Shown here: positions 1 through 39,689 of the stretch, piece after piece
Position numbering within the stretch: position 1 is the first letter of the stretch
Layout: each line of letters opens with the position of its first letter
NCBI GenBank assembly: GCA_964462045.1
Contig: CAYWWB010000004.1
Span: 1 to 39,689, forward strand
Length of the DNA stretch: 39,689 nt
Source of the DNA: Candidatus Woesearchaeota archaeon
GTDB taxonomy: Archaea > Nanobdellota > Nanobdellia > Pacearchaeales > GW2011-AR1
Reading direction: 5' to 3'
Notes under the pieces: generated by a model
What the model saw: the letters and a program-made list of their open reading frames with translations, nothing else
Told to the model about the DNA's origin: nothing
Databases searched by the model: none
Made by a program: the position numbers and the translations under genes

Positions 1-837
1 GAAATGAAAGATGTTGAAACTTTTACAAATGAATCTACAACTGGTTTAGATAATGCATGGGATTTTGTTGATAACCCTTATGATGATACTAATAATAAAG
101 ATATTTGGGATATTGAATCAGAAATTAACAATGGATATCCTCATCTTACTGAAATAGAAAGTTCAGGTGAGGTAAATAGTGACACATTGGTTACTGTTTC
201 ATCTGGAAGTCCTTTTTATACAAACAAATCTTCCAATCCATTTACATTAAGTAATATGGTTTCAGGAGAAGAGAGGCAAATTACTTTTGATATTAATGCA
301 ACAGGTTCAATAGGAGATATTTATGAAATGTTTGGAGAAGCGGTTCTTCTTGAAGATGATTCAATAAGTGATTCTACTTCAAGAAAAGATGTTTCTATAG
401 TAGAGACAAGCTTTGCAGTAGAAATGTCTCCTTTACTGAGTCAAAAAATTAATTGGACTATTAATTCAATTCCATTAAACAATGAATCTGCTCATGGAAA
501 TAATGGGACTGGAGAAACACAATATTATATTAATGTGACTGCAGATTATACCACTGTAGACGTATATATGAAAGCTAATAGAGATTTAGAAAGTCCTGGA
601 TTAGATAAATTAGGATTAGGGAATGAAACTTATTGGTATAATTATACAAATTCAAGTGTTCCTTTTAATGGAGAAAAACAATTGACAACAAATTATCAAG
701 ATAATAAAATTCTTGAAGATGTTGGAGACACAATAGTTTATCTTAAATATTATTTAGATGTTCCATCTACACAACCTGCTGGTGAATATAATAACACTGT
801 TTCATTCAAAGTTGTAAAACATGGTGAAACCCCTTAA
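1..837 (+). CDS. 5'-truncated secreted/surface beta-rich protein, paralog of 957..1523; function unknown
   Basis: The frame is open to the window edge (gaa precedes the ATG at 4) and the visible part has no signal peptide. Many N-x-S/T sequons. C-terminal block VYLKYYLDVPSTQPAGEYNNTVSFKV aligns with VYYRFWLDTPNDQPTGTYQNEVWFKG of the next gene. Confidence 0.7.
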   Translation, partial: EMKDVETFTNESTTGLDNAWDFVDNPYDDTNNKDIWDIESEINNGYPHLTEIESSGEVNSDTLVTVSSGSPFYTNKSSNPFTLSNMVSGEERQITFDINATGSIGDIYEMFGEAVLLEDDSISDSTSRKDVSIVETSFAVEMSPLLSQKINWTINSIPLNNESAHGNNGTGETQYYINVTADYTTVDVYMKANRDLESPGLDKLGLGNETYWYNYTNSSVPFNGEKQLTTNYQDNKILEDVGDTIVYLKYYLDVPSTQPAGEYNNTVSFKVVKHGETP

Positions 838-919
838 TTTTTAAAAATTTTAAAAAAAATTTAATTTTATCGACGGAAAAACATAAAAAATAATTAATAA
901 ATTATGTATTTTATAAAAC

Positions 920-934
920 CGAAAAGTTTATAAA
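920..934 (+). promoter_or_regulatory. Archaeal BRE/TATA (cgaaaag-TTTATAAA) 22 nt upstream of the ATG at 957
   Basis: Close match to the BRE (purine-rich) plus TATA consensus. The spacing implies a leaderless or near-leaderless mRNA. Confidence 0.5.
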
Positions 935-956
935 TAATAATATTTTTAAGAAAAAC

Positions 957-1523
957 ATGGTTAACAAAAAAAGAGCAACATTAAACATCTTAAGTGCAAT
1001 CTTGGTATTGTCTTTAGGAATGATTCTTATTCAAAATATTGGTAATGTTGATGCATATGAATCTGTTGCAAATACAACATCTCATGCAGATATTGATCAA
1101 TATTTTGCTCTTGAAATGTCTGCAAATTTAACAGATGGGATAAGATTTGGAAACATAGATGATTTAAATATTGATAATCATAATGCTTCAGGAAATTATA
1201 ATACATCAGATTTAACACAATTTTATATTTTAGTTTCAGAAGATTCAAATACAAATGTTAGTTTTCAAATAAATGCTAGTGATTTTACAAGTGGAACAGA
1301 CACATTAGGAGTTACAAATGAATCTTTTAGTAATAGTACTACCAATACTCTTAATAATCCTTCAATAGGTAATGAAACTTCACTTACAGAGGCCCTTCAA
1401 GGTGCAGGGAATGAGATTGATGTTGGAGAAAAAGTTTATTATAGATTTTGGTTAGATACTCCAAATGACCAACCAACAGGTACATATCAAAACGAAGTTT
1501 GGTTTAAAGGGTCTAGTGTTTAA
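957..1523 (+). CDS. Secreted beta-rich protein, paralog of the preceding ORF; function unknown
   Basis: ATG at 957. N-terminal signal/anchor KKRATLNILSAILVLSLGMILIQNIGNVDA. N/S/T-rich with many sequons. Shares a C-terminal strand motif with ORF 1..837. BRE/TATA at 920..934. Confidence 0.75.
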   Translation: MVNKKRATLNILSAILVLSLGMILIQNIGNVDAYESVANTTSHADIDQYFALEMSANLTDGIRFGNIDDLNIDNHNASGNYNTSDLTQFYILVSEDSNTNVSFQINASDFTSGTDTLGVTNESFSNSTTNTLNNPSIGNETSLTEALQGAGNEIDVGEKVYYRFWLDTPNDQPTGTYQNEVWFKGSSV

Positions 1524-1549
1524 AATATAAAAAAATAGAGGTGTGATTT

Positions 1550-2188
1550 ATGAAAAATAAAAATTTAAAATTTATTGTTTTATTTGCAAGTTTAATTATT
1601 TTTTCTAGTTTAGTTACTGCTGGAATTGGAATAAAAGTATCACAAGAATCTATTTTAGTTCCTGAGGGAGAAGAAGGATGTGTTACATATTATGTTTATA
1701 ATCCTTTTGATAAAGATTCTAAAGCTTCTATAAGTGTTACAAGTGAATTAAGAGATATCTTACAATATCAGGATAAAGAAACACAAATAATTCCTGCTGA
1801 AACATCTAGTGGTGAAGCTATCCCTGTTGAATTTTGTTTTCAGATTCCAAAACAAGTTTATGAAAAAGATTGTTTAGTTGGAGATATGTTATGTAAACAA
1901 GAGTGTAATATGGAAAGAAAAATATTTGAGGGTGAAGTTGTATTAAATGAAATACAGGAAGAGGGTGAAAATAATGAAGGTTCTGCAACAGCATTAACAT
2001 TAGGATATCCATTAAAAGTGGGTGTTAAATGTAAAGAACATCCAAGAGATTTAACTCCAGTGTATATTATTATTGCTGCAGTAGCTTTAATATTAATATT
2101 AATAACAACAAAAAAAGATAAAAAGAAAAAGAGTTCTTCTAGTAAATCTAGTAAAAAAAAGAAAAAATCTTCTAAAAAGAAAAAGTAA
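1550..2188 (+). CDS. Membrane-anchored surface protein with signal peptide, C-terminal TM helix and Lys/Ser-rich cytoplasmic tail
   Basis: Signal peptide LKFIVLFASLIIFSSLVTAG, C-terminal TM VYIIIAAVALILILITT, then KKDKKKKSSSSKSSKKKKKSSKKKK. A GAGGTG Shine-Dalgarno-like box lies just upstream. Confidence 0.7.
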   Translation: MKNKNLKFIVLFASLIIFSSLVTAGIGIKVSQESILVPEGEEGCVTYYVYNPFDKDSKASISVTSELRDILQYQDKETQIIPAETSSGEAIPVEFCFQIPKQVYEKDCLVGDMLCKQECNMERKIFEGEVVLNEIQEEGENNEGSATALTLGYPLKVGVKCKEHPRDLTPVYIIIAAVALILILITTKKDKKKKSSSSKSSKKKKKSSKKKK

Positions 2189-2215
2189 TAAAAACTCTTT
2201 TTGTTTAATTTTTTT

Positions 2216-5200
2216 ATGAAAATGAAAAAAAGAGTGTTGAGTATTGTTTTTGTTTTTATTGTCATAATTTCTTTAATATTTTTTATTAAGGGATTTCAAA
2301 TTTCAAATACTTCATCACATTTTACTATTTCTTTAAGTGAAGAAAGATGGGAGAATATATCTGCTCCTGAAGGCGTTTTTGAACCTTCTAATCCTTCTTT
2401 ATTTGGAACACATATAAATCATTTTGAAATTGGTTTTGTTAATTTAAGTATTAGTTCAAATGAGGTTCTTGAATGTAAAATAAAAACATCTAATAAAAAT
2501 ATTCTTACTATAAATGAAACAGGTTTATCAAAATCAAATGAAAATTATACTTTAAGTTATTCAATAAAACAAACTGATTCAATAATAAAAGATTCTAATG
2601 TGGGATACATTCCCTGGGTTTTGGAAAATTGTTCTATTATTGATTCTTCTGAAAATATTGTTGATTTTCAAAATGTTTCAAGAAGGATTTATGTTCATGA
2701 TGATGAATATTGGGAAGACAATGAAGTTACAAGAGCAGTAACTTGTGAAGGGACTCCCCATGTTTATTTTAATAATACTGGAAAATGTGAGTTTTCTGAA
2801 GACACAATGTTTGCTTTACAGATGAGAAATGGTAATCCAGTAAATGAGACTTGCTTTAATAGTCCTGGTATTGCTTGTGCAGATTCTTATTGTAATGGTA
2901 TTTATTTCCCTACTTGTGATCCTGTAGATTATTTTTCAGGATTTAGTATTGAAGAAAAAGACCCAAATAATTATGCAGAAATAACTTCTAGTTTCGCAGG
3001 ATATAGTACTCCTATAGCTTTTACAAAATATACTAATTCAAGTGGAACCTTTAAATTAAGAGTTCTTGAATCTCTTTCAAGTAAATCTTTTTCAGTAACA
3101 TTATATAATTTAACAAATGTAGATGAATCAAATACAAATATTTACGGGCCTTCTTCTTCACAAGGAGATTTATCTATAACAAATCAAGGAGATGGAACCT
3201 ACACAGTTGCATTTTACAATTTCTCAGAATATTCAGGAACTTTAGATTTTACTTTTAATATTTCTTTTACTCAAGAAGGATTAAATGATAACAGGACAAT
3301 GAAAGTAGTTATAGCTTATGGAACAGACACTAATCAAGGAGATCCAGATTATTTTATTTCTTTATTAAACGAATCTGTAGGATTGTATAATAATGATGAA
3401 GGACAGATAACAGGAATAACAACTGATACAGGAGGTGTTTGTGGAGATGAAGCTAATAATGATTTTGATTATTTAGGAACTTTTAGTGGGAATGATGTAT
3501 GGGCTTGGAGTTATGATTGTTTTGATGAAGATTGTCATTTAATGCAAGGAGACGACTCTCAAACAAATGAATTTGGTTCTGGTAAAACAGGGTTGTGTAA
3601 TTATCAAACAGAATTAAATTGTTCAGATGAATTTGATAATGATTATGATTATGTTTATGATGGAAGTTCAAATCCTGGAGGAAATTTAGATTTTACAGAT
3701 TGCCATGATGCAGATTGTTTTCATAATGGGGATGGGTTAAATACTTGCCCGACAAAAGAGTTAATATGTAATGACTCTGTCAACAATGATTGGGATTATA
3801 CTCTTGGAGAATCAGATAATTCAGGAGATATGAAAATAGAAAATAATGGGACAAAATATGATTGGACACATCAATCTGATGTAACTGATTGTGAAGATAT
3901 TGATTGTGATGGTAAAATTGGGGGAAGTTCTGGAGAATTATGTAATTGGGGATATGAATTAAATTGTTCTGATAATTTTGATAATGATGCATTACAATTA
4001 AAAGATTGTGAATTAAATTCTGTAGGAAGCTCAACAGCGCAAGTTACTCCTGCTTATGCAGAATATGATTGTAGTTCTTTTTGTAGAAGTTCTGTAGAAA
4101 ATCATGAATCAGGAACACAATGTTTTGATAATATAGATAATGATTGGGATGCTATAACAATCAATGGATATTATAATGATAATTATGCAGATTATCATGA
4201 TGGAGGAATTGATTGTAGATGGGGGGGATATTTTGGAATAGGAAATAATTATAATCCAGAAGAAGAATGTAATTTATCTCTTAATTCCAACTTAAAAAGA
4301 TGTGAGCTTGGAAGAGAATTAACATGTAATGATAAATTTGATAATGATTTTGATAAAGATGCTAGTGGGATGCCCACACCAAAATGGAATTTAAACACAA
4401 GTCTCTATTTTGAGATTTTTGGTATTACTTATACATCTCATGGGGATTATGATGATTATGATTGTGCAAAAGAAAGTATTGTTCCTTCAAATGAAGCATT
4501 AAATGATTCGTGGTGTTTTGATGGTGTGGATAATGATTTAGATGCTTATTATTTTAGTGGGAATGGATACTCTCAAAACTCTTCAGGGGGATTTGATTGT
4601 GATGATACAGATTGTTTTGGAATAATAAACCCTGCAGATGAGGATGAAGCTTGCATTGATAGTGAGTATAATGCTTCTAATCCTTTATTTACGAATCTTC
4701 CTTTTCCTGGAAGATTCTGTGCAAATAATATAGATGATGACTCAGACGGACCTATTGATTGTGATGATTTGGATTGTTATAGGCAATTTACAATGTGTTC
4801 TCAAGGGCCTTGTTATAAAAAGGAAGATATAAGATGGGATTCTTGTGCAGATTCTATTGATAATGATAATACAAACGGGACTGATTGTGCAGATTCTGAT
4901 TGTTATGGATTATTTGGTTCAGAAGAAGGAGATTTTTGTGAACAAACAGAATCTAATTGTTTAGATGGATTTGATAATGATGCTGATGGAAATGCAGATT
5001 GTGCAGATTCTGATTGTTATGGGCTTGTAGGAGATTATAGGGATGGAGAAGTTTATTGTTCTTCAAATGAAAATACTTTAGATTTGTGTTATGATGGTTT
5101 TGATAATGATGCTGACGGAGTTTATGATTGCTATGAATCTGAATGTAATAGTTATTGTGAACTTTCAGATATTTCTGGAACAAACCCGATATCATTACCA

Positions 5201-7336
5201 GTTAATTTGGGAACAACAAGTCTTAATTCAGTTTCAGATGCATATATTAAAGATTATACAAAACAAGTAAGAAAAGGAGAATATTATAATTTAACTATGA
5301 AAATGGATTCTAGTTCTAGTGATGCTCAATGGACTTTGGGAACTGCAACAGGGGGAAGTTTCCAAAAATCATATTTTGATACTGGCACTGCTCAATTACA
5401 AGGACCTAATTCAGATAATTTTACTCTAACTGAAACTTCAGTTGGTTTTACAATAGAATCAAATGAAGCAGATTTGTCTTCAGGTTATGAAATGTCTTTT
5501 GTTATTCGAGCTAATTCTGTTATGTCTCAATCTACTTATGAATTAACTTATGCAGAATCAACTGGTTCAAAATTATCTTTAAATAATGATATTTATCATG
5601 AAATAAATGAAAATGTAAACCCTGAAGCCCAAAAAATAGAAATTATTCCCAATAATACCGGGATTAATTACGGAGATTCAGTATATTTGAGAGGAAATAT
5701 CTCTGATAATAACCAATTAGGAGTATGTCAGTGGGAGGTTTATGGACAAGCTTCTTTTAGTCCTTCGGATTCAACTAATTGTAAAGCTAGTTTTAGTCCA
5801 ACACAAGAAGGGACATATTATATTAATTTAACTCCAAAAGATTATTATTCTAATGAGGGAGATACAATCACAAAAGAATATGATTTGAATATAATCCCAA
5901 CTAAAAATGAAGCAGAATTGAATCAAACTTTCTACAATTCTACAATTGATACTTTAGAATTTAATTTTAGTTTTAATGTCCCTTCTGGAGATTCTTTAGG
6001 AAATTGTGAAATAATGATGAAAAATTCAACAAATGAATATTCAATGAAAAACATCTCTGCAACAGGAAATCTTTGTCAAGGAACAATTGATATTTCTTCA
6101 ATAAATGATGGAATGTACACTTTCTTTGCAAAAGTAAATGAAACAACTGAAGGAAATTTAATTTTAAGTAAAAGTGATTCTTCATTAATTTGTTCTCAAG
6201 TTGTAAATGGAACTTGTGTTTTTGCTGATTTTAATAATAATACTTATCCGGATATTTGTGTAAAAGACACTACCCCCCCTGAAATAACTTTAATTTCTCC
6301 AAATAATGAAACCTCCACAACCTCTCCTGCTAACTTTAAATACAGTGTTACGGATTCTACTGACATAGCAAATTGTAGTTTAATTATAGACGGATCAATT
6401 TCTGAAACAGACACATACATAACTAAAGAAACAGAACAACAATTTTCAGAAACATTCTCAACTGGAACTTATTCTTGGAAAATAAATTGTACAGATGAAG
6501 TTGGAAATATTGGTGAGTCAGAAACCAGAACAATAACTGTTAAAAAACCTACAACTGGACCTGGAGGCGGTGGAAGTGATACAGGTAGAGGCGGAATAAG
6601 TGGAGGCATAGCACCTTCTGAACCATCATATGAAAGTTTTTCAATAGATAAAGAAGAAATTAGAACAAGAGCATATACTAATGAAATAAAAACAGAAATG
6701 ATAGAAATAAAAAACACTAAAGAAGAGACAATTGAATTTAAAATAGAAAGTGATACTTCATTTGCACTTTTACCAAAAAATATTACTCTTGAACCTAATG
6801 AAACCAAAATTATTCCTGTAAAATTTTACTCTCCAAACAGAATAGGAAATTATTTTGGAAGTGTAACAGTAGAATCAGAGGATGGAAAGAAAGTAATTCC
6901 AATAAAACTTTCAGTAATGGCTCCCTCACTTTTAGAAATAGATACTCGTGTTTTAGATAAAAGTAAATTAGTTACTTTTGAAAAGGAAGTTTTTGCAAAC
7001 ATAACTATAAAAAATAAAGACGATTTAAAAAAGAATATCACTTTAACATATTTCATAAGAAGAAACGCACAAGAATTTAAAAACAAAACAGAGAATATTA
7101 TGTTAAATGCTGGTGAAGAAATAAGTATTGTGAGGGGACTTCCTAAAGAAAATACTTTCTTAATTAAAAAAGATTATTTTCAAACAGAAGTAAAATATTC
7201 CAAAACAACACTACATTCAGAAGATAATTTTATAATAATTAATTGGATAACTGCAATAATCACTCTAATTGTTTTAGGTGTTTTAATTTCTCTAATTATT
7301 ATAAAAATAAAAAAGAACGAAAAAAACGAGGAATAA
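2216..7336 (+). CDS. Giant (~1700 aa) Cys/Asp-rich surface protein: signal/anchor, 11 CxDxxDNDxD...DCxDxDC modules, Ig-like domain, Gly-rich linker, C-terminal TM anchor
   Basis: One uninterrupted 5.1 kb frame. The track start at 2201 is TTG; the first ATGs are at 2216 and 2222. N-terminal hydrophobic VLSIVFVFIVIISLIFFI; C-terminal TM WITAIITLIVLGVLISLIII followed by KIKKNEKNEE. Dozens of N-x-S/T sequons. Confidence 0.9.
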   Translation: MKMKKRVLSIVFVFIVIISLIFFIKGFQISNTSSHFTISLSEERWENISAPEGVFEPSNPSLFGTHINHFEIGFVNLSISSNEVLECKIKTSNKNILTINETGLSKSNENYTLSYSIKQTDSIIKDSNVGYIPWVLENCSIIDSSENIVDFQNVSRRIYVHDDEYWEDNEVTRAVTCEGTPHVYFNNTGKCEFSEDTMFALQMRNGNPVNETCFNSPGIACADSYCNGIYFPTCDPVDYFSGFSIEEKDPNNYAEITSSFAGYSTPIAFTKYTNSSGTFKLRVLESLSSKSFSVTLYNLTNVDESNTNIYGPSSSQGDLSITNQGDGTYTVAFYNFSEYSGTLDFTFNISFTQEGLNDNRTMKVVIAYGTDTNQGDPDYFISLLNESVGLYNNDEGQITGITTDTGGVCGDEANNDFDYLGTFSGNDVWAWSYDCFDEDCHLMQGDDSQTNEFGSGKTGLCNYQTELNCSDEFDNDYDYVYDGSSNPGGNLDFTDCHDADCFHNGDGLNTCPTKELICNDSVNNDWDYTLGESDNSGDMKIENNGTKYDWTHQSDVTDCEDIDCDGKIGGSSGELCNWGYELNCSDNFDNDALQLKDCELNSVGSSTAQVTPAYAEYDCSSFCRSSVENHESGTQCFDNIDNDWDAITINGYYNDNYADYHDGGIDCRWGGYFGIGNNYNPEEECNLSLNSNLKRCELGRELTCNDKFDNDFDKDASGMPTPKWNLNTSLYFEIFGITYTSHGDYDDYDCAKESIVPSNEALNDSWCFDGVDNDLDAYYFSGNGYSQNSSGGFDCDDTDCFGIINPADEDEACIDSEYNASNPLFTNLPFPGRFCANNIDDDSDGPIDCDDLDCYRQFTMCSQGPCYKKEDIRWDSCADSIDNDNTNGTDCADSDCYGLFGSEEGDFCEQTESNCLDGFDNDADGNADCADSDCYGLVGDYRDGEVYCSSNENTLDLCYDGFDNDADGVYDCYESECNSYCELSDISGTNPISLPVNLGTTSLNSVSDAYIKDYTKQVRKGEYYNLTMKMDSSSSDAQWTLGTATGGSFQKSYFDTGTAQLQGPNSDNFTLTETSVGFTIESNEADLSSGYEMSFVIRANSVMSQSTYELTYAESTGSKLSLNNDIYHEINENVNPEAQKIEIIPNNTGINYGDSVYLRGNISDNNQLGVCQWEVYGQASFSPSDSTNCKASFSPTQEGTYYINLTPKDYYSNEGDTITKEYDLNIIPTKNEAELNQTFYNSTIDTLEFNFSFNVPSGDSLGNCEIMMKNSTNEYSMKNISATGNLCQGTIDISSINDGMYTFFAKVNETTEGNLILSKSDSSLICSQVVNGTCVFADFNNNTYPDICVKDTTPPEITLISPNNETSTTSPANFKYSVTDSTDIANCSLIIDGSISETDTYITKETEQQFSETFSTGTYSWKINCTDEVGNIGESETRTITVKKPTTGPGGGGSDTGRGGISGGIAPSEPSYESFSIDKEEIRTRAYTNEIKTEMIEIKNTKEETIEFKIESDTSFALLPKNITLEPNETKIIPVKFYSPNRIGNYFGSVTVESEDGKKVIPIKLSVMAPSLLEIDTRVLDKSKLVTFEKEVFANITIKNKDDLKKNITLTYFIRRNAQEFKNKTENIMLNAGEEISIVRGLPKENTFLIKKDYFQTEVKYSKTTLHSEDNFIIINWITAIITLIVLGVLISLIIIKIKKNEKNEE
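3440..5158 (+). repeat. Intragenic array of about 11 Cys/Asp-rich metal-binding-like modules (thrombospondin type 3 / MopE-like DNDxDG motif)
   Basis: Module cores read from the translation: CGDEANNDFDY, CSDEFDNDYDY, CNDSVNNDWDY, CSDNFDNDALQ, CFDNIDNDWDA, CNDKFDNDFDK, CFDGVDNDLDA, CANNIDDDSDG, CADSIDNDNTNG, CLDGFDNDADG, CYDGFDNDADG. Most are followed by DCxDxDC. A 26-nt perfect DNA repeat gattgtgcagattctgattgttatgg occurs at 4883..4908 and 4997..5022. Confidence 0.8.
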
Positions 7337-7366
7337 TTTTTTAAAACATTCTAAATACACTAGTAT

Positions 7367-8395
7367 ATGGTGGAGGTTTATTATTCTAAAAATATTGAAG
7401 GAATTTTGGAAAATATAGACTTTTCTAATTTGGGGGAGAATGTTGCAATAAAAACTCATTTTGGTGAGAAGGGATGTGATACCTATATTAATCCTGAAAT
7501 TGTTAGGAGGGTTTATGAAAAAGTGCAATCCTTAGGAAAAAAAGCTACACTTATTGAATGTAATGTTTTATACAAGGGAGAAAGAACTAAAGCTTCAAGT
7601 CATAAAAAACTAGCTAAAAAACACGGGTTTGATTTTGCTGAAATTGATATCTTAGATGGAGAAGGGGGAGACGAGTATGTTGAAAAAGATGTTGAAAAAG
7701 GAGTTGTGAATAAAGCTAAAGTTGGTAGGGGGATTGGAAAATATGATTCTATGGTTGTATTGAGTCACTTCAAAGGGCATATCGCAGCTGGTTATGGAGG
7801 GGTTTTCAAAAATGTTGGGATGGGATTAGGTTCAAGAGCAGGAAAACTTCATATGCATTCGAATATAAGTCCTTCTATTAATAGAAACAATTGTATAGCT
7901 TGTGGAAAATGTATTGAAAATTGTGATTTTGATGCAATCCACTGGAAAAAAGACAAAAACGGAGAGAAAAAAGCTGAAATAGATAGTAATAAGTGTGTAG
8001 GGTGTGCCATGTGTATTGCTGTTTGTCCTCAAAAAGCTGTTAAAATTCCTTGGGAAGGGTGTTCAAATGACGAGCTTCAAAAAAGAATTGTAGATTATTT
8101 TGACTCTATTGTGAAAGATATTGGAAAGGATAATATGATTTATATAAATGTCTTAGAAAACATAACAAAAAATTGTGATTGTGATGGAGAAAAACAAGAA
8201 CCTATTATGGAAGATATAGGGATATTGGTTTCTTATGATCCTGTTGCAATAGATAAAGCAAGTTTAGATTTAGCAAATAAAAATTCAAACAATGAATTTG
8301 ATAATATAAATGATGTTAATAAAAATGTCCAGGTTGATTATGCTTTTGAAAAAGGGCTTGGAAACAAAAATTATGAGATAAAGAATATTAAATAG
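7367..8395 (+). CDS. DUF362-family protein with inserted 2x[4Fe-4S] ferredoxin domain
   Basis: Two ferredoxin cluster motifs, CIACGKCIENC and CVGCAMCIAVCP, sit in a DUF362-like scaffold (IKTHFGE..., NCDCDG). Confidence 0.75.
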   Translation: MVEVYYSKNIEGILENIDFSNLGENVAIKTHFGEKGCDTYINPEIVRRVYEKVQSLGKKATLIECNVLYKGERTKASSHKKLAKKHGFDFAEIDILDGEGGDEYVEKDVEKGVVNKAKVGRGIGKYDSMVVLSHFKGHIAAGYGGVFKNVGMGLGSRAGKLHMHSNISPSINRNNCIACGKCIENCDFDAIHWKKDKNGEKKAEIDSNKCVGCAMCIAVCPQKAVKIPWEGCSNDELQKRIVDYFDSIVKDIGKDNMIYINVLENITKNCDCDGEKQEPIMEDIGILVSYDPVAIDKASLDLANKNSNNEFDNINDVNKNVQVDYAFEKGLGNKNYEIKNIK

Positions 8396-8431
8396 AATAA
8401 ATTTTTAAAGGTAATAATTCTAAACTAAGTT

Positions 8432-8857
8432 ATGGACGAAAAAAAAGAGGAAAAAACTTGTGAAGGTTGTGCAGGTTTATGTTGTAAATATGTGTCTATT
8501 GAAATAGATGTTCCAGAAGAAATAGATGATTTTGAAGATATTAAATGGTATGTTATACACAAAAATGTAAATGTGTATGTTGATGAAGATGATGAGTGGT
8601 ATGTTGAATTCCTAACACCCTGTGAATATGTAAGGGAGGATGGGAAATGTTCTATTCATGAAGATTTTACTAAAAATCCTGAAATAAAACGTCCTAAAAT
8701 ATGTAAAGAATATTCTACAGATGAGTGTCCTTTTTATAATAAATATAAAGAAAAATATACATTCAAAAACATTCATGATGTTGAAAATTATATTGAAAAC
8801 GTCTATAAAAAAGGAAAACATATAATTCCTGAAGACGAAGATGAGGATGAAGAATAA
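8432..8857 (+). CDS. YkgJ/UPF0153-type CxxCxxCC zinc/iron-chelating domain protein with acidic tail
   Basis: N-terminal CEGCAGLCCKY matches the CxxCxxCC signature. Further conserved Cys residues (TPCEY, GKCSIH). C-terminal EDEDEDEE. Confidence 0.65.
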   Translation: MDEKKEEKTCEGCAGLCCKYVSIEIDVPEEIDDFEDIKWYVIHKNVNVYVDEDDEWYVEFLTPCEYVREDGKCSIHEDFTKNPEIKRPKICKEYSTDECPFYNKYKEKYTFKNIHDVENYIENVYKKGKHIIPEDEDEDEE

Positions 8858-8858
8858 A

Positions 8859-11390
8859 TTATTGTTTTTCTATTTTTAAAATTTTCATAATCCCTTTTGT
8901 AGCAAAAATACTTACTATAAAAGTTATGATAGTCCCTCCAATTAAAATTAGCCAAGGAACTATTCCTAAAGGTGTTAATTCAAATAAGTTATTCATGGGG
9001 GTATATATTATAACTAATTGTAAAATCAAAGAAACTCCCAATGCAATCAAAAGTAGTTTGTTTGAAAACCATCCTTGTTTTTCCCTGTATCTAATACTCC
9101 CTATTCTTACAAATTCAAAAAGTATTAAACCTGTAAATAAGGTAGTTCTTGCAATGTTTTCTCCAAATAAACTATTTGTTAAAAAGAAAGTTCCCAATAA
9201 AGTCAAAACAATTATTGAACCAATAATCAAAGTAAGATAAGTGAGTTCTTTGTTTATTATTCCTTCTGATTTATTTCGGGGTTTTCTTTTCATAATGTTT
9301 TTAGAAGGGGGATCAACACCTAAAGCTAAAGCAGGGAATCCGTCTGTTAATAGATTTACCCAAAGAAGTTGTACTGGGAGTAAAATAGGATATTCTAAAG
9401 TTAAAAATAATGTTGCAATCAAAATTAACATAACTTCTGCAAAATTACTTGTCAAAAGATAATTAACAAATTTTCTACAGTTATCAAAAATTCTCCTCCC
9501 CTCCTTTACACCTAAAACAATATTAACAAAATTATCATTTAATAAAACAATATCTGATGCTTGTTTTGCTACATCTGTCCCTTTTTTACTCATTGAAACC
9601 CCTACATCAGCCATTTTCAATGCAAGAGCATCATTTACACCATCTCCAGTCATAGAAACAATATTCCCTTGATTTTTCAATATCTTCATTATTCTTAATT
9701 TATGTTCTGGAGAAAGCCTTGCAAAAACATTTACCTCATTATTTAGTTTTTTAAAGAGTTTTTCATCATCCATATTTTCCAAATCATTCCCTACCAAAAC
9801 CTCTCTTGTTTTAAGGCCTATTTCAGAAGCGATTGCTTTTGCTGTTTTTGGATTGTCACCTGTTAACATTAAAACTCTTATTCCTGCTGTCTTACATTCT
9901 TCTAATGCTCCTTTAACCCCTTTCCTTACAGGATCACTTATTCCAGTCAAACCAATCCAAATAAGCTCTTTTTCAATATCTTTCTCATTAATAGAATCTT
10001 CTATATTTTTATATGCAAATCCCAATACTCTCAAAGCTCTTGAAGAAAATTCATCATTTTTATCTAATATTCTCTCCTCATCTTTTTTTGTTAATTTTCT
10101 TATTTTTCCATTCTCAATAATCTTGTTACATTTTTTAATTAAAACTTCTGGTGCTCCTTTGGAATAAACCGCAGATTCTTTGTTGTTTTTAATTACAACA
10201 GACATCATTTTCCTCTCTGAAGAAAAAGGTATTTCATTTGTTCTTTTGTATTTTTTTTCTAAATCTTCCTTATTAAAATCAAAATCTTTTCCAAAATTAT
10301 ATAATGCTACTTCTGTTTCATCTCCAATAAGTCTTTTTTTTCCTTTTAATTTATGAACATCATTATTTAAAACAGAACAATAAAGTAAATTTCTAATTTG
10401 ACCTTTGTCTAATTCTCCAACCCCATATTCTTTATCTAAATAAACATCTGTAACCGCCATCTCTCCCCTAGTCATTGTTCCGGTTTTATCTGAACAGATA
10501 ACATTTACTGAACCTAAAGATTCTGTTATTCCTAACTTCCTTACCAAAACTTTCTTCTTCATCATTGCTTTTGCACCTAAAGCCAAACTCAAAGTTATAA
10601 CAGCGGGAAGCCCTTCTGGAACTGCTGCAACAGCCAATGCAACTGCAGTTAAAATAGATTGATATAATGAAAATTTGAATAAACCCACAATTAAAACTAA
10701 AACAGCTATTCCTAAAACTATCCAAGATAATTTTTTACTTAAAACAGACATTTCCCTATAGAAAATGGTTTTTTCCTCTTCCATTGAACCTAATTTCTCT
10801 GCAATAGAACCTATTTTTGTTTTCATCCCTGTAGAAATAACTTTTGCAACAACATTTCCAATTGTTAAATAAGTGTTCTTATAAATTTCCTCTCCTGGTT
10901 TTTTTAAAACTGCACTTGATTCTCCAGTTAAAGCGGATTCATCAAATTTTGCCTGAGAACTTTCTAAAATTTTTGCATCTGCAGGAATCACATCCCCTCC
11001 AGAAAGGACTATTATATCGCCAGGGACTATTTTTGAAGAATTTATTATTTTTTCTTCTCCATCCCTAATAACTCTTGCCTTGGGTTGGGACATCTTTTGA
11101 AGAGCTTCTATACTTTTTTCAGCTTTATAATCCTGAAAGAAACCACTTAATGCTGAAGCAATAACAATTACCAAAATAAGAATTATGTCTATTAGATTAT
11201 TCTCTGGAGAATATTTTGTAATTAGGGTTAATATAATAGCTGCCACTAATAAAATGAGAATTAAGGGGGATTTAAATTGAGATAAAAGAATTTTCCAAGG
11301 AGAAACTTTCTTCTTTCTCTCAAGAACATTCTCACCATATTTTTCAAGTCTTTTTTTTGCCTCTTTTTTTGAAAGCCCTTTTTTATTCAT
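8859..11390 (-). CDS. Cation-transporting P-type ATPase, P2A (SERCA/Ca2+-ATPase-like)
   Basis: Motifs TGES (LTGESSAV), PEGLP, phosphorylation site CSDKTGTMT, KGAPE, TGDN, GDGVNDALALK. About 10 hydrophobic segments. Confidence 0.92.
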   Translation of the reverse strand: MNKKGLSKKEAKKRLEKYGENVLERKKKVSPWKILLSQFKSPLILILLVAAIILTLITKYSPENNLIDIILILVIVIASALSGFFQDYKAEKSIEALQKMSQPKARVIRDGEEKIINSSKIVPGDIIVLSGGDVIPADAKILESSQAKFDESALTGESSAVLKKPGEEIYKNTYLTIGNVVAKVISTGMKTKIGSIAEKLGSMEEEKTIFYREMSVLSKKLSWIVLGIAVLVLIVGLFKFSLYQSILTAVALAVAAVPEGLPAVITLSLALGAKAMMKKKVLVRKLGITESLGSVNVICSDKTGTMTRGEMAVTDVYLDKEYGVGELDKGQIRNLLYCSVLNNDVHKLKGKKRLIGDETEVALYNFGKDFDFNKEDLEKKYKRTNEIPFSSERKMMSVVIKNNKESAVYSKGAPEVLIKKCNKIIENGKIRKLTKKDEERILDKNDEFSSRALRVLGFAYKNIEDSINEKDIEKELIWIGLTGISDPVRKGVKGALEECKTAGIRVLMLTGDNPKTAKAIASEIGLKTREVLVGNDLENMDDEKLFKKLNNEVNVFARLSPEHKLRIMKILKNQGNIVSMTGDGVNDALALKMADVGVSMSKKGTDVAKQASDIVLLNDNFVNIVLGVKEGRRIFDNCRKFVNYLLTSNFAEVMLILIATLFLTLEYPILLPVQLLWVNLLTDGFPALALGVDPPSKNIMKRKPRNKSEGIINKELTYLTLIIGSIIVLTLLGTFFLTNSLFGENIARTTLFTGLILFEFVRIGSIRYREKQGWFSNKLLLIALGVSLILQLVIIYTPMNNLFELTPLGIVPWLILIGGTIITFIVSIFATKGIMKILKIEKQ

Positions 11391-11409
11391 TTTAGAATAT
11401 TTGTTAAAA

Positions 11410-11417
11410 TTTATAAG
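11410..11417. promoter_or_regulatory. Single quasi-palindromic TATA box (TTTATAAG) midway between the divergent start codons at 11390 (-) and 11439 (+)
   Basis: 19 nt from the ATPase ATG and 21 nt from the AEP ATG. No other TATA-like element occurs in the 48-nt spacer. Confidence 0.4.
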
Positions 11418-11438
11418 GATAAAATGTTTTTAAAGATT

Positions 11439-12308
11439 ATGAAAAAAGGAGATAAAACGATTTTAAATAAAACAGGGCAACTGGATTGTTTTTCATATTA
11501 CAAAAAGATTTTTAGAAAAAAAAGAAAGTTTTTGAAAAAATTTTTACAAGATAAAGAGATAGCCACAAAAATCTACCTTCCAAAAGATGATTTTTATTTA
11601 GTAAAGAGGGGTTCAAAAGAAGAGCCATTATATTTTCCTGAGATAAAAACTTCAAAAAATTTTCTTTCATTAAGAAAAGATAATGATTTAAGTGATGTTC
11701 GAGATAAAATTTCAAAAAAAGAGGAGAAAATATGGCATTATTTTGTTCCAAGAAAAATGATTGAAATGCATTATGCTTGTAATAAAGAAAAAGGAAACAA
11801 AATAAATCGGATTTTTATAGATATTGATCCAGGGGAAAAATTTAAAGCAGAAACAGGAAGAAAAGTAGCTTTAGAACTATTAAAAGAAATTAAAAAAGAT
11901 AAAGATTTTAGAGAAAAATTTAATTTTAAAACAGAGGTTATTTGGACTGGTAAAGGATTTCATGTTTATATAATATTAAAAAAAGAACATTCAAAAAAAA
12001 TTTACCAAAGATATTTTTCCTGGGAAGGAAAAAAGGAAAGTTTTATTGAAAAATGGGCTAAATCTATTTCAGAATCTATTGGATTTAAGGTAGAGGCAGG
12101 GCATGAAAGGAAAAGAAACAAAATTATCTTAGATACCTCTGCTACACCTCCCGGAAAGCTTGCTAGATGCCCTTATTCTTTACATTTGAATGAAAAGGGA
12201 AAATTAGTTGGAATTTGTGTTCCTTTGAAAAAGAAAGATTTAGAAAACAATAATATAGTTAGAAAATTAGAAAATTTAAATTTGAAAAAAGTAATTAAAG
12301 AATATTAA
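11439..12308 (+). CDS. Archaeo-eukaryotic primase (AEP) superfamily protein, PriS / LigD-Pol-like, compact
   Basis: Motif I IFIDIDPGE, motif II VIWTGKGFHVYI, motif III ILDTSATPPGKLARCPYSLH. ATG at 11439 is preferred over 11424 because the TATA box at 11410..11417 lies only 6 nt from 11424. Confidence 0.65.
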   Translation: MKKGDKTILNKTGQLDCFSYYKKIFRKKRKFLKKFLQDKEIATKIYLPKDDFYLVKRGSKEEPLYFPEIKTSKNFLSLRKDNDLSDVRDKISKKEEKIWHYFVPRKMIEMHYACNKEKGNKINRIFIDIDPGEKFKAETGRKVALELLKEIKKDKDFREKFNFKTEVIWTGKGFHVYIILKKEHSKKIYQRYFSWEGKKESFIEKWAKSISESIGFKVEAGHERKRNKIILDTSATPPGKLARCPYSLHLNEKGKLVGICVPLKKKDLENNNIVRKLENLNLKKVIKEY

Positions 12309-12309
12309 A

Positions 12310-12516
12310 ATGAAAATTTTTGTTAAATTACATCCAAGTTCTTCAAAAGAAGAAATAAAAAAACTTGAAGAATCTTTTTATGAAGTTTGGATTAAAGAAA
12401 AACCTCTTGAGAACCAAGCAAATAAGGCTCTTGAGAAAATTATGAAAAAGTATTTTAGAAAACCTGTTAAAATTGTTAGGGGTTTAAAATCCAAAAAGAA
12501 AATTTTAGAGATTTAG
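12310..12516 (+). CDS. DUF167 (YggU/UPF0235) family small protein
   Basis: 68 aa. Pattern V.V.P.S...I...E....V.I.E.P.EN.AN.AL...........V.I..G..SKKK.L.I is typical of DUF167. Follows the AEP gene by 1 nt. Confidence 0.6.
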   Translation: MKIFVKLHPSSSKEEIKKLEESFYEVWIKEKPLENQANKALEKIMKKYFRKPVKIVRGLKSKKKILEI

Positions 12517-13067
12517 ATATTGTGTCCGGGGCAAAGAATAGTGTAATCTATTGAATTAAGTTTTTCAAGAGAGTTTTCCATATCTTTTGGAGAACTTTCA
12601 AAAAAATCAGTTCTTCCTATACCATTATGAAAAAGAGTATCACCTGAAAATAAAATCCCTTTTTCCCCATAATATATGCATATACTTCCTGGGGTGTGTC
12701 CAGGAGTTTTAATTATTTTTAATTCAGGGAAATTTTTTCTTACTTCTTCTGCTTTTTTTATTTCAGGAAATTTTTCTTCAGGAAAATCTTTTTTACTTGC
12801 GTAAATTTTGAGGTTTTTATTTTTTATTTTAAACAAATCCAAATTACCCAAATGGTCCCAATGATTATGTGTTAAGATTAATTTATTGATATCTGAAGGC
12901 TTTAAATTTATCTCTTCAAGTCCTGAAATAAGTTCTTCTTGGTTATTGTAAGAAGTTGTATCTATTAGTATATATTCTCCCCTTATTTTTAATAAATAGA
13001 CACTTGAGCCAAAAAATCTAAAATTTAGTTCCCAAACATTGTCTTGGTTTTCAATTCTTTTTATCAT
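12513..13067 (-). CDS. MBL-fold metallo-hydrolase (glyoxalase II-like)
   Basis: HxHxDH motif THNHWDH, then TPGHTPGS, SGDTLF and CPGH ligand motifs. The start is moved to the ATG at 13067 (MIKRIENQ...), which removes the overlap with the divergent gene at 13124. Confidence 0.85.
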   Translation of the reverse strand: MIKRIENQDNVWELNFRFFGSSVYLLKIRGEYILIDTTSYNNQEELISGLEEINLKPSDINKLILTHNHWDHLGNLDLFKIKNKNLKIYASKKDFPEEKFPEIKKAEEVRKNFPELKIIKTPGHTPGSICIYYGEKGILFSGDTLFHNGIGRTDFFESSPKDMENSLEKLNSIDYTILCPGHNI

Positions 13068-13123
13068 ATTAAAACAAAAGGAATATTTTATATAAGATTT
13101 ACTCTTGAAGTTTTTAGAAGAAA

Positions 13124-13522
13124 ATGAAATATGAATTTGCTCCGGATTTGCAAACACTTGCAGAAGAAATTTGTTTATTATTATTTCCTCACATAAAAAT
13201 AACAAAAATAAAATGTTTTAGAAGTTATGGGAGTTCTACAAAAAGGACAATTGCAAGATGCCATACTTTGGGAAAGATAATGCAAATGGCTATAGGGGTT
13301 GAAGCATATTATGCAATAGAAGTTCTTTCTGAAAAATTTGATAAGCTTTCTGAAAAAGACAAAGTGAAAACAATAATTCATGAGTTAATGCATATACCAA
13401 AAGCTTTTGGGGGTGGATTCAGACATCATGACTGGGTTACTAATAAAAATGTAAATAAGATGTATAAAACTTACAAAGCTAAAAAAGAAGAAAGAAAAAA
13501 GATAAATAATTGGTTTCAATAA
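13124..13522 (+). CDS. Predicted small Zn-metallopeptidase (HExxH; SprT/COG4900-like)
   Basis: HELMH motif in IIHELMHIPKAFGGGFRHHD, with basic N- and C-terminal parts. Confidence 0.6.
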   Translation: MKYEFAPDLQTLAEEICLLLFPHIKITKIKCFRSYGSSTKRTIARCHTLGKIMQMAIGVEAYYAIEVLSEKFDKLSEKDKVKTIIHELMHIPKAFGGGFRHHDWVTNKNVNKMYKTYKAKKEERKKINNWFQ

Positions 13523-13953
13523 TGTAATTTTAGTTTTTTTTCTAAATCTTTTACATCGCCATTATTTAAATGAATTAACTTAATATTATTTTTTTTCATA
13601 GAATCAATTTTTTCTCCAGAAAGAAAAATTTCCAGATGATAAAATCTATTCCATTTTCCATCAAACTCACATCCATTTAACTCTTCTTCTGTATTTAATT
13701 CATAAGGAGCAGAGCATAATGTTTCATCTATTGTCGGATGATAGGTATATAATCTATTTACATTATTGTATTTTAAACATTTTAAAACATTAGAAAAATC
13801 AAATAATTCATCCCAACCTAATTCAAATTTTTTTAAAACAGGTTTTAAGTAATTATTTTTTATTGTATAAAGCATAAATTGGCTATTATTCTCAAAGTAA
13901 TCATTGTCCCAGATTTCAAAACCAAATACTCTTTTATCCTTTTCCATATCCAT
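13516..13953 (-). CDS. Hypothetical protein
   Basis: Long ORF. The track start at 13968 is GTG; the first ATG is at 13953. No recognisable motif. Confidence 0.5.
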   Translation of the reverse strand: MDMEKDKRVFGFEIWDNDYFENNSQFMLYTIKNNYLKPVLKKFELGWDELFDFSNVLKCLKYNNVNRLYTYHPTIDETLCSAPYELNTEEELNGCEFDGKWNRFYHLEIFLSGEKIDSMKKNNIKLIHLNNGDVKDLEKKLKLHY

Positions 13954-13986
13954 CAAAGTTATAAACACTTTTTAATTATTATTATA

Positions 13987-14316
13987 ATGAAGATAAAATA
14001 TGGGAATAAAAAAATTGAAATTCCAGTAAAAAAAGTTTCTTTTTTAGGAAAAATAAGGGGTTTAATGTTTAGAAAAAAAGAGATTTCTCCTGCTTTATTA
14101 TTTGAATTTAATAAAAATACTTCTTTAGAAATACATTCTTTTTTTGTAAGTTTCTCATTTTTGGCTTTGTGGCTTGACGAGAAAAACAATCTTTTAGAAA
14201 AAAAAATAGTTAAACCAAACAAAATAAAAATAAAACCAAAAGAAAAATATAGGAAGCTCGTCGAGATACCCTTAAACAGAAAGTTCGACGATATAATTTC
14301 AAACCTCGTCGATTAA
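13987..14316 (+). CDS. DUF192 (COG1430)-like small protein
   Basis: The ATG at 13987 gives MKIKYGNKKIEIPVKKVSFLGKIRGLMFRK...LLFEF...FLALWLDEKNNLL. The G.mfr / l.F / D pattern resembles DUF192. Confidence 0.5.
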   Translation: MKIKYGNKKIEIPVKKVSFLGKIRGLMFRKKEISPALLFEFNKNTSLEIHSFFVSFSFLALWLDEKNNLLEKKIVKPNKIKIKPKEKYRKLVEIPLNRKFDDIISNLVD

Positions 14317-14389
14317 CAGAAACATTTAAATAGTAAATAGTCTCAATACTATTATTGGGGAAACTCAAACTAAATAAAAGGAGGTAAAA

Positions 14390-14599
14390 ATGGGAAAGAT
14401 AATTGCTAAGAACATTGTCGAGAGAAAACCAGGATATCTTTACTACGTTGATTCTAAGGGAAACGTATGTGAAGCTAAAATGGCTAGAGGTGGTAAAAAG
14501 AAAAAAAAGAAGGCTACTAAGAAAAAAGCTTCTAAAAAGAAAACCACTAAAAAGAAGACAACAAAGAAAAAAGCTTCTAAAAAGAAAAAGAAGAAATAA
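14390..14599 (+). CDS. Small basic protein: ~35-aa N-terminal domain plus poly-Lys/Thr/Ser tail; candidate nucleic-acid-binding protein
   Basis: Strong SD AAGGAGGT 7 nt upstream of the ATG. N-terminal KPGYLYYVDSKGNVCEAKMARGG, then KKKKKKATKKKASKKKTTKKKTTKKKASKKKKKK. Confidence 0.65.
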   Translation: MGKIIAKNIVERKPGYLYYVDSKGNVCEAKMARGGKKKKKKATKKKASKKKTTKKKTTKKKASKKKKKK

Positions 14600-14643
14600 T
14601 TTCTCATAGTTGTCTTTTTATTTTTTTTATTTTTTTAATTAAT

Positions 14644-14652
14644 TTTATATAT
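14644..14652 (+). promoter_or_regulatory. TATA box (TTTATATAT) 20 nt upstream of the kae1 ATG
   Basis: Sequence and spacing match the other promoters in this window. Confidence 0.45.
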
Positions 14653-14672
14653 TGTTTTTTGTTTTGATTTTC

Positions 14673-15689
14673 ATGGATAAAATAATAGTCTTAGGAATAG
14701 AATCAACAGCACATACTTTTGGAGTTGGAATTGTCAAAGGTAAAGAAGTTCTGGCTAATGTTAAAGATATGTATACTACAGAGTCTGGAGGCATAATTCC
14801 AATGGATTCTGCTAAACATCATAAAGAAGTTTCTGAGAACGCCTATAATAAAGCTCTGGAGGAAGCAGGGATTAAGGAAGAAGAAATTGATTTAATTGCA
14901 TTTTCACAAGCTCCTGGTTTGCCCCCTTGTTTAATTGAAGGAATGAAATTCGCAAAGAAGATTTCAAAAAAACTTGGTGTTCCGTTAGTTCCTGTAAATC
15001 ATTGTATTGCTCATTTAGAAATTGGAGATTTAGTAGGGGCGAAAGATCCTGTTATGCTTTATACTTCTGGGGCGAATACACAAGTTATTGCTTATGAGGC
15101 AGGGAAGTACAGGGTTTTTGGTGAAACCTTGGATGTAGGGGTTGGAAATTTTATTGATAATTTTGCAAGATTTTTAGATTTGGGATTTCCTGGAGGACCT
15201 AGAATTGAAAAATTAGCCTCTAAAGGAAAGAACTTAATTGAAATACCTTACAGAGTTAAAGGGATGGATATTGCATTATCTGGAATTTTAACTAATTTAA
15301 AACAAAAATTTGAATCTGAAAAATATTCAAAAGAAGATTTAGCTTATTCTCTTCAGGAAACTGTTTTTGCTATGCTAGTTGAAACTGCTGAGAGAGCTTT
15401 GGCTCATACTGGGAAAAAGGAATTGCTTTTGGGAGGGGGTGTTGCTTGTAATTCTCGTTTACAGGAAATGTGTAAGCAAATGTGTGAAGAAAGAGACAAA
15501 TCTTTAGGAGAAGTTAATTTTTTTGTGCCTGATAAAAGTCTATTGGTGGATAATGGAGCTATGATTGCATATCTTGGTTTAAAGATGTTTAAAGCAGGAA
15601 TAAGTTATAAACCAAATTCTAAGGAATTTGAAGAACTTGATATAAAACCTCGTCAGAGAACAGATGATGTTGAAGTTTTGTGGAGATAG
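14673..15689 (+). CDS. kae1: tRNA N6-adenosine threonylcarbamoyltransferase Kae1 (KEOPS catalytic subunit), stand-alone
   Basis: LGIESTAHTFGVGIV, metal-binding HCIAHLEIG, GGGVACNSRL, DNGAMIA. The track start at 14652 is TTG; the ATG at 14673 lies 20 nt downstream of the TATA box at 14644..14652. Confidence 0.92.
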   Translation: MDKIIVLGIESTAHTFGVGIVKGKEVLANVKDMYTTESGGIIPMDSAKHHKEVSENAYNKALEEAGIKEEEIDLIAFSQAPGLPPCLIEGMKFAKKISKKLGVPLVPVNHCIAHLEIGDLVGAKDPVMLYTSGANTQVIAYEAGKYRVFGETLDVGVGNFIDNFARFLDLGFPGGPRIEKLASKGKNLIEIPYRVKGMDIALSGILTNLKQKFESEKYSKEDLAYSLQETVFAMLVETAERALAHTGKKELLLGGGVACNSRLQEMCKQMCEERDKSLGEVNFFVPDKSLLVDNGAMIAYLGLKMFKAGISYKPNSKEFEELDIKPRQRTDDVEVLWR

Positions 15690-15748
15690 TTATACAAAAA
15701 ATTATTGGAAAAGATTAGATTTTTATAATAAATATTTTTTCTATTAAA

Positions 15749-16081
15749 ATGAAATCTAAAGACATTAAAGGGATAATGCATGATTTGCTTGATTTAAGAA
15801 ATTGGAGGAATCCTCTTCAGATGGTTTCAATTCCAAATAAAATTGAACTAGATTTGATTACTGGGGAAGGAAATTGGGATGAAGAAGATAGTTTAACTGA
15901 ACTATTAGAAGAAAAAAGAGGGTGGTTTTTAGATAGAATAAAATCTCTAAAAGGAGATATAAAGGATTTTCAAAAAGCTAAAATTATTGTTTTTGTAGCT
16001 AAAGAAAAAGTAAAAATTAAATATAAAGGAAAAGAATTTGAGAAAGAAAGAGTTCTTGATCCTTGGTTATCTCAAGTTTAA
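15749..16081 (+). CDS. Hypothetical 110-aa protein directly abutting the radical SAM gene
   Basis: The stop TAA at 16079..16081 is immediately followed by the ATG at 16082. No Cys and no recognisable domain. Confidence 0.55.
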   Translation: MKSKDIKGIMHDLLDLRNWRNPLQMVSIPNKIELDLITGEGNWDEEDSLTELLEEKRGWFLDRIKSLKGDIKDFQKAKIIVFVAKEKVKIKYKGKEFEKERVLDPWLSQV

Positions 16082-17185
16082 ATGTATTACCACATTATTT
16101 TAACAGAAAGATGTAATTCACAATGTAGGTATTGTTATGAGAAGTCTTTGAAAGAATTTGATAATTCTCTTTCTGAAAAATGGGAATTTGAATTTGATGT
16201 TCCAAGTGAGACTGAAGTTTCTGTTGAAAAATTAAAGAATTTTATAAAAAAAGACGATGTAATTATATTTTATGGTGGAGAACCTTTATTAAAAATTAAG
16301 AAGATTAAAGAAATTATGGATGCTTTTCCTGAAAATAGATTTTGTATGCAAACAAACGGGAAATTATTGAATAAGATTTCTTCAGAATATCTAAATAAGA
16401 TGTCAAAAATTTTAGTTTCTATTGACGGAGACAAGGAAAGAACAGACTTTAACCGAGGCAAAGGAACTTATAATTTAGTTATGAAGAACCTTGATTTTAT
16501 TAGAGAAAACGGTTTTGAAGGAGAGATTGTTGCAAGGATGACTTTGGATAATGAAATTGGAAGTGATATTTATGAACAAGTTAAACATTTAATTGAAACA
16601 AAAAAATTTGATTCTTTTCATTGGCAAATAGATGCTGGTTTTTATGAGTTTGATTTTGATTATGGGAAAATAAAAATATTTGTTGAAGAATATAATAAAA
16701 GCATAACAAAACTTGTTAATTATTGGGTAGAAAACATAAAAAGGGGAAGGGTTTTGAAAATATATCCTTTTTTAGGAATATTTGAAAGCTTGTACTTTGG
16801 AAAGAAAACAAAATTGAGATGTGGAGCAGGTTATGCAAATTATACTATTACAACTAATGGAAAAATTGTTGCTTGTCCGATTATGAATAATATTAAGAAT
16901 TTCCAGTGTGGGAATTTGGATTCTAATGAGCTTAAAGATATTAATGTTATTGAGCCTTGCAGTTCTTGTGAATATTTAGATATTTGTGGGGGAAGATGTC
17001 TTTATAGTAATTATGCAAAACTCTGGCCTAAAGAAGGGCAAGAGCTAATTTGTAAAACAATAATTCATTTAATTAATTCTATAAAAGAAAAAATTCCTGA
17101 AATAAAAACAGCTTTAGATAAAGATATTATAAAAATAGAAGATTTTGATTATGAAAAATATTTTGGTCCTGAGATTATTCCTTAG
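16082..17185 (+). CDS. Radical SAM enzyme with C-terminal SPASM domain (peptide/protein-modifying maturase-like)
   Basis: CNSQCRYC (CxxxCxxC) at residues 11-18. GGEPLL. Complete SPASM signature: CGAGYANYTITTNGKIVAC, then CSSCEYLDICGGRC (CX2CX5CX3C). Confidence 0.88.
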   Translation: MYYHIILTERCNSQCRYCYEKSLKEFDNSLSEKWEFEFDVPSETEVSVEKLKNFIKKDDVIIFYGGEPLLKIKKIKEIMDAFPENRFCMQTNGKLLNKISSEYLNKMSKILVSIDGDKERTDFNRGKGTYNLVMKNLDFIRENGFEGEIVARMTLDNEIGSDIYEQVKHLIETKKFDSFHWQIDAGFYEFDFDYGKIKIFVEEYNKSITKLVNYWVENIKRGRVLKIYPFLGIFESLYFGKKTKLRCGAGYANYTITTNGKIVACPIMNNIKNFQCGNLDSNELKDINVIEPCSSCEYLDICGGRCLYSNYAKLWPKEGQELICKTIIHLINSIKEKIPEIKTALDKDIIKIEDFDYEKYFGPEIIP

Positions 17186-17507
17186 TTTTATAATCACTTT
17201 TTAATCTTTTTACAACATATTTAACATGGCTTGAAACTGTTTTTCTGTAACGAGATTCAGCAGTTGAATTGTCTGTATGCCATTTCGCATCTTCTAGTTT
17301 TGAAAAAGCCCTATTAATATTTCTTCTTACATTTTTATTTTTTAACATATAATCTGGAATTTTAGAAAAATATTCTTCTGCTTTATCATAAATTGAATTT
17401 AACCAGGTTTTATTTAATCCACGATGTATTAAATTAGTATTAGATAAATAAATTAAATTCCCATAAGCTTCTGTTGCTTTAGTTTTTTGAAATCTTTTTT
17501 TATTCAT
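17175..17507 (-). CDS. Hypothetical small helical protein (last gene of a 4-gene minus-strand operon)
   Basis: Start lies 1 nt after the stop of the upstream gene. Basic and helical. No motif recognised. Confidence 0.55.
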   Translation of the reverse strand: MNKKRFQKTKATEAYGNLIYLSNTNLIHRGLNKTWLNSIYDKAEEYFSKIPDYMLKNKNVRRNINRAFSKLEDAKWHTDNSTAESRYRKTVSSHVKYVVKRLKSDYKTKE

Positions 17508-17508
17508 T

Positions 17509-17793
17509 TTAACCTATATTAACATCTCCTCTCGGAGCATTTTCGCTCATATATTCTATTTTAGATAAAGAATTTTTTAATGCTGTTTCTAATTGTGAAG
17601 AAACTGTGTCTATATTTTCCTGTATTTCAGAATCTCTAAACTGCCTTGGAATCTGTTTTTTGTATTCATTGAATCTCTCTATATTTGATTCTACAAAAAT
17701 TCTTTTTTCTTGAGAAGAAGAATCATATTTATCTTTTAATTGCATTAAATTTTGATATGCTTTTATTGCATCTGTTATTTCGTAATTTTTCAT
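17509..17793 (-). CDS. Hypothetical small helical protein
   Basis: Lies 16 nt downstream of the Ig-repeat gene. Charged helical composition. Confidence 0.55.
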   Translation of the reverse strand: MKNYEITDAIKAYQNLMQLKDKYDSSSQEKRIFVESNIERFNEYKKQIPRQFRDSEIQENIDTVSSQLETALKNSLSKIEYMSENAPRGDVNIG

Positions 17794-17809
17794 TTTAAAA
17801 AATAAAAAA

Positions 17810-18961
17810 CTAATAAGGAGCTTCAGCTCCGAAAAGTTCCCAAAGCCAGTTTATGAATCTTTGAAACCAATTAAGTTCCCTATCATCTTCTGATACATCT
17901 ACTTCTGTTGTCTTTGGTTCGTATTGTTTTTTGTAAATTTTATGTTCATAACTTTCTTCTTCATCATCTTCATCATCTTCTGAAAGACTTGGATTGATTT
18001 TGAAATCTACACTTTTATTATTTTCATTACCATTTGAATCAGTTGCATAAATTGTTAATGTGTAATTTCCTTTATCTAATACTATTGAATCATCATATGA
18101 ACTAACAAATCCAGCAGTCAAAGATCTTCTTGAAATTCTTTGAGTACCATTTAATTCATATTCTAATTCTGCTGATTCATCTGTAGATATAGTTATGTTT
18201 ATTTGATTAACTTCATATTCTTCTCCATCTATTGGTGAATCAATTGTAATTTCTGGAGCAGTTGTATCAACATCTGGTAATGTATTTACTGTAAATGTAA
18301 CACTATCACTTCCTTCATTTCCATTAACATCAGTTGCATAAACTGTTAAAGAGTTTGAACCTTCTTGAGTAGTTATTGTAAAAGGACTATTACACCCTGA
18401 AATTGTTTGTCTGCTTCCACCATTAAGAACATATTCACAAGTATCTATTCCTTCATTATCAGTAGCATCAAACCCAACTGTAACATCAGTTGAATCTAAT
18501 GTTTCTCCATTACTTGGAGAATTTATTGTTACTTGAGGAGCTTCATTATCTTCTCCTTTTACTGTTAAAGATAATTCGTTTGATATAGATGTTGAACCAT
18601 CTTTTAATTCTACATATAAAGTTAGTGTATGTTCTCCTACAGAAGTTGTTTTTCCTATAGTAACATCATTTTGATAATATAAAGAACCCCCTGCAGCAGA
18701 ATTTTGTTCAAACCCTGAATTCCATGTTCTAACTGGAGTTCCGTCTATCCTTAATGAAACTTCTTTTATTTCAGAAACATCATATGTAAGAACTTCAAAA
18801 TCTACTTGAGTGTTTTTTCCTTCAGTTATAGTTCCTGAAAATCCTGAATCATATTGTAAGTTAGTGTCTATATTAGCAGCTTGAATAAATCCTAAAGAGA
18901 TAACTAAAGCTAAGAAAATCATTAATACTCTTCCAGCCTTATTAAAATTATTTTGTGTCAT
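17810..18961 (-). CDS. Secreted protein with tandem Ig-like domains, acidic linker and amphipathic Trp-rich C-terminus
   Basis: Signal peptide RVLMIFLALVISLGFIQA. Repeats APQVTINSPSNGETL...TVYATDVNGNEGSDSVTFTVN and APEITIDSPIDGEEY...TIYATDSNGNENNKSVDFKIN resemble PPEITLISPNNE...CTDEVGNIGESETRTITV of the giant protein. C-terminus NWFQRFINWLWELFG. Confidence 0.8.
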   Translation of the reverse strand: MTQNNFNKAGRVLMIFLALVISLGFIQAANIDTNLQYDSGFSGTITEGKNTQVDFEVLTYDVSEIKEVSLRIDGTPVRTWNSGFEQNSAAGGSLYYQNDVTIGKTTSVGEHTLTLYVELKDGSTSISNELSLTVKGEDNEAPQVTINSPSNGETLDSTDVTVGFDATDNEGIDTCEYVLNGGSRQTISGCNSPFTITTQEGSNSLTVYATDVNGNEGSDSVTFTVNTLPDVDTTAPEITIDSPIDGEEYEVNQINITISTDESAELEYELNGTQRISRRSLTAGFVSSYDDSIVLDKGNYTLTIYATDSNGNENNKSVDFKINPSLSEDDEDDEEESYEHKIYKKQYEPKTTEVDVSEDDRELNWFQRFINWLWELFGAEAPY

Positions 18962-18962
18962 T

Positions 18963-20411
18963 TTATCTGTTTAAATACCAATTTATTCCTAAACCATATT
19001 TAAAATCTCCAGATTTGCTTTTTTCTCCAAGCCCGGTTTCATATTTTACATTTCCTTCTACTGAAAAACTACTATTATCTTTTCCAGGAAAATACTCTAT
19101 TCCTGCAGAACCTGTAAAAGTAACTTCTTTTCCTAAATTTTTAATATAATTATCTCCTTCTCCATTACCTATCTCAAGTCTTGTTGAATCAACCACATTT
19201 CCATTTGCGTCTTCTGATATTATGTCTGTTGATATCTCCCCTTCATATTGTTGTTTAACATTTCTATAAGTCAATCCAACTTTTCCCTCCAATCCAAAAC
19301 TGTTTGAAATCATTCCGTTAAAACTAATTCCTGCTCCCCATTCATAATTTTGATACATAGGAGTTTTAGTAACATCTTTATTAGTTATAGCATATCTAGT
19401 TGTATCTCCTTCTTTATATAGAGGTTCTTTTTCTTGTTGAAGACTTTCATTTGTAGGTTTTCCTAAATTCCATGTATTATTTTGGTTCCCTATATTATAT
19501 GATATAAAAGGCCCTATTGAAAGATTTTCACTTCCAAATCCCAATGTAAAAGAAGCTTGTCCATAAAGATTGTCTCCAGCTACTACCCCATCAACATCTA
19601 ATTTTGGTTGGAACCAGCTTAAATCAAAATTCCTATTTCCACTTCTCTTCTTACTTTTATCATCATAAGGAGAATAAAAATTATCTTCTTCTACTTCAAC
19701 AATTCCTTGAACTTCACCAGTTGTAGGTTCTATTAAGTCATATTTTTTGGGATAATCTGAGTTTAAAATTCCTTCAAGATTTCCTCTTGATTTTTCTTTA
19801 TCAACTTTCCATCCCCAAATTTCATCAGTTTGAACATAATAGTTTTCTCTGTTGTCTGTTACACCAATTTCTTGAACATCATCTTTGTATGCCCAAACAA
19901 CATTTTGTTTTTCTCCATTTCCTGAAGGTTGGTGAAAATAATAAACTGTATCATTTATTCCGTCACTTCCTTTTATAACGAGTGTCTTAAATAAATTTGA
20001 GAAATCTTTTGTTTTAATTTCTAATTTATCTCCTTGAAAATCTAAGTTTTTTGTATCATATTGAGGAGTAGCATCTTCTGGTTTTTTTGCAAATTGACCA
20101 GAATTATTTAATATAATTCTATTTCCTTCAATTTCATAAGGAGAAAATACAACACTAGGTTTATTACCATTCATTTTACTAACAGGATATTTTTCAATTC
20201 CCAAAGGATTATCTCTTGATTCTTTAATTTCTTTAAAAGCGTAAACAGTTCCATGTTCCATGATAGCTTCTTGAGTTTCACTACTTCCCACAGAACCAGA
20301 TTGAGTAAAATCAACATCTTGAGCTTTAACATTAGGTGATAAAGCTGTAAGAGCTGCTAATCCTAAACCTCCTAAAAGGCTTTTGAATTTGTTTGTTTTT
20401 TTGTTTGTCAT
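18963..20411 (-). CDS. Secreted 482-aa protein whose C-terminal half looks like a transmembrane beta-barrel (OMP-like)
   Basis: Signal peptide FKSLLGGLGLAALTALSPNVKA/QD. C-terminal half has alternating Gly/aromatic-rich strands: YGQASFTLGFGSENLSIGPFISYNIG, YEWGAGISFNGMISNSFGLEGKVGLTYRN, VTFTGSAGIEYFPGKDNSSFSVEGNVKYETG, and terminal FKYGLGINWYLNR. Confidence 0.75.
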   Translation of the reverse strand: MTNKKTNKFKSLLGGLGLAALTALSPNVKAQDVDFTQSGSVGSSETQEAIMEHGTVYAFKEIKESRDNPLGIEKYPVSKMNGNKPSVVFSPYEIEGNRIILNNSGQFAKKPEDATPQYDTKNLDFQGDKLEIKTKDFSNLFKTLVIKGSDGINDTVYYFHQPSGNGEKQNVVWAYKDDVQEIGVTDNRENYYVQTDEIWGWKVDKEKSRGNLEGILNSDYPKKYDLIEPTTGEVQGIVEVEEDNFYSPYDDKSKKRSGNRNFDLSWFQPKLDVDGVVAGDNLYGQASFTLGFGSENLSIGPFISYNIGNQNNTWNLGKPTNESLQQEKEPLYKEGDTTRYAITNKDVTKTPMYQNYEWGAGISFNGMISNSFGLEGKVGLTYRNVKQQYEGEISTDIISEDANGNVVDSTRLEIGNGEGDNYIKNLGKEVTFTGSAGIEYFPGKDNSSFSVEGNVKYETGLGEKSKSGDFKYGLGINWYLNR

Positions 20412-20726
20412 TTTTATTGTTTTTTTGAATTTTTTAATCTTTATAAACCTTTTGGTTTGTTGTTATTGAAAGGTTTAAACACTTTTGTGTTATTGTAAAA
20501 TAGTTAATTACAACTACTTTATAAATTTTTCGGTTTTTAACTATGATTAAGTAAAAACAAAATTTCAGAGTTTTTTCGAATATAAAAATATTTGTATTAT
20601 TTAAGATATGTGTTTTTGTCGTCAATAAAAAAATAAAAAGAAAGATAAATTCATTGGGTGTCATCAGGAAATCAAAAAAAGGAAAACATTTTCTGGAAGG
20701 GTTGTTTTGTAGTATATTAATTAGGG

Positions 20727-20916
20727 GGTTCTCGTTTCATTTGGATTTCTTTTAGGAAATACGGATGAATGGAAATCTCTGATTTACTTTTTGTCTAATC
20801 TTTTTTTGAAAAAGATCTTCATGGTAGGTTCTCGTTTCATTTGGATTTCTTTTAGGAAATACGGATGAATGGAAATCTCTGATTTACTTTTTGTCTAATC
20901 TTTTTTTGAAAAAGAT
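20727..20916. repeat. Two perfect 90-bp direct copies (20727..20816, 20827..20916) separated by a 10-nt spacer
   Basis: ggttctcgtttcatttggatttcttttaggaaatacggatgaatggaaatctctgatttactttttgtctaatctttttttgaaaaagat occurs twice with a period of exactly 100 nt. Each copy ends in the palindrome atcttttt..aaaaagat. Confidence 0.95.
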
Positions 20917-20930
20917 TATTTGAAAGATAC

Positions 20931-20949
20931 ATGCGCGAGCCGGGATTCG
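20931..20949 (-). other. Orphan 19-nt copy of the tRNA-Gly 3' end (T-loop to discriminator, plus 1 nt); att-like scar
   Basis: atgcgcgagccgggattcg at 20931..20949 is identical to 21036..21054 in the intact tRNA-Gly, in the same orientation, 87 nt downstream of the gene. Confidence 0.85.
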
Positions 20950-21036
20950 TGCGAAAAGCAAGTTTTCGCGTCATTCGCTAAAATCAAAGATTTTATCAAA
21001 TGAAACTCCGTTCGAATCCCCTATTTTTTTGCAGAA

Positions 21037-21107
21037 TGCGCGAGCCGGGATTCGAACCCGGGCCACATCGTTGGCAACGACGCATTCTACCACTGAACTA
21101 CTCACGC
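21037..21107 (-). tRNA. tRNA-Gly(GCC)
   Basis: Minus strand reads GCGTGAG-TA-GTTC-AGTGGTA-GAAT-G-CGTCG-TTGCCAA-CGATG-TGGC-CCGGG-TTCGAAT-CCCGG-CTCGCGC-A. Full cloverleaf, anticodon GCC, no encoded CCA, no intron. Confidence 0.95.
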
Positions 21108-21126
21108 TTTTTAATAATAAAAGAGA

Positions 21127-21756
21127 TTATTTGGTTTTTTTAAAATATTCTAATAAAGAAATATATGTCTTAGGATTTTTAGAATGTAATTCTCCTTTGT
21201 CCCAAGGGATATTAGATGTTTTTAAAATTCCATCTGCATTTACATTTCTTATTAATGTATTATAATTACTAATGTTTTCTTTTGTTAAAAAATATGCTGA
21301 ACCTTTAACCCCTTTTGGAATTTCTGCTAAATAAACTTGTATTTTTTTGTCATGCAAGTCATTTACAATATTTTGAAGTGATTTTTTTATTTTATAATCT
21401 GGTGCCCACCTACTATTAGTTCCTTCAAAAAGAATAATCTTATTTGAATTTACTTTTTTTAATTCAGAAATTACACTAGGCAATTCATTTTCAATATTAA
21501 AAATTGTTCTTCCCTCATATGAAAATTTATCGCAGTTTTCACACCCCATCATATCTGAATTAGTGATATCACTATCTTCAATAATAATATTTTCTAATTT
21601 TTGGTTGTTTTTTGTTAAATAATTATTCAAAGCAACTATATGTGAATTTCCAAGAACAACAGCGGGTGAGATTTTTTTTGTTTGTTGAGAATGTAAATTA
21701 TAATTAATACCTAGTGTCAAGGTTAATGCGAGCAGTGTGTTTGCTATCTTTCCCAT
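21127..21756 (-). CDS. Secreted 209-aa protein (weak SGNH/GDSL-hydrolase-like resemblance) lying between two tRNA genes
   Basis: Signal peptide MGKIANTLLALTLTLGINYNLHS. VVLGNSHIV and ILFEGTNS are loosely reminiscent of SGNH blocks I and III. The ATG is 2 nt after the tRNA-Val 3' end; the stop is 19 nt before the tRNA-Gly 5' end. Confidence 0.65.
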   Translation of the reverse strand: MGKIANTLLALTLTLGINYNLHSQQTKKISPAVVLGNSHIVALNNYLTKNNQKLENIIIEDSDITNSDMMGCENCDKFSYEGRTIFNIENELPSVISELKKVNSNKIILFEGTNSRWAPDYKIKKSLQNIVNDLHDKKIQVYLAEIPKGVKGSAYFLTKENISNYNTLIRNVNADGILKTSNIPWDKGELHSKNPKTYISLLEYFKKTK

Positions 21757-21758
21757 AA

Positions 21759-21831
21759 TGGACCCGGCAGGAATCGAACCTGCGATCTTCTCGGTGTAAA
21801 CGAGATGTCATAACCCCTAGACCACGGGTCC
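21759..21831 (-). tRNA. tRNA-Val(UAC)
   Basis: Minus strand reads GGACCCG-TG-GTCT-AGGGGTTA-TGAC-A-TCTCG-TTTACAC-CGAGA-AGATC-GCAGG-TTCGATT-CCTGC-CGGGTCC-A. Anticodon TAC, no encoded CCA, no intron. Confidence 0.95.
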
Positions 21832-22025
21832 ATGTTTTTGTTAGACCCGTTCAAAAAACCTTTTGGTTTTTAGTTGTTTCGTCTTTCCATCATTTGAAGC
21901 GGAAATCCAAAACAGACCACGGGTCCATGTTTTTGTTAGACCCGTTCAAAAAACCTTTTGGTTTTTAGTTGTTTCGTCTTTCCATCATTTGAAGCGGAAA
22001 TCCAAAACAGACCACGGGTCCATGT
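21819..22025. repeat. Perfect 95-bp tandem repeat (2 full units plus a 17-nt third copy) that includes the first 13 nt of tRNA-Val and its upstream leader
   Basis: Units at 21819..21913 and 21914..22008, partial copy at 22009..22025. Each starts with agaccacgggtccatgt, the reverse complement of acat+GGACCCGTGGTCT. Confidence 0.95.
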
Positions 22026-22140
22026 GTTTTTTATTAAATATTTAATAAAGTTGTAACTTTTAAAGTTTTTCTTTATAAAAAAAGTTATCTAAAAGATAGT
22101 GATAACAACATTTAAAAATAAAAAGTAATTTATTTAATGC

Positions 22141-23982
22141 ATGGTTAACGATAAAAATAAAATTCCTGGAATGGAATTAAATGACACTAAAAAATATTCT
22201 AATTCTCAAACTTCAACATCTCCAGAAAATAATCCTAATGGTTCTGTTTCGCAAGGAAATTCTCAACAAAACGAAGAACAAAAAAAAGAAAATGAAAGAA
22301 TAAAAAAGATAATGGAAAAATTAAAAAGCACTATTTTAGAAAAATATTCTTTTATCCAATCAATAAGTATTTTGCCTCCTCAATCAATTAAAGTTTTCAT
22401 AGATGAAGAAGAAGTCCCAAAAGAAACTGAAAAACACCACCACCTAAATATAGTTGTTCCAGATAAAAAAGAAAAAAAATTGCCTGAAATAAAGAAAGAC
22501 ATTGTAAAAGAAATTGAAAAAACTAAAGAGTATATTTGGTTACATTTAAGGACCCCTCAAGAAATATGGGGAATTTGTTTGGATTCAAAATTTGAAATTT
22601 TTAGTGCTATTGCTATGTCATATCCATTATATGATAAAGGAATTTTAGGAGCTATGAGGGTCACAGAAATCCATAAATCAATGGTTTTACAAAAATTTGA
22701 CAAATATGTTGTTTCTTATGTTTTAGGCGGAAGTATGATAAGAGGAGAAGCAAAAAAAACTTCTGATATTGATGTTTTCTTAATTATTAATGATACTGAT
22801 GTTAAAAGAATGCCTCGTTTGGAATTAAAAGAAAGATTAAGAGGAATGATTTATCAATATGTTAGTGAAGCTATGGGAATGGCTGGAGTTAAAATGCAGT
22901 TAGAACCTCAGATTTATTTATTAACTGATTTCTGGGAAGCAATGAAAGATGCTCACCCAGTAATGTTTACTTTCATTAGAGATGGTGTTCCAATTTATGA
23001 TAGAGGAACTTTCATGCCTTGGAAATCTTTATTAAATATGGGTAAACTTAAACCAAGTCCTGAAGCTATTGATATGTTTATGTCTATGGGAGACAATACA
23101 AGAAAAAGAATTGAAAGGGCGCAATTAGATTTAGTTGTAGGAGATATTTATTGGGGAACCATAACTCCGAGCCAGGCTTTATTAATGCTTTATGGAGTTG
23201 CACCTCCTTCGCCAAAGCAAGTTGTTCCTGAAATGAAAAAAATATTTGTTGAAAAAGAAAAAATGCTTGAAAAAAAATATATTGACATCCTAGAAAAAAT
23301 TGTTATTAAATATTATAAGGGGTATGAGCACGGGAAAGTAAAGAAAGTTTCAGGTAAAGAAGTTGATATGCTTTTAGAGGAAATGGAAGAATACAATAAA
23401 AGAATGAAAGAGTTAAGAAAACAAATTGAAAAAAGAACCGATGAAAGAACCATTGAACAATTCTACAAAGATGTTTTTGAATTATTGAAATCAATTTTAG
23501 GGAATAAAGCAAAAGAAAAAATAGTTGAAGAATTTAATAAAAAAATGGTAAAAACAGGAAAATTTTCTCCCCAACATTTGAGGATTTTAAAGAACATTGT
23601 TAAAGCAAGAGAAGAATTCAAAAAAGGGAAACTTGATACTCATAGAGTTCATCAAGCAAGAAGAGAATCTAGAACCCTTATTAATGATTTAATAGAATAT
23701 TCTCAAAGATGTGAATTAATGCCTTTAGAAAAAGGGAGATTTTATTTGAAATATAAAGAGAAAGGCAAGGAAAAAAATGCTGAATTATTAAGTTACAATG
23801 GAAAAGCATTTTTATTAAAACAAAATGAAATCAAGAAAATAACAAACAAAATTGAAGAATCAAATCTTGAAGAAATTAATAAAGAGGCTGAAAAACAAAA
23901 AAGTAAAAAGGAAATTGAATTAAAACCAGAAGTATTTAAATTAATAAAGAAAGAACTTGGAAATTATGAAATTGTTCTTTGA
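22141..23982 (+). CDS. Large (613 aa) Pol-beta-superfamily nucleotidyltransferase-domain protein with helical C-terminal extension
   Basis: NTase signature LGGSMIRGEAKKTSDIDVFLIIND. The downstream helical block GKLKPSPEAIDMF...YWGTITPSQALLMLYGVAPPSPKQVVPEM is paralogous to ORF 26780..27742. Long Lys/Glu-rich coiled tail. Confidence 0.8.
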   Translation: MVNDKNKIPGMELNDTKKYSNSQTSTSPENNPNGSVSQGNSQQNEEQKKENERIKKIMEKLKSTILEKYSFIQSISILPPQSIKVFIDEEEVPKETEKHHHLNIVVPDKKEKKLPEIKKDIVKEIEKTKEYIWLHLRTPQEIWGICLDSKFEIFSAIAMSYPLYDKGILGAMRVTEIHKSMVLQKFDKYVVSYVLGGSMIRGEAKKTSDIDVFLIINDTDVKRMPRLELKERLRGMIYQYVSEAMGMAGVKMQLEPQIYLLTDFWEAMKDAHPVMFTFIRDGVPIYDRGTFMPWKSLLNMGKLKPSPEAIDMFMSMGDNTRKRIERAQLDLVVGDIYWGTITPSQALLMLYGVAPPSPKQVVPEMKKIFVEKEKMLEKKYIDILEKIVIKYYKGYEHGKVKKVSGKEVDMLLEEMEEYNKRMKELRKQIEKRTDERTIEQFYKDVFELLKSILGNKAKEKIVEEFNKKMVKTGKFSPQHLRILKNIVKAREEFKKGKLDTHRVHQARRESRTLINDLIEYSQRCELMPLEKGRFYLKYKEKGKEKNAELLSYNGKAFLLKQNEIKKITNKIEESNLEEINKEAEKQKSKKEIELKPEVFKLIKKELGNYEIVL

Positions 23983-24038
23983 TTTTTCTTAGAATGATTA
24001 ATAAAAACCTTTAAAAACCAATTTTCTTGATAATTAAT

Positions 24039-24299
24039 ATGACAGTTGGAAAAATTTTACAATTTAGAAGAGGAAGGCATACAATAAAAGAAAGGCATTT
24101 TTTAATTGAAATTCCGAAAGTTGAAAATAAAAAAGATGCTGAAAAACTAATTGGAAAAGAAGTATTATGGAAATCTCCTGCTGGAAAAGAAATTAAAGGA
24201 AAGGTTTCTGGAGCTCATGGAAATAAGGGAGTTGTTAGGGTTATTTTTGAAAAGGGGCTTCCTGGACAAGCAATAACAACAGAGGTAGAAATAAAATGA
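24039..24299 (+). CDS. rpl35ae: 50S ribosomal protein L35Ae (eL33)
   Basis: GKILQFRRGRHT...GKEVLWKSPAGKEIKGKVSGAHGNKGVVRVIFEKGLPGQAI matches the L35Ae pattern (HG..G.vr..F...lPg.a). The track start at 24027 is TTG; the ATG is at 24039. Confidence 0.8.
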   Translation: MTVGKILQFRRGRHTIKERHFLIEIPKVENKKDAEKLIGKEVLWKSPAGKEIKGKVSGAHGNKGVVRVIFEKGLPGQAITTEVEIK

Positions 24300-24475
24300 G
24301 CACAAATACGAAAAATGAGTCTAATGTAGTTTTTAATCCTTTTAATAATCTTTATGAACCTATTTCAAATAGATATGTAAAAAACAGGGCTTATCAAAAT
24401 GAAAATCTTTCAAACCAGAAAAATTTTTCAAAAAATAATTTAAATAAAAAAATAACAGAAATTTATTTAGGATAA
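24296..24475 (+). CDS. Possible 59-aa N/K-rich small ORF between the two ribosomal protein genes
   Basis: The ATG overlaps the rpl35ae stop (ATGA at 24296..24299). The stop at 24473..24475 lies 1 nt before the rpl10e ATG. Below the size cut-off of the ORF track. Confidence 0.35.
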   Translation: MSTNTKNESNVVFNPFNNLYEPISNRYVKNRAYQNENLSNQKNFSKNNLNKKITEIYLG

Positions 24476-24476
24476 A

Positions 24477-25019
24477 ATGGCACTAAGAAAAGCAAATGCA
24501 TATTCAAAGAAAAGAGTTGTACCTTATACAAGAGTTAGTAAGAAAAGACAAAAATCTTATATTAAAACAGTTCCAAATCAAAAAATTGTTAAATTTGTAA
24601 TGGGAAATGAAAAAGCTTTTAGTAATAAAAAATTACCTCATGTTTTGACAGTTGTTTCAACAGAAAATGTTCAAATAAGGCACAATGCATTAGAAGCTTG
24701 TAGGCAATATATTAATAAGCAGTTAGTAAAAGAGTTGAATAAAAATTATATGTTCCAAGTTATTCCTTTTCCTCATCATGTTCAAAGAGAAAATAAAATG
24801 CTTACTGGTGCTGGTGCAGATAGAATGCAGACAGGTATGCAGTTAGCTTTTGGAAAGGCTTCTGGAAAAGCTGCTATTTTAAAACCAGAATCAAGAATAT
24901 TTGTAGTTGCAACAGCAACCCCCCAAGCTATAGCATTTGCAAGAAAGGTAATTAAAAAAGTTAATCCAAAATTACCTTGTAAAATTAGAATAGATTATAG
25001 GGATTTGAAAAAGGAATAA
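24477..25019 (+). CDS. rpl10e: 50S ribosomal protein L10e (uL16)
   Basis: MALRKANAYSKKRVVPYTRVSKK...KIVKFVMGN...LTGAGADRMQTGM is typical of the archaeal/eukaryotic L10e family. Confidence 0.9.
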   Translation: MALRKANAYSKKRVVPYTRVSKKRQKSYIKTVPNQKIVKFVMGNEKAFSNKKLPHVLTVVSTENVQIRHNALEACRQYINKQLVKELNKNYMFQVIPFPHHVQRENKMLTGAGADRMQTGMQLAFGKASGKAAILKPESRIFVVATATPQAIAFARKVIKKVNPKLPCKIRIDYRDLKKE

Positions 25020-25048
25020 ATTTGTTACCTCTACAAAATTACAACAAA

Positions 25049-25064
25049 CCGAAAGATTTATAAA
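25049..25064 (+). promoter_or_regulatory. BRE/TATA (ccgaaaga-TTTATAAA) 21 nt upstream of the ATG at 25086
   Basis: Nearly the same element as at 920..934. Supports the 54-aa ORF as the first gene of the array. Confidence 0.5.
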
Positions 25065-25085
25065 GTCTGGAATTCTACATATAAT

Positions 25086-25250
25086 ATGAAAAATAATATG
25101 GTAAAATATTCAATAAAAGGAAAAAATTTTAGTAGTGATACTATTAAAAGAAAAACCTGGACAGGATTAAAACCTGGATTCAAATATGAATCAAATTCAA
25201 ATAAAAACATGTATCAAAAAATAAAAGATTTAGGAAAAAAATTAATTTAA
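25086..25250 (+). CDS. Possible 54-aa basic small ORF, first gene of an orphan small-ORF array
   Basis: The ATG is 21 nt downstream of a strong BRE/TATA (ccgaaagaTTTATAAA, 25049..25064). The stop is 1 nt before the next ATG (25252). Confidence 0.45.
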   Translation: MKNNMVKYSIKGKNFSSDTIKRKTWTGLKPGFKYESNSNKNMYQKIKDLGKKLI

Positions 25251-25251
25251 A

Positions 25252-25914
25252 ATGACAGAAAAAAAAGAAGCAACTCAACAAGAAAGTGATAAAAATTATA
25301 TTAAATCTACTTTAGAGAACAAATTAATTATGGGTTGTTTTGGAGCTGGAGATATAATGGCAAAACCTAATGAATTTGGTTCTAGGGGAAATAATAATGC
25401 TAGAAGCTTTTATGAAAATATGATGTTTAGTGAAGAAATGAATAACCAAAGACAAAAAGTTTATAATGAAATGGGAATGGGAAAAAACAAATATGGAATT
25501 CCTGAAATGCCTTCTAATAGGGAAATGCAACAATATTTTGAACAAAGAGTTGAAACTGTTTTTCAAAGATTCAAATTAAGTGATGTTGCAGAAAGTGTTA
25601 AAAAAATGGTTCCAGGATTTGATTTTGAAATTCCAGGAGAAATAAAAGATTATACTTATCAAGATGGAATAAATGATGCTGAAAAAAGAGGGGCTATTGA
25701 TAAAAATAAAGGCGCTCTTGATTACGAAAAATTAGGATTAAAAGAAAGAACATATTTTGAATCATTCAACCTAATAAAAGAAGCCTATAAAGAGGGAGCT
25801 CTACAAGAAATAAACTCTAATGTTAGTAAACTAAACCAAGTAGGAAAAGAAATTATAAATACCTATAATGAATCAAAACCAAGTGGCACTGGAAGTAACA
25901 CTAATGTTTCATAA
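25252..25914 (+). CDS. Hypothetical 220-aa protein
   Basis: Long ORF with no recognisable motif, tightly coupled to its neighbours. Confidence 0.6.
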   Translation: MTEKKEATQQESDKNYIKSTLENKLIMGCFGAGDIMAKPNEFGSRGNNNARSFYENMMFSEEMNNQRQKVYNEMGMGKNKYGIPEMPSNREMQQYFEQRVETVFQRFKLSDVAESVKKMVPGFDFEIPGEIKDYTYQDGINDAEKRGAIDKNKGALDYEKLGLKERTYFESFNLIKEAYKEGALQEINSNVSKLNQVGKEIINTYNESKPSGTGSNTNVS

Positions 25915-25923
25915 AAAGGGAAA

Positions 25924-26049
25924 ATGATAAACAAAGAGAATGTTAAAAAAATATTTAATGAATTGTATGAAGTATCAGAAAAAAATAATTTAGAATTTGA
26001 TGAAGTTGTTAGAATTTATGAATATCAAACAAAAAAAAATGACTCGTAG
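25924..26049 (+). CDS. Possible 41-aa small ORF
   Basis: The ATG at 25924 lies 9 nt after the previous stop. Overlaps the next small ORF by 11 nt. Coding status is uncertain. Confidence 0.3.
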   Translation: MINKENVKKIFNELYEVSEKNNLEFDEVVRIYEYQTKKNDS

Positions 26050-26149
26050 AGCTTATTCTAAAAGACCTTATCTTAATTTTGATAAAATAGATAAAGATTC
26101 TTGTGAAGTTGTAAAAAGATATTTTAATATAAAAAAATACAAAAATTAA
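26039..26149 (+). CDS. Possible 36-aa basic small ORF
   Basis: ATG at 26039. The stop at 26147..26149 lies 2 nt before the next ATG (26152). Coding status is uncertain. Confidence 0.3.
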   Translation: MTRRAYSKRPYLNFDKIDKDSCEVVKRYFNIKKYKN

Positions 26150-26151
26150 AA

Positions 26152-26502
26152 ATGGCAGGAAAAAAAATTGAAATGAAATTTGAAGGTATTGCTCCAGTTG
26201 TTAGTGATTTTAAACCAGGAAATTATTATTCATTATTCGTGGATGGAATTGAATACGGGGGATATATTGAAAAAAGACTCCCATTAAATGGAAAAACATA
26301 TTTTAATACTTTAAGAAAAATAAATAATAATTGCATAATAAATAATCTTTATGAAATTCATGAAAAAGATGGGATTGTTTTAAACACTAAATTATATTGT
26401 GGAAGAACAACAAAAAAAGGGGTTTCAAAAGAATCTCATTGGATAGAGGCTAATGATAAATTAAATAAAACAATGAACAAATATTTTCAAAATACAAAAT
26501 GA
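26152..26502 (+). CDS. Hypothetical 116-aa protein, tandem paralog of 26499..26783
   Basis: LNGKTYFNTL...NLYEIHEKDGIVLNTKLY aligns with LGNKTYVKTL...HRFYEIKNKVIRNTSTKFY of the next ORF. Confidence 0.6.
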   Translation: MAGKKIEMKFEGIAPVVSDFKPGNYYSLFVDGIEYGGYIEKRLPLNGKTYFNTLRKINNNCIINNLYEIHEKDGIVLNTKLYCGRTTKKGVSKESHWIEANDKLNKTMNKYFQNTK

Positions 26503-26783
26503 TACAAAAAACATTAGGAGATAGGACTGAAAGATTAATTCTTCCTAGAAATATTAAAGTTGGAGAAAAATTTGAACTTCCAATAACTGAAAATTTTTCT
26601 AGAAAAGAAGAAGTTTATTCAGTTAATACACTTGGAAACAAAACATATGTCAAAACATTAGAAACTGATAAAACAGAAGACATAACCACCCATAGATTTT
26701 ATGAAATAAAAAACAAAGTAATTAGAAACACTTCCACAAAATTTTATGATAATTTAGAAGAAAGGAAATGTTTTCTTAATTAA
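26499..26783 (+). CDS. Hypothetical 94-aa protein, tandem paralog of 26152..26502
   Basis: ATGA start/stop overlap with the previous gene. The shared motif is given in the previous entry. Confidence 0.6.
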   Translation: MIQKTLGDRTERLILPRNIKVGEKFELPITENFSRKEEVYSVNTLGNKTYVKTLETDKTEDITTHRFYEIKNKVIRNTSTKFYDNLEERKCFLN

Positions 26784-27742
26784 TTATTTGAATCTTCTTT
26801 TTCACTATTTTGTTGCTCTTGCTCTTCTTGATTATTATTAAAATCATAATAATTTTTATTTTCAACAATTTCTTTAACTAATTTAGCCATTACTTCTAAA
26901 AATTCTTCTGCTTTTTCTCTTAATTCGTCAAGTTCCACTCCTTTTAAATCTGTTAATCTTCCACGAGTTATTTTTTTATGTATTTCTTTTAAATCTTTAA
27001 ACCACTGAACATATTTTGATTTTAATAATTTTTTTTCAACAAAATTGATTCTAAGTTGTTCTGGGATGTGCTCTGGTGACGGGGGAAAAATTCCTCCTGC
27101 AATCAAAGCTGCGTGAGATGAATCAACCATACACCAATAAAGCCCTTCAATTGCTCCTAATGTGGCAGAGCGACTTCTTGCTAAATGATCTGGTGCTCTT
27201 TGCAAAGCAGAATAAACTGCTTCAGGTGTTGCTTTTATTTTTCCATGAATTAATAAATATTTTAATGGAATAAAAAATCCTGCTAAATCAATTAAAGCTT
27301 CTCCGTGCCTAATTATGTTTAAAACAATTGGGTCTCCCCGAATCATATCATCCCACCAAGTACTTAATTTTACTGTATTTATATGCAAACTCTGATTATA
27401 TGGGTTTTCATTAATGATATTATTTAGTTCTTGCCTATACCAAGCAGTTAATTCTTGATCCCATTTAATTGAAACATCGTCAATTATAATTATTATATCA
27501 ATGTCAGAACCTGCTGTTCTTGTTTTTTTTGCTGTAGAACCAAAAAGAACTATAGCTTTAATTGATTTGTCAAATTTTTTATATGTTTTTGTTGCAAAAT
27601 CCATTGCAATATCATGTTCTGATTCAAGTTTTAAAGTAGGAATATTTTTTTTAGAATCTTTTTTTGTTTTCTTTTTTTCAGATTTTTTAGAAGACTTTTT
27701 TTTACTTACAGTTTTTTTAGAAGATTTTTTCTTTTTTGCCAT
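26780..27742 (-). CDS. Nucleotidyltransferase-domain protein with N-terminal Lys/Ser-rich tail and helical C-terminal domain
   Basis: LFGSTAKKTRTAGSDIDIIIIID (GS...DxD). Helical block GKIKATPEAVYS...LYWCMVDSSHAALIAGGIFPPSPEHIPEQL is paralogous to 22141..23982. N-terminus MAKKKKSSKKTVSKKKSSKKSEKKKTKKDSKK. Confidence 0.8.
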   Translation of the reverse strand: MAKKKKSSKKTVSKKKSSKKSEKKKTKKDSKKNIPTLKLESEHDIAMDFATKTYKKFDKSIKAIVLFGSTAKKTRTAGSDIDIIIIIDDVSIKWDQELTAWYRQELNNIINENPYNQSLHINTVKLSTWWDDMIRGDPIVLNIIRHGEALIDLAGFFIPLKYLLIHGKIKATPEAVYSALQRAPDHLARSRSATLGAIEGLYWCMVDSSHAALIAGGIFPPSPEHIPEQLRINFVEKKLLKSKYVQWFKDLKEIHKKITRGRLTDLKGVELDELREKAEEFLEVMAKLVKEIVENKNYYDFNNNQEEQEQQNSEKEDSNN

Positions 27743-27790
27743 TTCACACCTCTTATTATTTTAAGTAATTTTAAGTTTTTAAATTTAGTG

Positions 27791-29596
27791 TTATTCCATA
27801 GGTTTTCCTGACATCCTACTTCCTCCCCCTCCTTTACTTCCCCCGAGTTCTAAAGGTAACTGGGAGAACCCTGCACCAAAAGTTTGATAATTAACTTGTG
27901 GGAGCATCTCTCCGAGTCCCGCACTATAATTTTGTTGAAGCCCTATTGCTTGATTCCAATAAGGAATTGTATCTTCTGAATAAAATGGAGAGCCAAATGC
28001 TTCTAGTGTTTCGGGATAAGGAGATTTTTTAAAGGCTTGAGCAAAACCCCCTGCTTCTAAAATTTTTCTTGCTTTTCCTTTTCCTCCTTTTTCTAATTCT
28101 TTTAAAATTTGTTTAAAAGGAACATTACCCATCCCTGGAGGAAGGTGGGAATCCGAATAACCAAAATTATCTGTTATATGAACCTCTTTAACATGTTTTG
28201 CTATCTGTTCTACTTCTTTTCTCAAATCTTCATCAGAATACCCTTTTTTCTTTGAAATGTTTAAATGTCCTACATCCAAAGTAGCACCAATTAATTTATC
28301 TGCAATTTTATTTGCTTGTTTTTTTGATATATTTTTTTCTGAAATAAGTTTGTCTGCAAATTGTTTTTTTGACGAAGTTAATAATTTATCAAAATCTTTT
28401 GCAGAAGAAAAACCCATTCCTTGGTAAAGATTTTCCACGCTTACAACAGGAGCATTTTCTCCGAAATTTTTATAAGCATTAAAAGCAACATTTGCAAATG
28501 TTTTTGAAGAATTTTCAAGAGCAAATTCATCTATTGGAACATATTGTTCTGGAACAACTACTCTCAAACCATCTATTAATTTTTGCAGTGCTTGTGATTG
28601 TTGAACAGGATCATTTGAAATTTCTTCTTTAAAACTTTCATTTAGTTTTTTTAAATATTCTCCCTGACTCATTTCTTTTCCTTCAGGAGTTATAATAATT
28701 TTTTCTTTATCTGAGTGTTTCCAAGCTTTATCAAAAAAACCTCCTGCTTGTTGTCTTAAATCATGTAAATAAGGAGATACTTTTTTGTATGCCTGCAATC
28801 CTTGATAAGCCTCAGGATCTTTTTCTAATGTTTCATCCTTTATTTCTCCTCTATTGTATTGATTTATAAAATGGTGTATTTTTTCTGCATTGGGTTTTAA
28901 AATTTCATCTGCTCTGTCTTTATTAAAAAAAACTTGATTAAGCTCTTTTTCCCACGAGGTTTCATTCATACTATTTAATCTCTCTTCTGGAGTTAGTTCT
29001 TGGGGTTTCTCTAAATCCCCTCCTGGAGAATATTGTATTTCTTTTTCTAGAACATTAACGGGCTTTCCAGATTCCTTATCTATTACAACTAGTTTTTCTA
29101 CTTCTGGGCCTTCTTTGCCCATTTTAAATTCAGAACCTGCTGTTCCTGAAGAATGGATTGTAACATTTGTATTCCCATCTGGATTTAATTCATGAGCTTT
29201 TTCCATAACATCATTTAATTCTCTTTCAGAAGCTTCCCTGCTTGTTTCACTCCATCCTTGTTCTCCCATACCCGAAGGCTCAACAATTGGAGCATGCATG
29301 GAAAGATTATTCTCTGTTCCAGTTAATTTGGACATACGATTAATTTCTTTAAAATGTTGTTTTGGAATAGTTTGAAAAACGTCTGGTTTTAATGCCTGAA
29401 CTTCAATAGGTTTAATCCCCTGATTTAATAGTTTATTAACTTCCTGTATTTGGTTTGCTACAGTTGGATTTGTTTGTCCTCCAACAGCACCAGCAGGAAC
29501 TCTATAACCAACAAAATTAGTTTGATATGCTTTATTAGGATCTAAAGAAGAATATCCTCCCTGATACATTGTTGTAAAATTATCACCTCTTGCCAT
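27791..29596 (-). CDS. Xylose-isomerase-like TIM-barrel (AP endonuclease 2 family) protein with a large internal helical insertion and Gly-rich C-terminus
   Basis: LSMHAPIVEPSG, VTIHSS, then about 250 aa of unrelated helical sequence, then LDVGHLN and VKEVHITDNFGYSDSHLPPGMGNVPFKQIL (the H..D....D.H...G.G pattern of PF01261-type barrels). Confidence 0.65.
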   Translation of the reverse strand: MARGDNFTTMYQGGYSSLDPNKAYQTNFVGYRVPAGAVGGQTNPTVANQIQEVNKLLNQGIKPIEVQALKPDVFQTIPKQHFKEINRMSKLTGTENNLSMHAPIVEPSGMGEQGWSETSREASERELNDVMEKAHELNPDGNTNVTIHSSGTAGSEFKMGKEGPEVEKLVVIDKESGKPVNVLEKEIQYSPGGDLEKPQELTPEERLNSMNETSWEKELNQVFFNKDRADEILKPNAEKIHHFINQYNRGEIKDETLEKDPEAYQGLQAYKKVSPYLHDLRQQAGGFFDKAWKHSDKEKIIITPEGKEMSQGEYLKKLNESFKEEISNDPVQQSQALQKLIDGLRVVVPEQYVPIDEFALENSSKTFANVAFNAYKNFGENAPVVSVENLYQGMGFSSAKDFDKLLTSSKKQFADKLISEKNISKKQANKIADKLIGATLDVGHLNISKKKGYSDEDLRKEVEQIAKHVKEVHITDNFGYSDSHLPPGMGNVPFKQILKELEKGGKGKARKILEAGGFAQAFKKSPYPETLEAFGSPFYSEDTIPYWNQAIGLQQNYSAGLGEMLPQVNYQTFGAGFSQLPLELGGSKGGGGSRMSGKPME

Positions 29597-29640
29597 ATTT
29601 AAAAAAGGATTTTTTTATTTATTAATTTATCTCTTGAAAA

Positions 29641-30297
29641 CTATCTTTTAATTTCGTAACCTTTTTCTGTTTTTTCAAAATGAAAATCTTCTGTCGAGTT
29701 TTTTATATCTTTCTTTAGAGGATCTTCAAATTCTTTTGGTTTAACAACATAATCTTCTGAAACAGAGGAGTTTTGTAATTCTGGAGCTTTAATAGGATTT
29801 AAAGTTTGAAAGGAATTTTTTTCCATATTTTTTTCAAGATTTGCTCTCTCTGGGGTTACAGTCATAGGATTTATTCCTTGTTGAAAATTCTCTTGGTTTT
29901 GAGAAGTTTGATAGGATTTATTTGTTTTATAATTTTTTATATTCATGTATTTTATTTCATCTTCTTCTGATTCTTCTTTTGTTAAAGGGGGAACACTTTG
30001 CTCGAGATTTTGTGAAGGCTGTTCTTGAGAAAGAGTTTTTTCTAAAGAAGATTTTGAAATTTCGATTGGTTTTAGTGTTCTTGTTCTTGATTGAATTGGG
30101 TGAGTTTCTTCTTGCTTTTTAAGCTTTTTTTCTTTTGGTTCTTTCTTAAAATCTTTTGAAAATTCTTGTTTTTTATTTTCTTCTTTAGAATTTTTTTCTT
30201 CTGAATCTTTTTTAGAAATTTCTTTTTCTTTGGGATTTTTCTTAGGAGTATCTACATTTTTTTCTTGTTCTTCCTCTGAAGAAGATTTTTCAGTCAT
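29641..30297 (-). CDS. Glu/Lys/Ser-rich low-complexity (probably disordered) protein
   Basis: 218-aa ORF upstream of and co-oriented with the TIM-barrel gene (44-nt gap). EEKNSKEENKKQE-type composition. Confidence 0.5.
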   Translation of the reverse strand: MTEKSSSEEEQEKNVDTPKKNPKEKEISKKDSEEKNSKEENKKQEFSKDFKKEPKEKKLKKQEETHPIQSRTRTLKPIEISKSSLEKTLSQEQPSQNLEQSVPPLTKEESEEDEIKYMNIKNYKTNKSYQTSQNQENFQQGINPMTVTPERANLEKNMEKNSFQTLNPIKAPELQNSSVSEDYVVKPKEFEDPLKKDIKNSTEDFHFEKTEKGYEIKR

Positions 30298-30503
30298 GTT
30301 TTATATAAGTTAAAGAAGTATAAAAATTTTGTTGATAGATAAATTTATAATATATTTTTCTTATTATTCTTCATCAGAGGGATTTTCCTTAAGTTCCTCT
30401 TCATCTTCATTATCTCTATTGATAAGAGGATGTAAAAAAATATCATCCATTTCCATATAGTAAATAAAGGAAAAAGGATTATTTAAATGTTTCAAAAACC
30501 AAA

Positions 30504-32288
30504 ATGAGAGGTAAAAGGGGTGAAAAAATAGATTTTAAGGAAAATTTTAGAATTTTCTGGAAGTCTCTGAAAGGATATAAATTTTTATTTTTTGTAGTTT
30601 TAACAATAGCATTTATAGTAGAAATTCTTTTTGTTGTTGATAAATTTTTATTTAAGGAGATTATTGATAAAGGGCATTTATTTTTACAGGGAGAATTAGC
30701 AAAAAGTGTTTTTGTTGATGTTTTGGTTATTGTAGCAGGGGTGTTTTTAGGGGTTGTTATGTTAAGGAGTATTGGAGATTGGTTAAAACTACATCTTTTA
30801 ATAAAATTAGATACAAAATTAATCCTTAATATAAAAAAGAAATTTTTTAACCATATTTTAGGACTTTCCCATGACTTTCATACAAATCATAAAACAGGTT
30901 CATTAATTTCAAGATTATCAAGAGGTGCTCAAGCAATTGAAAATATGTCTGATATTTTATTGTTTAATATAACTCCCTTGTTTTTCAGTTTGATAATTGT
31001 CGGAGTTTCATTAGCTCAATTTAGTTTGGCTCCTTTACTTGTTTTAATTGGAATTGTGGCTGTTTTTATAACATATAGTTTAATAATATTGGAAAAACAA
31101 CAAAAAGATAGTATAAAGCACAACAAAGCACAAGACAGGGAAAAGGCTTTGATTGGAGATGTTTTTACAAATATTGATACAATAAAATACTTTGGACAAG
31201 ATAATAGAATAAGAAGTTTTTTTAGTAGAGCTGCTAAAAACGTTAGAAGAAGGGCTATTAAATCTGCAAATCATTATAGGTGGTTTGATGGAGGGCAAGC
31301 ATTAATTTTAGGAATTGGAACTCTCTTGCTTCTTTACTTTCCATTAAAACAATTTTTAGCTGGAGAAATTACAATTGGAACTGTTGTATTTGTTTATACG
31401 ATTTATGGTAATGTTATTAGGCCTATGTTTAGTTTTGTCTTTGGAATAAGAGGATTTTACAGATCTATGGCAGATGTTCAGGAATTATTTAAATATGAAA
31501 AAATCAAAAATGATATTAAGGATAAACCTGGAGCAAAAAATCTTAAAGTAAAAAAAGGAGAAATAGAATACAAAGATGTTGATTTTAGTTATGGGAGGAA
31601 AAAAGTCTTTAAGGATTTTAATTTGAAAATCAAGCCAAATGAAAAAGTTGCTCTAGTTGGGCATTCTGGATGTGGAAAAACAACTTTGATAAAACTTTTG
31701 AATAGATTTTATGATGTTAAATCTGGTAAAATATTAATTGATGGAAAGGATATAAGAAATTTTAAGAAAAAATCTGTAAGAAGTGAGACTGGAACTGTTC
31801 CTCAAGAGGGAATTTTATTTGATGATACTATTTACAATAATATAAAGTTTGCAAGGCCTTCTGCTTCAAAAAAAGAAGTCATGAAAGCCATAAAACTTGC
31901 TCAATTAGATGAATTAATTGAAAATCTTCCTAAAAAAGAAAAAACAATTGTTGGTGAAAGAGGAATAAAACTTTCAGGAGGAGAAAAACAAAGAGTTTCA
32001 ATTGCCAGAGCAATTTTAGCTGACAGAAAAATTTTGGTTTTAGATGAAGCAACATCTTCTTTGGATTCTGAAACAGAACACAAAATACAAAAAGCACTTG
32101 AAGAGTTATTAAAAGGAAGAACTTCAATAATCATAGCTCACAGACTTTCTACAATAATGAATGCAGATAGAATTATTGTAATGAAAAACGGAAAAATTGT
32201 TCAGCAAGGAAGTCATAGAGATTTAATTACTGAGGGAGGAGAGTATCAAAAACTTTGGGATTTCCAGAAAGGAGGTTATATTGAATGA
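30504..32288 (+). CDS. ABC transporter, fused permease/ATPase (MsbA/exporter type)
   Basis: Six N-terminal TM segments. Walker A GHSGCGKTT, signature LSGGEKQRVSIARA, Walker B ILVLDEATSSLD, H-loop IIIAHRLST. Confidence 0.92.
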   Translation: MRGKRGEKIDFKENFRIFWKSLKGYKFLFFVVLTIAFIVEILFVVDKFLFKEIIDKGHLFLQGELAKSVFVDVLVIVAGVFLGVVMLRSIGDWLKLHLLIKLDTKLILNIKKKFFNHILGLSHDFHTNHKTGSLISRLSRGAQAIENMSDILLFNITPLFFSLIIVGVSLAQFSLAPLLVLIGIVAVFITYSLIILEKQQKDSIKHNKAQDREKALIGDVFTNIDTIKYFGQDNRIRSFFSRAAKNVRRRAIKSANHYRWFDGGQALILGIGTLLLLYFPLKQFLAGEITIGTVVFVYTIYGNVIRPMFSFVFGIRGFYRSMADVQELFKYEKIKNDIKDKPGAKNLKVKKGEIEYKDVDFSYGRKKVFKDFNLKIKPNEKVALVGHSGCGKTTLIKLLNRFYDVKSGKILIDGKDIRNFKKKSVRSETGTVPQEGILFDDTIYNNIKFARPSASKKEVMKAIKLAQLDELIENLPKKEKTIVGERGIKLSGGEKQRVSIARAILADRKILVLDEATSSLDSETEHKIQKALEELLKGRTSIIIAHRLSTIMNADRIIVMKNGKIVQQGSHRDLITEGGEYQKLWDFQKGGYIE

Positions 32289-32815
32289 AACTAATTGTAA
32301 TTTATGGGCCACCAGCAGTAGGAAAATTAACAGTTGCTAGAGAACTAGAGAAAACAACAAATTTCAAGATTTTTCATAATCATTTAACAGGAGACATAGC
32401 TTCTACTATTTACGAATTTAATTCAGAACCCTGGAAAAAATATGTTATAAAACAAAGAAAAGATTTTTTTAAGGAAGCAGCAAAATCCAATGCAAATATA
32501 ATTTTTACATATGTTTATGGAAAAGGTATTGATGAGAGTTTTATAAAATGGTTGACTAAAAATGTAAAATCAAAAAAAGCAAATGAAATTTATTTTGTTC
32601 AATTAAAATGCAATAAAAAAGAATTAGAGAAAAGGGTTGTTTCTCCACAAAGAAAGAAATATGAGAAATTAAAAAGTAAAAAAGGTTTGAGAGAATGTTT
32701 TAAAAAGTGGGATATGGAATCTCCTTTGCCTCTTACAAAAGTTATTATCAACAATACTAAAAAGTCTCCTAAGGAAACTGCTAAAAAGATTAAACAGGAT
32801 TTGAAGTTAAAATGA
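32285..32815 (+). CDS. P-loop kinase/NTPase-like protein (AAA_33 / small-molecule kinase-like)
   Basis: Walker A-like IVIYGPPAVGKLTVAREL. ATGA overlap with the ABC exporter stop codon. Confidence 0.55.
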   Translation: MKLIVIYGPPAVGKLTVARELEKTTNFKIFHNHLTGDIASTIYEFNSEPWKKYVIKQRKDFFKEAAKSNANIIFTYVYGKGIDESFIKWLTKNVKSKKANEIYFVQLKCNKKELEKRVVSPQRKKYEKLKSKKGLRECFKKWDMESPLPLTKVIINNTKKSPKETAKKIKQDLKLK

Positions 32816-32859
32816 AAATAAGAAAGTTTTGGTAAAATGAAAACAAGATAAAGAAATAA

Positions 32860-33600
32860 TTATTTCCCTTTTCTAACTTTAAATATTATTGTGGGAGGCA
32901 CATGGTTCATTGCTTTTGGAAGAAATTCCCATACATTATACCAGGGATCCTTTTTATAGTGTTTCCTAGAATCTGGTTCAATAATTTTTTCTATTTTGAA
33001 ATTTGCTTCAACTAAAATGTTAACTATATCAGAAATTTTTCTATGATACATAACAAATTTTTCATTTCCATCTCTTTCTTCCCATTTCCCTGTTTTAAAA
33101 TAACTTTTTATTATCTTTAATGTTTTTGGATTTATGAGGCTATAAAAAGGATGAGGTATAGCTAAAACAAAATTTCCTCCTTTCTTTAATACACGATGCA
33201 CTTCTTTAAAACAACTTTCTAGATTATCTACGTAATGCAAAGCCCAGGCAGTAAAAACAATATCCTGGCTATTTGGTTTTATCTTATTTAGTTTTTTTAC
33301 ATCTCCTTGATATAGATCTATTTTTGCTTTGTTTTTTTCTGCTAATTTTTCTGCAAATTTCAATTGTTCTTTAGAAATATCTATTCCGGTAACTTTTGCA
33401 CCTTTTTTAGCCATAGCAATTCCGCATTGGGCTCCTCCGCAACTTATTTCAAGAATTTTCTTATTTTTTAAATCACCTAATAATTTTAACTTATCTTCAA
33501 AAGGGGCTCCCGGTCCATAATGTATTCCTATTGGAATTTTACATTTCTCTTGGTAGTTTTTAGAAGAATATTCCCACCACTCTTTTGTTTCTTTTGTCAT
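32860..33600 (-). CDS. Class I SAM-dependent methyltransferase
   Basis: Motif I ILEISCGGAQCGIAMAKKGAKVTGIDIS, then DIVFTAWALHYV and LKKGGNFVL. Confidence 0.85.
   Translation of the reverse strand: MTKETKEWWEYSSKNYQEKCKIPIGIHYGPGAPFEDKLKLLGDLKNKKILEISCGGAQCGIAMAKKGAKVTGIDISKEQLKFAEKLAEKNKAKIDLYQGDVKKLNKIKPNSQDIVFTAWALHYVDNLESCFKEVHRVLKKGGNFVLAIPHPFYSLINPKTLKIIKSYFKTGKWEERDGNEKFVMYHRKISDIVNILVEANFKIEKIIEPDSRKHYKKDPWYNVWEFLPKAMNHVPPTIIFKVRKGK
33346..33400. repeat. 55-nt exact direct repeat, copy 1 (inside the methyltransferase gene); copy 2 is at 39635..39689
   Basis: tttttctgcaaatttcaattgttctttagaaatatctattccggtaacttttgca is identical at both places. Copy 2 is cut by the window end. Confidence 0.95.
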
Positions 33601-33635
33601 TTCAACCTCTTCTCATAATTATATAAGGAATCTTT

Positions 33636-33869
33636 TTAAAACTTTTTCTTAGTTTCATAATAATTTTTTTCAAATTTTTTATAATCCAAATCTCTTAAAT
33701 TTGAACCAATCCTTTGAATTCCATCATATACAATAGCTCCAAAACCAATACCTAAAACAAAATAATCAGTAATGTTTCCATTTCCAAGAAAAAAAGTTGA
33801 AAGAGGAGATAAACTCTCTAAACTTCCCAAACCAATATTCAAATAATTCTCTAAATTTTGTCTTTTCAT
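33636..33869 (-). CDS. Hypothetical 77-aa membrane protein (last gene of the orphan operon)
   Basis: Hydrophobic GNITDYFVLGIGFGAIVY. Starts 1 nt after the upstream stop. Confidence 0.55.
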   Translation of the reverse strand: MKRQNLENYLNIGLGSLESLSPLSTFFLGNGNITDYFVLGIGFGAIVYDGIQRIGSNLRDLDYKKFEKNYYETKKKF

Positions 33870-33870
33870 T

Positions 33871-34380
33871 TTAATTTTTTGTTATATCAATAACTTTATT
33901 TCCTAAATGAATATCTTTCATCTCTCCTTTTGAAGAATTATAATGGCTTCTTTCTAAAGGGTAATTCCCTATTACTGGATTCTTATTTACAGGTAAAAAT
34001 AGATTGTCTCCTTGTTTTTTTATAAAGGCAAGATATAATCCACCTGAGTTATTAATTTGTTCATTGTTTCTTAAAATATTATAATTTTCATCACTGATAT
34101 GAACATTATCTACTTCAAAACCATGCCTATAAATTGCACTACTTAAGAAATTTAAAAATTCCTTTTCATTAGAACCCATGTTTTGATTCACATATCCAAT
34201 AACTTCAGGTCTTTGAGAATATTTTTCACATATTAAATTATAGTTAGGAATAAATACTATTGAATCAGAAGGTTCATCTACTTTTCCTTCAATTGTTTTA
34301 AACCTTTGAACTCTTCCATCGGGCAAGTGTGTGTATACAGATTCTCTTTCAGTCTTAAATCCTTTTATATTTTTATCCAT
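33871..34380 (-). CDS. Hypothetical 169-aa protein
   Basis: The ATG at 34380 (MDKNIKGF...) overlaps the upstream stop by 8 nt. The longer track ORF (to 34551) runs through a GC-rich Gly tract in another frame and is not preferred. Confidence 0.55.
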   Translation of the reverse strand: MDKNIKGFKTERESVYTHLPDGRVQRFKTIEGKVDEPSDSIVFIPNYNLICEKYSQRPEVIGYVNQNMGSNEKEFLNFLSSAIYRHGFEVDNVHISDENYNILRNNEQINNSGGLYLAFIKKQGDNLFLPVNKNPVIGNYPLERSHYNSSKGEMKDIHLGNKVIDITKN

Positions 34381-34870
34381 TGTAATTGCTTGATTTATTT
34401 TGTTTATTTTGTGGAACGTATGCAAGAATAATTCCGCATCCTGCTCCTGCTGCTCCACCACCCCCGCCTCCTGAAGATCCTCCAAATCCACCAAATCCAC
34501 TGCTTTTCTTACTCTCATCAATTTCCCATGACTTAATTGGTTTTTCCTCATTTAATTTTTCTACTAATTTTTCTATTGCTCCTTTTTCTGGTCCGTGTTT
34601 TCCTCTTCCAATTTTATACTTTAACTTTCCTATAATACTTGAATCAGGCAAGTAATCAACATTCTTTTTTGATGAATCTCTCTGAATTGCTTTTGAAACC
34701 AAGTATTTTTGTAATTCTTTGTTTGGAGTTACTTCGTAGTTTTTATTTGTTTCACTTCTAACTGGTTTGTATTTTCCTGCAAAATCTGGATTGGGCTGAT
34801 ATTTTGGTTCTGCCTTACTTGATACTAGAAGATTTCTTTCATACTTTGCTAGGTGTTTTTTGTTTGTCAT
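34373..34870 (-). CDS. Hypothetical 165-aa basic protein with a C-terminal poly-Gly tract and hydrophobic end
   Basis: MTNKKHLAKYE...; C-terminal SSGFGGFGGSSGGGGGGAAGAGCGIILAYV. Confidence 0.6.
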   Translation of the reverse strand: MTNKKHLAKYERNLLVSSKAEPKYQPNPDFAGKYKPVRSETNKNYEVTPNKELQKYLVSKAIQRDSSKKNVDYLPDSSIIGKLKYKIGRGKHGPEKGAIEKLVEKLNEEKPIKSWEIDESKKSSGFGGFGGSSGGGGGGAAGAGCGIILAYVPQNKQNKSSNYNG

Positions 34871-34883
34871 TTTATTCTGTTAT

Positions 34884-35330
34884 TTATTTAATTGAGTCTT
34901 GGATCTTTGATAATGCTTCAAATAGTTGCTTGTTTTTTTCATCCAGTTTTCTATTTGTTTCCTTTGTTTCTCTAATGTATTTCTGTAATGCTTCATCATT
35001 CTTGTATTTTTTATTTAACAAAGGACCAGAACTATATTCTCCAATTCCTACACCATATAAACTTCCGATGTCTCTTTCAAGATTACTTCCTGCTACTCTG
35101 TCAGCAAGAGTATTTCCTGAATTCTCTTCAACAGACTCTGGCTCTAATTCAATACCCGAAGGATTGTTTTTTTCTTTATAATTTTTTGGAGCGTCATCTT
35201 CTGAATTCATAGTAAGGCTCAAAATTTCTCTAACACTTAGATAGTCTTTTCTTTTCAATTCTTTCTCATGTTCAGGGCTGGGAATTTCATTATCTCTTAC
35301 TGCTTCCCAATCATACTTCATCTCTTTCAT
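34884..35330 (-). CDS. Hypothetical 148-aa acidic/helical protein
   Basis: ATGA overlap with the upstream gene. No motif recognised. Confidence 0.55.
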   Translation of the reverse strand: MKEMKYDWEAVRDNEIPSPEHEKELKRKDYLSVREILSLTMNSEDDAPKNYKEKNNPSGIELEPESVEENSGNTLADRVAGSNLERDIGSLYGVGIGEYSSGPLLNKKYKNDEALQKYIRETKETNRKLDEKNKQLFEALSKIQDSIK

Positions 35331-35836
35331 TTTGTCTTTTCCTCCTGTATTTTTTGTTCTAATGCTTTTCTGATTTTCTTTGAATGTTCCCCAGTTAAAT
35401 TGTCATATGCCTTGTTTATCCTTTCTCCAGTTATTCCCCTTACTTCACCAAATGCTTCAGTCTGTTTGGAATTCATATACTCTGTCAATCCAAGTTCATA
35501 CATATTATCTTCCATTGTTTTACATACTCCGCATTCCGGATTGTGAACTATATAACCCATTCCTCCTTCAAAACCATCTATTTGATGTAAAGGTAGTAAG
35601 TCTTCTTTCTTTAGATAATTGGACATAACAAGTCTTTCATCTCCATTTTCAGCTGAGCTTATTTCCTCAATTATGTCGTCAATGTCTAATTGCACATCTT
35701 TTCCGTAATTTATTTCCCATGCTTTATTAAATGCTTTACTTTCAACTCTACTTTCTATATTCTCTTTCAGCTTAGAGTATTTTTCCTTAAGTTCTTTAAG
35801 TCCTTCTTGTTTTTTTGTATATTTTTTGTTTGTCAT
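35327..35836 (-). CDS. Hypothetical 169-aa protein
   Basis: MTNKKYTKKQEG...; single CGVC pair. Starts 1 nt after the upstream stop. Confidence 0.55.
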   Translation of the reverse strand: MTNKKYTKKQEGLKELKEKYSKLKENIESRVESKAFNKAWEINYGKDVQLDIDDIIEEISSAENGDERLVMSNYLKKEDLLPLHQIDGFEGGMGYIVHNPECGVCKTMEDNMYELGLTEYMNSKQTEAFGEVRGITGERINKAYDNLTGEHSKKIRKALEQKIQEEKTK

Positions 35837-35837
35837 T

Positions 35838-36227
35838 TTATCTTCTCATTTGATAATTTACTTTAGATTCATAGTTATTTGTAGGGTTGTAACTAGCAGG
35901 GCCAATGTTTTCTACTTTAGCACTGTCATATTGTTTTTGAACTGGTTCAGGATTGTAATTATTTTGCCAAGTAGGAGAGATACAGTAAAAAGCAGCGGCA
36001 GTTCCAATAGTTGCAAAGCTCACAGCTATAGCTGTTTTTACTCTTTCTCCTAAATCTTTTTCAAACAAAGAGCTAGTTGGTTTTTTTGTGAAACCAGTAG
36101 GTCTCTTAGTGAAACCCTTAGTTTTCCTAAATCCTTTCTTTCTCTTGTTAAATCCTTTTGTGTTTGTTTTGTTTGTCATTTTATTTTTTGTTTTTTGTTT
36201 ATTTGGATGATATTTTGTTATCATCAT
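35838..36227 (-). CDS. Hypothetical membrane protein with a basic (T/K)KGF(N/R/T)K repeat N-terminus and one TM helix
   Basis: TKGFNKRKKGFRKTKGFTKRPTGFTKKPT, then TM AIAVSFATIGTAAAFYCI. The ATG at 36227 lies 23 nt from the TATA box at 36251..36258. An alternative internal start is at 36179 (MTNKTN...). Confidence 0.55.
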   Translation of the reverse strand: MMITKYHPNKQKTKNKMTNKTNTKGFNKRKKGFRKTKGFTKRPTGFTKKPTSSLFEKDLGERVKTAIAVSFATIGTAAAFYCISPTWQNNYNPEPVQKQYDSAKVENIGPASYNPTNNYESKVNYQMRR

Positions 36228-36250
36228 GTAATGAATACAATTACAAAGAT

Positions 36251-36258
36251 TATTTAAA
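36251..36258 (-). promoter_or_regulatory. TATA box (minus-strand TTTAAATA) 23 nt upstream of the ATG at 36227 of the orphan operon
   Basis: Lies in the 95-nt divergent intergenic region shared with the TrmB gene. Confidence 0.4.
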
Positions 36259-36285
36259 TGTTACCCTCCTACAAGTGTAGAGTAA

Positions 36286-36302
36286 TAGAAAGATTTATAT
36301 AT
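36286..36302 (+). promoter_or_regulatory. BRE/TATA (tagaaaga-TTTATATAT) 20 nt upstream of the TrmB-family gene ATG
   Basis: Sequence and spacing match the other promoters. Confidence 0.45.
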
Positions 36303-36322
36303 TCTCGGAATTATGGAGGATT

Positions 36323-37069
36323 ATGATTGAAAATGTATTGAGAGAAATAGGACTTACACAGAATGAGATTAAAGCATATCTTGCTTTATTAGATTTAGGA
36401 GAATCAAAAACCGGAGATATCTTGAAAGAGTCAGGACTTAATTCAGGTAAGATATATGAAATTCTGGATTCCCTCCATAAAAAAGGGCTAGTGTCCTATA
36501 TTACAAAATCAGGTGTGAAATATTTTAGTCCTGCAAACCCTAAAAGGCTTCTGGATTATCTGGAGGAGAAAAAAGAGAACATAAAAAAGCAGGAAGAGGA
36601 TTATAAAGATATTTTACCGCAGCTAATGAACAAGGTTTCTTCAACAAAATCAGAATCAAAAATAGAAGTTTTTACAGGATTAAAAGGGATGAAAAATGCT
36701 CATTTAAAAGAGCTTGAATTCCCTAAATCAGAGACTGTATATGTTTTAGGAGTAGGTCCTGCTGAAAAATACAAAAAAGAAATATGGGATTTCTTTGTAT
36801 ATAATCTTGAACCTAAAAGAGAAGAAAAAGGACATGAGGTAAGAAAATTACTAACAGAAGATGCAAGAGGAAGTGAAAAAGCTCATGGAAAACACGCTAA
36901 AATCAGATATTTGCCTTATGCTTCTTTAGTATCAATGAATATTGTGGGTAATCTAACAACAATAGGTTTATTTACAAAAGAACTTATTTTTATATCAATA
37001 GAAAGCCAGGAAATAGCAGACAGTTTCAAGGAACAGTTCAACAATCTCTGGAAGATTGCTAAGGATTAG
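36323..37069 (+). CDS. TrmB-family transcriptional regulator (N-terminal wHTH plus C-terminal domain)
   Basis: LREIGLTQNEIKAYLALLDLGESKTGDILKESGLNSGKIYEILDSLHKKGLVSYI is a typical TrmB HTH. Divergent from the orphan operon, with a 95-nt shared intergenic region. Confidence 0.85.
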   Translation: MIENVLREIGLTQNEIKAYLALLDLGESKTGDILKESGLNSGKIYEILDSLHKKGLVSYITKSGVKYFSPANPKRLLDYLEEKKENIKKQEEDYKDILPQLMNKVSSTKSESKIEVFTGLKGMKNAHLKELEFPKSETVYVLGVGPAEKYKKEIWDFFVYNLEPKREEKGHEVRKLLTEDARGSEKAHGKHAKIRYLPYASLVSMNIVGNLTTIGLFTKELIFISIESQEIADSFKEQFNNLWKIAKD

Positions 37070-37305
37070 GTTTTTTACCAATGCATCACATTAATATAAA
37101 CAGGAGATTTAGTTGAAAGAACTTTTTTTATGAAATTGTCTTTTTTCTTAGTTCAGGTGGGCTTTTATCCATCCCATAAAATTTGAGGTGCGCGCTCTTT
37201 TTTGCTTTTTTCTTTTTAAAGAAGAAGATGAAGGGTTCTTATTTTGCTTCTTTTTCTAAAAGAAGGTTCCGTTAAGTTTTAATATTAGAAAAACTAAGAA
37301 AGTTT

Positions 37306-37917
37306 ATGAAAGAATCACACCCTTGGGTAAAAGCTGAAAGAGAGTTTTATAAAAAGATGTATGGGGATTTAGTGAGAGACTTAGATTTATCAAAACCAAT
37401 CTCTGTTTTAGATTATGGTGCAGGAACTGGAGGATTTGCAGGTTTTTTAGCAGAATACAATCCACAAATAAAAGTTACTGCTGTTGATTCAAATCCTGAA
37501 GCAGTTAAATTGGGAAGAGAACACTACCAACATCTTCCTAATTTAGAATTTCTTGTCTCAGATGAAATTCCAAAAGGAAATTATGATTTAATTTTCAAAA
37601 ATTTAGTTTTGCATGAACTTAGTGGAAAAGGAGACAAGAAAACCATTACATCTTTTTTAAAAAAAGCCCATAAGTATTTGAAAGATGAAGGACTAGTTTC
37701 TGTTTTAGATAACAGAAAAATCCCCGAAGAAGACTTTAAACAAATCTATGAAAATAACCAAAGTAGAAGAAAGGGGACTTTTGAAGAAGAGTATCAGGAA
37801 CATAATAGATATACTATGAAAGATTGGCAAGAGATGTTAGAAAAATCTGGATTTTATACGGAAAAACATGCAGAACTTCCACCAAATCTGTTTCATTACA
37901 GAGGTCGGAAGAAATAA
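37306..37917 (+). CDS. Class I SAM-dependent methyltransferase
   Basis: Motif I VLDYGAGTGGFAGFLAE, then DLIFKNLVLHEL and LKDEGLVSV. Confidence 0.8.
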   Translation: MKESHPWVKAEREFYKKMYGDLVRDLDLSKPISVLDYGAGTGGFAGFLAEYNPQIKVTAVDSNPEAVKLGREHYQHLPNLEFLVSDEIPKGNYDLIFKNLVLHELSGKGDKKTITSFLKKAHKYLKDEGLVSVLDNRKIPEEDFKQIYENNQSRRKGTFEEEYQEHNRYTMKDWQEMLEKSGFYTEKHAELPPNLFHYRGRKK

Positions 37918-37919
37918 TT

Positions 37920-37933
37920 TCGGCGTAAGCCGA
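37920..37933 (+). terminator. Stem-loop with GNRA-type loop (tcggc-gtaa-gccga) directly after the methyltransferase stop
   Basis: A 5-bp GC-rich stem starts 3 nt after the TAA at 37915..37917. Function as a terminator or processing signal is inferred only. Confidence 0.3.
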
Positions 37934-38123
37934 CAAATTGTCCGAAGGACTAAGAACCCCTCAAAGTAAATGAAAAATTTGGGTGTAACGAAGTGAAACC
38001 TTTTATCGTTTGTTAAGCGAAATTTTCCCAAAATTTCGAGAGAGTTTTTTTGGTTCGATAAAAGAAGTTTTTCTATTTTTGTCGAAGACAAAAACTATCT
38101 GTGCGTAGCACTAGCGCGCTTCT

Positions 38124-38174
38124 TTGGGTGGGACTTATCAATTAGAGATTTAAATTTTTAGCAGAAGAAAAAAT
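38124..38174. repeat. 51-nt exact direct repeat, copy 1 (copy 2 at 39010..39060)
   Basis: ttgggtgggacttatcaattagagatttaaatttttagcagaagaaaaaat is identical at both sites, 886 nt apart, flanking ORF 38278..39009. Confidence 0.95.
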
Positions 38175-38277
38175 CGAGATTTTGCGAAGCAAAATCGGAG
38201 GAGTAGCGATTGCTATTTTAGGGGGAGGGATTAGGCATGTGCGATAACTTAATAAAAACCCAATATTTCTAAATATT

Positions 38278-39009
38278 ATGAATGTTCAAAAAGCAAAATC
38301 TCAAATAAAAAAATTAGCAGAAGAGTTTGATTTAAAATATAAGCCAAATTGGTTTAAACATTTATGGATTTCTGTGAGGCATGAAATTTTAACAGAATAT
38401 ATTGGAACTTGCCCAGATCCAATTTATCAAAAATACGGAAAAACCGCAGAACAAAGAATAAAAAATATTGATAAATTTGTAAATTCAAAAGATTTCAAGG
38501 ATTGTCTAAAAAGATATGGTGGGCAAGTTTCACAAAAAAGCAAGTTAAAGCAAGAAGAAAAATGGATTAAACAAATTAAGAATGAAGAATTGAAAAACGA
38601 GCTTTTAAAATTTCATGCTAAACTAAAAAACCAATTTGGAGAAAATGATTTTTTGGCTCTTCTGACAATACCAAGAAATAAAAAAGAAAAAGAATGGCAA
38701 ATGAGATTTTGCTTGAGGCACGAATGGATTCACATTTTATTGGACAAAAATAAAATTCAATTTCAGGAAATTGCTAAAAAATATTGGCCATATGACGAGG
38801 GAATAAATGAATACATGGGTGCCTATTTAGATGGCACATTGGATAAGTTAGAAAAATTTAGGGACAAAGAAAATTATCCAATGGAAAAGAAAAATTGGGT
38901 TTATGCTATAAAATTGAGAGAATTGTTTAAAAATAAAAAAACTCCAAAGGAAAGAAAAAAAGCACTTCTCGATTTGATTTCTAATTTAAAAAATCGAGCA
39001 CATGCCTAA
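38278..39009 (+). CDS. Hypothetical 243-aa protein with an HExxH motif (possible metallopeptidase-like)
   Basis: LRHEWIHILL contains HEWIH. Lys-rich helical protein. The stop codon abuts repeat copy 2. Confidence 0.55.
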   Translation: MNVQKAKSQIKKLAEEFDLKYKPNWFKHLWISVRHEILTEYIGTCPDPIYQKYGKTAEQRIKNIDKFVNSKDFKDCLKRYGGQVSQKSKLKQEEKWIKQIKNEELKNELLKFHAKLKNQFGENDFLALLTIPRNKKEKEWQMRFCLRHEWIHILLDKNKIQFQEIAKKYWPYDEGINEYMGAYLDGTLDKLEKFRDKENYPMEKKNWVYAIKLRELFKNKKTPKERKKALLDLISNLKNRAHA

Positions 39010-39060
39010 TTGGGTGGGACTTATCAATTAGAGATTTAAATTTTTAGCAGAAGAAAAAAT
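39010..39060. repeat. 51-nt exact direct repeat, copy 2
   Basis: See copy 1 at 38124..38174. Confidence 0.95.
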
Positions 39061-39107
39061 TCGACTTAACAGAGCTTATATCTAATTTCAAATAATTTCT
39101 TAATTTG

Positions 39108-39124
39108 CGAAAAGCTATTAAATA
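39108..39124 (+). promoter_or_regulatory. BRE/TATA (cgaaaagc-TATTAAATA) 20 nt upstream of the GNAT ATG
   Basis: Sequence and spacing match the other promoters. Confidence 0.45.
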
Positions 39125-39144
39125 CACGCTTTTTTATTCTTATT

Positions 39145-39609
39145 ATGGTAGAAATTAGAAAAGCAAATCTTCAAGATGCAAATTCAATCAGTCAAATGAT
39201 GACTGAAAATATTAATTTACTTTCTTCAAAAAGTTATTCAAAAGAACAAATTTCGGCAATGAAAAAATATGTTTCTGAAGAAAATATAAAAAAATACATC
39301 AAAGATTTTGAAGTTTTCATTGCCTTAGATAATAATGAAGTTGTTGGCACGATTTCTTTTGATAAAGATTTAATTTTCTCTGTTTATGTTAAAGGTTCAA
39401 CAAATTTTATTGATAAAGGAATCGGAGATGAAATGTTAAAATTTGTAGAAAGCTATGCAAAGAAATTAGGAGAAAATAAAATCTCTGTTATTTCAATGCC
39501 AACAACAAAAACTTTTTTTGAAGAAAGAGGATACAAAGTTGTGGAAGATTTGCTATTAGATTTTGATGGCGTGGATTTTCCAGAATTTAAATTAAGTAAG
39601 AATATTTAA
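39145..39609 (+). CDS. GNAT-family N-acetyltransferase
   Basis: Size and pattern (IRKANLQDANSI..., VVGTISF..., GIGDEMLKFVESYAKKLG, ...FFEERGYK) fit GNAT motifs A and B. Confidence 0.75.
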   Translation: MVEIRKANLQDANSISQMMTENINLLSSKSYSKEQISAMKKYVSEENIKKYIKDFEVFIALDNNEVVGTISFDKDLIFSVYVKGSTNFIDKGIGDEMLKFVESYAKKLGENKISVISMPTTKTFFEERGYKVVEDLLLDFDGVDFPEFKLSKNI

Positions 39610-39689
39610 CGGAAATTATTTGAAACTCTGCGGTTTTTTCTGCAAATTTCAATTGTTCTTTAGAAATATCTATTCCGGTAACTTTTGCA
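39587..39689 (-). pseudogene. Truncated or divergent copy of the 32860..33600 methyltransferase (N-terminal part; continues beyond the window)
   Basis: The minus-strand frame reads ...AKVTGIDISKEQLKFAEKTAEFQIISVKYSYLI*. The first 18 residues are identical to the full-length gene, followed by divergence and an early stop that overlaps the GNAT 3' end. Confidence 0.45.

Follow-up and report, generated by a model that had tools for sequence, protein, structure and literature searches.

A giant putative surface glycoprotein of a Woesearchaeota-like archaeon with eleven modules of the teneurin C-rich type

RESULTS AND DISCUSSION

The locus and its genes

The window, i.e., the whole stretch of DNA analyzed (39,689 nt from a Candidatus Woesearchaeota archaeon), contains a very large protein-coding gene on its forward strand. 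The reading frame extends without interruption to position 7336 from an ATG at 2216, with an alternative TTG start at 2201, in agreement with a preliminary description of this DNA that had noted a single 5.1-kb gene. The features of the gene and of the two small genes upstream are as follows (residue numbers refer to the giant protein).

957 to 2188, forward strand: two small genes, 957-1523 (188 aa, predicted to be secreted) and 1550-2188 (212 aa), with an intergenic spacing of 26-27 nt
2216 to 7336, forward strand: the whole gene, encoding a predicted type I membrane glycoprotein of 1,706 aa from the ATG
2216 to 2296, forward strand: putative signal peptide or N-terminal hydrophobic segment, MKMKKRVLSIVFVFIVIISLIFFIKGF (hydropathy above 2.5 over residues 5-27)
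2297 to 3430, forward strand: conserved head, modeled by AF2 as two beta-sandwich domains around a helical, Cys-rich insert, with 15 sequons
2852 to 2917, forward strand: degenerate 12th module, C213..C221-ADSY-C226..C234 (residues 213-234), its acidic cluster lost
3440 to 5158, forward strand: 11 acidic double-disulfide modules of the teneurin C-rich type (NF033662, motif mapping and profile search)
5159 to 6265, forward strand: post-module beta-rich region (residues ~982-1350) with 7 conserved cysteines; conservation, 42-59%
6278 to 6538, forward strand: Ig-like domain resembling Big_7/Big_13 (residues 1355-1441; sub-threshold Pfam matches)
6557 to 7336, forward strand: C-terminal anchor module comprising a Gly-rich linker, an ASH/Cep192-type Ig-like domain, a second beta domain, a transmembrane (TM) helix and a basic tail (Pfam, hydropathy)

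This architecture supports a large, secreted, membrane-anchored, glycosylated protein, which would be exposed at the cell surface. The gene is under purifying selection. Relative to the ortholog in L080/L081, which is 87% identical and of equal length (1,706 aa), dN/dS was 0.16 for the whole gene, 0.08 for the modules and 0.30 for the C-terminal anchor module, with no region above 1. A population variant (P0001) carries 6 substitutions and likewise encodes 1,706 aa. Rfam and tRNA scans detected just two tRNAs, both far from the giant gene. Promoter and terminator predictions were no more numerous than in shuffled sequences, and the underlying model describes sigma-70, which is not applicable to archaea.

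The two upstream genes are probably cotranscribed. The 212-aa protein combines a signal peptide, a six-cysteine ectodomain, a TM segment and a Lys/Ser tail, and neither it nor the 188-aa protein has relatives in Pfam, NCBIfam or the PDB, including in searches of family profiles against the PDB. Homology of the 212-aa protein to the C terminus of the giant protein was considered and is not supported, the profile scores being weak. Giant homologs are preceded by the pair in L080/L081 and at three places in L023; the pair also occurs in L082/L083 without a giant gene, and the open reading frames upstream of a further ortholog, P0005 (locus L001), show no similarity to those in the window. Any link between the gene pair and the giant gene is tentative.

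N-terminal head and C-terminal anchor

Hydropathy placed the N-terminal hydrophobic segment that had been described earlier at residues 7-27. Homologs such as P0005 possess classical cleavable signal peptides, and cleavage of the giant protein would presumably follow the same course. The head contains the best-conserved part of the family (residues 151-250; 65-67% identity) and was modeled with a pLDDT of 79.3 and a pTM of 0.64. Foldseek returned only generic tandem Ig-like matches to the head, at TM-scores of 0.2-0.3; these included integrin alpha legs, the MSCRAMM adhesins SdrD, ClfB and Ace, and pilins. The protein as a whole is rich in N-x-S/T sequons, as had been noted for its N-terminal region: 46 are present, compared with 29.1 ± 4.7 in shuffled sequences (z = 3.6), and about 17 of them are shared by 17 or more of the 22 homologs.

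The region that follows the modules contains an Ig/PKD-like domain (residues ~1080-1210) with a weak K319L-like PKD match, and the family profile matched Ig-like domains of two structures, 9x9r (a chitodextrinase) and 9kvu ("bacterial immunoglobulin domain B1"). In distant relatives, including a homolog from CPR bacteria, this region accompanies modules 4-11. The preliminary description had also recognized an Ig-like domain at about 6270 to 6545, a linker, a further beta-rich region and a C-terminal TM anchor, all of which were recovered. The Ig-like domain matched Big_7 (PF17957) with an E value of 8.4e-4 at 20.4 bits, below the threshold of 24.1, and PF17957 is among the precomputed assignments of homologs P0005 and P0006. 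The linker is GPGGGGSDTGRGGISGG (residues 1448-1464; 6557-6607), and the beta-rich region beyond it includes a second Ig-like domain of the ASH/Cep192 type at residues 1492-1563, for which the Pfam matches were again sub-threshold (Cep192_D4, 27.1 versus 35.5; CFAP65 Ig, 23.8 versus 27; and HYDIN-type domains). By hydropathy, the TM helix spans residues ~1672-1697 and is followed by the tail KKNEKNEE. The C-terminal anchor module is variable among family members and is homologous to the C termini of 480- and 500-aa proteins in L082/L083 (profile E values of 1e-33 to 1e-36).

Anatomy of the module array

The 11 Cys/Asp modules described earlier were confirmed in both number and position, and the degenerate 12th copy was found in addition. 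The first cysteines of the modules lie at residues 409, 469, 518, 584, 636, 704, 767, 835, 877, 915 and 958. Modules 4 and 8-11 have a C1-C2 spacing of 13 residues, modules 8-11 (4718-5158) being canonical, and inserts of 12-32 residues are present in six others (modules 1-3 and 5-7). All four cysteines (C1 to C4) are found in modules 1-3 and 7-11, and modules 4-6 are missing the second half (DCxDxDC). The module motifs occur 19 times in the frame of the giant gene; the other frames and the remainder of the window contain none.

The cysteine framework is strictly maintained, with 58 of 58 core cysteines invariant in the 22 homologs at 44-59% identity. More distant homologs drop cysteines as C2-plus-C4 pairs or as entire module quartets, and this joint loss agrees with the 1-3 and 2-5 bonds of teneurin; from the pattern we infer that the disulfides of the archaeal modules are C1-C3 and C2-C4. 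The degenerate 12th module includes a direct-repeat copy at 2870-2907. Its site is occupied by a complete acidic module in the distant homologs P0023 and P0025, while C221 and C234 are jointly lost in P0026. The AF2 model of the array was of moderate confidence (pLDDT, 74; pTM, 0.51).

Identity of the modules and predicted calcium binding

The whole protein matched NCBIfam NF033662 over six stretches (59.6 bits versus a cutoff of 41; E value, 1.8e-16). As the curated cutoff was exceeded, the protein belongs to the acidic double-disulfide repeat class, and the four cysteines per repeat in an acidic setting that characterize this class are present in modules 1-3 and 7-11. A phmmer search of the full protein against PDB sequences yielded a single, spurious antibody match, and a signal emerged only when a module profile was used. 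When searched against 177,635 PDB sequences, this profile gave 13 matches, all of them teneurins (7plp_A; E value, 5.7e-6). Conversely, the C-rich segments of human Ten-4, Ten-3 and Ten-2 matched NF033662 alone, at 31-38 bits. The sole Foldseek match to the AF2 model of the array was also 7plp_A, with a nonsignificant E value of 1.1, a target TM-score of 0.58 and 38 aligned columns. On these sequence comparisons, the modules are homologous to the teneurin C-rich domain.

The crystal structure of the Ten-4 C-rich domain (7PLP) contains three bound Ca2+ ions, and Ca2+ raises the stability of Ten-4 (PMC9058538). The ligands are E835, D840, D843, N844, D845, D847, D851, D854 and D856 (PMC9058538); sites I and II have the coordination of T3 repeats, and site III has that of LA modules (Meijer et al., PMC9058538). 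The modules conform to the teneurin consensus ExxCx(D/N)xxDx(D/E)xDxxxDCxxx(D/E)C, with its eight acidic and one Asn ligands. Eight of the 11 modules hold 7-9 of the nine Ten-4 ligand residues: the positions are occupied by D, E or N at 9/9 in modules 2, 3, 7 and 10, at 8/9 in modules 1, 8 and 11, and at 6-7/9 in modules 4, 5, 6 and 9. Moreover, these positions are mostly invariant in all 22 homologs. The modules therefore very probably bind Ca2+, to judge from ligand retention. The incomplete modules 4-6, which are without a second half-site, and the six modules with large inserts between their half-sites count against a Ca2+-binding reading. The six-cysteine pattern of the teneurin domain, with its CC doublet after the acidic cluster, is absent, each module having four cysteines.

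The preliminary description had likened the modules to Ca2+- or metal-binding thrombospondin type 3 and MopE-like repeats. The metal-binding part of this proposal is supported, as very probable Ca2+ binding, by the homology to the Ca2+-binding domain of 7PLP, whereas membership in those two families is not. Pfam TSP_3 (PF02412) gave no match to the whole protein at an E value of ≤1 or to five sub-segments at ≤10, and PF11617 (MopE) gave none to the whole protein or the sub-segments even at ≤10. Likewise, no EF-hand-type family (E value, ≤10) and no Ldl_recept_a model matched the whole protein or the five sub-segments in Pfam, and thrombospondin, LDL receptor and MopE chains were all missing from the PDB matches of the module profile.

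Family, distribution and genomic context

All 22 homologs are annotated as "hypothetical protein," and the names of the homologs fit a DPANN archaeon. The head, the 11 fixed modules and the post-module domain form a core of ~1,300 residues, which is widespread in DPANN archaea and also occurs in CPR bacteria. This core has no family or name; NF033662 covers the ~32-residue repeat alone. A literature search found nothing on acidic double-disulfide repeats, on cysteine-rich surface proteins of Woesearchaeota or on the teneurin C-rich domain in archaea.

Several genomes encode two or three paralogs, and the proteins that contain the core range in length from 1.2 to 6.8 kaa. In P0032, Laminin_G_3/ConA-like lectin, CBM96 and MG2 domains lie ahead of the core; in P0002, a beta-helix, judged by eye, appears to precede it. 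In both CPR loci examined, the homolog adjoins the type IV pilus gene pilM. In the complete genome with the P0005 ortholog, a distinct gene for an S_layer_C (PF05124) protein lies at a distance of 7 kb. A P2-type cation ATPase gene lies 1.5 kb downstream of the giant gene in the window and in L080/L081.

A calcium-stiffened stalk as the favored interpretation

With a probability of roughly 0.6, we propose that the giant protein is a Ca2+-stiffened, N-glycosylated type I surface stalk or adhesin of a Woesearchaeota-like DPANN archaeon, with Ca2+ binding, rigidity and adhesion all predicted from sequence. Following export by the Sec pathway, the protein would be held in the membrane by its C-terminal helix and basic tail, with two Ig-like domains and the Gly linker forming a membrane-proximal foot. 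The center of the ectodomain would consist of the 11 acidic double-disulfide modules and the degenerate copy. Each complete module would be stapled by its two disulfides and, by prediction, coordinates as many as three Ca2+ ions via the side chains of CxDxxDNDxD...DCxDxDC, giving ~24-30 Ca2+ ions per molecule. Calcium and disulfides together may yield a stiff, protease-resistant stalk, as calcium stabilizes teneurin-4, and this stalk could hold the conserved N-terminal beta-sandwich pair away from the cell.

Contact or adhesion would be the most likely role, and the target could be a partner cell, a conserved surface glycan or protein, or the cell's own envelope. An adhesin-like context is suggested by the resemblance of the head to integrin legs, MSCRAMMs and pilins, by relatives with lectin, CBM96 and MG2 domains, and by the adjacency to pilM in CPR bacteria. 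Host attachment, for which the gene had earlier been singled out as a candidate, would be one form of such contact; within the window, there is no sign of an episymbiotic lifestyle. Conservation is highest in the head and the modules, and dN/dS does not exceed 1 in any region. This pattern argues against a rapidly coevolving, host-specific adhesin and fits a structural role in the envelope equally well. A more speculative extension, which we regard as possible but doubtful, is that the core, with its fixed array of 11-12 modules, is an ancient, dedicated cell-contact device of ultra-small episymbionts, common to DPANN and CPR, and that the single C-rich domain of animal teneurins descends from its repeat. 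An earlier proposal (2012) derived that domain from a diatom or algal enzyme.

Alternative interpretations

Many archaeal S-layer glycoproteins are large, N-glycosylated and Ig-rich with a C-terminal TM anchor, and divalent cations mediate lattice assembly in many S-layers. It is conceivable, though unlikely, that the giant protein is the main S-layer or envelope lattice protein and that its Ca2+ sites serve lattice assembly instead of adhesion. It is likewise large, N-glycosylated and Ig-rich with such an anchor, its core is strongly conserved under purifying selection and present across DPANN, and S-layer candidates of DPANN have been described in like terms (bioRxiv 10.1101/2023.10.27.564410). 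However, neither an S-layer family nor a C-terminal sorting-signal HMM (PGF-CTERM etc.) in Pfam or NCBIfam matched the protein, the S_layer_C protein near the P0005 ortholog is separately encoded, and homologs occur in CPR bacteria. Furthermore, the paralogs, the size range of the proteins and their lectin and CBM extensions are more typical of accessory surface proteins.

It is quite improbable that the modules serve metal acquisition or buffering, whether by binding a transition metal such as copper, in line with a proposal for the MopE motif, or by storing extracellular Ca2+. The very high density of acidic sites and the cation ATPase gene downstream would be in keeping with such a function, but the linkage to the ATPase is confined to close strains and PF11617 and MopE chains were not recovered in the searches described above. 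In addition, the ligands are all oxygen donors (Asp, Glu and Asn), a set that suits Ca2+ and not Cu, and the metal bound by the solved homolog is Ca2+, with a structural function (PMC9058538).

The preliminary description had further regarded the last modules as nearly identical at the DNA level and as undergoing expansion. A contingency gene of this kind, in which recent duplication or slippage among near-identical modules alters module number within populations, has very little probability. The 26-nt perfect repeat from which it was deduced does exist, at 4883-4908 and 4997-5022, 114 nt apart, and in strain L080 an identical synonymous substitution (TGT>TGC) is present in both copies, which hints at short-tract gene conversion. 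Nevertheless, the identity of modules 9 and 10 is just 52% across the 114-nt period and 70% within the 63-nt motif part, and Tandem Repeats Finder reported no 114-nt array. The 26-mer encodes the conserved peptide DCADSDCYG, for which identical coding has a P of ~0.05 under the strong codon bias of the gene; its identity is therefore largely explained by peptide and codon usage. Identity to orthologs is 49-65% for each module and does not exceed 47% for any pair of sister modules, module number is constant along with the cysteines in the 22 homologs, and the P0001 variant and the L080/L081 orthologs keep the full length. Recent expansion is contradicted by these observations and was rejected.

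A pseudogene, assembly chimera or chance open reading frame is practically negligible as an explanation, as no point in its favor was found, the 5.1-kb frame remains open in a genome of 29% GC, independent assemblies hold colinear orthologs and dN/dS is 0.16.

Significance

The proposed calcium-stiffened stalk provides a testable identity, namely, a Ca2+-dependent, disulfide-stapled extender of teneurin-type modules, for a family of very large DPANN surface proteins that is conserved yet lacks annotation. As a surface protein common to DPANN and CPR, it is also a concrete candidate for localization and binding studies of host contact in both radiations. The teneurin C-rich domain was previously called unlike any other known fold and ascribed to algal gene transfer. 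Viewed as one copy of a repeat abundant in prokaryotes, it is relevant to the assembly of the teneurin ectodomain in metazoans. On the conservative reading alone, the protein would be one more Ca2+-binding surface glycoprotein, useful for annotation but unsurprising.

Comparison with known systems

RTX adhesins are giant bacterial adhesins with Ca2+-bound Ig-like extender domains. Together with the staphylococcal Sdr proteins, they follow a design logic similar to that proposed here, in which a protein anchored in the membrane or wall carries its binding domains at the far end of a long, Ca2+-dependent extender. Neither group is related in sequence to the archaeal protein, however, and the latter has a signal peptide for Sec export and is anchored by a TM segment, with an extender built of ~40-residue Cys/Asp modules and not of Ig-like domains. 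Thrombospondin type 3 repeats and LDL receptor class A modules are likewise acidic, disulfide-stapled, Ca2+-binding mini-modules arranged in arrays, but their cysteine framework differs and their HMMs do not match. The motif resemblance of teneurins to MopE (PF11617) was pointed out by Tucker et al. For the archaeal protein, it extends to the acidic Cys motif of the CxxxDDDCDG type; the 11 modules are unmatched by PF11617, and MopE binds copper via a different site. True PF11617 repeats are found in one member of the family, P0016, where they lie in a separate C-terminal extension.

The closest counterpart is the teneurin C-rich domain (human teneurin-4 residues 834-871; 7PLP), with which the modules share the motif CxDxxDN(D/E)xDGxxDCxDxDC, the 13-residue C1-C2 spacing of modules 4 and 8-11 and the nine Ca2+-ligand positions, homology being significant in both search directions. 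The first two disulfides of the teneurin domain (1-3 and 2-5) are probably equivalent to those of the archaeal modules. Teneurins, in contrast, possess a single copy with six cysteines and a third disulfide (4-6), while the archaeal protein has 11 tandem four-cysteine copies, many with long inserts. In teneurins, which are type II proteins, the C-rich domain is placed between EGF repeats and the TTR/FN-plug/NHL/YD-shell superfold; the archaeal protein is predicted to be type I, and EGF repeats, TTR, FN-plug, NHL propeller and YD shell were all absent from its Pfam scan. The C-rich module is thus the only element that it has in common with teneurins, and in both cases this module is located in the extracellular part, predicted for the archaeal protein, of a membrane-anchored protein of the adhesion type.

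Architecture and conservation of the giant protein

The giant gene is one unbroken reading frame on the forward strand, starting at 2201 (TTG) or 2216 (ATG) and ending at 7336, in agreement with the single 5.1-kb gene of the preliminary description. From the ATG it encodes 1,706 amino acids of unusual make-up (10.2% Ser, 9.5% Asn, 9.1% Asp and 60 Cys). An n-region (KMKKR) precedes strongly hydrophobic residues 5 to 27, and a second hydrophobic helix (residues ~1672 to 1697) is followed by KKNEKNEE. These segments correspond to the N-terminal hydrophobic stretch and C-terminal transmembrane (TM) anchor described earlier and, together with the tail, indicate a type I topology in which the basic tail would be intracellular.

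A word-indexed search of 5.8 billion proteins returned 28 relatives, all annotated as hypothetical proteins and derived from Woesearchaeota, "archaeon" or Nanoarchaeota MAGs; 22 of them are 44 to 59% identical over 70 to 99% of the query. The conserved core spans aa ~50 to 1350 (42 to 69% column identity to the query), and the C-terminal 350 residues are variable. The relative P0001 is a strain-level variant with six substitutions and unchanged length. The protein is indeed rich in N-x-S/T sequons: it has 46, and shuffled versions average 29.1 +/- 4.7 (z 3.6). Roughly 17 of these sites are kept in at least 17 of 22 homologs.

Features of the giant gene and protein
3440-5158, + strand, array of 11 modules, from mapped first cysteines
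aa 213-234, + strand, degenerate twelfth module
aa 1355-1441, + strand, putative Ig-like domain
aa 1448-1464, + strand, GPGGGGSDTGRGGISGG linker
aa 1492-1563, + strand, second putative Ig-like domain (ASH/Cep192-type)

An AF2 model of the head (aa 28 to 405; pLDDT 79.3, pTM 0.64) comprises two beta-sandwich domains with a helical Cys-rich insert between them. Its Foldseek matches were integrin alpha legs, MSCRAMM adhesins (SdrD, ClfB, Ace, Cnm), pilins, Als adhesins and arrestins, with no enzyme fold among them. E-values reached 3e-6, but TM-scores were 0.2 to 0.3 and the rmsd was high, and we read these model-based matches as generic tandem Ig-like similarity. The post-module region (aa ~982 to 1350) contains at least one Ig/PKD-like domain; the subsequent putative Ig-like domain and the linker were both present as first described. 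An anchor module consisting of a Gly linker, two beta domains, a TM helix and a basic tail makes up the C-terminal ~260 residues, and profile matches (E 1e-33 to 1e-36) place it also at the end of otherwise unlike 480- and 500-aa proteins on further Woesearchaeota-like contigs.

Cysteine framework of the modules

Exactly 11 modules were mapped, matching the original count and extent, with first cysteines at C409, C469, C518, C584, C636, C704, C767, C835, C877, C915 and C958. The degenerate twelfth is a complete acidic module in the relatives P0023 and P0025. The two motif halves (CxDxxDNDxD and DCxDxDC) occur 19 times in the giant reading frame and nowhere else in the six frames of the window. 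Modules 4 and 8 to 11 have a C1-C2 spacing of 13 residues, equal to that of teneurins, while in the six other modules 12 to 32 extra residues separate the half-sites; modules 4 to 6 lack the second half-site.

In the 22 homologs, the 58 cysteines from aa 87 to 1348 are all essentially invariant, and module number is essentially unchanged. More distant homologs (27 to 31% identity) lose cysteines as C2+C4 pairs (849+866, 891+908, 221+234) or as whole-module quartets. This is the pattern predicted by C1-C3 and C2-C4 bonds, which would be the pairing in the modules, and it agrees with bonds 1-3 and 2-5 of the teneurin-4 C-rich domain, whose disulfides are 1-3, 2-5 and 4-6 (PMC9058538).

Homology to the teneurin C-rich domain and predicted calcium binding

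Thrombospondin type 3 and MopE-like repeats had been put forward for the modules. The protein lies outside both families: no TSP_3, MopE, LDL-A or EF-hand match was found in Pfam, either with the whole protein or with sub-segments at E <= 10. In NCBIfam, the sole match above its curated cut-off was NF033662, "acidic double-disulfide repeat" (59.6 bits versus 41, in six stretches), a curated criterion that places the protein in that repeat class. Membership in TSP_3, MopE or the teneurins was rejected.

A profile of modules 8 to 11, built from the family alignment, was searched against all PDB sequences. All 13 matches at E <= 10 were teneurins (Ten-2, -3, -4 and fly Ten-m), with the isolated human teneurin-4 C-rich domain at the top (7plp_A, E 5.7e-6; 21 aligned residues, sCaDgfDNDadggtDCaDsdC). 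Conversely, C-rich segments taken from human Ten-4, Ten-3 and Ten-2 matched NF033662 alone in NCBIfam (38.1, 31.4 and 34.8 bits), compared with 33.9 bits for a single module of the giant protein. An AF2 model of the array (aa 396 to 990, 28-sequence alignment; pLDDT 74.4, pTM 0.51) recovered only teneurin-4 structures from the PDB with Foldseek, namely 7PLP (isolated C-rich domain) and the full ectodomains 7BAM and 7BAN; 7PLP scored best (E 1.1, target TM 0.58), but not significantly on its own. At the sequence level, the teneurin C-rich domain is a homolog of the modules.

In teneurin-4, this domain binds three Ca2+ via eight acidic residues and N844, with sites I and II coordinated like thrombospondin T3 repeats and site III like LDLR-A modules; calcium stabilises the ectodomain (Meijer et al. 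2022, PMC9058538). We mapped the nine ligand positions onto the 11 modules. Across all 22 homologs, most ligand columns do not vary.

Ligand positions occupied by D, E or N
9 of 9, modules 2, 3, 7 and 10
8 of 9, modules 1, 8 and 11
7 of 9, modules 6 and 9
6 of 9, modules 4 and 5

Proposed role and alternative explanations

We consider it somewhat probable (roughly 0.6) that this is an exported, glycosylated, C-terminally anchored protein whose Ca2+ modules act as a stiff stalk displaying the head for contact. The protein would be exported and glycosylated, and its C-terminal helix would anchor it in the membrane; the 11 modules are predicted to bind on the order of 24 to 30 Ca2+, and these ions together with two disulfides per module would stiffen the stalk. 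The stalk could then present the conserved two-sandwich head to a conserved ligand, located either on a different cell or on the envelope of the cell itself. The analysis establishes the architecture, the homology, the retained ligands, the cysteine framework, purifying selection and the distribution; metal binding, disulfide pairing, stiffness, exposure and adhesion are predictions. Host attachment is a plausible candidate role, and the strong conservation of the head speaks against co-evolution with a specific host.

That the protein is instead part of an S-layer or envelope lattice is unlikely; a separate S_layer_C protein is encoded nearby in the complete 648-kb genome of the P0005 ortholog. 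Metal acquisition or buffering in the manner of MopE is improbable.

The earlier description took the last modules to be almost identical in nucleotide sequence, which would point to an expanding contingency gene. The 26-nt perfect repeat does exist (4883 to 4908 and 4997 to 5022, both tracts ...GATTGTTATGG), but modules 9 and 10 are only 52% identical over the 114-nt period and TRF reported no 114-nt array. The 26-mer encodes the conserved peptide DCADSDCYG, for which identical coding has P ~0.05 given the codon bias of the gene. Modules are closer to their positional orthologs in 21 other proteins (mean 49 to 65% identity) than to any sister module (<=47%), and differences in number are confined to deeply diverged relatives (module 2 is missing in P0023 to P0025 and P0027, and module 1 also in P0027). 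Ongoing expansion is therefore rejected, and a contingency gene is very improbable. In the 87%-identical strain L080, the two tracts are identical to each other and both carry the same synonymous TGT>TGC change; coincidence or short-tract gene conversion involving modules 9 and 10 may explain this.

A pseudogene or artefact can be practically dismissed, given the regional dN/dS values and the orthologs, which include a 1,706-aa, 87%-identical protein found with conserved gene order in the assemblies L080 and L081. Against this ortholog the gene is under purifying selection, and at this resolution no part of it showed positive selection.

dN/dS against the 87%-identical ortholog
Whole gene, 0.16
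N-terminal head, 0.13
Modules, 0.08
Post-module region, 0.13
C-terminal part, 0.30

Genomic neighbourhood

Genes around the giant gene
1-837, + strand, ORF extending past the 5' window end
957-1523, + strand, 188-aa secreted protein, upstream, no known family
1550-2188, + strand, 212-aa protein with signal peptide, 6-Cys ectodomain, TM helix and Lys/Ser tail, upstream, no known family
7367-8395, + strand, DUF362 and 2x[4Fe-4S] ferredoxin-domain protein, directly 3'
8859-11390, - strand, P2-type cation-transporting ATPase (Cation_ATPase_N/C, E1-E2), 1.5 kb downstream
17810-18961, - strand, 383-aa secreted Ig-like protein (Big_7/Y_Y_Y) whose C-terminal stretch is very acidic
18963-20411, - strand, 482-aa secreted protein with signal peptide, no family, adjacent to the gene for the 383-aa protein

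The two small upstream genes and the giant gene are spaced by 26 to 27 nt. The small genes represent a ~190-aa secreted family ending in ...YYRFWLDxPxxQPxGxYxNxxxFKG and a ~210-aa family with a signal peptide, six invariant cysteines, a TM helix and a Lys-rich tail; neither has relatives in Pfam, NCBIfam or the PDB. The pair lies upstream of giant homologs in L080 (2334-3563) and L081 and, in triplicate, in L023 (104-4162). It also occurs without the giant gene in L082 (2-1840) and L083 (3506-6005), upstream of the 480- to 500-aa proteins bearing the giant's anchor module, and is absent from most giant loci, so that a functional tie to the giant gene is suggestive only.

ORF 1-837 has a 736-aa ortholog in the syntenic locus L080, with GGLVG...NSYSTG repeats that are GLUG-like by eye and a C-terminal domain paralogous (35% identity) to the adjoining 188-aa protein. 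The DUF362 gene is missing from the otherwise syntenic L080 and L081, where a 140-aa Cys-rich protein is directly adjacent, a strain-level indel. Only close strains retain the ATPase neighbourhood, so that tying the ATPase functionally to the giant protein would be speculative. The C-terminal half of the 482-aa protein is rich in alternating Gly/aromatic strands ending in ...YGLGINWYLNR and looks beta-barrel-like, which would be odd for an archaeon.

Distribution across DPANN and CPR

With aa 40 to 1239 as query, HMMER was run exhaustively over 1.84 billion representatives; 922 matches had E <= 1e-3, and 90 of these reached E <= 1e-30. The whole core was present in ~20 clusters, in some cases within proteins of 4 to 7 kaa; many others have modules 4 to 11 and the post-module domain, and many more only a few canonical repeats. 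The large relative P0032 carries three Laminin_G_3/ConA-like lectin domains, CBM96 and MG2 N-terminal to the core.

When one genome was scanned for each GTDB species, 200 relatives emerged. DPANN lineages account for most of the best 78 loci (Woese-, Pace-, Nano-, Aenigm-, Micr- and Undinarchaeota, Nanohaloarchaea, Altiarchaeales), about a dozen are labelled bacterial, and several genomes have two or three copies. In some genomes, a single contig carries two or three module arrays inside a span of ~30 kb (L009, L040 and L051 all lie on contig CAZDZV010000008.1), and P0029 (6,834 aa) has three core-matching stretches, which makes the core a duplicable cassette in some lineages, though fixed here. 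Among the closest genome matches, many (TPA loci such as L002, L009 and L015) bear the title "uncultured Methanosarcinales archaeon"; they encode proteins 50 to 57% identical to Woesearchaeota ones, and further contigs of these sets are labelled DPANN, so the taxonomic labels look unreliable.

Two CPR/Patescibacteria loci were checked (L027, 5353-9756; L055, 5356-10047), and their flanks are clearly bacterial and syntenic. The order is RecJ, an uncharacterised ORF (examined in L027), the 1,467- or 1,563-aa homolog and PilM, a type IV pilus assembly gene adjoining the homolog; LepA precedes RecJ in L027 only. The L027 protein is 26% identical to aa 557 to 1346 (E 3e-45). Homologs in such flanks suggest that the core is shared between domains, by the two ultra-small episymbiont radiations.

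Comparison with known systems

We thus regard the giant protein as a predicted Ca2+-binding repeat surface protein built on an already curated repeat (NF033662), with its function inferred; the fixed 11-module core common to DPANN and CPR and the link to teneurins make it worth following up. In the literature searched, we found no paper on a conserved DPANN core family or tying the teneurin C-rich domain to archaeal or CPR repeat proteins. Tucker et al. (PMC3278476) derived a teneurin Cys-rich consensus resembling the MopE motif and a diatom glucosidase, and proposed an algal origin of the domain; Meijer et al. (PMC9058538) found the domain as a whole to be like no other known fold. The modules are homologs of this domain and share its C1-C2 spacing in modules 4 and 8 to 11. 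They differ from it in having four rather than six cysteines, in forming a tandem array rather than occurring as a single copy, and in the long inserts that many of them carry.

Follow-up and report, generated by a model that had tools for sequence, protein, structure and literature searches.

A variable gene pair in a Woesearchaeota clade encodes a predicted outer-membrane-style β-barrel protein and an exported Ig-stalk protein

Introduction

What would an archaeon do with a protein that looks like a bacterial outer membrane (OM) β-barrel? The question is raised by four genes on a 39,689-nt stretch of contig CAYWWB010000004.1 from a Candidatus Woesearchaeota archaeon (here called the window), described in an initial annotation as an operon for an OMP-like barrel protein, an Ig-repeat protein, and two small helical proteins. 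Woesearchaeota are tiny, probably host-dependent archaea. We know of no second membrane in this group and of no barrel assembly machinery in archaea, and we found no report of a transmembrane β-barrel or a second membrane in Woesearchaeota in the literature. Here, we ask how far the predicted barrel holds up, where the genes came from, and what kind of structure they might encode.

A conserved gene pair at a fixed archaeal site

All four genes lie on the minus strand, separated by 1, 16, and 1 nt in the open reading frame (ORF) list, as first annotated. Gene 1 (482 amino acids [aa]; 18963..20411) encodes an exported two-domain protein with a signal peptide, an N-domain, and a predicted β-barrel C-domain. 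It is followed by gene 2 (383 aa; 17810..18961), for an exported Ig-repeat stalk protein, and by gene 3 (94 aa; 17509..17793) and gene 4 (110 aa; 17175..17507), for small helical proteins without signal peptides. About 32 nt before the ATG of gene 1 stands a TATA-like box, TTTATAAA (20440..20447, minus strand), a candidate archaeal promoter from which gene 1 would be transcribed as a near-leaderless mRNA. A T6-A-T6 run sits between genes 2 and 3, and the 3′ end of gene 4 overlaps a convergent radical SAM gene by 11 nt.

As a conserved unit, the operon holds for genes 1 and 2, which are always paired, and not for genes 3 and 4, which are confined to close relatives. Gene 3 has no hydrophobic segment, gene 4 is basic (net charge of +14), and the two align with each other by BLASTP (27% identity over 71 aa; E = 3e-5). 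In the related loci L001 and L006, gene 4 has orthologues of 74 to 75% identity, and an unrelated 79-aa protein with two transmembrane (TM) segments occupies the position of gene 3. Locus L009 lacks such a gene, and L004 carries one gene 3/4-like gene. Genes 3 and 4 thus appear from their sequences to be small cytoplasmic paralogous accessories outside the conserved core, possibly with a chaperone- or regulator-like role.

Relatives of gene 1 are extremely rare. A search of 5.8 billion proteins yielded only 4 homologues. A further 3, more distant, came from 1.84 billion representatives, an exhaustive HMMER search of which returned 5 relatives in total; Pfam, NCBIfam, and PHROG gave no match. 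Gene 2 lies directly downstream of the gene 1 homologue in all seven homologous loci. In the reciprocal direction, metagenomes were scanned with nothing but the gene 2 tail motif, which recovered six loci; in each of the four for which upstream sequence exists, the gene 2 homologue is directly preceded by a gene for a signal-peptide protein with amphipathic strands at its end. In P0008, the N-domain of gene 1 is fused to a different C-domain, so that both C-domain types (A and B) are linked through a common N-domain; homology between the two types themselves was not demonstrable once circularity was removed. Genes 1 and 2 are therefore a core pair, specific to a small group of Woesearchaeota.

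The surroundings of the pair are archaeal. The window matches the archaeal Kae1 equivalog and also encodes ribosomal proteins L35Ae and L10e and TrmB, and related contigs are titled Candidatus Woesearchaeota. Because the same gene order and archaeal markers recur in independent assemblies, the contig is not a chimera with bacterial DNA, a concern raised at the outset. The site is fixed, in the order NTP-transferase/tRNA-Val, small ORF, tRNA-Gly, gene 1, gene 2/radical SAM. The cassette sits there among housekeeping genes and has the GC content of its surroundings, and distant members of the lineage carry it at the same locus. The 3′ end of tRNA-Gly is copied exactly over 19 bp between the tRNA and gene 1, where a 100-bp tandem duplication is also found; the att-like repeat encloses 87 bp only and not the cassette. 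A phage-metallopeptidase-like gene lies elsewhere in the window.

Gene 1: a conserved N-domain and a predicted β-barrel

The cleavable-looking signal peptide noted earlier in gene 1 is borne out by inspection of the sequence. Residues 1 to 30 (20322..20411, minus strand) read MTNKKTNKFKSLLGGLGLAALTALSPNVKA, followed by QD. The segment shows a basic n-region, then a hydrophobic core and an AxA-like site, and cleavage is predicted at VKA/QD. A (N/K)AQ(D/N)(I/V)DFT motif after the hydrophobic core, which contains the (N/K)AQ(D/N) site, is conserved in P0002 to P0005. The N-domain that follows (residues 31 to 250; 19662..20321, minus strand) is better conserved than any other part of the protein, with 65 to 78% identity to L001 and L006 and with the invariant-column motifs NPLGIEKYP and DFSNLFKTLVIKGSDGxNDTxYYxH. 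Its AlphaFold2 pLDDT was below 50, and a profile search against PDB sequences found nothing.

The C-domain (residues 266 to 482; 18966..19616, minus strand), which ends in FKYGLGINWYLNR, is predicted to form an eight-stranded, OmpX/OmpA-like amphipathic β-barrel. Modeled alone with AlphaFold2 from an eight-sequence alignment, it yielded an all-β meander (pLDDT of 79.5; pTM of 0.69). All of the best 50 PDB matches in Foldseek were OM barrels, as was every confident match in BFVD (probability of ≥0.89), the matches coming from bacterial or phage barrels. The best target-normalized TM-scores were 0.58 for OprF-N, 0.51 for Ail, and 0.48 for OmpX, with query-normalized scores of at most 0.39 to 0.42 and rmsd values of 9 to 29 Å. 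Soluble barrel and sandwich folds are abundant in the PDB. No β-sandwich, jelly roll, or pore-forming toxin was among the best 50 PDB and confident BFVD matches, and no soluble barrel (lipocalin, avidin, FABP) was among those 50 and the 25 BFVD matches with E ≤ 0.001.

The strands themselves are a property of the family. Each of the eight shows strict hydrophobic/polar (dyad) alternation, conserved among its members, over 11 to 13 residues with about 6 alternating large hydrophobic residues, even at 20 to 25% identity. The alternation is missing from two long and polar extensions, both hairpins, which occupy the L2 and L3 loop positions on the side away from the termini. At the level of prediction, the OMP-like barrel proposed earlier for the C-terminal half is thus supported, and the predicted fold is neither a β-sandwich nor a jelly roll. 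Sequence searches were less generous. The window protein matched no hidden Markov model (HMM) of any OMP family, its lone PDB sequence match was to a soluble fatty-acid-binding β-barrel and nonsignificant (E = 0.43), and the C-domain has no C-terminal aromatic β-signal. Three independent positional analogues fell just under the HMM thresholds for OmpA_membrane, OmpW, and OMP_b-brl (OmpA_membrane score of 20.5 bits against a cutoff of 21). Eight-stranded OmpA/OmpX-type barrels are anchors, not pores; by analogy, the bacterial-OM-style barrel predicted here would also be an anchor rather than a pore.

Gene 2: an Ig stalk with a Trp-rich tail

Gene 2 starts with a signal peptide, continues with about four domains of Ig-like type and then an acidic linker, and ends in a conserved Trp-rich tail. 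Pfam Big_7 matched two stretches (E = 3.8e-14), and there were further Y_Y_Y-, Big_13-, and NEW3-like and Glucodextran_B matches, so that the type of domain originally named stands and the count of two does not. Kinship of these domains with those of the giant protein of the window holds weakly, through a BLASTP match (E = 4e-4) to residues 1344 to 1447 of the 1,711-aa ORF at 2201-7336.

The C-terminal module (residues 327 to 383; 17813..17983, minus strand) consists of the acidic linker, a YEHKIYKKQYEPK motif, and, at the extreme C terminus, the amphipathic helix LNWFQRFINWLWELFGAEAPY (17813-17875, minus strand). All 11 gene 2 homologues retain this module, which is 86 to 98% identical to that of L006 and L001. 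The Trp-rich, amphipathic character first ascribed to this end of the protein is confirmed by a helical moment of 1.6 to 2.1, compared to a strand moment of 0.3 to 0.7. Its Wimley-White interfacial sum of −6.67 kcal/mol ranks among the lowest 0.08% for 16-mers across the window. A mean Kyte-Doolittle hydropathy of 0.17 rules out a TM helix; by contrast, the giant surface protein carries a classical TM anchor at its C terminus. These values point to a strongly amphipathic, interface-seeking helix.

A hypervariable block spans the two genes

The most informative feature of the locus, absent from the initial annotation, is a hypervariable block of about 1.07 kb (18587..19661, minus strand) that emerged from sliding identity against relatives. 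It contains the barrel domain of gene 1, the junction of the two genes, and the signal peptide and first Ig domain of gene 2. Against L006, identity is 56 to 92% over gene 1 residues 1 to 250, 12 to 40% over gene 1 residues 251 to 482 and gene 2 residues 1 to 125, and again 68 to 96% beyond gene 2 residue 125; genes flanking the cassette are 79 to 97% identical to those of relatives. The block is nearest to the distant cassettes of L013 (39% and 44%) and then L014 (31% and 35%). Across 11 loci, the gene 1 C-domain and the first Ig domain of gene 2 cluster identically, and the gene 2 C terminus clusters differently. The cassette is a mosaic, and the pattern indicates recombination in which the barrel domain and first Ig domain were exchanged as one block between near-identical genomes.

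Possible function and alternative explanations

With a probability of roughly 0.5, we propose that genes 1 and 2 encode a variable, Sec-exported cell-surface contact module of this Woesearchaeota clade, consisting of a barrel and an Ig stalk and carried at a fixed site. Because the genes lie 1 nt apart or overlap, the two proteins would be made together. They would most likely form one complex. Gene 1 would supply the conserved N-domain joined to an eight-stranded OmpX/OmpA/Ail-type barrel with a protruding β-sheet, and gene 2 the Ig stalk, the acidic linker, and a Trp-rich helix expected in the membrane interface. Barrel and helix would be the two membrane-associating elements, in the membrane of the archaeon or in that of a partner. 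The first Ig domain likely pairs with the barrel domain, since the two move between strains together, in a single hypervariable block, and the remainder is conserved, although their joint variation could merely reflect adjacency in the DNA, with one recombination tract spanning both. Such a block is the expected look of a partner-recognition device. The most likely function would then be to make contact with, or adhere to, a partner cell or surface in a strain-specific way, the variable block setting specificity or evading viruses and host defenses.

An alternative hypothesis is that the barrel resides in the envelope of the archaeon itself, whether in the cytoplasmic membrane or in an as yet undescribed second membrane or outer layer, where after Sec export it would anchor an Ig-stalk coat (an S-layer-like or pseudo-periplasm scaffold) with no role toward a partner cell. 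Each protein carries a signal peptide and lacks any other anchor, small barrels of this class are anchors by nature, the long loops of the model lie opposite the termini as in self-inserted OMPs, and the cassette keeps its place among housekeeping genes. However, we know of no β-barrel in any cytoplasmic membrane, literature searches turned up no transmembrane barrel or second membrane in Woesearchaeota, and a purely structural anchor is not expected to be the most variable part of its locus; we consider this hypothesis unlikely. It also seems doubtful that the C-domain is a soluble β-rich domain (either an open sheet or a soluble barrel enclosing a hydrophobic interior) pushed toward an OMP-like shape by AlphaFold2 and Foldseek. 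The pair would then be a conventional adhesin, secreted or surface-bound, with a variable tip and with the amphipathic tail of gene 2 holding it on the cell. The absence of soluble barrels and sandwiches from the best 50 PDB and 25 BFVD (E ≤ 0.001) matches, the persistence of eight strands with their alternating large hydrophobic residues in divergent members, and the three near-threshold analogues argue against it. Yet the eight-sequence alignment, the modest TM-scores, a barrel closure that is itself predicted, the missing OMP HMM match and terminal aromatic β-signal, and the nonsignificant fatty-acid-binding match are all consistent with a soluble domain, and hypervariability across a whole domain is more usual for exposed soluble domains.

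Could the meander instead self-assemble in a host membrane, like β-pore-forming toxins or PopA, into a larger pore or lipid-trapping chamber that serves as a conduit for metabolite or lipid uptake? DPANN archaea rely on hosts for lipids and metabolites (PMC6349945), the predator OM barrel PopA can act on prey inner membranes (PMC12228718), and the gene 2 tail is predicted to be strongly active at membrane interfaces. Such a weapon is highly improbable nonetheless: no pore-forming-toxin fold or family appeared in any search, the predicted unit resembles a small closed eight-stranded barrel without a channel, and the long polar loops on its far side would need to cross the target membrane. We give very little credence to a recent gain of a bacterial OMP gene, as initially suggested, or to a viral or mobile-element cassette integrated at tRNA-Gly. 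The fold type is otherwise bacterial, and the 19-bp tRNA-Gly copy, the 100-bp duplication upstream of gene 1, and the phage-metallopeptidase-like gene would fit such an origin. Against this, searches for relatives of gene 1 and of the gene 2 tail turned up none from bacteria, phages, plasmids, or IMG/VR, PHROG gave no match, and all homologue contexts bearing marker genes were Woesearchaeota-type or archaeal, none bacterial. Transfer from bacteria is thus unsupported, because the window protein has neither an OMP HMM match nor a bacterial homologue among its five relatives in 1.84 billion representatives. The local GC content, the shared locus in distant lineage members, and the position of the cassette outside the 87-bp att-like repeat likewise count against a mobile origin.

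Comparison with known systems

By fold, the closest known systems to the proposed contact module are the small eight-stranded OM barrels (OmpX, Ail/Lom, the N-terminal domains of OmpA and OprF, NspA, and OmpW; Pfam clan MBB). The gene 1 model shares with them an all-antiparallel meander of eight membrane-length, dyad-amphipathic strands, with short turns on the termini side and long loops opposite, and, like OmpX, it has strands that run on into a protruding sheet. They provide the best Foldseek matches, and it is the OmpA_membrane and OmpW thresholds that the positional analogues narrowly miss. Unlike these barrels, gene 1 has no significant sequence match to the group and no terminal aromatic β-signal, its host is an archaeon with no known OM or BAM machinery, and its barrel follows a 220-aa conserved domain, is genetically coupled to an Ig-stalk partner, and is hypervariable throughout.

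In architecture, the pair recalls the inverse autotransporters (intimin/invasin; type Ve secretion), in which a barrel membrane anchor carries a Big-domain stalk whose variable distal end mediates binding in cell-to-cell adhesion; the invasin β-domain (4e1t) was among the Foldseek matches of the C-domain (TM-score of ~0.25). Those are single polypeptides with a 12-stranded barrel threaded by a linker, whereas genes 1 and 2 encode separate, translationally coupled proteins with eight predicted strands and no sequence relationship to them. The gene 2 tail resembles Trp-rich membrane-proximal interfacial helices such as the HIV-1 gp41 MPER, which are short, amphipathic, rich in Trp and Phe, and partition favorably into the interface. 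There is a local NWF...NWLW likeness, with the spacing off by one residue, but the gene 2 helix is terminal, with no TM segment after it, and any resemblance is convergent.

PopA of Bdellovibrio bacteriovorus, from lipid-trapping OMP superfamilies, sets a precedent for a predatory or dependent cell that uses a barrel-type OMP on the membrane of another cell; it forms a pentameric, bowl-shaped assembly and may have a distant relative in the DPANN Altiarchaeales (PMC12228718). Similarity to PopA was not detected here. DPANN archaea also diversify surface and adhesion proteins, for example the DGR targets of Woesearchaeota and Pacearchaeota (PMC6349945); a nonsystematic look beside the cassette showed no reverse transcriptase or template repeat. 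Like the gene pair, these targets are lineage-specific, fast-diversifying exported proteins with a presumed role in cell-to-cell attachment, but where DGRs mutagenize a lectin-fold tip, the cassette swaps a whole two-domain block of ~1 kb.

An exported protein pair in an archaeal neighborhood

The ORF listing returned four minus-strand genes where the initial annotation had placed them, with gaps of 1, 16 and 1 nt between gene 1 (20411..18963, 482 aa), gene 2 (18961..17810, 383 aa), gene 3 (17793..17509, 94 aa) and gene 4 (17507..17175, 110 aa). Comparison with related loci narrowed the proposed four-gene operon to its first two members. At seven of seven homologous loci, an Ig-repeat protein (379 to 1162 aa) directly follows the gene 1 relative, either 1 to 2 nt apart or overlapping it. 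Genes 1 and 2, referred to here as the cassette, encode an exported, translationally coupled protein pair confined to one Woesearchaeota lineage.

Genes 3 and 4 are accessories outside this core. Neither has a signal peptide or hydrophobic segment, neither matched Pfam, NCBIfam or PHROGs, and they are weakly paralogous to one another (27% identity across 71 aa; E = 3e-5), gene 4 being basic (net charge +14). Orthologues of gene 4 in the closest related loci, L001 and L006, are 74 to 75% identical, while locus L004 carries a single gene of the gene 3/4 type and L009 none. The slot after gene 2 is itself variable, because in L001 (10622-10861) and L006 (5462-5701) the place of gene 3 is taken by an unrelated two-TM protein of 79 aa, which has two hydrophobic segments. 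A T6-A-T6 run lies between genes 2 and 3.

The window is archaeal. It encodes a Kae1 equivalog, ribosomal proteins L35Ae and L10e and a TrmB regulator as archaeal markers, and contigs related to it carry the title Candidatus Woesearchaeota. GC content over genes 1 to 4 (~0.26 to 0.31) is the same as in the surroundings, and a chimeric contig was ruled out by synteny with the related loci. Four of these (L001, L006, L012 and L020) share the neighborhood of the window: a divergent nucleotidyltransferase gene of ~600 aa is followed by tRNA-Val, a small ORF and tRNA-Gly, and after the cassette comes a radical SAM gene in convergent orientation. In the window, a 209-aa ORF between the two tRNA genes, just upstream of the cassette (21127-21756, minus strand), has a signal-peptide-like N terminus and no match in Pfam, NCBIfam or PHROG, and is 80 to 82% conserved in L001 and L006. 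The window also encodes a TIGR04084 radical SAM/SPASM protein; in this stretch (15749-17185, plus strand), a 110-aa ORF without family match adjoins the start of the radical SAM gene. At 97% identity to L001, this ORF is the most conserved in the neighborhood, which suggests that it may be a precursor or partner of the maturase-like radical SAM enzyme.

tRNA-Gly(gcc) and gene 1 are 620 bp apart, and the spacer holds an exact 19-bp copy of the tRNA 3' end (CGAATCCCGGCTCGCGCAT) at 20931-20949, the tRNA's own copy lying at 21036-21054; no exact copy would be expected there by chance. Immediately after it, 100 bp are perfectly duplicated in tandem (20727-20916, 1.9 copies), and together the two look like what an integration or excision at the tRNA gene would leave behind. 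Elsewhere in the window, a 132-aa protein (13124-13522, plus strand) matches Pfam PhageMetallopep (E = 2e-20) and is kept at the same position in L001 (15086-15481), beside a LigD-type primase-polymerase gene. Sigma factors are unexpected in archaea, but in L004 two neighboring genes adjoining the cassette (5619-6889) carry bacterial-type Sigma70 region 2/region 4 (ECF-like) Pfam domains; the rest of that contig, from a Woesearchaeota metagenome-assembled genome, is archaeal (L35Ae, L10e, thermosome).

Gene 1 and its predicted barrel domain

Gene 1 belongs to a rare family. It had no match in Pfam, NCBIfam or PHROGs, and neither the whole protein nor its C-terminal domain (C-domain) returned a single Pfam or NCBIfam family even at E ≤ 10. 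Four homologues (P0002 to P0005; 37 to 53% identity) came from a word-indexed search of 5.8 billion proteins, and exhaustive HMMER over 1.84 billion representatives contributed just three others (P0006, P0007 and P0008). P0006 (286 aa) consists of a signal sequence and the C-domain alone, P0007 has the C-domain in common with gene 1, and P0008 has only the N-terminal domain (N-domain) in common with it; gene 1 is therefore built of two separable modules. Residues 1 to 30 resemble a Sec signal peptide, with a conserved motif past the predicted cleavage site. The N-domain (residues 31 to 250) is the most conserved region, with many invariant residues, and profile searches gave no match to it. 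P0006 is encoded at locus L013 (1094-5869), where the gene 1 counterpart is the barrel domain alone; its Ig partner, 1162 aa long, carries He_PIG and Big_9 as additional domains, the partner's tail is more divergent (RNFFIKFIEFLARLFGIN), and its gene is followed by one for a secreted Cys/Asp-rich protein.

Modeled at full length with AlphaFold2, gene 1 reached a pLDDT of 52, with the N-domain below 50. Residues 255 to 482 modeled alone, from an eight-sequence alignment, gave an all-β structure (mean pLDDT 79.5, pTM 0.69). With either model, the top 50 Foldseek matches in the PDB were all bacterial outer-membrane barrels. In BFVD, the matches at E ≤ 0.001 were all phage-encoded OMP-type barrels or unnamed proteins, with a few unrelated proteins of low probability lower in the list. 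The best target-normalized TM-scores were to eight-stranded barrels (OprF N-domain 0.58, Ail 0.51, OmpX 0.48), and eight strands of 11 to 16 residues were counted in the predicted model from its DSSP string and the sequence, the first at residues 266 to 278 and the last at 468 to 480. Across these eight strands in eight family members, large hydrophobic residues occupy 56 to 75% of one phase versus 5 to 33% of the other. Two long polar β-hairpin extensions lacking this alternation are placed at loops L2 and L3 of the OmpA/OmpX topology, away from the termini, and resemble the protruding sheet of OmpX. We therefore regard the C-domain, with moderate confidence, as a predicted eight-stranded OMP-like barrel.

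It is not established that gene 1 belongs to any of the bacterial OMP families. The strands are amphipathic, but the bacterial look that the initial annotation had read from the sequence did not carry over to profiles of the MBB clan: none of the families compared (OmpA_membrane PF01389, OmpW PF03922, OMP_b-brl PF13505 and Ail_Lom) reached its gathering score with gene 1. The β-signal of bacterial OMPs, which BAM recognizes, ends in an aromatic residue, usually Phe. The gene 1 family lacks such an ending; its members terminate in ...NWYLNR, ...YYFNR, ...WYPFRR, ...INGNKSGGRR, ...INNKQK or ...INNKE, with 2 to 9 polar or basic residues trailing the last strand. Nor is an outer membrane known in this organism, which likewise argues against membership. 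No Omp85/BamA-like domain was found in the ~29 larger ORFs of the window that were scanned. The domain does not correspond to type V secretion either, with ~8 core strands predicted versus 12 or 16. Foldseek matches to EspP, BrkA, invasin and CdiB had TM-scores of only 0.11 to 0.26, and there was no Pfam match to Autotransporter, POTRA or ShlB.

The gene 2 tail and a second kind of cassette

Gene 2 is a bacterial Ig-like protein by gathering score, matching Big_7 (PF17957) in two stretches (53.5 bits against a cutoff of 24.1) as well as Glucodextran_B (33.8 against 27) and Y_Y_Y (31.1 against 26.6). A giant protein of 1711 aa in the same window (2201-7336, plus strand), with an N-terminal hydrophobic segment, 60 cysteines and 46 N-x-S/T sequons, is weakly similar to the gene 2 Ig domains over residues 1344 to 1447 (E = 4e-4).

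The Ig-stalk protein ends in a conserved Trp-rich amphipathic tail. At all seven homologous loci, the Ig-repeat partners share this terminal module of ~47 aa. It contains a motif resembling YEHKIYKKQYxPK, a run of acidic residues and a helix of the form LNW(W/F)Q(R/K)FINWLxxLFGxExxY. This helix is strongly amphipathic (helical moment 1.6 to 2.1 versus strand moment 0.3 to 0.7). Its Wimley-White interfacial free energy of -6.67 kcal/mol places it among the lowest 0.08% of the 16-mers that the window encodes, and its mean Kyte-Doolittle hydropathy of 0.17 is too low for a transmembrane helix. Archaeal sorting signals of the PGF-CTERM type combine a signature motif, a hydrophobic transmembrane helix and a basic cluster, whereas the gene 2 tail is amphipathic and has an acidic, aromatic end (...FGAEAPY); no NCBIfam CTERM model (PGF-CTERM/archaeosortase) matched gene 2. 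Because the giant surface protein of the same window ends in a classical transmembrane helix followed by KKNEKNEE, the tail would represent a distinct mode of attachment.

The tail also serves as a search marker, retrieving cassettes whose barrel-like genes are too divergent for sequence search. Scanning metagenome contigs with the tail motif alone yielded six further loci, and in all four with upstream sequence (L016, L017, L018 and L020) a signal-peptide protein of ~430 to 530 aa with amphipathic strands at its end is encoded directly upstream. Gene 1 profiles (the A2 and A3 HMMs) miss these four upstream proteins. P0008 nevertheless connects them to the gene 1 family, being homologous to gene 1 in its N-domain (E = 6e-16) and to the upstream proteins in its C-domain (E = 1e-16 to 5e-27). 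The C-domain of P0008 scored 20.5 bits with OmpA_membrane, just under the cutoff of 21. Below threshold were also the matches of the upstream proteins' C-domains to OmpW (16.5 bits in L017, 17.8 bits in L016) and, in L017, to OMP_b-brl. A C-terminal Phe occurs only in the L017 and L020 proteins, whose C-domains are of this second kind (type B). An hhalign match between type A and type B C-domains at 98.8% probability was rejected as circular because P0008 stood in both alignments. Once P0008 no longer stands in both, the match vanishes (E = 0.048 at 1% probability, or E = 0.0027 at 11%), so the equivalence of the two types is architectural, with homology not demonstrated.

A hypervariable, recombining block

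Between the window and L001, flanking proteins are 88 to 97% identical, gene 1 is 45% and gene 2 53% identical, and the figures for L006 are similar. The divergence is concentrated in one part of the cassette. The N-domain of gene 1 is 65% identical to that of L001 and 78% to that of L006, and its C-domain only 28% and 25%; in gene 2, identity rises from 24% and 28% in the first Ig domain (Ig1) to 47% and 74% in Ig2, 73% and 88% in Ig3, and 98% and 86% in the tail. A 25-residue sliding comparison with L006 placed sharp borders around the divergent block (18587-19661, minus strand), with identity of 56 to 92% up to gene 1 residue 250, 12 to 40% from there to gene 2 residue 125, and 68 to 96% beyond.

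The block joins the C-domain of gene 1 to Ig1 of gene 2, and it is not only hypervariable but recombining. In the window it is nearest to L013 and L014, whose cassettes are otherwise distant. Across 11 loci, C-domain and Ig1 give identical groups, namely {window, L013, L014}, {L001, L006}, {L004, L009}, {L012, L017, L020} and {L016}; the barrel domain and Ig1 travel together. The gene 2 C terminus groups differently, placing the window with L001 and L006, and the window cassette is therefore recombinant. Taken by itself, the mosaic is a clear example of modules being exchanged at a surface-protein locus, the genomes being otherwise ~90% identical at the protein level.

Possible roles of the cassette

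We infer that the gene 1 and gene 2 proteins assemble into a complex at the cell surface, where Ig1 would touch the barrel domain and both the barrel and the Trp-rich helix would associate with membranes. The variable block would set partner specificity, or it would serve to evade viruses and host defenses. The membrane holding the predicted barrel could be the archaeon's own or that of a partner. In its fullest form, the hypothesis is that gene 1 encodes a true transmembrane β-barrel, the first in Archaea, which is assembled without BAM and inserts into the membrane of a partner cell. The matched variable Ig domain would link it to a stalk protein, which the Trp-rich interfacial helix would fix to the symbiont, giving a new kind of intercellular tether whose exchangeable barrel-plus-Ig1 block sets host specificity. 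We consider this unlikely as a whole, at a probability of roughly 0.15.

Two other explanations are serious. The pair could be a self-anchored envelope scaffold, the barrel sitting in the archaeon's own envelope. A soluble β domain could also have been mis-modeled as a barrel. Query-normalized TM-scores were low (≤0.39 in the PDB, ≤0.42 in BFVD) with large rmsd, and when PDB sequences were searched with profiles of the full-length, C-domain and type B alignments, only non-significant matches came back (FABP, E = 0.43; lipase, E = 0.56); on the other side stand the outer-membrane barrels that fill the structural matches and the regular hydrophobic alternation of the strands. A secreted pore acting on a host membrane, as the initial annotation had proposed, was considered as an oligomer. 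For a predicted eight-stranded barrel, however, the role of an anchor is more likely than that of a pore. Aerolysin, hemolysin/leukocidin and MACPF/CDC types were matched neither by sequence (no pore-forming-toxin family in Pfam at E ≤ 10) nor by fold (no such structure among the top 50 Foldseek matches of either model). OMP-type transmembrane β-barrels are regarded as characteristic of the outer membranes of bacteria, mitochondria and plastids, and horizontal acquisition from bacteria had been the other suggestion. It found no support, and nor did acquisition from viruses: HMMER over the 1.84 billion representatives retrieved no bacterial relative of gene 1, and a viral, plasmid or mobile origin was set aside when the phage, plasmid and IMG/VR collections returned no match.

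If real, an archaeal β-barrel raises the questions of how it is assembled without BAM and in which membrane it resides. To our knowledge, no Woesearchaeota are in culture; as a compact two-gene candidate for partner recognition, with an obvious block that would determine specificity, the cassette is nonetheless suited to heterologous expression. Partner recognition, attachment and contact structures in DPANN archaea are poorly understood at the molecular level (PMC11329633, PMC6349945). In the literature we found no description of the gene 1 family, the gene 2 tail motif or the mosaic, and no report of OMP-type barrels in Woesearchaeota.

PopA of Bdellovibrio sets a precedent for one cell's barrel protein working on the membrane of a different cell (PMC12228718). 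Small barrels of the OmpX/Ail/OmpA class come closest to the gene 1 C-domain in predicted fold and architecture, and intimin and invasin come closest to the pair. The cassette would combine known kinds, an OMP-like anchor and an Ig-repeat adhesin. Intimin and invasin likewise join a barrel anchor to an Ig stalk, and in the window the same design is split over two proteins.

Follow-up and report, generated by a model that had tools for sequence, protein, structure and literature searches.

Downstream of the tRNA-Gly(GCC) gene of a Woesearchaeota archaeon, the last nucleotides of the tRNA recur as an orphan copy, 90-nt repeat units stand just beyond it, and a second repeat array lies at tRNA-Val, on the other side of an ORF. 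The question raised by this locus is how these pieces came there. The window analysed is the whole stretch of 39,689 nt of contig CAYWWB010000004.1 (assembly GCA_964462045.1), to which all coordinates refer. tRNA genes are classic landing pads for mobile DNA, and in archaea they are oddly fragmented: introns occur at many positions, and some genes are split or permuted, for reasons that are unsettled. In the initial annotation the tRNA repeat was taken for the crossover core of a tRNA-targeting integrase, and the site for a recombination hot spot or for what is left of an excised or decayed integrated element, the tRNA-ORF-tRNA module being bracketed by repeat arrays. We propose instead that the DNA downstream of tRNA-Gly is a stack of gene-less miniature hairpin modules of ~50-110 nt that arose by duplicative insertions at tRNA ends, a reading to which we give a probability of roughly 0.6.

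The tRNA-Gly side

The features on this side, from the gene outwards, are as follows.

21037..21107, minus strand: tRNA-Gly(GCC), intact, with no encoded CCA (ARAGORN; Rfam tRNA, 68.4 bits)
21036..21054, minus strand: gene-side copy of a 19-nt direct repeat, from T-loop C56 to the discriminator plus 1 nt (repeat search, sequence)
21022..21035, minus strand: linker TCTGCAAAAAAATA, 14 nt, with the same onset as the tRNA-Glu and tRNA-Lys linkers (ttct...)
21010..21021, minus strand: anti-T GGGGATTCGAAC, 11 of its 12 nt being the exact reverse complement of positions 53-63 of its own tRNA
20970..21006, minus strand: 36-nt hairpin GTTTCATTTGATAAAATC-TTT-GATTTTAGCGAATGA(C), of a palindromic subfamily, its outer stem common with the core family
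20951..20969, minus strand: second hairpin GCGAAAA-CTTGC-TTTTCGC, 19 nt, 7 bp (fold)
20931..20949, minus strand: orphan copy of the tRNA-Gly 3' end, 19/19 identical (repeat search, fold)
20917..20930, minus strand: left part of the usual tRNA trailer hairpin (tGTATCTTTCAAATA), cut by the next module (comparison with uninterrupted trailers)
20827..20916, plus strand: 90-nt unit, copy 2, with core hairpin (20832-20880) and T7-run hairpin (20897-20916), putative as a second copy (repeats, covariance model)
20727..20816, plus strand: 90-nt unit, copy 1, with core hairpin (20732-20780) and T7-run hairpin (repeats, covariance model)

On the minus strand the 19-mer reads CGAATCCCGGCTCGCGCAT, and its two copies are spaced 86 nt apart with no ORF between them. 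The gene-adjacent module (20950-21035, minus strand) consists of the linker, an inverted copy of the T-loop and T-stem, the 36-nt hairpin and the 19-nt hairpin. The inner repeat copy belongs to the intact tRNA and the outer one is the orphan, followed by an apparently ordinary trailer hairpin of the kind that runs uninterrupted at tRNA-Gln, Trp and Leu (tgtatcttttcaaaaaagatacactacaaa). About 10 more copies of the palindromic 36-nt hairpin, 91-96% identical, are found elsewhere in the genome; most are close to a tRNA gene, and their inner stems show compensatory changes. In the predicted fold of the insert, a closing stem formed by the anti-T and the orphan makes, together with the two hairpins, a three-way junction (MFE -29.7 kcal/mol, z -2.5). 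This closing stem is continuous, with 8 bp and no bulge-helix-bulge (BHB), and the tRNA attains its Rfam score while complete without the orphan; on these two grounds we rejected the reading in which an intron lies at 55/56 and the orphan is the true 3' exon.

The arrangement is also found outside the assembly. A 956-nt Logan contig of single-copy depth, present in three runs, spans 20893-21848 with 0, 0 and 2 differences and takes in the orphan, the insert, tRNA-Gly, the ORF and tRNA-Val. Moreover, a ~95% relative from a separate study (run X4) has an arrangement identical to that of this locus. The main observations of the initial annotation thus hold in the sequence: the 19-nt orphan in the same orientation as the gene, present also in the 956-nt contig, the 7-bp hairpin at 20951..20969, and a second T-loop-like box at 21008..21022, which is real and, read on the tRNA strand, is the anti-T. 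That the orphan is a target-derived direct repeat with its start in the T-loop is likewise supported.

The two identical 90-nt units, described as lying 10 nt apart, stand only in part. Both are in the assembly, and copy 1 is joined to the left flank on long contigs in three runs, unbroken to 20812; but the junction of the units (20817-20826) occurs at >=99% identity in no contig of the three runs, which contain 92-96% of the sampled words of the stretch 20400-22200. The sole contig across such a junction is 2 bases off and comes from an array of 47-nt period without the hairpin, and a single copy would fit the read-derived contig graph. With its junction absent from the read-derived contigs, the second copy may be an assembly product. 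Elsewhere in the genome, copies of the unit at ~90% identity lie on contigs C11 and C5. Note also that the 47-nt 'empty' unit differs from the 90-nt unit by a 53-nt insert bordered only by TTT; since this pair suggests a very short target duplication or none, the modules may spread by more than one route.

The tRNA-Val side and the congener

21759..21831, minus strand: tRNA-Val(TAC) (ARAGORN; Rfam)
21819..22033, minus strand: 95-nt units, 2.3 copies, each unit with tRNA-Val head, core hairpin, second hairpin, anti-head and linker

The 95-bp repeats on this side had been described as carrying tRNA-end fragments, and they do: the full units (21819-22008, followed by a partial third) each open with the first 13-14 nt of tRNA-Val, and the anti-head, GAACGGGTC, lies at 21844-21852 and 21939-21947. 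The layout is the mirror image of that at tRNA-Gly, in the order orphan head, hairpins, inverted copy of the head, linker and gene, and the predicted fold again has a closing stem of inverted copy and orphan with two hairpins (z -4.9). A 112-nt contig holds the 95-nt unit at a depth ~2x that of the flank. With one covariance model of the common hairpin, matches are obtained at 20732-20780 and 20832-20880 on the plus strand (47 bits each) and at 21863-21919 and 21958-22014 on the minus strand (63 bits each). The weak inverted resemblance noticed earlier between the left and right arrays is therefore real, and occurs because the 90-nt and 95-nt units share one hairpin family; it is by this family in common that the two flanking arrays are related.

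An alignment with relatives had been suggested as a way to find an empty or occupied site, and an empty one is found in the congener G001, whose syntenic region is ~84% identical across ~820 bases. There the tRNA-Gly gene is without the orphan, the 87-nt insert and the 90-nt units, the site measuring ~50 nt versus ~430 nt in the present genome (G000), while one 95-nt tRNA-Val unit is present. Because G001 shares the tRNA-Val array and not the tRNA-Gly inserts, the Gly and Val sides are separate events. The anti-head tracks the change of the tRNA-Val acceptor between the two genomes (ACGGGTC/GACCCGT in G000 against ACGAGT/ACTCGT in G001), and at the orthologous tRNAs Gln-CTG and Arg-CCT the module differs from one species to the other. 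Neither an intermediate nor an excision product nor an empty site within a sample turned up among the read-derived contigs.

Recurrence in the genome and distribution of the hairpin family

In this 0.72-Mb genome, the last 17-23 nt of the tRNA are repeated 70-290 nt downstream of the gene at 18 of the 33 ARAGORN tRNA calls. The orphans start in the T-loop, mostly at C56, with two other insert families at ~53 and 58. The space between gene and orphan is taken up by a short linker, by the tRNA's own T-loop in inverted copy and by a conserved hairpin. The inner end of the duplication is fixed in the T-loop and its outer end is variable. Five tRNAs have the mirror-image layout with orphan 5' heads. 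The anti-T fits its own tRNA better than others (mean 9.1 versus 6.1 nt at 16 loci; permutation 0/5000), and in the 'ggag-linker' subfamily the complementarity stops exactly at position 63 in Gly, Glu, Lys and Leu. All orphans are at most ~290 nt from the gene on the same contig, or at a contig end, and neither distant partner sites nor cargo for the orphan repeats were found among the genome's contigs.

Decayed orphans are seen at tRNA-Gln(TTG), Arg(TCG) and Ser. At some loci (C10, C5 and the tRNA-Ser of G002) the duplication takes in the inverted copy, to which nested events or unequal recombination fit as well as primary insertion. Overall, the target duplications measure from 19 to ~55 nt, and four hairpin copies distant from tRNAs are bordered by duplications of 24-32 nt. 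The modules end at the 3' side in TTTTTTT, TTTTGT, GAGGCC or TTCGCA, with T7 directly before the orphan in many and no T-run in several types, and no microhomology at the T-loop junction is consistent across modules. In addition, many MAG contigs end at tRNA genes. The description of the site as a hot spot is supported, as a hot spot of rearrangement.

The hairpin family numbers ~40 copies, arranged in tandem and mosaic clusters. The core hairpin has ~17 bp; over 31 distinct copies and 15 bp, 92% of the cells are paired, compared with 39-51% in slid controls; 7 pairs are changed on both sides, and G.U pairs are confined to one strand. As to the folding and covariance of the 90-nt unit, proposed earlier as a check, the core hairpin in the unit belongs to this covarying family. 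Of the 40 copies, 29 are no more than 400 nt away from a tRNA, in a zone that makes up 4% of the genome; 22 copies are downstream of a tRNA on the same strand and 5 are on the opposite strand.

The three genomes of the genus give 43, 20 and 16 hairpin hits and 38 other relatives give 0, while a class-wide search, with stricter filters than the relatives' search, gave hits in only 1 other genome of 400. The family is detected only in this Woesearchaeota genus and in one other genus of the same family, the remaining ~435 sampled genomes of the class giving no hits, and the insert layout occurs also in G001, G002 and G326. In Rfam 15, only two tRNAs match, everything else being far below the gathering scores even at a permissive threshold. 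A search for related elements in viral and metagenome sequences, which had also been envisaged, gave 0 matches in viral and JGI metagenome contigs, the query being the type-1 core hairpin pattern, which misses the hairpin of the 87-nt insert itself. A limited literature query on this tRNA-end architecture returned nothing.

Alternative explanations

The alternative that survives best, which we nevertheless regard as unlikely, is that the modules are functional RNA: REP/BIME-like elements for transcript ends, processing or stability, or sRNAs released from the trailer, with the orphan and the inverted copy forming a processing stem. The covariation with its strand-specific G.U pairs, the position of most copies downstream on the tRNA strand, the T-runs at module ends, the stable three-way-junction folds and the anti-head that changes in step with the tRNA-Val acceptor are all consistent with it. 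It is, however, difficult to reconcile with the variation of occupancy and module type at orthologous tRNAs within the genus, with the decayed orphans and with copies in both orientations; moreover, no Rfam match was obtained and C/D or H/ACA boxes were not seen by eye. It is noted that this reading is compatible with the main one in that a spreading module can double as a terminator, and a selected RNA function, not mobility, could underlie the strand-specific G.U pairs, the T-runs and the conservation of the hairpin.

An integrase scar of the classical type is improbable. It would imply that an element with a tyrosine recombinase entered the T-loop of tRNA-Gly and brought a replacement 3' end, with the original displaced, and later shrank to 87 nt, the 19-mer being the att core. 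As in the att sites of tyrosine-integrase elements (SSV-type, pNOB8-type, genomic islands), the repeat starts in the T-loop, here running from C56 to 1 nt past the discriminator like attL/attR, the gene is intact and the displaced partial copy lies outside. The genome also has tyrosine recombinases, namely only two XerA-like genes, on contigs other than that of the tRNA-Gly locus, one of them (contig C24, 23.8% GC) ~2.6 kb from a truncated tRNA-Leu. By contrast with att sites, each of 18 tRNAs has a repeat of its own, and the inserts enclosed, 70-290 nt long and gene-less, have a hairpin family in common; there are no distant partner repeats and no cargo, the outer boundary is variable, an inverted target copy foreign to att sites is present, and hairpins away from tRNAs have comparable duplications. 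In addition, relatives that lack the hairpin family have two or more Xer-like genes just as often. No element-linked integrase or transposase was found, in a transposase search that covered the Y1, TnpB and RAYT families; because the genomes are MAGs that are 80-89% complete, an enzyme gene could be missing. We infer that the module inserts are duplicative insertions and not att scars. Neither the crossover core of the initial annotation nor the single excised or decayed element is thus supported: 18/33 tRNAs have their own repeat, the outer end is variable, no distant partner is seen, the Gly and Val sides are separate events, and hairpins away from tRNAs are flanked by duplications too.

It is likewise improbable that the inserts are RNA-mediated, with a hairpin RNA ending in a U-run reverse transcribed at a T-loop nick in a SINE-like manner, giving variable duplications. 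Such an event would fit a duplication of variable length with one end fixed, the T7 just before the orphan in many modules, breakpoints in tRNA loops that are exposed only in folded single strands, and the presence of a group II intron maturase fragment on a small contig of G001. This contig (2 kb; maturase-like fragment, G001:C108) also holds an IS200/IS605 TnpA and an IS4-like fragment. However, the reverse transcriptase domain RVT_1 (PF00078) is absent in all three of G000-G002, with positive controls, several module types end in ...GAGGCC or ...TTCGCA with no T-run, and the inverted target copy would be left unexplained.

The least probable reading, an assembly artefact in which short-read contigs were mis-joined through the repeated hairpins, has in its favour the 90-nt-unit junction missing from the contigs of three runs, the graph that fits one copy and the many MAG contigs that stop at tRNA genes, but it can explain the second 90-nt copy only, because the rest is held by read-derived contigs (orphan, insert and tRNA-Gly on one 956-nt contig of single-copy depth in three runs) and by other genomes (the ~95% relative from a different study with the same arrangement, and the recurrence of the layout in G001, G002 and G326).

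Several further candidates were tried and rejected. A C/D-box or H/ACA guide RNA to the T-loop would suit the anti-T complementarity to 53-63, but inspection by eye showed no suitably placed boxes, and Rfam gives nothing; a K-turn was rejected since the flanks of the hairpin's conserved G.A mismatch, judged by eye in the hairpin alignment, misfit the K-turn consensus. With no Cas1 found in the three genomes of the genus, a casposon-like or Cas1-type insertion was discarded, and so was a CRISPR-like array, the units moreover lacking a repeat-spacer form. A second XerA paralogue as a dedicated enzyme was discarded, its presence being uncorrelated with the hairpin family. IS200/IS605 or RAYT was rejected as absent from G000 and G002: no Y1 transposase or TnpB is above the cut-off in G000, and RAYT (PF01797) has no match in G000 and G002, the match in G001 not being flanked by the hairpin. 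The Y1 TnpA contig of G001 gives against the hairpin at best 17.5 bits (E 0.06), which is not convincing. To our knowledge, IS200/IS605 and RAYT elements make no target duplication.

Comparison with known systems

As in MITE, REP/BIME and MIRU, we have a gene-less, lineage-specific hairpin family with dozens of intergenic copies, in mosaic and tandem arrangement and with a possible role at transcript ends; the ~40 copies are short imperfect palindromes in both orientations and in clusters, as in REP/BIME. In contrast to those families, no terminal inverted repeats of the modules' own were found, the only inverted pair being target-derived (the anti-T with the orphan); no short target duplication of fixed size occurs, the duplications measuring 19-55 nt; the genome yielded neither a parent IS nor a RAYT; and there is a strong preference for tRNA T-loops and D-arms.

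Template-switch quasi-palindromes and DUP-INV-DUP rearrangements have reportedly been worked on by Ripley and Lovett, by Loytynoja and Goldman, and by Carvalho et al. The likeness lies in X, X' and X within ~150 nt, with an inverted copy that extends a stem and no dedicated enzyme. Template-switch events copy local sequence only, whereas here a dispersed, conserved hairpin lies between the inverted and direct copies at more than 16 loci.

The Xer integration of folded ssDNA of CTX-phi and the integron attC are alike in having two inverted target-like sequences ~90 nt apart that can be folded into a mimic of the target, and also in conserved hairpin mismatches and in the presence of Xer-like recombinases. 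Unlike in these systems, genes for replication or cargo are absent here, the element would need to bring along the acceptor strand of every single tRNA, and the recombinases do not track the family.

Finally, the disrupted, split and intron-bearing archaeal tRNAs (Nanoarchaeum, Caldivirga, Caldiarchaeum) are alike in partial pieces beside tRNAs, in small genomes and in breakpoints in D- and T-arms, and the D- and T-arms of archaeal tRNAs also host non-canonical introns. Here, by contrast, the tRNAs are complete without the orphan, no bulge-helix-bulge is seen at the orphan junction, and the orphans decay.

Proposed pathway of duplicative insertion

For the duplicative insertions that we favour, the following pathway can be conceived. 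The insertion would start with a sense-strand break inside the T-loop (on the 5' side, in the D-arm), at a position that may be unpaired in a tRNA-like fold of the displaced ssDNA or of the transcript, and it would be completed by copying with template switches. Such copying would give a fixed inner end, a variable outer end and an inverted copy of the target, with no enzyme coded by an element. The inverted copy is then expected to pair with the orphan, giving the closed three-way junction, by which the spare tRNA piece would be sequestered so that the tRNA stays usable.

Implications

Inserts anchored in the T-loop or D-arm occur at over half of this tiny genome's tRNA genes, each accompanied by a spare and an inverted copy of the tRNA piece, and their gain or loss is visible between species. 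With gain and loss visible within the genus, the inserts offer a live system for the disruption of tRNA genes and its tolerance. It is also noted that the modules break short-read assemblies at tRNA genes and can mislead annotation into false att sites, integrated elements and split tRNAs. More tentatively, and with considerable doubt, we suggest that DPANN may hold an undescribed type of duplicative insertion that is aimed at the single-stranded loops of tRNA genes and takes its self-closing structure from the target itself, in the order target piece, linker, inverted target piece, hairpin and target piece. No enzyme of an element would be needed if, for example, the insertion arose by template switching at R-loops, coupled to replication or transcription. 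If this is true, such inserts could be raw material for non-canonical tRNA introns, long leaders and split tRNA genes.

The tRNA-Gly locus and its read support

The genome that holds the window (721 kb in 49 contigs, 28% GC, estimated to be 89% complete) carries the archaeal markers L10e and Kae1. The features of the locus are as follows.

21037-21107, minus strand: tRNA-Gly(GCC)
21127-21756, minus strand: 209-aa ORF between the two tRNA genes
21759-21831, minus strand: tRNA-Val(TAC)
21035-21022, tRNA strand: linker after tRNA-Gly, TCTGCAAAAAAATA
21021-21010, tRNA strand: inverted T-loop copy (anti-T), GGGGATTCGAAC, complementary without mismatch to tRNA positions 53-63 over 11 nt
21006-20970, tRNA strand: 36-nt hairpin of the insert
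20969-20951, tRNA strand: 19-nt hairpin of the insert
20949-20931, tRNA strand: orphan, CGAATCCCGGCTCGCGCAT, which repeats the 18 terminal nt of the gene and one further base without a difference
from 20930, tRNA strand: trailer remnant, tGTATCTTTCAAATA

The ORF starts 2 nt past the 3' end of tRNA-Val, ends 19 nt ahead of tRNA-Gly and has no Pfam or NCBIfam match; it is present at the same position in the congener G001, where this region has about 84% DNA identity. The trailer remnant is the beginning of a hairpin that is found directly 3' of several uninterrupted tRNA genes of the same genome, and beyond it, reading along the tRNA strand, come one or two 90-nt units. Taken as one strand, the insert and the orphan are predicted to fold into a closed three-way junction (-29.7 kcal/mol, z -2.5), in which an 8-bp stem of anti-T and orphan encloses both hairpins.

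The arrangement described in the initial annotation is largely real. In three metagenome runs 92-96% of the sampled words of 20400-22200 are present, and in all three a single contig of 956 nt at single-copy depth, taking in the orphan, the insert, tRNA-Gly, the ORF and tRNA-Val, corresponds to 20893-21848, with no difference in two runs and two differences in the third. A relative of about 95% identity, in a run of a different study, has the same orphan-insert-tRNA arrangement. The 95-nt unit at tRNA-Val lies on a 112-nt contig with a depth twice that of the flank, as expected from two copies. Less secure is the second copy of the 90-nt unit, which is unverified because the junction of the two units (20817-20826) is covered by no contig at >=99% in the three runs, a long read-derived contig passes without break from the left flank into the 90-nt unit, and the sole junction-like contig differs by 2 bases and is a repeat of 47-nt period, at about 3x depth, in which the core hairpin is missing. 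It is noted that a 76-nt cyclic read-contig (about 3x depth) consists of a 47-nt tandem unit, ttgtctaatctttttttgaaaaagat cttcatggtg agttctcgttt (compare window 20790-20836 and the ends of contigs C36 and C5), which is the 90-nt unit minus its 53-nt hairpin part, i.e., an "empty" version with only the TTT flanking.

The same layout at other tRNA genes

With ARAGORN, introns allowed, 33 tRNA genes were counted in the genome, and 18 of them have a copy of their own last 17-23 nt at 70-290 nt downstream. In most cases where the preceding base is informative, the copy starts at C56 of the T-loop, and does so alike for CGAATCC, CAAATCC, CAATTCC, CGAGTCC and CGATTC; in two further insert families the start is at about 53 and about 58. 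Except where AT-rich intron sequence matched by chance, tRNA fragments were found at tRNA loci only: no more than about 290 nt from their own gene, next to a related tRNA or at a contig end.

In nearly all cases the interval from gene to orphan contains a 2-45 nt linker, the T-loop and 3' T-stem of the host tRNA itself in inverted copy, a conserved hairpin and a spacer. This copy follows rare T-loop variants of the host:

tRNA-Asp: T-loop TTCAATT, inverted copy GGAATTGAA
tRNA-Ser: T-loop TTCGATT, inverted copy GAATCGAAC
tRNA-Glu: stem CTC, inverted copy GAGATTCGAAC

The longest exact complement of the inverted copy has a mean of 9.1 nt in its own tRNA versus 6.1 nt in other tRNAs, a value reached in none of 5000 permutations.

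Five tRNAs have the mirror-image layout at the 5' end, with the order orphan head (13-25 nt, ending in the D-arm), hairpin or hairpins, inverted copy of part of the head, linker and gene, and the tRNA-Val array in the window is one of them. Here each 95-nt unit is predicted to fold so that GAACGGGTC pairs with the orphan head and the core hairpin and a second hairpin are enclosed (z -4.9). A TATA-like sequence is visible only upstream of the outermost orphan head.

Downstream of tRNA-Glu(CTC), at C3:38034-38121, there is an insert family (ggaggaattaataattaatcaaatcaaagg...gagtga) that is unrelated and lacks the core hairpin, in two tandem units bracketed by the last 17 nt of the tRNA. As this family also brackets itself, the duplicating process is not bound to one hairpin sequence. 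Note also that runs of N occur in or beside hairpin modules at six tRNA loci (contigs C1, C6, C7, C12, C21 and C23) and that many contigs of the genome terminate at tRNA genes; the modules are evidently the cause of these assembly breaks.

The hairpin family and its turnover

About 40 copies of the core hairpin were found with nhmmer. The alignment of 31 distinct copies supports a hairpin of 15 bp in which one T is bulged, a G.A mismatch is conserved, 92% of the cells are paired versus 39-51% when the partners are slid, 7 pairs are altered on both sides and G.U pairs are confined to one strand. The covariance model built from this alignment matches the 90-nt units on the plus strand and the 95-nt units on the minus strand, which accounts for the weak inverted resemblance of the two arrays noticed before. 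The hairpin in the 87-nt insert at tRNA-Gly belongs to a palindromic sister subfamily of about 10 copies, sharing the outer stem with the core family and differing in the apical stem, and contig C6 has a mosaic copy with the outer stem from one subfamily and the apex from the other. Of the 40 copies, 29 are found no more than 400 nt from a tRNA gene, in a zone that makes up 4% of the genome, and 22 are downstream of a tRNA gene on the tRNA strand. Four copies distant from tRNAs, mostly at protein-gene starts, are also bracketed by direct repeats of flanking DNA (three exact, of 24-32 nt; one decayed).

The model has 43 matches in this genome, 20 and 16 in the other two genomes of the genus and none in 38 other members of the same family and order. 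In a sample of 400 genomes from across the class, searched with stricter filters than the smaller set, only one other has matches; it is of a different genus of the same family, with hairpins at gene starts and 14-nt duplications. At one of its loci (L042, about 1500-1640) core-like hairpins stand in tandem at a protein-gene start, and because each is preceded by an identical 14-nt piece with a start codon (atatttgctttcat), every unit is a short ORF with its stop overlapping the ATG of the following one.

A comparison with related genomes did find an empty site. G001 is syntenic with the tRNA-Gly locus (81-84% identity in two matched stretches), and the sequence after its tRNA-Gly is an ordinary spacer of about 50 nt, versus about 430 nt here, with no orphan, insert or 90-nt unit. 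At tRNA-Val, G001 has one unit and an orphan head versus two units here. Thus the two sides of the tRNA-ORF-tRNA module are separate events of different age. The module types at tRNA-Gln(CTG) and tRNA-Arg(CCT) differ between the two genomes, while the inverted copy and hairpin at tRNA-Asp are common to both, so that the set of modules changes within the genus by gain, loss and replacement. The same two tRNAs have anticodon-loop introns here (57 nt, C3:38486-38617; 44 nt, C23:5841-5963) and none in G001 (L016 and L019), and therefore tRNA introns were also gained or lost within the genus.

Comparison with known systems

The orphan and repeats had been read as the crossover core of an integrase or the remnant of an integrated element. 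The T-loop-anchored direct repeat is indeed common to att sites and to the present loci, but the other defining features of att sites are not found here, and the integrase-scar reading is not supported. The genome has two XerA-like recombinases, 40% identical to one another, and at least two such genes are equally frequent in relatives without the hairpin family. Separately, contig C24 (11.8 kb), with the lowest GC in the genome (23.8%), carries one of the two XerA-like recombinases (8690-9178) about 2.6 kb from a tRNA-Leu (11775-11842) truncated by the contig end, and could be a genuine integrated element at tRNA-Leu.

With MITEs, REP/BIME and MIRU-type repeats the family has in common the small size, hairpins, copy number and intergenic clustering. 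Unlike those repeats, it strongly prefers tRNA ends, its target duplications are long and variable, its inverted copy comes from the target, and no terminal repeats of its own were found. The three genomes of the genus yielded neither a reverse transcriptase nor Cas1, the control genomes being positive, and the hairpin pattern had no match in the viral and metagenome collections searched. A contig of 2 kb in G001 (C108, L036) encodes a Y1 transposase of IS200/IS605 type (153 aa), a fragment of an IS4-like transposase (233 aa) and, running off the contig end, the C-terminal maturase motif of a group II intron protein; by score, none of these genes is convincingly flanked by the hairpin, and mis-binning of the contig is possible.

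The inserts are best described as a family of miniature, duplicative hairpins that is specific to the lineage and sits at the ends of tRNA genes. A literature search returned no description of the layout, and the insertion mechanism is possibly new.

A possible mechanism

A mechanism would have to explain a duplication whose inner end is fixed in a tRNA loop while its outer end is variable, an inverted target copy between gene and hairpin, a dispersed conserved hairpin and the lack of a visible enzyme. Breakpoints in the T-loop and D-arm are sensible only if the tRNA-like fold matters, and the folded molecule would then be either a displaced DNA single strand at a heavily transcribed gene or the RNA itself. 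We favour, by inference, a break of the sense strand in the loop followed by copying with template switches, which would yield a direct-inverted-direct triple, as in replicative template switching. This route alone leaves the movement of the hairpin from locus to locus without explanation, and it is possible that a trans-acting enzyme was missed in the incomplete genomes. Finally, the closed fold, with the orphan paired with the inverted copy, would prevent competition between the spare piece and the real tRNA, and this may be the reason why such insertions are tolerated.

Follow-up and report, generated by a model that had tools for sequence, protein, structure and literature searches.

How is a protein-coding gene expressed when its start codon lies two nucleotides behind a tRNA gene? 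This question is raised by a 39,689-nt stretch of DNA from a small-genome DPANN archaeon (the window; G+C content 28.8%), in which a gene for a secreted esterase directly follows tRNA-Val. This arrangement is real. On the minus strand, tRNA-Val(UAC) (21831..21759) is followed by UU, a 209-codon ORF (21756..21127), 19 nt and tRNA-Gly(GCC) (21107..21037). Rfam recovered both tRNA-Val (73 nt; RF00005, 68.4 bits) and tRNA-Gly (71 nt; 68.4 bits), ARAGORN assigned the anticodons UAC and GCC, and CCA is encoded in neither gene. ARAGORN displaced tRNA-Val by one base; we used the register given by Rfam and by the first-pass annotation, which keeps U8 and the discriminator A73 at 21759. The junction reads ...CGGGTCC-A-TT-ATG, where positions 21758-21757 are the sole two bases between the discriminator and the ATG (21756-21754) and would, as UU, form the predicted mRNA 5′ end after tRNase Z cleavage. 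On the other side, the TAA stop codon (21129-21127) is separated from G1 of tRNA-Gly at 21107 by the A/T-rich spacer TCTCTTTTATTATTAAAAA (21126..21108). The first-pass annotation had placed the tRNA ends, the 2-nt gap and the 19-nt spacer at these same positions, and the Rfam boundaries and the sequence bear it out.

The same tRNA-Val/ORF junction was found in three independent assemblies (L001, L002 and L003), and the Val-ORF-Gly order is retained in L002 and L003, two related Pacearchaeota/Woesearchaeota MAGs. The TT-ATG junction is present in L002, L003 and, ahead of an unrelated gene, in L018. The Logan contig L001 is uninformative on transcript ends because its own ends fall within the A and B repeats described below.

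We then asked whether the ORF is a genuine gene. Its ATG is the first possible start, as no in-frame ATG, GTG or TTG occurs upstream before a TGA within the tRNA; the next in-frame Met is indeed far downstream, at codon 69, beyond the conserved GNSH motif. The chance of a 209-codon open frame at 28.8% G+C, calculated from base composition, is ~2e-8. The dN/dS of the ORF is 0.17–0.27. This indicates that the ORF is under purifying selection and likely to be a functional, expressed gene, and the gene is conserved in relatives. The L003 copy carries an in-frame TGG to TAG change, and the gene is therefore dispensable in at least one relative; dN/dS past this stop is 0.22.

The product is a divergent SGNH/GDSL-type hydrolase with a signal-peptide-like N-terminal segment. 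As Pfam and NCBIfam searches of the ORF (including the Lipase_GDSL families) gave no match, its function is known only from profile and fold searches. A profile search of the PDB retrieved 7ddy (GDSL, 9e-5). With the AF2 model (pLDDT 87.6), the best Foldseek matches were an acetyl-xylan esterase and GDSL lipases, and the structure search returned 60 PDB matches at E ≤ 1e-3, mostly SGNH/GDSL esterases with TM 0.5–0.63. As modelled, the product has the three-layer alpha/beta/alpha, flavodoxin-like fold of SGNH proteins. The family is small, with 17 representative homologues at 50% identity; the homologue P0006 has a weak precomputed Lipase_GDSL_2 match. In the family alignment, GNSH at residues 36-39 (block I, nucleophile Ser) is conserved; in the EGxNS motif of block III (EGTNS, 111-115), G112 and S115 are invariant and N114 nearly so; and the block V catalytic His, H191, is invariant. 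The alignment shows no conserved Asp at the DxxH position, three residues ahead of the His. Hence, the ORF shares the fold and the Ser, Gly-Asn and His motifs with SGNH/GDSL hydrolases (acetyl-xylan esterases, GDSL lipases, PatB-type O-acetyl transferases/esterases), but differs from them in having GNSH instead of GDSL in block I and no conserved Asp before the His. A homologue found elsewhere (39% identity) is served by a TATA of its own (−31..−22), with no tRNA close by.

The first-pass annotation had seen no room for a TATA box or a Shine-Dalgarno (SD) sequence between tRNA-Val and the ORF. We agree, and a signal is likewise missing: the gap is 2 nt, the promoter PWM scores are low and there is no SD-like motif. 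The 37 nt before the ATG belong to the T-arm and acceptor stem of the tRNA, which are rich in G+C. We surveyed mRNA starts in this lineage using 363 ORFs of ≥200 aa from 80 related loci, and observed a BRE/TATA signal at −36..−22 of the ATG together with hardly any enrichment of SD-like motifs (34 versus 21 in the control). Therefore, the mRNAs of this lineage appear to be predominantly leaderless, as judged from promoter geometry and not from mapped transcription start sites. When a promoter PWM was applied at the fixed position, half of the ordinary genes exceeded the random 95th percentile, compared with 0 of the 11 tRNA-abutting ORFs. The −37..−20 segment of the esterase ORF, CGAGAAGATCGCAGGTT, ranks at the 35th percentile of random sequence and thus below its median; shifting the site by up to 12 nt either way still gives no score above the random 95th percentile, as for all 11 abutting ORFs. 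By this measure, the ORF is devoid of a promoter of its own at the lineage-typical position. Since the gene has no promoter of its own, the esterase mRNA is probably released by a tRNA-trimming enzyme.

Other genes occupy the same position in relatives. Among 80 syntenic loci, an ATG-initiated ORF of ≥70 aa begins within 2–11 nt downstream of 11 of the 57 tRNA-Val genes and of none of the 42 other tRNAs; at random positions, an ATG ORF this close occurs in 3.9% of cases. The tRNA-to-ORF distances are bimodal, being either 2–11 nt or at least 33 nt, the latter leaving room for a promoter. The families found behind tRNA-Val are unrelated (TatD, TspO, HD, DUF218, Ser_hydrolase, DUF7670). In six of eight such ORFs of relatives, the Pfam domain aligns from residues 1-25 (in four of them from residues 1-14), and therefore the starts are right. 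The narrow 2–11-nt spacing in nine independent cases looks selected rather than accidental. In many relatives, tRNA-Val and tRNA-Gly are adjacent, while unrelated genes fill the Val-Gly gap in other lineages; where there is no intervening ORF, the two tRNAs mostly have separate promoters, with spacers of 39–73 nt. We also compared T-runs between the tRNA and the abutting ORF and found no depletion (T ≥ 4 in 27% versus 38%, p = 0.74); one relative, L040, has T6 ahead of its abutting ORF. T-runs are uninformative in this 29%-G+C lineage because the esterase ORF itself contains T6.

Both tRNAs are flanked by small structured repeats carrying copies of tRNA ends, which the first-pass annotation does not mention. 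Unit A1 (21937..22021, minus strand; 85 nt, then a 10-nt spacer; fold z-score −5.3; CM R1 1.2e-12) shares its opening 13 nt with the start of tRNA-Val. Hairpin 1 and hairpin 2, the latter with a T6 run, come next, and the unit finishes with CGGGTCTA, a complement of its own 5′ end. Unit A2 (21842..21926, minus strand) is identical to A1, and ACAAAAACAT lies between it and tRNA-Val; TRF and the repeat search gave a 95-nt period with 100% identity. Element C (20932..21036, minus strand; repeat search family D5, and fold) opens with a 16-nt linker and GGGATTCG, continues with hairpins 1 and 2, and finishes with 18 nt (20949..20932) identical to the 3′ end of tRNA-Gly. In it, GGGATTCG is an inverted copy of the T-loop region, and the fold is closed by an 8-bp stem, GGGATTCG/CGAATCCC. 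Homologues of element C follow tRNA-Gly in L003 and tRNA-Ser in L011, L093 and L095. Two tandem 100-nt units, B (20727..20926, plus strand; TRF and repeat search), share the hairpin-1 core and are not adjacent to a tRNA; CM R1 matches them at 20733-20771 and 20833-20871 (E = 4e-4), outside its training set. Over 784 kb of related loci, CM R1 confined the hairpin-1 family to the window clade and L011.

The A and C units are bounded by direct repeats, one copy of which belongs to the intact tRNA: 18 nt in C (tRNA-Gly 3′ end), about 24 nt in A (leader plus tRNA-Val 1-13), and 17–18 nt of the tRNA-Ser 3′ end in the L011 and L095 elements. By their direct repeats, the A and C units would class as remnants or miniature derivatives of tRNA-targeting integrative elements. 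The elements are 85–105 nt long, and the scan of window ORFs revealed no integrase domain. Rfam, at the gathering threshold over the whole window and at E ≤ 10 over 20650-22140, returned only the two tRNAs and assigned A, B and C to no family. We considered the A units as t-elements or tRNA-like modules and rejected this, as they gave no Rfam tRNA match at E ≤ 10 and have just a 7–8-bp acceptor-like closing stem with two hairpins. Judged by eye, the A and C units do not look like C/D box, H/ACA or K-turn RNAs either, as they lack a CUGA box, have an internal loop of only 2 × 2 nt and do not retain the tandem G.A in L002. In a metagenome scan for the C-type core, 2 of 14 stretches were real relatives (L093 and L095, of the L011 lineage) and the others were chance matches; scans of viral contigs for the A-type and C-type cores gave nothing, or a chance match in a G+C-rich contig.

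Where, then, could transcription of the pair begin? We built a promoter PWM from 93 tRNA upstream regions of relatives. The tRNA promoters of this lineage lie at a fixed distance from G1, and an A at −2 is conserved; individual transcription starts therefore seem to be the rule for its tRNAs. For tRNA-Val in the window clade, the promoter is atypical by this measure. The strongest BRE/TATA-like box of the region, AGAAAAACTTTAAAAG (22072..22057, minus strand; PWM 6.8, top percentile of random positions), sits ahead of both the repeat array and tRNA-Val, and L002 and L003 have conserved it. This best box is about 190 nt upstream, past two repeat units each with a T6 run. The promoter-like box nearest to tRNA-Val, CCAAAAGGTTTTTTGA (21866..21851, minus strand), is inside unit A2; it reaches the 97th percentile of the best-of-15 null and is 4 nt nearer to G1 than the lineage norm. 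For tRNA-Gly, the promoter-like box TAGAATATTTTAAAAA (21152..21137, minus strand) falls within the codons for ...EYFKK of the ORF (PWM 5.8; 99.9th percentile for a single position, 96th percentile of the best-of-15 null), lies 6 nt beyond the usual distance from G1, and is retained in L002 and L003. All other Val-ORF-Gly sandwiches of relatives likewise have a promoter-like box before tRNA-Gly, at about the lineage-typical distance.

We consider it probable that tRNA-Val and the esterase gene form one transcription unit, that tRNase Z makes a leaderless-type mRNA from it, and that tRNA-Gly is mainly self-promoted; we infer the co-transcription, the tRNase Z cut and the translation of the processed RNA alike. 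The two genes would be transcribed together from a promoter upstream of tRNA-Val, either the box in unit A2 or the strong box at 22072..22057. tRNase Z would then cleave after the discriminator A73 (21759), releasing a tRNA that later receives CCA and an mRNA starting with 5′-P-UUAUG. This processed mRNA would be read by the leaderless pathway, the lineage default. tRNA-Gly would be made mainly from its own promoter overlapping the final codons of the ORF, and would thus be a neighbour and not an obligatory punctuation mark, with possible read-through trimmed at tRNA-Gly.

Provided that tRNase Z cuts as predicted, the UU leader without an SD would fit the definition of leaderless (0–5 nt), since in H. 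volcanii mRNAs with 0–5 extra nucleotides are still classed as leaderless (PMC4983044). In S. solfataricus, the 5′-triphosphate of leaderless mRNAs mimics base −1, and initiation complexes still form with a 5′-monophosphate, at an intermediate level (PMC11698992). The 5′-monophosphate mRNA may be a poor or short-lived template. No gene for tRNase Z or for RNase P, or its RNA, was found within the 39.7-kb window by Rfam and window ORF scans; the metallo-beta-lactamase encoded at 12513..13205 was considered as RNase Z and set aside, since it resembles the glyoxalase II type instead.

The first-pass annotation had gone further and proposed full mitochondria-style punctuation, in which tRNA-Val, mRNA and tRNA-Gly form one precursor and an RNase P cut at G1 of tRNA-Gly makes the mRNA 3′ end. 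Its 5′ half is plausible in view of the 2-nt leader, the leaderless lineage and the recurrence, while its 3′ side, a single precursor with an RNase P cut, is weaker in view of the tRNA-Gly box and is not supported in that form. The three genes are co-oriented with a spacer of merely 19 nt, their order is retained in L002 and L003, the stop codon in L018 is 10 nt from tRNA-Gly, and the 6-nt gap between tRNA-Val and tRNA-Gly in L050 demands co-transcription and 5′ processing there. However, the tRNA-Gly box persists in every sandwich, inside coding sequence where needed, and the fixed-distance tRNA promoters with A at −2 suggest individual starts. With a promoter-like box for tRNA-Gly among the final ORF codons, there is no need for a tRNA-mRNA-tRNA precursor, and we regard the full scheme as rather unlikely, though it is the most probable of the alternatives. 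A less probable one is that the locus is a by-product of gene capture at a tRNA-Val/tRNA-Gly integration hotspot, with the esterase gene poorly or not expressed and decaying. In archaea, integration most often targets tRNA genes (PMC4158269); here, both tRNAs are flanked by copies of tRNA ends, comparable partial duplicates are common in relatives, the two tRNAs sit side by side in many relatives and are separated by unrelated genes, differing between lineages, in others, and L003 has a premature stop. Decay is nevertheless hard to reconcile with the dN/dS values, including that past the L003 stop, and with a 2–11-nt spacing that looks selected; moreover, there is no tRNA-Val 3′ repeat downstream of the ORF and no recognisable integrase in the window. 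As an account of origin, gene capture is compatible with tRNase Z-mediated release of the mRNA.

Two further readings concern the 5′ end of the mRNA. A cryptic, non-canonical promoter inside tRNA-Val could yield an ordinary primary leaderless transcript starting at or just before the ATG. Leaderless starts at the A of the ATG are the norm in this lineage, and internal promoters reportedly occur in archaeal genes. Against this stand the low rank of CGAGAAGATCGCAGGTT, the lack of any score above the random 95th percentile around it, and the constrained tRNA sequence, which cannot readily evolve a TATA box; we therefore give this reading little credence. Still more improbable, in our judgement, is translation from an unprocessed tRNA-mRNA chimera, in which the tRNA would serve as a structured 5′ UTR and tRNase Z would merely compete. 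There are reports of 5′ UTRs that contain a tRNA or consist of a tRNA half, from T. kodakarensis (PMC4247193) and N. equitans (PMC3491384). In the present case, however, there is no SD-like sequence, the AUG is 2 nt from a stable acceptor helix and SD-led initiation is rare in the lineage.

tRNA punctuation in animal mtDNA relies on RNase P and RNase Z/ELAC2, which set free mRNAs with leaders of 0–3 nt. The present locus is similar in that a tRNA abuts the start codon, the mRNA 5′ end would come from tRNA 3′ processing, and the mRNA would be leaderless and free of SD. It differs in having no genome-wide polycistron: each tRNA appears to have its own promoter, tRNA-Gly is apparently independent, one locus per genome was seen, always at tRNA-Val, and the cleavage is a prediction. 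In bacterial tRNA-mRNA operons such as thrU-tyrU-glyT-thrT-tufB of E. coli, tRNAs and an mRNA are transcribed from one promoter and separated by RNase processing; unlike here, the mRNA retains an SD leader, and RNase E, RNase P and exonucleolytic 3′ trimming are employed.

The locus has the make-up of the dicistronic tRNA-X genes of N. equitans and plants that RNase Z processes, with X right after the discriminator of a tRNA without encoded CCA. In N. equitans, tRNA-Val(TAC) is directly followed by the C/D sRNA8, for which an RNase Z cut has been proposed to make the 5′ end, and the 5′ half of tRNA-His is the 5′ UTR of valRS (Randau 2012, PMC3491384). The sRNA8 case shares with ours the DPANN host, the Val(UAC) isoacceptor, a promoterless downstream RNA and the proposed RNase Z-made 5′ end. 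However, the passenger there is a small guide RNA and not a protein-coding mRNA, valRS keeps the tRNA half as UTR, and neither case is described as a source of leaderless mRNA. In T. kodakarensis, tRNA-Lys lies within the 159-nt 5′ UTR of TK0306 (PMC4247193), so that tRNA and protein gene share a transcript in an archaeon, as we predict here; that leader is long, with room for an SD and no abutting start codon, in an organism with ~14% leaderless mRNAs. [quoted passage not shown] There too, tRNA-processing enzymes define the ends of a non-tRNA neighbour, and the A units have an acceptor-like closing stem; on the other hand, a bona fide tRNA adjoins the ORF here, and the A units are not tRNA-like by Rfam.

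The locus and its repeats can be joined in one tentative reading, which we think possible but hold with clearly less confidence than the mechanism itself: tRNA-Val(UAC) may be a routine promoter-bearing 5′ cassette in Pacearchaeota-type DPANN archaea, with tRNase Z making leaderless mRNAs from it, and the A, B and C units may be undescribed miniature mobile or processing elements targeting tRNA termini. If this is true, it would be a free-living-cell counterpart of mitochondrial punctuation with at least six independent origins at one locus, and the A/B/C elements would help to shuffle genes into the slot behind tRNA-Val.

If the proposed release of the esterase mRNA is true, gene callers and promoter-based operon predictors would get genes of this kind wrong, and a tRNA followed by two bases and a reporter would be a simple system for asking whether archaeal ribosomes accept 5′-monophosphate, near-leaderless mRNAs in vivo. 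tRNA 3′ processing would then be a normal route to a translatable leaderless mRNA in a non-organelle cellular organism. This would account for genes that lose their promoter yet escape silencing, and would link fixed-distance tRNA promoters, leaderless translation and shrinking intergenic DNA in reduced archaeal genomes.

On the minus strand of the window, Rfam and ARAGORN both found the two tRNAs flanking the 209-codon esterase ORF: tRNA-Val (21831..21759; Rfam, 68.4 bits; ARAGORN, anticodon UAC) and tRNA-Gly (21107..21037; Rfam, 68.4 bits; ARAGORN, anticodon GCC). The junction reads CGGGTCC-A(21759)-TT-ATG(21756), and the TAA stop (21129..21127) lies 19 nt before G1 of tRNA-Gly, so that the arrangement described in the first-pass annotation (tRNA-Val, 2 nt, 209-aa ORF, 19 nt, tRNA-Gly) is exact to the base. 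No ATG, GTG or TTG occurs in frame between the ORF ATG and the stop located inside tRNA-Val. The next Met, placed by that annotation about 68 codons downstream, is codon 69, past the conserved GNSH motif. The window itself is archaeal DNA, rich in A+T (28.8% GC), with genes for L10e, Kae1 and further archaeal markers; the MAGs closest to it carry the labels Woesearchaeota, Pacearchaeota or Nanoarchaeota.

We derived the promoter geometry of this lineage from 80 related loci (L005-L083). Upstream of 363 long ORFs, we observed a BRE/TATA signal at -36..-22 of the ATG, while SD-like motifs were scarcely enriched, which implies that most of these mRNAs are leaderless. Upstream of 99 tRNAs, a position-specific A-rich/TTT/AAA signal was present at -38..-26 of G1, together with a conserved A at -2; from this fixed signal, most tRNAs of the lineage seem to have transcription starts of their own, no more than a few nt from G1. 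When a fixed-position PWM was applied, 50% of the ordinary genes exceeded the random 95th percentile, whereas none of the 11 tRNA-abutting ORFs did so. The -37..-20 region of the window ORF consists of tRNA T-arm sequence and scores at the 35th percentile. A homologue with 39% identity on another archaeal contig, without a nearby tRNA, has a normal TATA at -31..-22. Read most simply, these sequences point to a window gene with no promoter to itself, whether lost or never acquired, that would need transcription entering via tRNA-Val.

The 80 loci are syntenic and were fetched via the divergently transcribed 613-aa nucleotidyltransferase-domain neighbour. Among them, tRNA-Val(UAC) is a long-standing part of the neighbourhood, in many cases with tRNA-Gly(GCC) behind it, and the gap between the two is 6-73 nt in several genomes and filled by an ORF in others. 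An ATG ORF of at least 70 aa started 2-11 nt past the discriminator in 11 of 57 tRNA-Val genes versus 0 of 42 other tRNAs, the rate at random positions being 3.9% (Fisher p 0.002; binomial p 0.013, window clade counted once); since the sample is one conserved locus, this enrichment holds for tRNA-Val at this site and not for tRNAs generally. The tRNA-to-ORF distances were bimodal (2-11 nt or at least 33 nt; a single distance of 21 nt falls in between). The abutting genes are mutually unrelated: in the relative L018 a TatD gene lies 2 nt past tRNA-Val and 10 nt ahead of tRNA-Gly, and elsewhere the position is taken by genes for TspO, DUF7670, DUF218, an HD-domain protein, a serine hydrolase and two small membrane proteins. 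The predicted start codons are supported by Pfam alignments of the abutting ORFs: the six alignments begin within residues 1-25, four of them within residues 1-14. The L082 locus is also counted as a sandwich because Rfam finds, past its ORF, an intron-containing tRNA overlooked by ARAGORN.

Two tRNAs of 136-141 nt were seen by Rfam but not by ARAGORN (L022, 3900-4040, minus strand; L082, 3710-3845, plus strand). The one in L022, a tRNA-Gly(GCC), carries an intron of about 70 nt, and 33-nt tandem repeats with a TATA-like motif lie ahead of both this tRNA and tRNA-Val. The 613-aa NTP_transf_2 protein (window 22141-23982, plus strand, divergent from tRNA-Val) is conserved across the lineage (homologues in L004-L083) and has no NCBIfam assignment; its annotated ATG is atypical for the lineage in lying about 55-70 nt away from the closest TATA-like boxes.

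The first-pass annotation had proposed a single tRNA-mRNA-tRNA precursor, from which RNase Z and RNase P cuts release an mRNA with a 2-nt leader. On the 3' side, we observed a promoter-like box for tRNA-Gly, TAGAATATTTTAAAAA (21152..21137, minus strand), within the EYFKK codons of the ORF. It is conserved in L002 and L003, two related MAGs, and transcription from it would be expected to begin about 6 nt further upstream of G1 than is usual. A box at the canonical offset precedes tRNA-Gly in L018, L031, L048, L066 and L010, and overlaps the coding sequence if the spacer has no room for it; in L018 it falls within the codons for ENYKNLFE at the end of the preceding protein gene. Read-through from the ORF into tRNA-Gly is possible. 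In L050 (2897-3044, minus strand) the tRNA-Val/tRNA-Gly spacer is 6 nt; this leaves tRNA-Gly there no room for a promoter to itself, its 5' end must be cut out of a dicistron, and the lineage is thus able to process linked tRNAs. For the window, tRNA-Gly seems better described as an independently promoted neighbour, and a single three-part precursor would not be needed. The sequence data thus support the proposed reading at the tRNA-Val/ORF junction and give no support to an obligatory three-part precursor.

The esterase ORF has only three close homologues among 5.8 billion clustered proteins, with genomic context for two, in L002 (82% identity) and L003 (73%). Both retain the order tRNA-Val, TT, ATG...stop, tRNA-Gly, and the pairwise dN/dS is 0.17-0.27; by these sequence comparisons the ORF is a real gene. 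In L003, a single in-frame TGG->TAG change (about 6346-6348) splits the gene into ORFs of 115 and 76 aa. The codons past the TAG keep their constraint (dN/dS about 0.22), which argues for a recent lesion or an error and not an old pseudogene; the premature stop also indicates that the esterase is dispensable. An exhaustive HMMER search gave 17 representative relatives, some of which are C-terminal domains of very large proteins. The same SGNH-like domain is C-terminal in P0004 (911 aa), P0007 (603 aa) and P0009 (2394 aa), proteins from other metagenomic organisms. GNSH, EGxNS and a His are conserved throughout the family alignment. Among PDB sequences, a profile search matched a GDSL lipolytic protein at 9e-5, and the AlphaFold model (pLDDT 87.6) finds its structural matches in acetyl-xylan esterases, GDSL lipases and PatB-type enzymes. 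Together with the N-terminal signal-peptide-like segments of family members, these features identify the product as a divergent SGNH/GDSL hydrolase that is probably secreted. Nearby genes encode three large predicted surface or secreted proteins, of 1711 aa (2201-7336, plus strand; Ig-like matches), 383 aa (17810-18961, minus strand; Big_7/Y_Y_Y domains) and 482 aa (18963-20411, minus strand; a signal peptide and no family); the latter two genes are syntenic in L002 and L003.

Small structured repeats carrying tRNA ends surround the locus. Upstream of tRNA-Val are two 100%-identical 95-nt tandem units, A1 and A2 (21832-22021, minus strand), each with tRNA-Val positions 1-13 at its start, two hairpins, and CGGGTCTA at its end pairing with its own 5' end. 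They fold as a three-way junction (z-score -5.3), and a single copy with compensatory changes is present in L002 and in L003. The A units bear on the main finding only in that they blur the tRNA-Val promoter position: the nearest box, inside A2, is 4 nt nearer G1 than usual, and the strongest (22072..22057) is past both units. Whichever box is used, the predicted promoter is upstream of the tRNA.

Directly past tRNA-Gly lies element C (20932-21036, minus strand; about 100 nt). It consists of an inverted T-loop-region copy, the hairpin-1 core that the A units also have, and another hairpin, and at its end the last 18 nt of tRNA-Gly are repeated exactly. C-type elements also follow tRNA-Gly in L003 (6718-6835) and tRNA-Ser(GGA) in L011 (1125-1223, minus strand), L093 and L095 (4800-5056), where they end in the tRNA-Ser(GGA) 3' end and vary in copy number. 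The terminal copy is always exact (17-20 nt) and of the adjacent tRNA's own 3' end, and tandem number differs between strains. Two tandem 100-nt B units with the hairpin-1 core (20727-20926, plus strand) adjoin no tRNA and converge on element C. Over five sequences, pairing in hairpin 1 reaches 98.7%, with both sides changed in four pairs; its covariance model detects the B units, which were not used in training (E = 4e-4), and nothing further in 784 kb of relatives. None of the A, B and C units matches an Rfam family or scores as a tRNA.

Partial tRNA-end duplicates near tRNAs are common in the lineage: 3' or 5' ends of 12-24 nt, 56-333 nt from an intact tRNA, occur in many related genomes, downstream in L009, L010, L065, L078 and L083, and upstream in L027 (2770-2970) and L048. 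In L027 a truncated tRNA-Val copy is broken up by inserts, and one insert motif, GGGATGACCTCTT[C/T]GAGGCC, reappears in the L065 element. Direct repeats including part of a tRNA are a classic footprint of site-specific integration (PMC4158269), and miniature derivatives of tRNA-targeting integrative elements are one candidate identity for the A, B and C units; this origin would also account for different genes landing in the Val-Gly gap. RNA modules that mimic tRNA ends are another candidate. As each unit measures a mere 85-105 nt and no integrase domain was recognised among the scanned ORFs of the window, we class them as an unexplained family.

As no CCA is encoded in tRNA-Val, the 3' end of this tRNA must come from an endonucleolytic cut after A73. 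In archaea this cut is usually made by tRNase Z (see also PMC3491384). Neither a tRNase Z nor an RNase P component is encoded within the window. Transcription would enter the ORF through tRNA-Val from the promoter upstream of the tRNA, and tRNase Z cleavage after A73 would yield a 5'-P-UUAUG... mRNA, whose two real bases ahead of AUG could stand in as base -1. A test for T-run depletion between tRNAs and abutting ORFs was negative, T-runs being uninformative in such A+T-rich DNA. In H. volcanii, the operational definition of leaderless covers leaders of 0-5 nt, and 72% of mRNAs fall within it (PMC4983044). A leaderless mRNA of S. solfataricus has a 5'-triphosphate that mimics base -1, and complexes formed with a 5'-monophosphate are of intermediate stability (PMC11698992). 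The nearest precedent is N. equitans, where C/D sRNA8 directly follows tRNA-Val(TAC) and an RNase Z cut was proposed; in the same organism a tRNA half forms the valRS 5' UTR (PMC3491384). In T. kodakarensis, the TK0306 5' UTR contains tRNA-Lys (PMC4247193). These published findings make 5'-P-UUAUG credible as a template. Our literature search turned up no description of archaeal mRNAs punctuated by tRNAs.

Taken together, we consider it rather likely that the tRNA-Val/ORF junction is co-transcribed and cut by tRNase Z into a leaderless-type mRNA, the RNA side being read from the DNA. Expression linked to tRNAs is already known in general; what would be new is a genuine tRNA that gives both promoter and 5'-end maturation to a leaderless mRNA, recurrently and with unrelated genes, in one DPANN lineage.

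Follow-up and report, generated by a model that had tools for sequence, protein, structure and literature searches.

A tandem array upstream of tRNA-Val in a woesearchaeal genome and the dispersed hairpin repeat contained in its units

Structure of the tRNA-Val locus

The window, i.e. the whole stretch of 39,689 nucleotides analysed here, is one complete contig of the Candidatus Woesearchaeota genome G000 (721 kb, 49 contigs, 28% G+C). An intact tRNA-Val(UAC) gene, in which CCA is not encoded, occupies 21758..21832 on the minus strand (ARAGORN; Rfam tRNA, 68.4 bits). At its 5' end, positions 21819-21913 are identical to positions 21914-22008 in 95 of 95 nucleotides, and 22009-22025 repeats the first 17 nt once more, which gives an array of 2.18 units and confirms the perfect duplication with a third partial copy reported in a preliminary description of this DNA. 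The 95-nt unit is composed of a 17-nt target copy (R) and a 78-nt member of a dispersed repeat (E), so that the layout reads R-E-R-E-R. On the tRNA strand R consists of ACAT followed by GGACCCGTGGTCT, that is, four leader nucleotides and nucleotides 1-13 of tRNA-Val; the unit does copy the 5' end of the tRNA together with its leader, as had been stated. The complete unit, for which a search of the genome had been recommended, has no second site in G000 outside the array.

All parts of the array lie on the minus strand. R copy 1 (21819..21835) belongs to the working gene and is followed by E copy 1 (21836..21913), which was delimited by folding and by a match to the covariance model R1 described below (21867-21917, 64.4 bits). 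R copy 2 (21914..21930) is a decoy tRNA 5' end, E copy 2 (21931..22008; model R1 match 21962-22012) has the same sequence as E copy 1, and R copy 3 (22009..22025), the outermost decoy, adjoins the native promoter region. Read on the tRNA strand, E has three parts: the motif-1 hairpin GUUUUGGAUUUCC-loop-GGAAAGACGAAAC, which folds at 21872-21913 in E copy 1; an A-run/stem/T-run hairpin, AAAAACC-AAAA-GGUUUUUU, listed as A6CC-TTTT-GGT5 at 21853-21871; and the segment GAACGGGUCUAAC. Folding also places an anti-R segment, ACGGGTCTA, at 21842-21850, complementary to the 5' strand of the tRNA. The inverted repeat ACGGGTC (21824-21830)/GACCCGT (21844-21850), from which pairing between the leader and the acceptor 5' strand had been deduced, is present, and when taken as RNA its pairing lengthens in the fold to 9 bp, ACGGGUCUA/UGGACCCGU.

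Two TATA-like boxes read from the sequence, CTTTATTAAATA (22039-22050, minus strand) and CTTTAAAAG (22057-22065, minus strand), lie outside the repeat and would serve as promoter elements; the second is conserved in the related genome G001. Divergently from tRNA-Val, 22141-23982 encodes a 613-aa protein with a Pol-beta-type nucleotidyltransferase domain; the local tRNA genes encode no CCA. Open reading frames (table 11) overlapping 20434-22045 code for only 50-78 aa. One of them, a 76-aa frame at 20434-20664 beside the tRNA-Gly insert and the sole frame of the region that was tested, belongs to no Pfam family. In a search of 20400-22200 against Rfam 15 (E-value <= 10) two tRNAs passed and nothing else, and no family matched the units or E. 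A CRISPR array or solitary CRISPR-like repeat was rejected: both spacers are identical and Cas1 is absent. The single match to a CRISPR-DR family in 20400-22200 lies off the units at 22151-22184 and scores 22 bits against a gathering score of 50, which is chance level.

The repeat family E

Motif 1 recurs across G000. In an alignment of 24 copies its 14-bp stem is paired in 95% of cells, five pairs show changes in both partners, and the observed covariation score was attained by 0 of 500 shuffles. One position is a conserved G.A mismatch, and U.G pairs work on one strand only, which makes the hairpin strand-specific. The covariance model R1, built from this alignment, finds 42 E copies in the 0.72 Mb of G000, including both tRNA-Val units and the repeats at 20727-20916. 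The ends of E are not sharp: the 3' end is usually a T-run and the 5' end is variable. E is a dispersed non-coding repeat family spread through G000, mostly at the ends of tRNA genes, of which our literature searches found no description. Identity of the motif-1 hairpin with a C/D box or K-turn was dismissed; the hairpin lacks a 3-nt bulge and any box motif, and its G.A mismatch is the only one. A reading of R1-E-R2 (E and the R copies on either side) as a T-loop intron of the bulge-helix-bulge type was set aside after a check by hand, since the splice-site flanks lack the central 4-bp helix.

Other small modules accompany tRNA genes of G000. A second hairpin family, AAAAGATCTCT-aa-AGAGATTTT (C14:1-130, C10:15386-15470, C1:30530-30615; C denotes contigs), stands between a promoter-proximal 5' copy (nt 1-25) and the true gene at tRNA-Ile(GAT), an intron-bearing tRNA on C10 and tRNA-Lys(CTT), and the intron of the C10 tRNA holds a similar hairpin. 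A third module is present in the trailers of several tRNAs, in places in tandem (C3:38618-38830, C23:5607-5840, C12:4300-4331 and 20880-20925 of the window); it consists of the palindrome GTATCTTTT-N-AAAAGATAC and, after it, ACTACAAA.

Filled and empty sites

Comparison with the congeneric genome G001 reveals sites that are filled by E in G000 and empty in the relative. Behind tRNA-Gly(GCC) of the window (21037..21107, minus strand; ARAGORN, Rfam) lies an insert of 404 nt (20632..21035, minus strand), whereas in G001 the tRNA runs straight into a trailer homologous to window position 20631 and lower coordinates. The insert comprises an 86-nt variant of E in which one segment is complementary to the T-loop, 19 nt copied from the 3' end of tRNA-Gly (20931-20949) and a pair of 100-nt repeats (20727-20916, 90 nt identical), each with a motif-1 hairpin on the plus strand, opposite to the tRNA. 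The same is seen between protein genes. At C5:12384, G001 has a single AAATCAATGAAATAAAATGAC.GAA.AAAA, which bridges two ribosomal-operon genes and covers the stop codon of the first as well as the start codon of the second, and in G000 a stretch of 30-32 nt occurs twice around an E of 58-60 nt, with both genes intact. At C1:35085 of G000 a 32-nt gene start is duplicated around an E of 78-79 nt, and the G001 site is empty. Three E copies lie between ribosomal-protein genes at C5:12384-14910.

The non-tRNA copies of E are flanked by direct repeats of 17-32 nt. One E copy lies directly against the RNase P RNA gene (C8:19828-20253, 122 bits) at its 3' end, with a 17-nt duplication of the gene end that has one mismatch. 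Among other genera, G045 has three tandem E copies inside a 17-nt direct repeat between protein genes, and in G050 an E between protein genes is accompanied by a diverged duplication of approximately 41 nt that covers a gene start. At the E copies sampled from other genera, ARAGORN run without the intron option found no tRNA nearby; one of the ten loci (L022), which is from G002 of the same genus, has one. Overall the duplications vary from 13 to 55 nt and the inserts from 58 to 140 nt.

These comparisons show that E enters gene boundaries, above all tRNA ends, and that the sequence it displaces is duplicated, such that an intact gene always remains beside a truncated decoy. The invariable extension of R to the gene end is probably in part survivorship, because single-copy tRNA genes allow only those insertions to persist whose duplication restores the gene. 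The filled and empty sites and the distribution of the copies suggest that E is a mobile element, albeit one with ragged ends and no enzyme tied to it.

Partial self-copies of tRNA genes

Of the 42 E copies, 28 are located within 300 nt of a tRNA gene predicted by ARAGORN, a distance that covers 3.2% of the genome. Among these tRNA-adjacent copies 24 are downstream and 23 on the tRNA strand. Twenty of the 33 tRNA genes of G000 (approximately 60%) carry a partial copy of themselves, mostly an exact one. In 15 of them an exact 18-55-nt copy of the gene's own 3' part lies 87-230 nt downstream (304 nt for a third copy). These exact copies always start in the T-loop, at positions 53-59 of a standard tRNA (ARAGORN position numbers are higher for tRNAs with an intron or a long arm), and reach the 3' end of the tRNA or up to about 40 nt past it; three further tRNAs have 3' copies of 13-16 nt. 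Copies of the 5' part occur in five tRNAs (Val-TAC, Ile-GAT, Lys-CTT, Glu-TTC and the intron-bearing tRNA at C10:15263), directly behind the promoter, and extend from about -4/+1 to positions 13-25.

In tRNA-adjacent E copies a segment of 9-12 nt just upstream of motif 1, TTCGAATCC, TTCAAATCC, TTCAATTCC or TTCGATTC, is complementary to the T-loop/T-stem of the neighbouring tRNA. The longest complement averages 7.9 nt for the segment of the own tRNA and 5.4 nt when segments and tRNAs are mismatched; Arg-TCG clearly departs from this pattern.

The gene at C10:15263-15385 is called tRNA-Stop(tta) with a 48-nt intron by ARAGORN; a reading of its anticodon loop as C-U-UUU-A suggests tRNA-Lys(UUU) with the intron at the canonical 37/38 position. 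In G001 an intron-bearing tRNA overlooked by ARAGORN (L010, C39 of G001, 620-960), in which the anticodon loop reads GUA (Tyr), has two perfect 114-nt units behind it, and in each of these a motif-1 hairpin is combined with a 19-nt tRNA 3' copy. This array is the 3'-side counterpart of the array at tRNA-Val.

Some self-copy loci span 100-N gaps or contig ends, and a few are incompletely assembled. Gaps of 100 N or contig ends fall inside elements at C1:30693-30850, C6:13600-13720, C23:6215-6330 and several contig ends, and for seven E copies a contig end is no more than 300 nt away. The E family is a main cause of the fragmentation of the G000 assembly.

Distribution and age of the insertion

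Among 61 genomes sampled across the family, model R1 finds E in seven (42, 17, 16, 15 and 4 copies and, in two genomes, a single one); the remaining 54, which represent 54 different genera, give no match to the model. G001, which is outside this sample, carries E as well. The pattern of the main subfamily is present in one further Woesearchaeota MAG only among 185,579 species genomes, and it has no match in viral contigs.

In G002, which belongs to the same genus, and in G017, G019 and G025 tRNA-Val(TAC) is a plain promoter-tRNA arrangement with no element. G001 has an orthologous insertion of 1.4 units with 83% identity, so the insertion at tRNA-Val is older than the split of G000 and G001. 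The second unit of G000, in which the copies are perfectly identical, appears from the sequence to be much younger than that split, in agreement with the recent event proposed in the preliminary description. In G001 the tRNA and the R copy have GGACTCG and the leader complement ACGAGT, in place of GGACCCG and ACGGGTC in G000. Because the tRNA, R and the leader complement of G001 changed together, the R copies undergo concerted evolution and their pairing seems to be important; either selection on the pairing or gene conversion is suggested by the joint change, which would also fit a functional leader.

Copy number in sequencing runs

The preliminary description had advised a check of copy number against an assembly artefact. 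The evidence consists of assembled Logan unitigs, not raw reads, and runs X1-X3 may include the source sample of the assembly. The 112-nt unit node has a depth of 37.1 in X1, 30.4 in X2 and 66.5 in X3 against flanks of 18-19, 13-14 and 37, i.e. about twice the flank depth in all three. A 43-nt unitig corresponding to 21901-21943, which is possible only across a unit-to-unit junction, has depths of 14.6, 11.2 and 37.4, approximately the level of the flanks. These values fit exactly two units in nearly all cells of the X1-X3 samples. In run X8, from another study and a strain of about 92% identity, one contig skips exactly 95 nt, which is one unit, and run X5 of the same study contains the junction unitig and hence at least two units.

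The number of units is accordingly 0 in G002, 1 in X8, 1.4 in G001 and 2.18 in G000. Since it differs in this way, the doubling looks like recent unequal recombination or slippage. A tandem unit number that differs among close strains is what defines a minisatellite (VNTR), and the tandem repeat is a young, probably near-neutral change in copy number; comparison of the locus in relatives had been suggested, with variable copy number and no transcripts named as a sign of a neutral slippage product.

Leader pairing and expression of tRNA-Val

The only valine tRNA genes found in G000 are Val-TAC and Val-GAC, and tRNA-Val(TAC) should therefore be essential. As the TATA-like boxes lie outside the repeat, it must be transcribed through the array or from an unrecognised start. 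Within the unit there is no TATA-like box, and on the tRNA strand the T6 run present in every unit would be expected to impede transcription that starts at the upstream promoter and has to reach the essential tRNA. Promoter multiplication, one of three explanations offered initially for the array, finds no support in the position of the boxes or in the terminator-like T6 hairpin that the unit carries instead. The RNase P RNA is present in G000, and RNase P could remove the long leader. The sole RNA run, X14, contained foreign tRNA only.

The tRNA-Val precursor folds far better than its shuffles (z = -7.6). The strands balance in number, three GGACCCG facing two leader complements and the 3' strand of the tRNA. 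Each unit may thus neutralise its decoy 5' strand with its own complement, so that the true 5' strand is left for the acceptor stem. The minimum-free-energy fold instead has a shifted register in which the outermost decoy is paired with the 3' strand of the tRNA, so that misfolding is a real risk.

Origin of the array

We consider it probable, at roughly 0.75, that the array consists of two R+E units which arose by insertion of E with duplication of the target, followed by a minisatellite-like change in unit number. According to this scenario, the common ancestor of G000 and G001 would have acquired E within the 5' part of its tRNA-Val gene, which generated R-E-R, either through an enzyme that cuts the two strands far apart or by copy-choice (template switching) at T-rich microhomologies. 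The number of units would then have changed as the R (or E) copies recombined unequally or slipped during replication, and the G000 lineage would recently have gained a second, still identical unit, R-E-R-E-R. Transcription of tRNA-Val would still proceed from the old promoter through the array, RNase P would trim the leader of approximately 200 nt, and each decoy R would pair with ACGGGUCUA of its own unit, freeing the real 5' strand for the acceptor stem.

Recombination, the second of the three initial explanations, came nearest: the R copies are scars of recombination, but the att sites of an integrase are another matter. If remnants or trans-mobilised elements had recombined with tRNA genes, tandem integration would also give R-E-R-E-R. 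The 3' copies from the T-loop to the end of the tRNA have the classic sublocation of integrase sites, partial tRNA copies left by integration are common in archaea (PMC9897764), and four of the six multicopy E-bearing genomes have two strong Xer-like genes, most E-free genomes one. R, however, often continues 10-40 nt into a trailer specific to the locus, which an incoming element could not have carried; E also lies between protein genes, where the duplications are purely local sequence; the small inserts contain neither an integrase gene nor a remnant of one; the copy at tRNA-Val is at the 5' end and separates the gene from its promoter; and both Xer-like genes stand in ordinary chromosomal contexts. 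Integrase scars are thus a quite improbable source of R. An origin of the tandem repeat by replication slippage alone, in an ordinary tRNA leader and without any element, would account for the perfect identity and the strain-variable copy number, yet the 78-nt spacer scores 64 bits with a model from other G000 loci, and slippage needs a pre-existing 17-nt flanking repeat on which to act; we regard it as very improbable. The chance that the array is an artefact of assembly or scaffolding is negligible: several E copies elsewhere do coincide with 100-N gaps and contig ends, but here the junction unitig and the doubled unit depth recur in three runs, and a one-unit allele and the junction unitig come from another study.

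More weight, although not much, may be given to the view that the array is a functional leader in which decoys and hairpins act as small RNAs or regulate the folding or processing of tRNA-Val, with identity of the units kept by selection. The hairpin is strand-specific and covarying, the pairing of leader and acceptor covaries between G000 and G001, and the balanced strand count and the precursor fold point in the same direction. Against this stand tRNA-Val genes without the element in G002 and other genera, copy numbers that vary among strains, the occurrence of E at unrelated gene boundaries as well and the lack of any Rfam family match, and together they make a function of this kind improbable. 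Insertion of E with later change in unit number leaves room for a further, speculative proposal, which we think rather unlikely: E would spread by itself without a transposase of its own, and its tRNA-adjacent form would carry a short guide that matches the T-loop by complementarity (the acceptor 5' strand in the case of tRNA-Val) and directs insertion next to the complement. If true, the displaced gene end would always be duplicated, through staggered cleavage or copy-choice, which would render insertion harmless where tRNA genes are single-copy.

Search for an enzyme

The E-bearing genomes are incomplete MAGs, and negative results apply to them as such. Retrotransposition had come to mind in view of the T-run at the 3' end and the variable duplications, but no reverse transcriptase (RVT_1) occurs in any E-rich genome, and it was discarded. 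Cas1 is likewise absent from the E-rich genomes, and the distribution of DDE_Tnp_1, Y1_Tnp, RVT_1 and Cas1 in these incomplete MAGs does not track that of E. A partner of the IS4/IS1634 type was rejected for want of a correlation with E and of the hairpin on transposase contigs: a large IS1634-type DDE transposase was not detected in G000, and the scanned transposase contigs of G001, G002, G045 and G058 lack the motif-1 hairpin. The transposase of G002, which from reading its sequence we take to be IS1182-like, has no hairpin at its ends. A Y1/HUH partner was dropped in turn, Y1_Tnp being absent from G000 and from most of the E-bearing genomes searched.

The four multicopy E-bearing genomes with two strong Xer-like recombinase genes are G000, G001, G002 and G058. 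In G000 these are full-length genes for Xer-like tyrosine recombinases at C24:8390-9238 and C28:96-923, and because of their ordinary surroundings the excess is only a lead. Copy-choice is a serious option, since the ends of E are ragged and the junctions T-rich.

Comparison with known systems and significance

E resembles MITEs and other small non-autonomous prokaryotic repeats in that it is short, non-coding, multicopy, patchy in distribution and intergenic, and in its presence or absence at corresponding sites of relatives. The archaea reported to have the highest MITE density include a woesearchaeal genome (PMC11602168). E differs from MITEs in that its non-tRNA copies lack terminal inverted repeats (at least 10-15 bp in MITEs), its flanking duplications vary from 13 to 55 nt in place of a fixed 2-10 nt, its ends are ragged and no partner transposase was found. 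In tRNA-adjacent copies the 9-12-nt T-loop complement does face the duplicated T-loop, but the latter arm is target sequence.

REP/BIME and IS200/IS605-derived elements insert without target duplication and depend on a Y1 (HUH) transposase. E shares with their hairpins an imperfect, strand-specific, extragenic structure without inverted ends, but it duplicates its target, and Y1_Tnp is missing as described. The mycobacterial MIRU minisatellites are intergenic units of 50-100 bp whose tandem number varies among strains and which keep the neighbouring genes usable. The tRNA-Val array is similar in unit size, in the strain-variable tandem number and in leaving its neighbours usable; E, in contrast, is hairpin-based, associated with tRNA ends and flanked by long target duplications. 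IS1549 and IS1634 (IS1634 family) are elements of 1.5-2 kb with a large DDE transposase and inverted ends. Like E they give rise to long target duplications whose length varies, and no model accounts for these (PMC2266710); unlike them, E is found in a genome without a detected large DDE transposase, and the scanned contigs of the other E-bearing genomes carry no hairpin beside the transposase. The E duplications also resemble an animal analogue, products of repair or replication that consist of a tandem duplication with a patch inserted into it (PMC8654963). With the att duplications of integrative elements at tRNA genes, R has in common a truncated copy from the T-loop to the 3' end beside an intact gene (PMC9897764), but the insert measures approximately 60-140 nt and not kilobases, there is no integrase, R continues into the local trailer, and E is also located at protein-gene boundaries and at a tRNA 5' end.

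The E element is the more interesting result than the tandem repeat itself. The array raises the question of how expression and folding of an essential tRNA are achieved when two decoy 5' ends and two T6 runs precede it. For annotation, tRNA fragments in such genomes are not evidence of integrated viruses, and E explains many contig breaks and N-gaps in assemblies of this kind. E is moreover a natural system for the study of long variable target duplications, the mechanism of which is unexplained even in IS1549/IS1634. Ultra-small DPANN genomes are usually described as streamlined; in this genome of 0.7 Mb about 60% of the tRNA genes are accompanied by truncated copies of themselves made by one small element.

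Follow-up and report, generated by a model that had tools for sequence, protein, structure and literature searches.

A contig-terminal 55-nt repeat in a Woesearchaeote genome is an assembly-graph link to a probably strain-variable island block

The 55-nt direct repeat that seems to bound a 6-kb accessory block at the end of a Woesearchaeote contig owes its length to the assembler; behind this k=55 overlap stand a longer repeat of ~266 nt (R1) and, probably, a strain-variable block of a genomic island that is gained and lost by homologous, Campbell-type recombination. The window analyzed here, 39,689 nucleotides from Candidatus Woesearchaeota archaeon (GCA_964462045.1 CAYWWB010000004.1:1-39689), is the complete contig C4 of a 49-contig MAG with 98 contig ends. 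The block is best read as part of a flexible genomic island and does not look self-mobile, and both the strain variation and its mechanism appear to be of the ordinary kind. The chief use of this result is as a warning: in a short-read MAG, a contig-end repeat of assembler-k length should be taken for a graph link and not for an att site. As a graph link, the 55-mer connects contig C29 with C4, exposing two apparently allelic cassettes stacked in tandem. The 6-kb block, with its TrmB regulator, orphan operon, methyltransferase (MTase), HExxH protein, and GNAT, is indicated to be polymorphic in a natural Woesearchaeote population, a small concrete case of how DPANN archaea, whose genomes are very reduced, turn over their gene content.

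The terminal 55-mer and the assembly graph

An earlier note on this DNA had described an exact 55-nt repeat, 33346-33400 and 39635-39689, in the same orientation, and this we confirmed. The match widens to 63 nt at 95% identity (33338-33400 and 39627-39689), and an exact 55-nt repeat inside 40 kb is far above chance expectation. The length of 55 nt and the running of the repeat off the window, also given in the note, were not confirmed as biological properties: C4 is a complete contig, the copy at 39635-39689 ends exactly at the contig end, and it marks the point at which a collapsed repeat was cut back during assembly. The terminal 55-mer was found elsewhere in the assembly for 56 of the 98 contig ends (at k=77, for only 4). 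MAG-wide, the longest terminal match was exactly 55 nt at 52 of the 98 ends; therefore, the de Bruijn k of the assembler is 55, and the "55 nt" length is an assembler artefact. The largest default k of SPAdes and metaSPAdes for short reads is 55. Like the k-mer overlaps of these assemblers, the repeat is exactly k long, contig-terminal, and matched by another node. Unlike the usual overlap, it returns into its own contig, mimicking a block-bounding direct repeat, and unlike a pure k-mer overlap, it has a longer genuine repeat behind it.

The methyltransferase repeat R1

Of the second copy of R1, one part forms the end of C4 and the other the 3' end of C29. C29 ends within the same methyltransferase gene, its terminal 55-mer being the reverse complement of C4 33457-33511, and the identity of its tail with C4 begins 11 nt 5' of the MTase ATG. 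Over 33346-33511 the two copies are identical and collapsed in the graph, and over 33512-33611 there are 3 SNPs relative to the copy at C29 8181-8335. The checks that the note had proposed turned out mostly in its favor. Identity past 39689 can be followed through C29, where the ribosome-binding site and the N-terminus are intact and these 3 SNPs lie. What lies there is not the complete, diverged paralogue that the note had named as the mark of ordinary gene duplication: the C29 tail together with 39587-39689 encodes a 100-aa truncated MTase (MKKETKEWWEYSSKDYQ...KFAEKTAEFQIISVKYSYLI, stop). Translated on the minus strand, the second copy gives ...AKVTGIDISKEQLKFAEK, followed by TAEFQIISVKYSYLI and a stop at 39589-39587, and the truncated gene overlaps the 3' end of the convergent GNAT at 39609; the early divergence and the overlap had both been described correctly. 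The junction of segment T with R1 is present in Logan contigs of all three runs (X1, X2, and X3): X1 and X2 have it on a contig of 623 nt (39042-39664), X3 on one of 188 nt (39507-39664).

Orthologues of the full MTase occur in MAGs and metagenomes of Woesearchaeota and Pacearchaeota, with 50-67% identity over the full length and with values reaching 82% in the N-terminal 85 aa. At residue 30 the truncated copy has L, found in no orthologue, where 65 of 73 have P, and at residue 2 it has K, where 47 of 71 have T; by this comparison, both are derived changes in the truncated copy, and they count in favor of the main reading.

Layout of the block

The anatomy that the note had proposed, a full gene, ~6 kb of accessory or orphan genes, and then a truncated 5' copy, agrees with the Pfam assignments and the C29 tail, and the gene content stands as well: Pfam confirmed the full MTase, TrmB, the second MTase (MTase2), and GNAT, with no integrase. 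The positions are given in Table 1. The block is split into segment T and cassette B by R2', a fragment whose edge toward segment T is sharp. Within segment T, 360 nt between MTase2 and the HExxH gene are non-coding.

Table 1. Features of the block and its surroundings, in window (C4) positions
Feature	Position	Strand	Description or basis
Full-length class I SAM-dependent methyltransferase, 246 aa	32860..33600	-	Methyltransf_11, E=2e-22 (Pfam)
R1, real repeat of ~266 nt	33346..33611	-	RBS (11 nt upstream of ATG) to MTase codon 85
Cassette B, 3,464 nt	33612..37075	-	Six-gene orphan operon and TrmB regulator
Six-gene orphan operon of cassette B	33636-36227	-	Orphans
TrmB-family regulator of cassette B, divergent	36323-37069	+	Pfam
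R2', 69 nt, 1 mismatch	37076..37144	-	Copy of last 22 codons and stop of 354-aa gene, C29 4729-4797
Segment T, 2,490 nt	37145..39634	+	Second MTase, HExxH gene, GNAT
Second methyltransferase (MTase2) in segment T	37306-37917	+	Pfam
Left 51-nt direct repeat of HExxH insertion	38124..38174	+	Sequence comparison
HExxH gene	38278-39009	+	HEWIH motif read in ORF translation
Right 51-nt direct repeat of HExxH insertion	39010..39060	+	Sequence comparison
GNAT in segment T	39145-39609	+	Pfam
Truncated MTase copy, 3' part	39587..39689	-	Codons 68-85, 15 unrelated codons, stop
Terminal 55-mer of C4	39635..39689		k=55 graph overlap with internal node 33346-33400

Cassette A (C29 4798-8180) fills a slot whose edges are the stop codon of the 354-aa gene and the ribosome-binding site of the MTase. 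Cassettes A and B (C4 33612-37075) have identical boundaries, B taking up exactly the slot type of A, and constitute alternative gene contents between common conserved flanks. A 3,540-nt Logan contig has both ends in common with C29 (skipping 3383 and 3464 letters between), and all four junctions were recovered in three independent run assemblies. The presence of the R2' fragment and of a cassette B allelic to cassette A therefore points to homologous recombination in a flexible island. In the long form, the order would be C29 through the 354-aa gene, cassette A, MTase' (100 aa), T, R2', B, the full MTase, and the rest of C4, with cassette B an allelic alternative of cassette A that would have been stacked in tandem with it; we infer the linkage A-R1'-T from graph flow and from the assembler's path B-R1-F. 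Insertion through R2, giving the order P-B-T-A-F, was rejected as the major form, since k=55 contigs link the R2 alleles as P-A and T-B.

In bacteria and archaea, flexible genomic islands are regions in which strain-variable cassettes are swapped by homologous recombination in conserved flanks. The resemblance here is close: cassettes A and B lie between the same two genes, bounded on one side by a stop codon and on the other by a ribosome-binding site, and the genes carried are accessory ones (MTases, GNATs, a regulator, and orphans), native in composition and polymorphic in one population. Unlike in typical flexible islands, A and B stand in tandem in the long form, with T and fragments of the two flanking genes between them. 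A Campbell-type single crossover of circular DNA would likewise leave direct repeats of a shared fragment and one truncated and one complete gene and would need no integrase; a circular intermediate was not observed for this block. It is by such recombination between direct repeats that the block would be gained and lost.

Presence of the block in the population

Depth was taken as Logan mean word depth per contig, not as mapped reads, in runs X1/X2/X3, the order of all values that follow. Against a genome depth of 21/42.5/13, the sequences outside the block stood at 21.7/43.5/12.9 (P on C29), 20.4/39.4/12.9 (cassette A), and 19.2/41/12.7 (the F flank). Cassette B stood at 13/33.6/7.5 and segment T at ~10-11.5/23-30/5.6-6.7, or ~10.5/24/6.6 as single values, so that T and B together lie at ~0.45-0.8 of genome depth in the three runs. 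The summed depth of the repeats was 31/58.5/23.1 for the 250-nt Logan unitig of R1 (33346-33595) and 33.2/79.5/23.8 for the 41-nt unitig of R2; each is about that of the chromosome path plus the block path, a flow balance good to ~10% only (in X2, F plus T makes 65 against 58.5 at the node). Because T and B show this deficit and the repeats carry the sum, the block is probably missing in roughly 20-50% of cells. From depth alone we infer the empty form, fused A-R1-MTase, which the rest of the population would carry if the 6.0-kb T-R2'-B were present in ~50-80% of it; on the same depth evidence alone, block presence varies within one population. Cassette B is somewhat deeper than T throughout, an excess for which a simple two-genotype model does not account.

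The note had suggested looking for the empty site in reads or relatives. As to reads, the depth deficit in three runs indicates block-less cells; as to relatives, the suggestion led nowhere, as neither of two same-genus genomes has a close MTase orthologue. The sequence is held by only three runs of one study, a fourth run having 7% of the flank words, and the flank without the block was found in none of the runs that hold it; no Logan contig spans R1, because the repeat exceeds k=31. Exact-protein look-ups for independent junction assemblies gave nothing beyond the same Logan contigs, and the 41-nt R1/F junction pattern had no match in JGI metagenomes.

It might be asked whether the segmental arrangement is instead fixed in every cell, the low block depth being a k-mer artefact of SNP diversity and strain dilution. 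The depth measure itself, a mean over words rather than mapped reads, leaves room for this, as does the SNP heterogeneity of the population (X1/X3 differ from the MAG at ~40 sites per 20 kb). The deficit, however, is steady across 6 kb in all three runs and begins and ends exactly at R1, and the repeats carry the sum of two flows, all of which make a fixed arrangement very unlikely. A strain chimera, with the block coming from a separate diverged strain, was rejected: P, A, and F are equally deep, and the repeats hold two flows only.

A free 6,289-bp circle, R1-T-R2'-B, is a different matter, since this cycle exists in the assembly graph. Such a molecule, for example a small plasmid, a virus-like episome, or an island that has been excised, would number ~0.5-0.8 per chromosome; the chromosomal arrangement would then be A-R1-MTase only, and C4 would be chimeric at R1. 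The depths split equally well in this way, into a linear ~21x and a cycle of ~11-13x in X1, and likewise in X2 and X3. Yet the assembler's path B-R1-F occurs in no molecule of that model, and the predicted join of C29 to the F flank was not made by the assembler. The block has no replication, partition, or capsid genes, its composition is native, and a plasmid would not usually have fewer than one copy per chromosome, as it would here in each of the three samples. C4 threads B-R1-F through the repeat and therefore fits the integrated form, not a chromosome with a free circle, which we regard as unlikely.

Mobility genes and integrating elements

Scans of the block ORFs with Pfam and PHROGs found no integrase, Rep, capsid, partition, or packaging genes, and no plasmid or virus match beyond the GNAT. 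Scans of the block for tRNA and Rfam RNAs found none, and no relatives of two block proteins were found among viral contigs. By tetranucleotide distance, the block ranks at the 74th-76th percentile among genome windows, and its GC is 0.30; its composition is native. Native composition together with accessory cargo (MTase, GNAT, TrmB, and orphans) is what a flexible island would have. All these scans, from protein families and viral contigs to RNAs and composition, were negative and gave no support to a mobile-element identity for the block. Thus, the observation in the note that no integrase is visible within the block holds for all block ORFs, and the comparison of composition for which it called lends no support to a foreign element; its proposal of an element that integrates into a gene while restoring it finds no support in a mosaic block with native composition, no integrase, Rep, or capsid gene, and no tRNA or known RNA.

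The model for such an element is the cryptic prophage e14 in icd of Escherichia coli K-12, where icdC is a fragment pseudogene (PMC13626634, citing Hill et al. 1989); in e14, it is the 3' end of icd that is duplicated, the prophage brings a site-specific integrase of its own, and SOS induction triggers excision (PMC13626634). As at icd, an intact gene adjoins the block on one side and a fragment homologous to it on the other, and loss of the insert would fuse both into a chimeric complete gene. Unlike in e14, the duplicated part is the 5' end with the ribosome-binding site, and the block has neither a recombinase nor phage genes. An element of this type would target the 5' part of the MTase and bring its own copy from the ribosome-binding site to codon 85, its recombinase being supplied in trans or lost. 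The full gene at one end with a displaced 5' fragment at the other fits this, as does the substoichiometric depth of the block; two tyrosine recombinase genes (PF00589) are found in the genome, on C24 and C28 and nowhere else, and the nested 886-nt HExxH insertion with its 51-nt duplicated target would be the same insertion style seen twice. The absence of an integrase in or adjoining the block speaks against it, and neither the internal R2' nor the identical boundaries of A and B are expected of a discrete element. Viral contigs hold no related element, and 266 nt is long for an att core. We consider a site-specific element improbable, also in view of the relatives described below.

Relatives and breakpoints

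A pair of full and partial MTase genes, which a site-specific element would leave behind, was found at none of 14 species-level orthologue loci. The best MTase match (67%) lies in a different context of MTase, GNAT, and transposase genes, and for the 354-aa gene we found elsewhere only homologues of the C-terminal domain, without synteny. One locus does favor a defined site: L077, an unrelated metagenome contig, carries a 5' fragment of an orthologue that is cut ~5-10 nt from the position seen here, at codon 82-84 against codon 85. This truncation hints that the exchange prefers this site and is not a random homologous one. Beyond the break, by blastn, L077 has no sequence in common with segment T, a point against a site-specific element. 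A seemingly conserved tail past the break (FQI..Y in L077 and in the MAG studied here) was rejected, as the L077 stretch is a frameshifted KFAE region and the nucleotide identity of the two tails is at background. L075 was also rejected as a second breakpoint case, since this MTase, diverged or chimeric, keeps its similarity as far as residue 97.

The HExxH insertion

An 886-nt insertion flanked by direct repeats of 51 nt carries the HExxH gene, and contig C43 (1528-1599) has the insertion site in uninterrupted form. In having one- or few-gene units inserted serially, of which the 886-nt HExxH unit is repeat-bounded, the block resembles an integron. Unlike in integrons, there is no intI, and the repeats are direct target copies (51, 69, and 266 nt) and not structured attC sites; a tyrosine recombinase was found neither within the block nor close to it, and reading of the sequence revealed no imperfect palindromes of the attC type. 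One speculation, to which we give little credence, is that DPANN archaea of the Woesearchaeota build accessory arrays by serial insertion of small circular cassettes with target copies, 51 nt for the 886-nt HExxH unit and 69 and 266 nt for the larger units, and with a preferred crossover near codon 82-85 of this MTase family, at which the independent L077 truncation hints. If true, this would be a cassette system other than integrons, working without an integrase or in trans. Intergenic elements containing GGGTGGG were rejected as a genome-wide cassette boundary: ~7 copies carry the motif, and the conserved elements were seen at three loci, too few for an array. The 169-aa orphan has two Logan homologues, at 68% and 35% identity, and the neighbors of the 68% homologue, the only ones examined, are unlike those here.

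Assembly origin of the terminal match

The earlier note had described a 55-nt repeat that bounds a block of accessory genes and runs off the window. A repeat search returned this match between 33346-33400 and 39635-39689, exact over 55 nt, in direct orientation, and lengthening to 63 nt if three mismatches are allowed. The window coincides with the whole of contig C4, from a 721-kb genome in 49 contigs, and the terminal 55-mer occurs at another place for 56 of the 98 contig ends (the terminal 77-mer for 4 of 98); at 52 ends the longest exact terminal match is exactly 55 nt. The default largest k of short-read SPAdes and metaSPAdes is 55, and adjoining edges of their graphs overlap by k. The pattern is the signature of a de Bruijn-graph assembly whose largest k was 55, and the "55-nt repeat" is therefore a graph link, by which the 3' end of C4 joins the node at 33346-33400. 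Identical copies exist, but the length of 55 and the position at the window end are artefacts of the assembler.

Many other contig ends are also joined by 55-mers (C2/C3, C6/C21, and C17/C38/C47), and some links reach internal positions, for example from C9, C22, C28, and C33 into C2 1271-4011. These further links indicate more collapsed repeats or strain-variable segments in the metagenome-assembled genome (MAG).

The repeat and the truncated methyltransferase

An identical core of 166 nt (33346-33511) is collapsed to one graph edge, with entrances from C29, an 8,335-nt contig of the same MAG, and from C4 33612 upward, and with exits to C4 33345 downward and to the C4 3' end. C29 terminates within the same methyltransferase gene, in a stretch that is C4 33457-33511 in reverse complement, and across its final 155 nt it agrees with C4 33611-33457 at 98%. 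The C29 tail shares its ribosome-binding site and start codon with the full C4 gene, and three non-synonymous SNPs set its N-terminus apart (MKKE..D15..GLGAPF versus MTKE..N15..GPGAPF in the full C4 gene); no relationship between the two sequences remains upstream of position -11. Because the homology reaches position -11, the real repeat, R1, is about 266 nt long.

The identity thus continues beyond the window, through C29, as far as an N-terminus and a ribosome-binding site that are both intact. On the minus strand, the second copy reads ...AKVTGIDISKEQLKFAEK, then 15 unrelated codons, TAEFQIISVKYSYLI, to a stop at 39589-39587, overlapping the convergent GNAT gene. Its product is a truncated protein of 100 aa, as the note's truncated 5' copy implied, and not a complete diverged paralogue. 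The proposed order of full gene, accessory block, and truncated copy is correct, with a repeat that reaches about 266 nt, and the gene content of the interval stands as annotated: methyltransferases, TrmB regulator, orphans, HExxH gene, and GNAT, without an integrase. Residue L30 of the truncated copy is P in 65 of 73 orthologues and L in none, and K2 is T in 47 of 71; these residues of the truncated copy are derived.

Features of the block and of related contigs
Feature	Location	Content or match
Full class I SAM methyltransferase	C4 32860-33600	Methyltransf_11, E=2e-22
Repeat R1	C4 33346-33611	
Cassette B	C4	TrmB and six orphans
Six ORFs	cassette B, minus strand	no Pfam or PHROGs family
TrmB-family regulator	cassette B	E=1e-16
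Second methyltransferase (MTase2)	segment T	
HExxH-motif ORF	segment T	between 51-nt direct repeats
GNAT	segment T, end 39609	E=2e-14
Cassette A	C29	methyltransferase, RsmH, GNAT, methyltransferase, DUF952-like ORF
Enzyme run	C29 1-8335	four methyltransferases, RsmH, three GNATs, deaminase-like, polysaccharide-deacetylase-like, and P-loop kinase-like ORFs
Non-coding elements	C4 37190-37268, 37918-38174	around MTase2
Non-coding elements	C14 1630-1703, 3694-3890	around three small genes
Non-coding elements	C43 105-141, 1386-1599	around MFS transporter

Alternative cassettes in one slot

A second repeat lies inside the block. Positions 37076-37144 of C4 (R2') are the reverse complement of C29 4729-4797, over 69 nt with one mismatch and a sharp boundary, and correspond to the final 22 codons, with the stop, of a 354-aa gene on C29 that has no Pfam family. 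With this repeat inside it, the block is a mosaic. Among the Logan contigs that match C29, one of 3,540 nt had both ends in common with it, C29 4798-8180 (cassette A, 3,383 nt) being replaced by 3,464 letters identical to C4 33612-37075 (cassette B). The two cassettes fill the identical slot, bounded on one side by the stop codon that closes the 354-aa gene and on the other by the methyltransferase ribosome-binding site.

In gene orientation, a long form of the locus would read: the C29 flank (P), the 354-aa gene, A, the truncated methyltransferase (residues 1-85 plus tail), segment T (C4 37145-39634), R2', B, the full methyltransferase, and the C4 flank from 33345 downward (F); the T genes (GNAT, HExxH, MTase2) would all lie on the opposite strand. 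C29 together with C4 32285-39689 is one accessory island. We also observed that C29 is an almost unbroken run of small-molecule-modifying enzymes.

Population depth

The region occurs in three metagenome runs of one study (X1, X2, and X3), and depth was taken as word depth in Logan contigs (k=31). The F-R1, B-R1, T-R1', and T-R2' junctions all occur in each run's own assembly and so did not arise as chimeras in the assembly of the MAG.

Word depth in the three runs
Segment	X1	X2	X3
C4 1-20000	21	42.5	13
F flank	19.2	41	12.7
C29 P	21.7	43.5	12.9
Cassette A	20.4	39.4	12.9
Cassette B	13	33.6	7.5
Segment T	10-11.5	23-30	5.6-6.7
R1 unitig	31	58.5	23.1
R2 unitig	33.2	79.5	23.8

Block depth is about 0.45-0.8 of the chromosome, and each repeat is near the sum of both flows. 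The depths fit a mixture of the long form with an empty form, A-R1-F, and decompose equally well into a chromosome that lacks the block, accompanied by a free circle of 6,289 bp. The adjacency B-R1-F threaded by C4, however, exists only in the integrated long form and is absent from the circle model; C29 breaks off at R1, as it should where T and F both follow; and it is unlikely that a replicon would lack any recognisable replication gene and stay below one copy per cell in three samples. On these grounds we favour the reading that about 50-80% of cells carry the long form and the rest the empty form. In X1 and X2, B is slightly but consistently deeper than T, and P than A; these differences, which are within the approximately 10% flow-balance noise, could reflect a third, B-only genotype arising from R2 x R2' recombination.

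The majority allele at 33512 in the Logan contigs of all three runs is of the C29 type, consistent with the A-linked copy being more abundant. Positions 33444 and 33448 are C in the X2 consensus of the collapsed R1 unitig and T in the MAG; the two R1 copies are probably distinguishable in X2. Both positions are 99 nt from the F/T junction and 64 nt from the SNP at 33512, distances at which single 150-nt reads could phase the copies. Across C4 1-20000, the X1 and X3 consensus sequences differ from the MAG at the same approximately 42-45 positions per 20 kb, with a dense cluster at 16429-16490, while X2 mostly equals the MAG at those positions and differs elsewhere (17 differences in a single 13-kb contig). 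The samples contain at least two strains, of which the dominant X2 strain looks the closer to the MAG.

Mobile element or flexible island

One of the note's two readings, an element that integrates into the methyltransferase gene, is not supported. Pfam and PHROGs searches of the block ORFs found no integrase, Rep, capsid, or packaging genes, the block has no tRNA or Rfam family, and the two block proteins searched have no relatives on viral contigs. Among 3-kb windows of the genome, the tetranucleotide composition of the block ranks at the 74th-76th percentile (GC 0.30) and is unremarkable; the genome's tyrosine recombinase genes are only on contigs other than C4. Block proteins have no paralogues elsewhere in the genome; for one orphan there are two distant homologues in Logan, the closer of which has different neighbour genes. 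Cassette boundaries at gene ends, the allelic A and B cassettes, and the pieces of each flanking gene that the block contains are better matched by homologous recombination within a flexible island than by a discrete element. The likeliest reading is that the block is a part of such an island that varies among strains through recombination in a Woesearchaeote population, a fresh example of an already known kind of variation.

Orthologues of the methyltransferase occur in 57 metagenome loci and in 14 species-level genomes (Woesearchaeota/Pacearchaeota MAGs), all 14 of which have a single full-length copy. One unrelated metagenome contig, L077, holds an internal 93-aa 5' fragment of an orthologue, whose homology to every orthologue ends at gene nt ~246-251, compared with 255 here; unrelated DNA and then an MFS transporter gene follow. 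The chance that two breaks in a 740-nt gene coincide to within about 10 nt is roughly 1-3%, which keeps alive a site-preferring insertion mechanism at the 5' part of the gene, but L077 is a single case.

Another contig, L075 (Ga0209427_10332509), was rejected as a second breakpoint case: its homologue is a 145-aa truncated or chimeric, diverged methyltransferase, and the breakpoint is not common to both. On one side of it is the C-terminal fragment of a serine recombinase (resolvase) and on the other an ORF with a P-loop (GEGKT); this region (213-1198) may be part of a mobile element.

A nested insertion and conserved non-coding elements

The HExxH gene lies within an 886-nt insertion with the 51-nt repeat at both sides (38124-39060). 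Positions 1528-1599 of contig C43 represent the uninterrupted site (61-62 nt, 97-98% identity), its left flank agreeing with the left C4 repeat copy and its right flank with the right one. By this comparison, the HExxH unit is a second, smaller insertion in the block that likewise duplicated its target.

Conserved non-coding elements, without a match in Rfam, stand before and after three unrelated gene sets on C4, C14, and C43. The upstream element is ~40-80 nt long and the downstream one ~100-200 nt; they contain GC-rich hairpins, and their motif, TGGGTGGG..TAT..ATTAGRGA, occurs about seven times in the genome.
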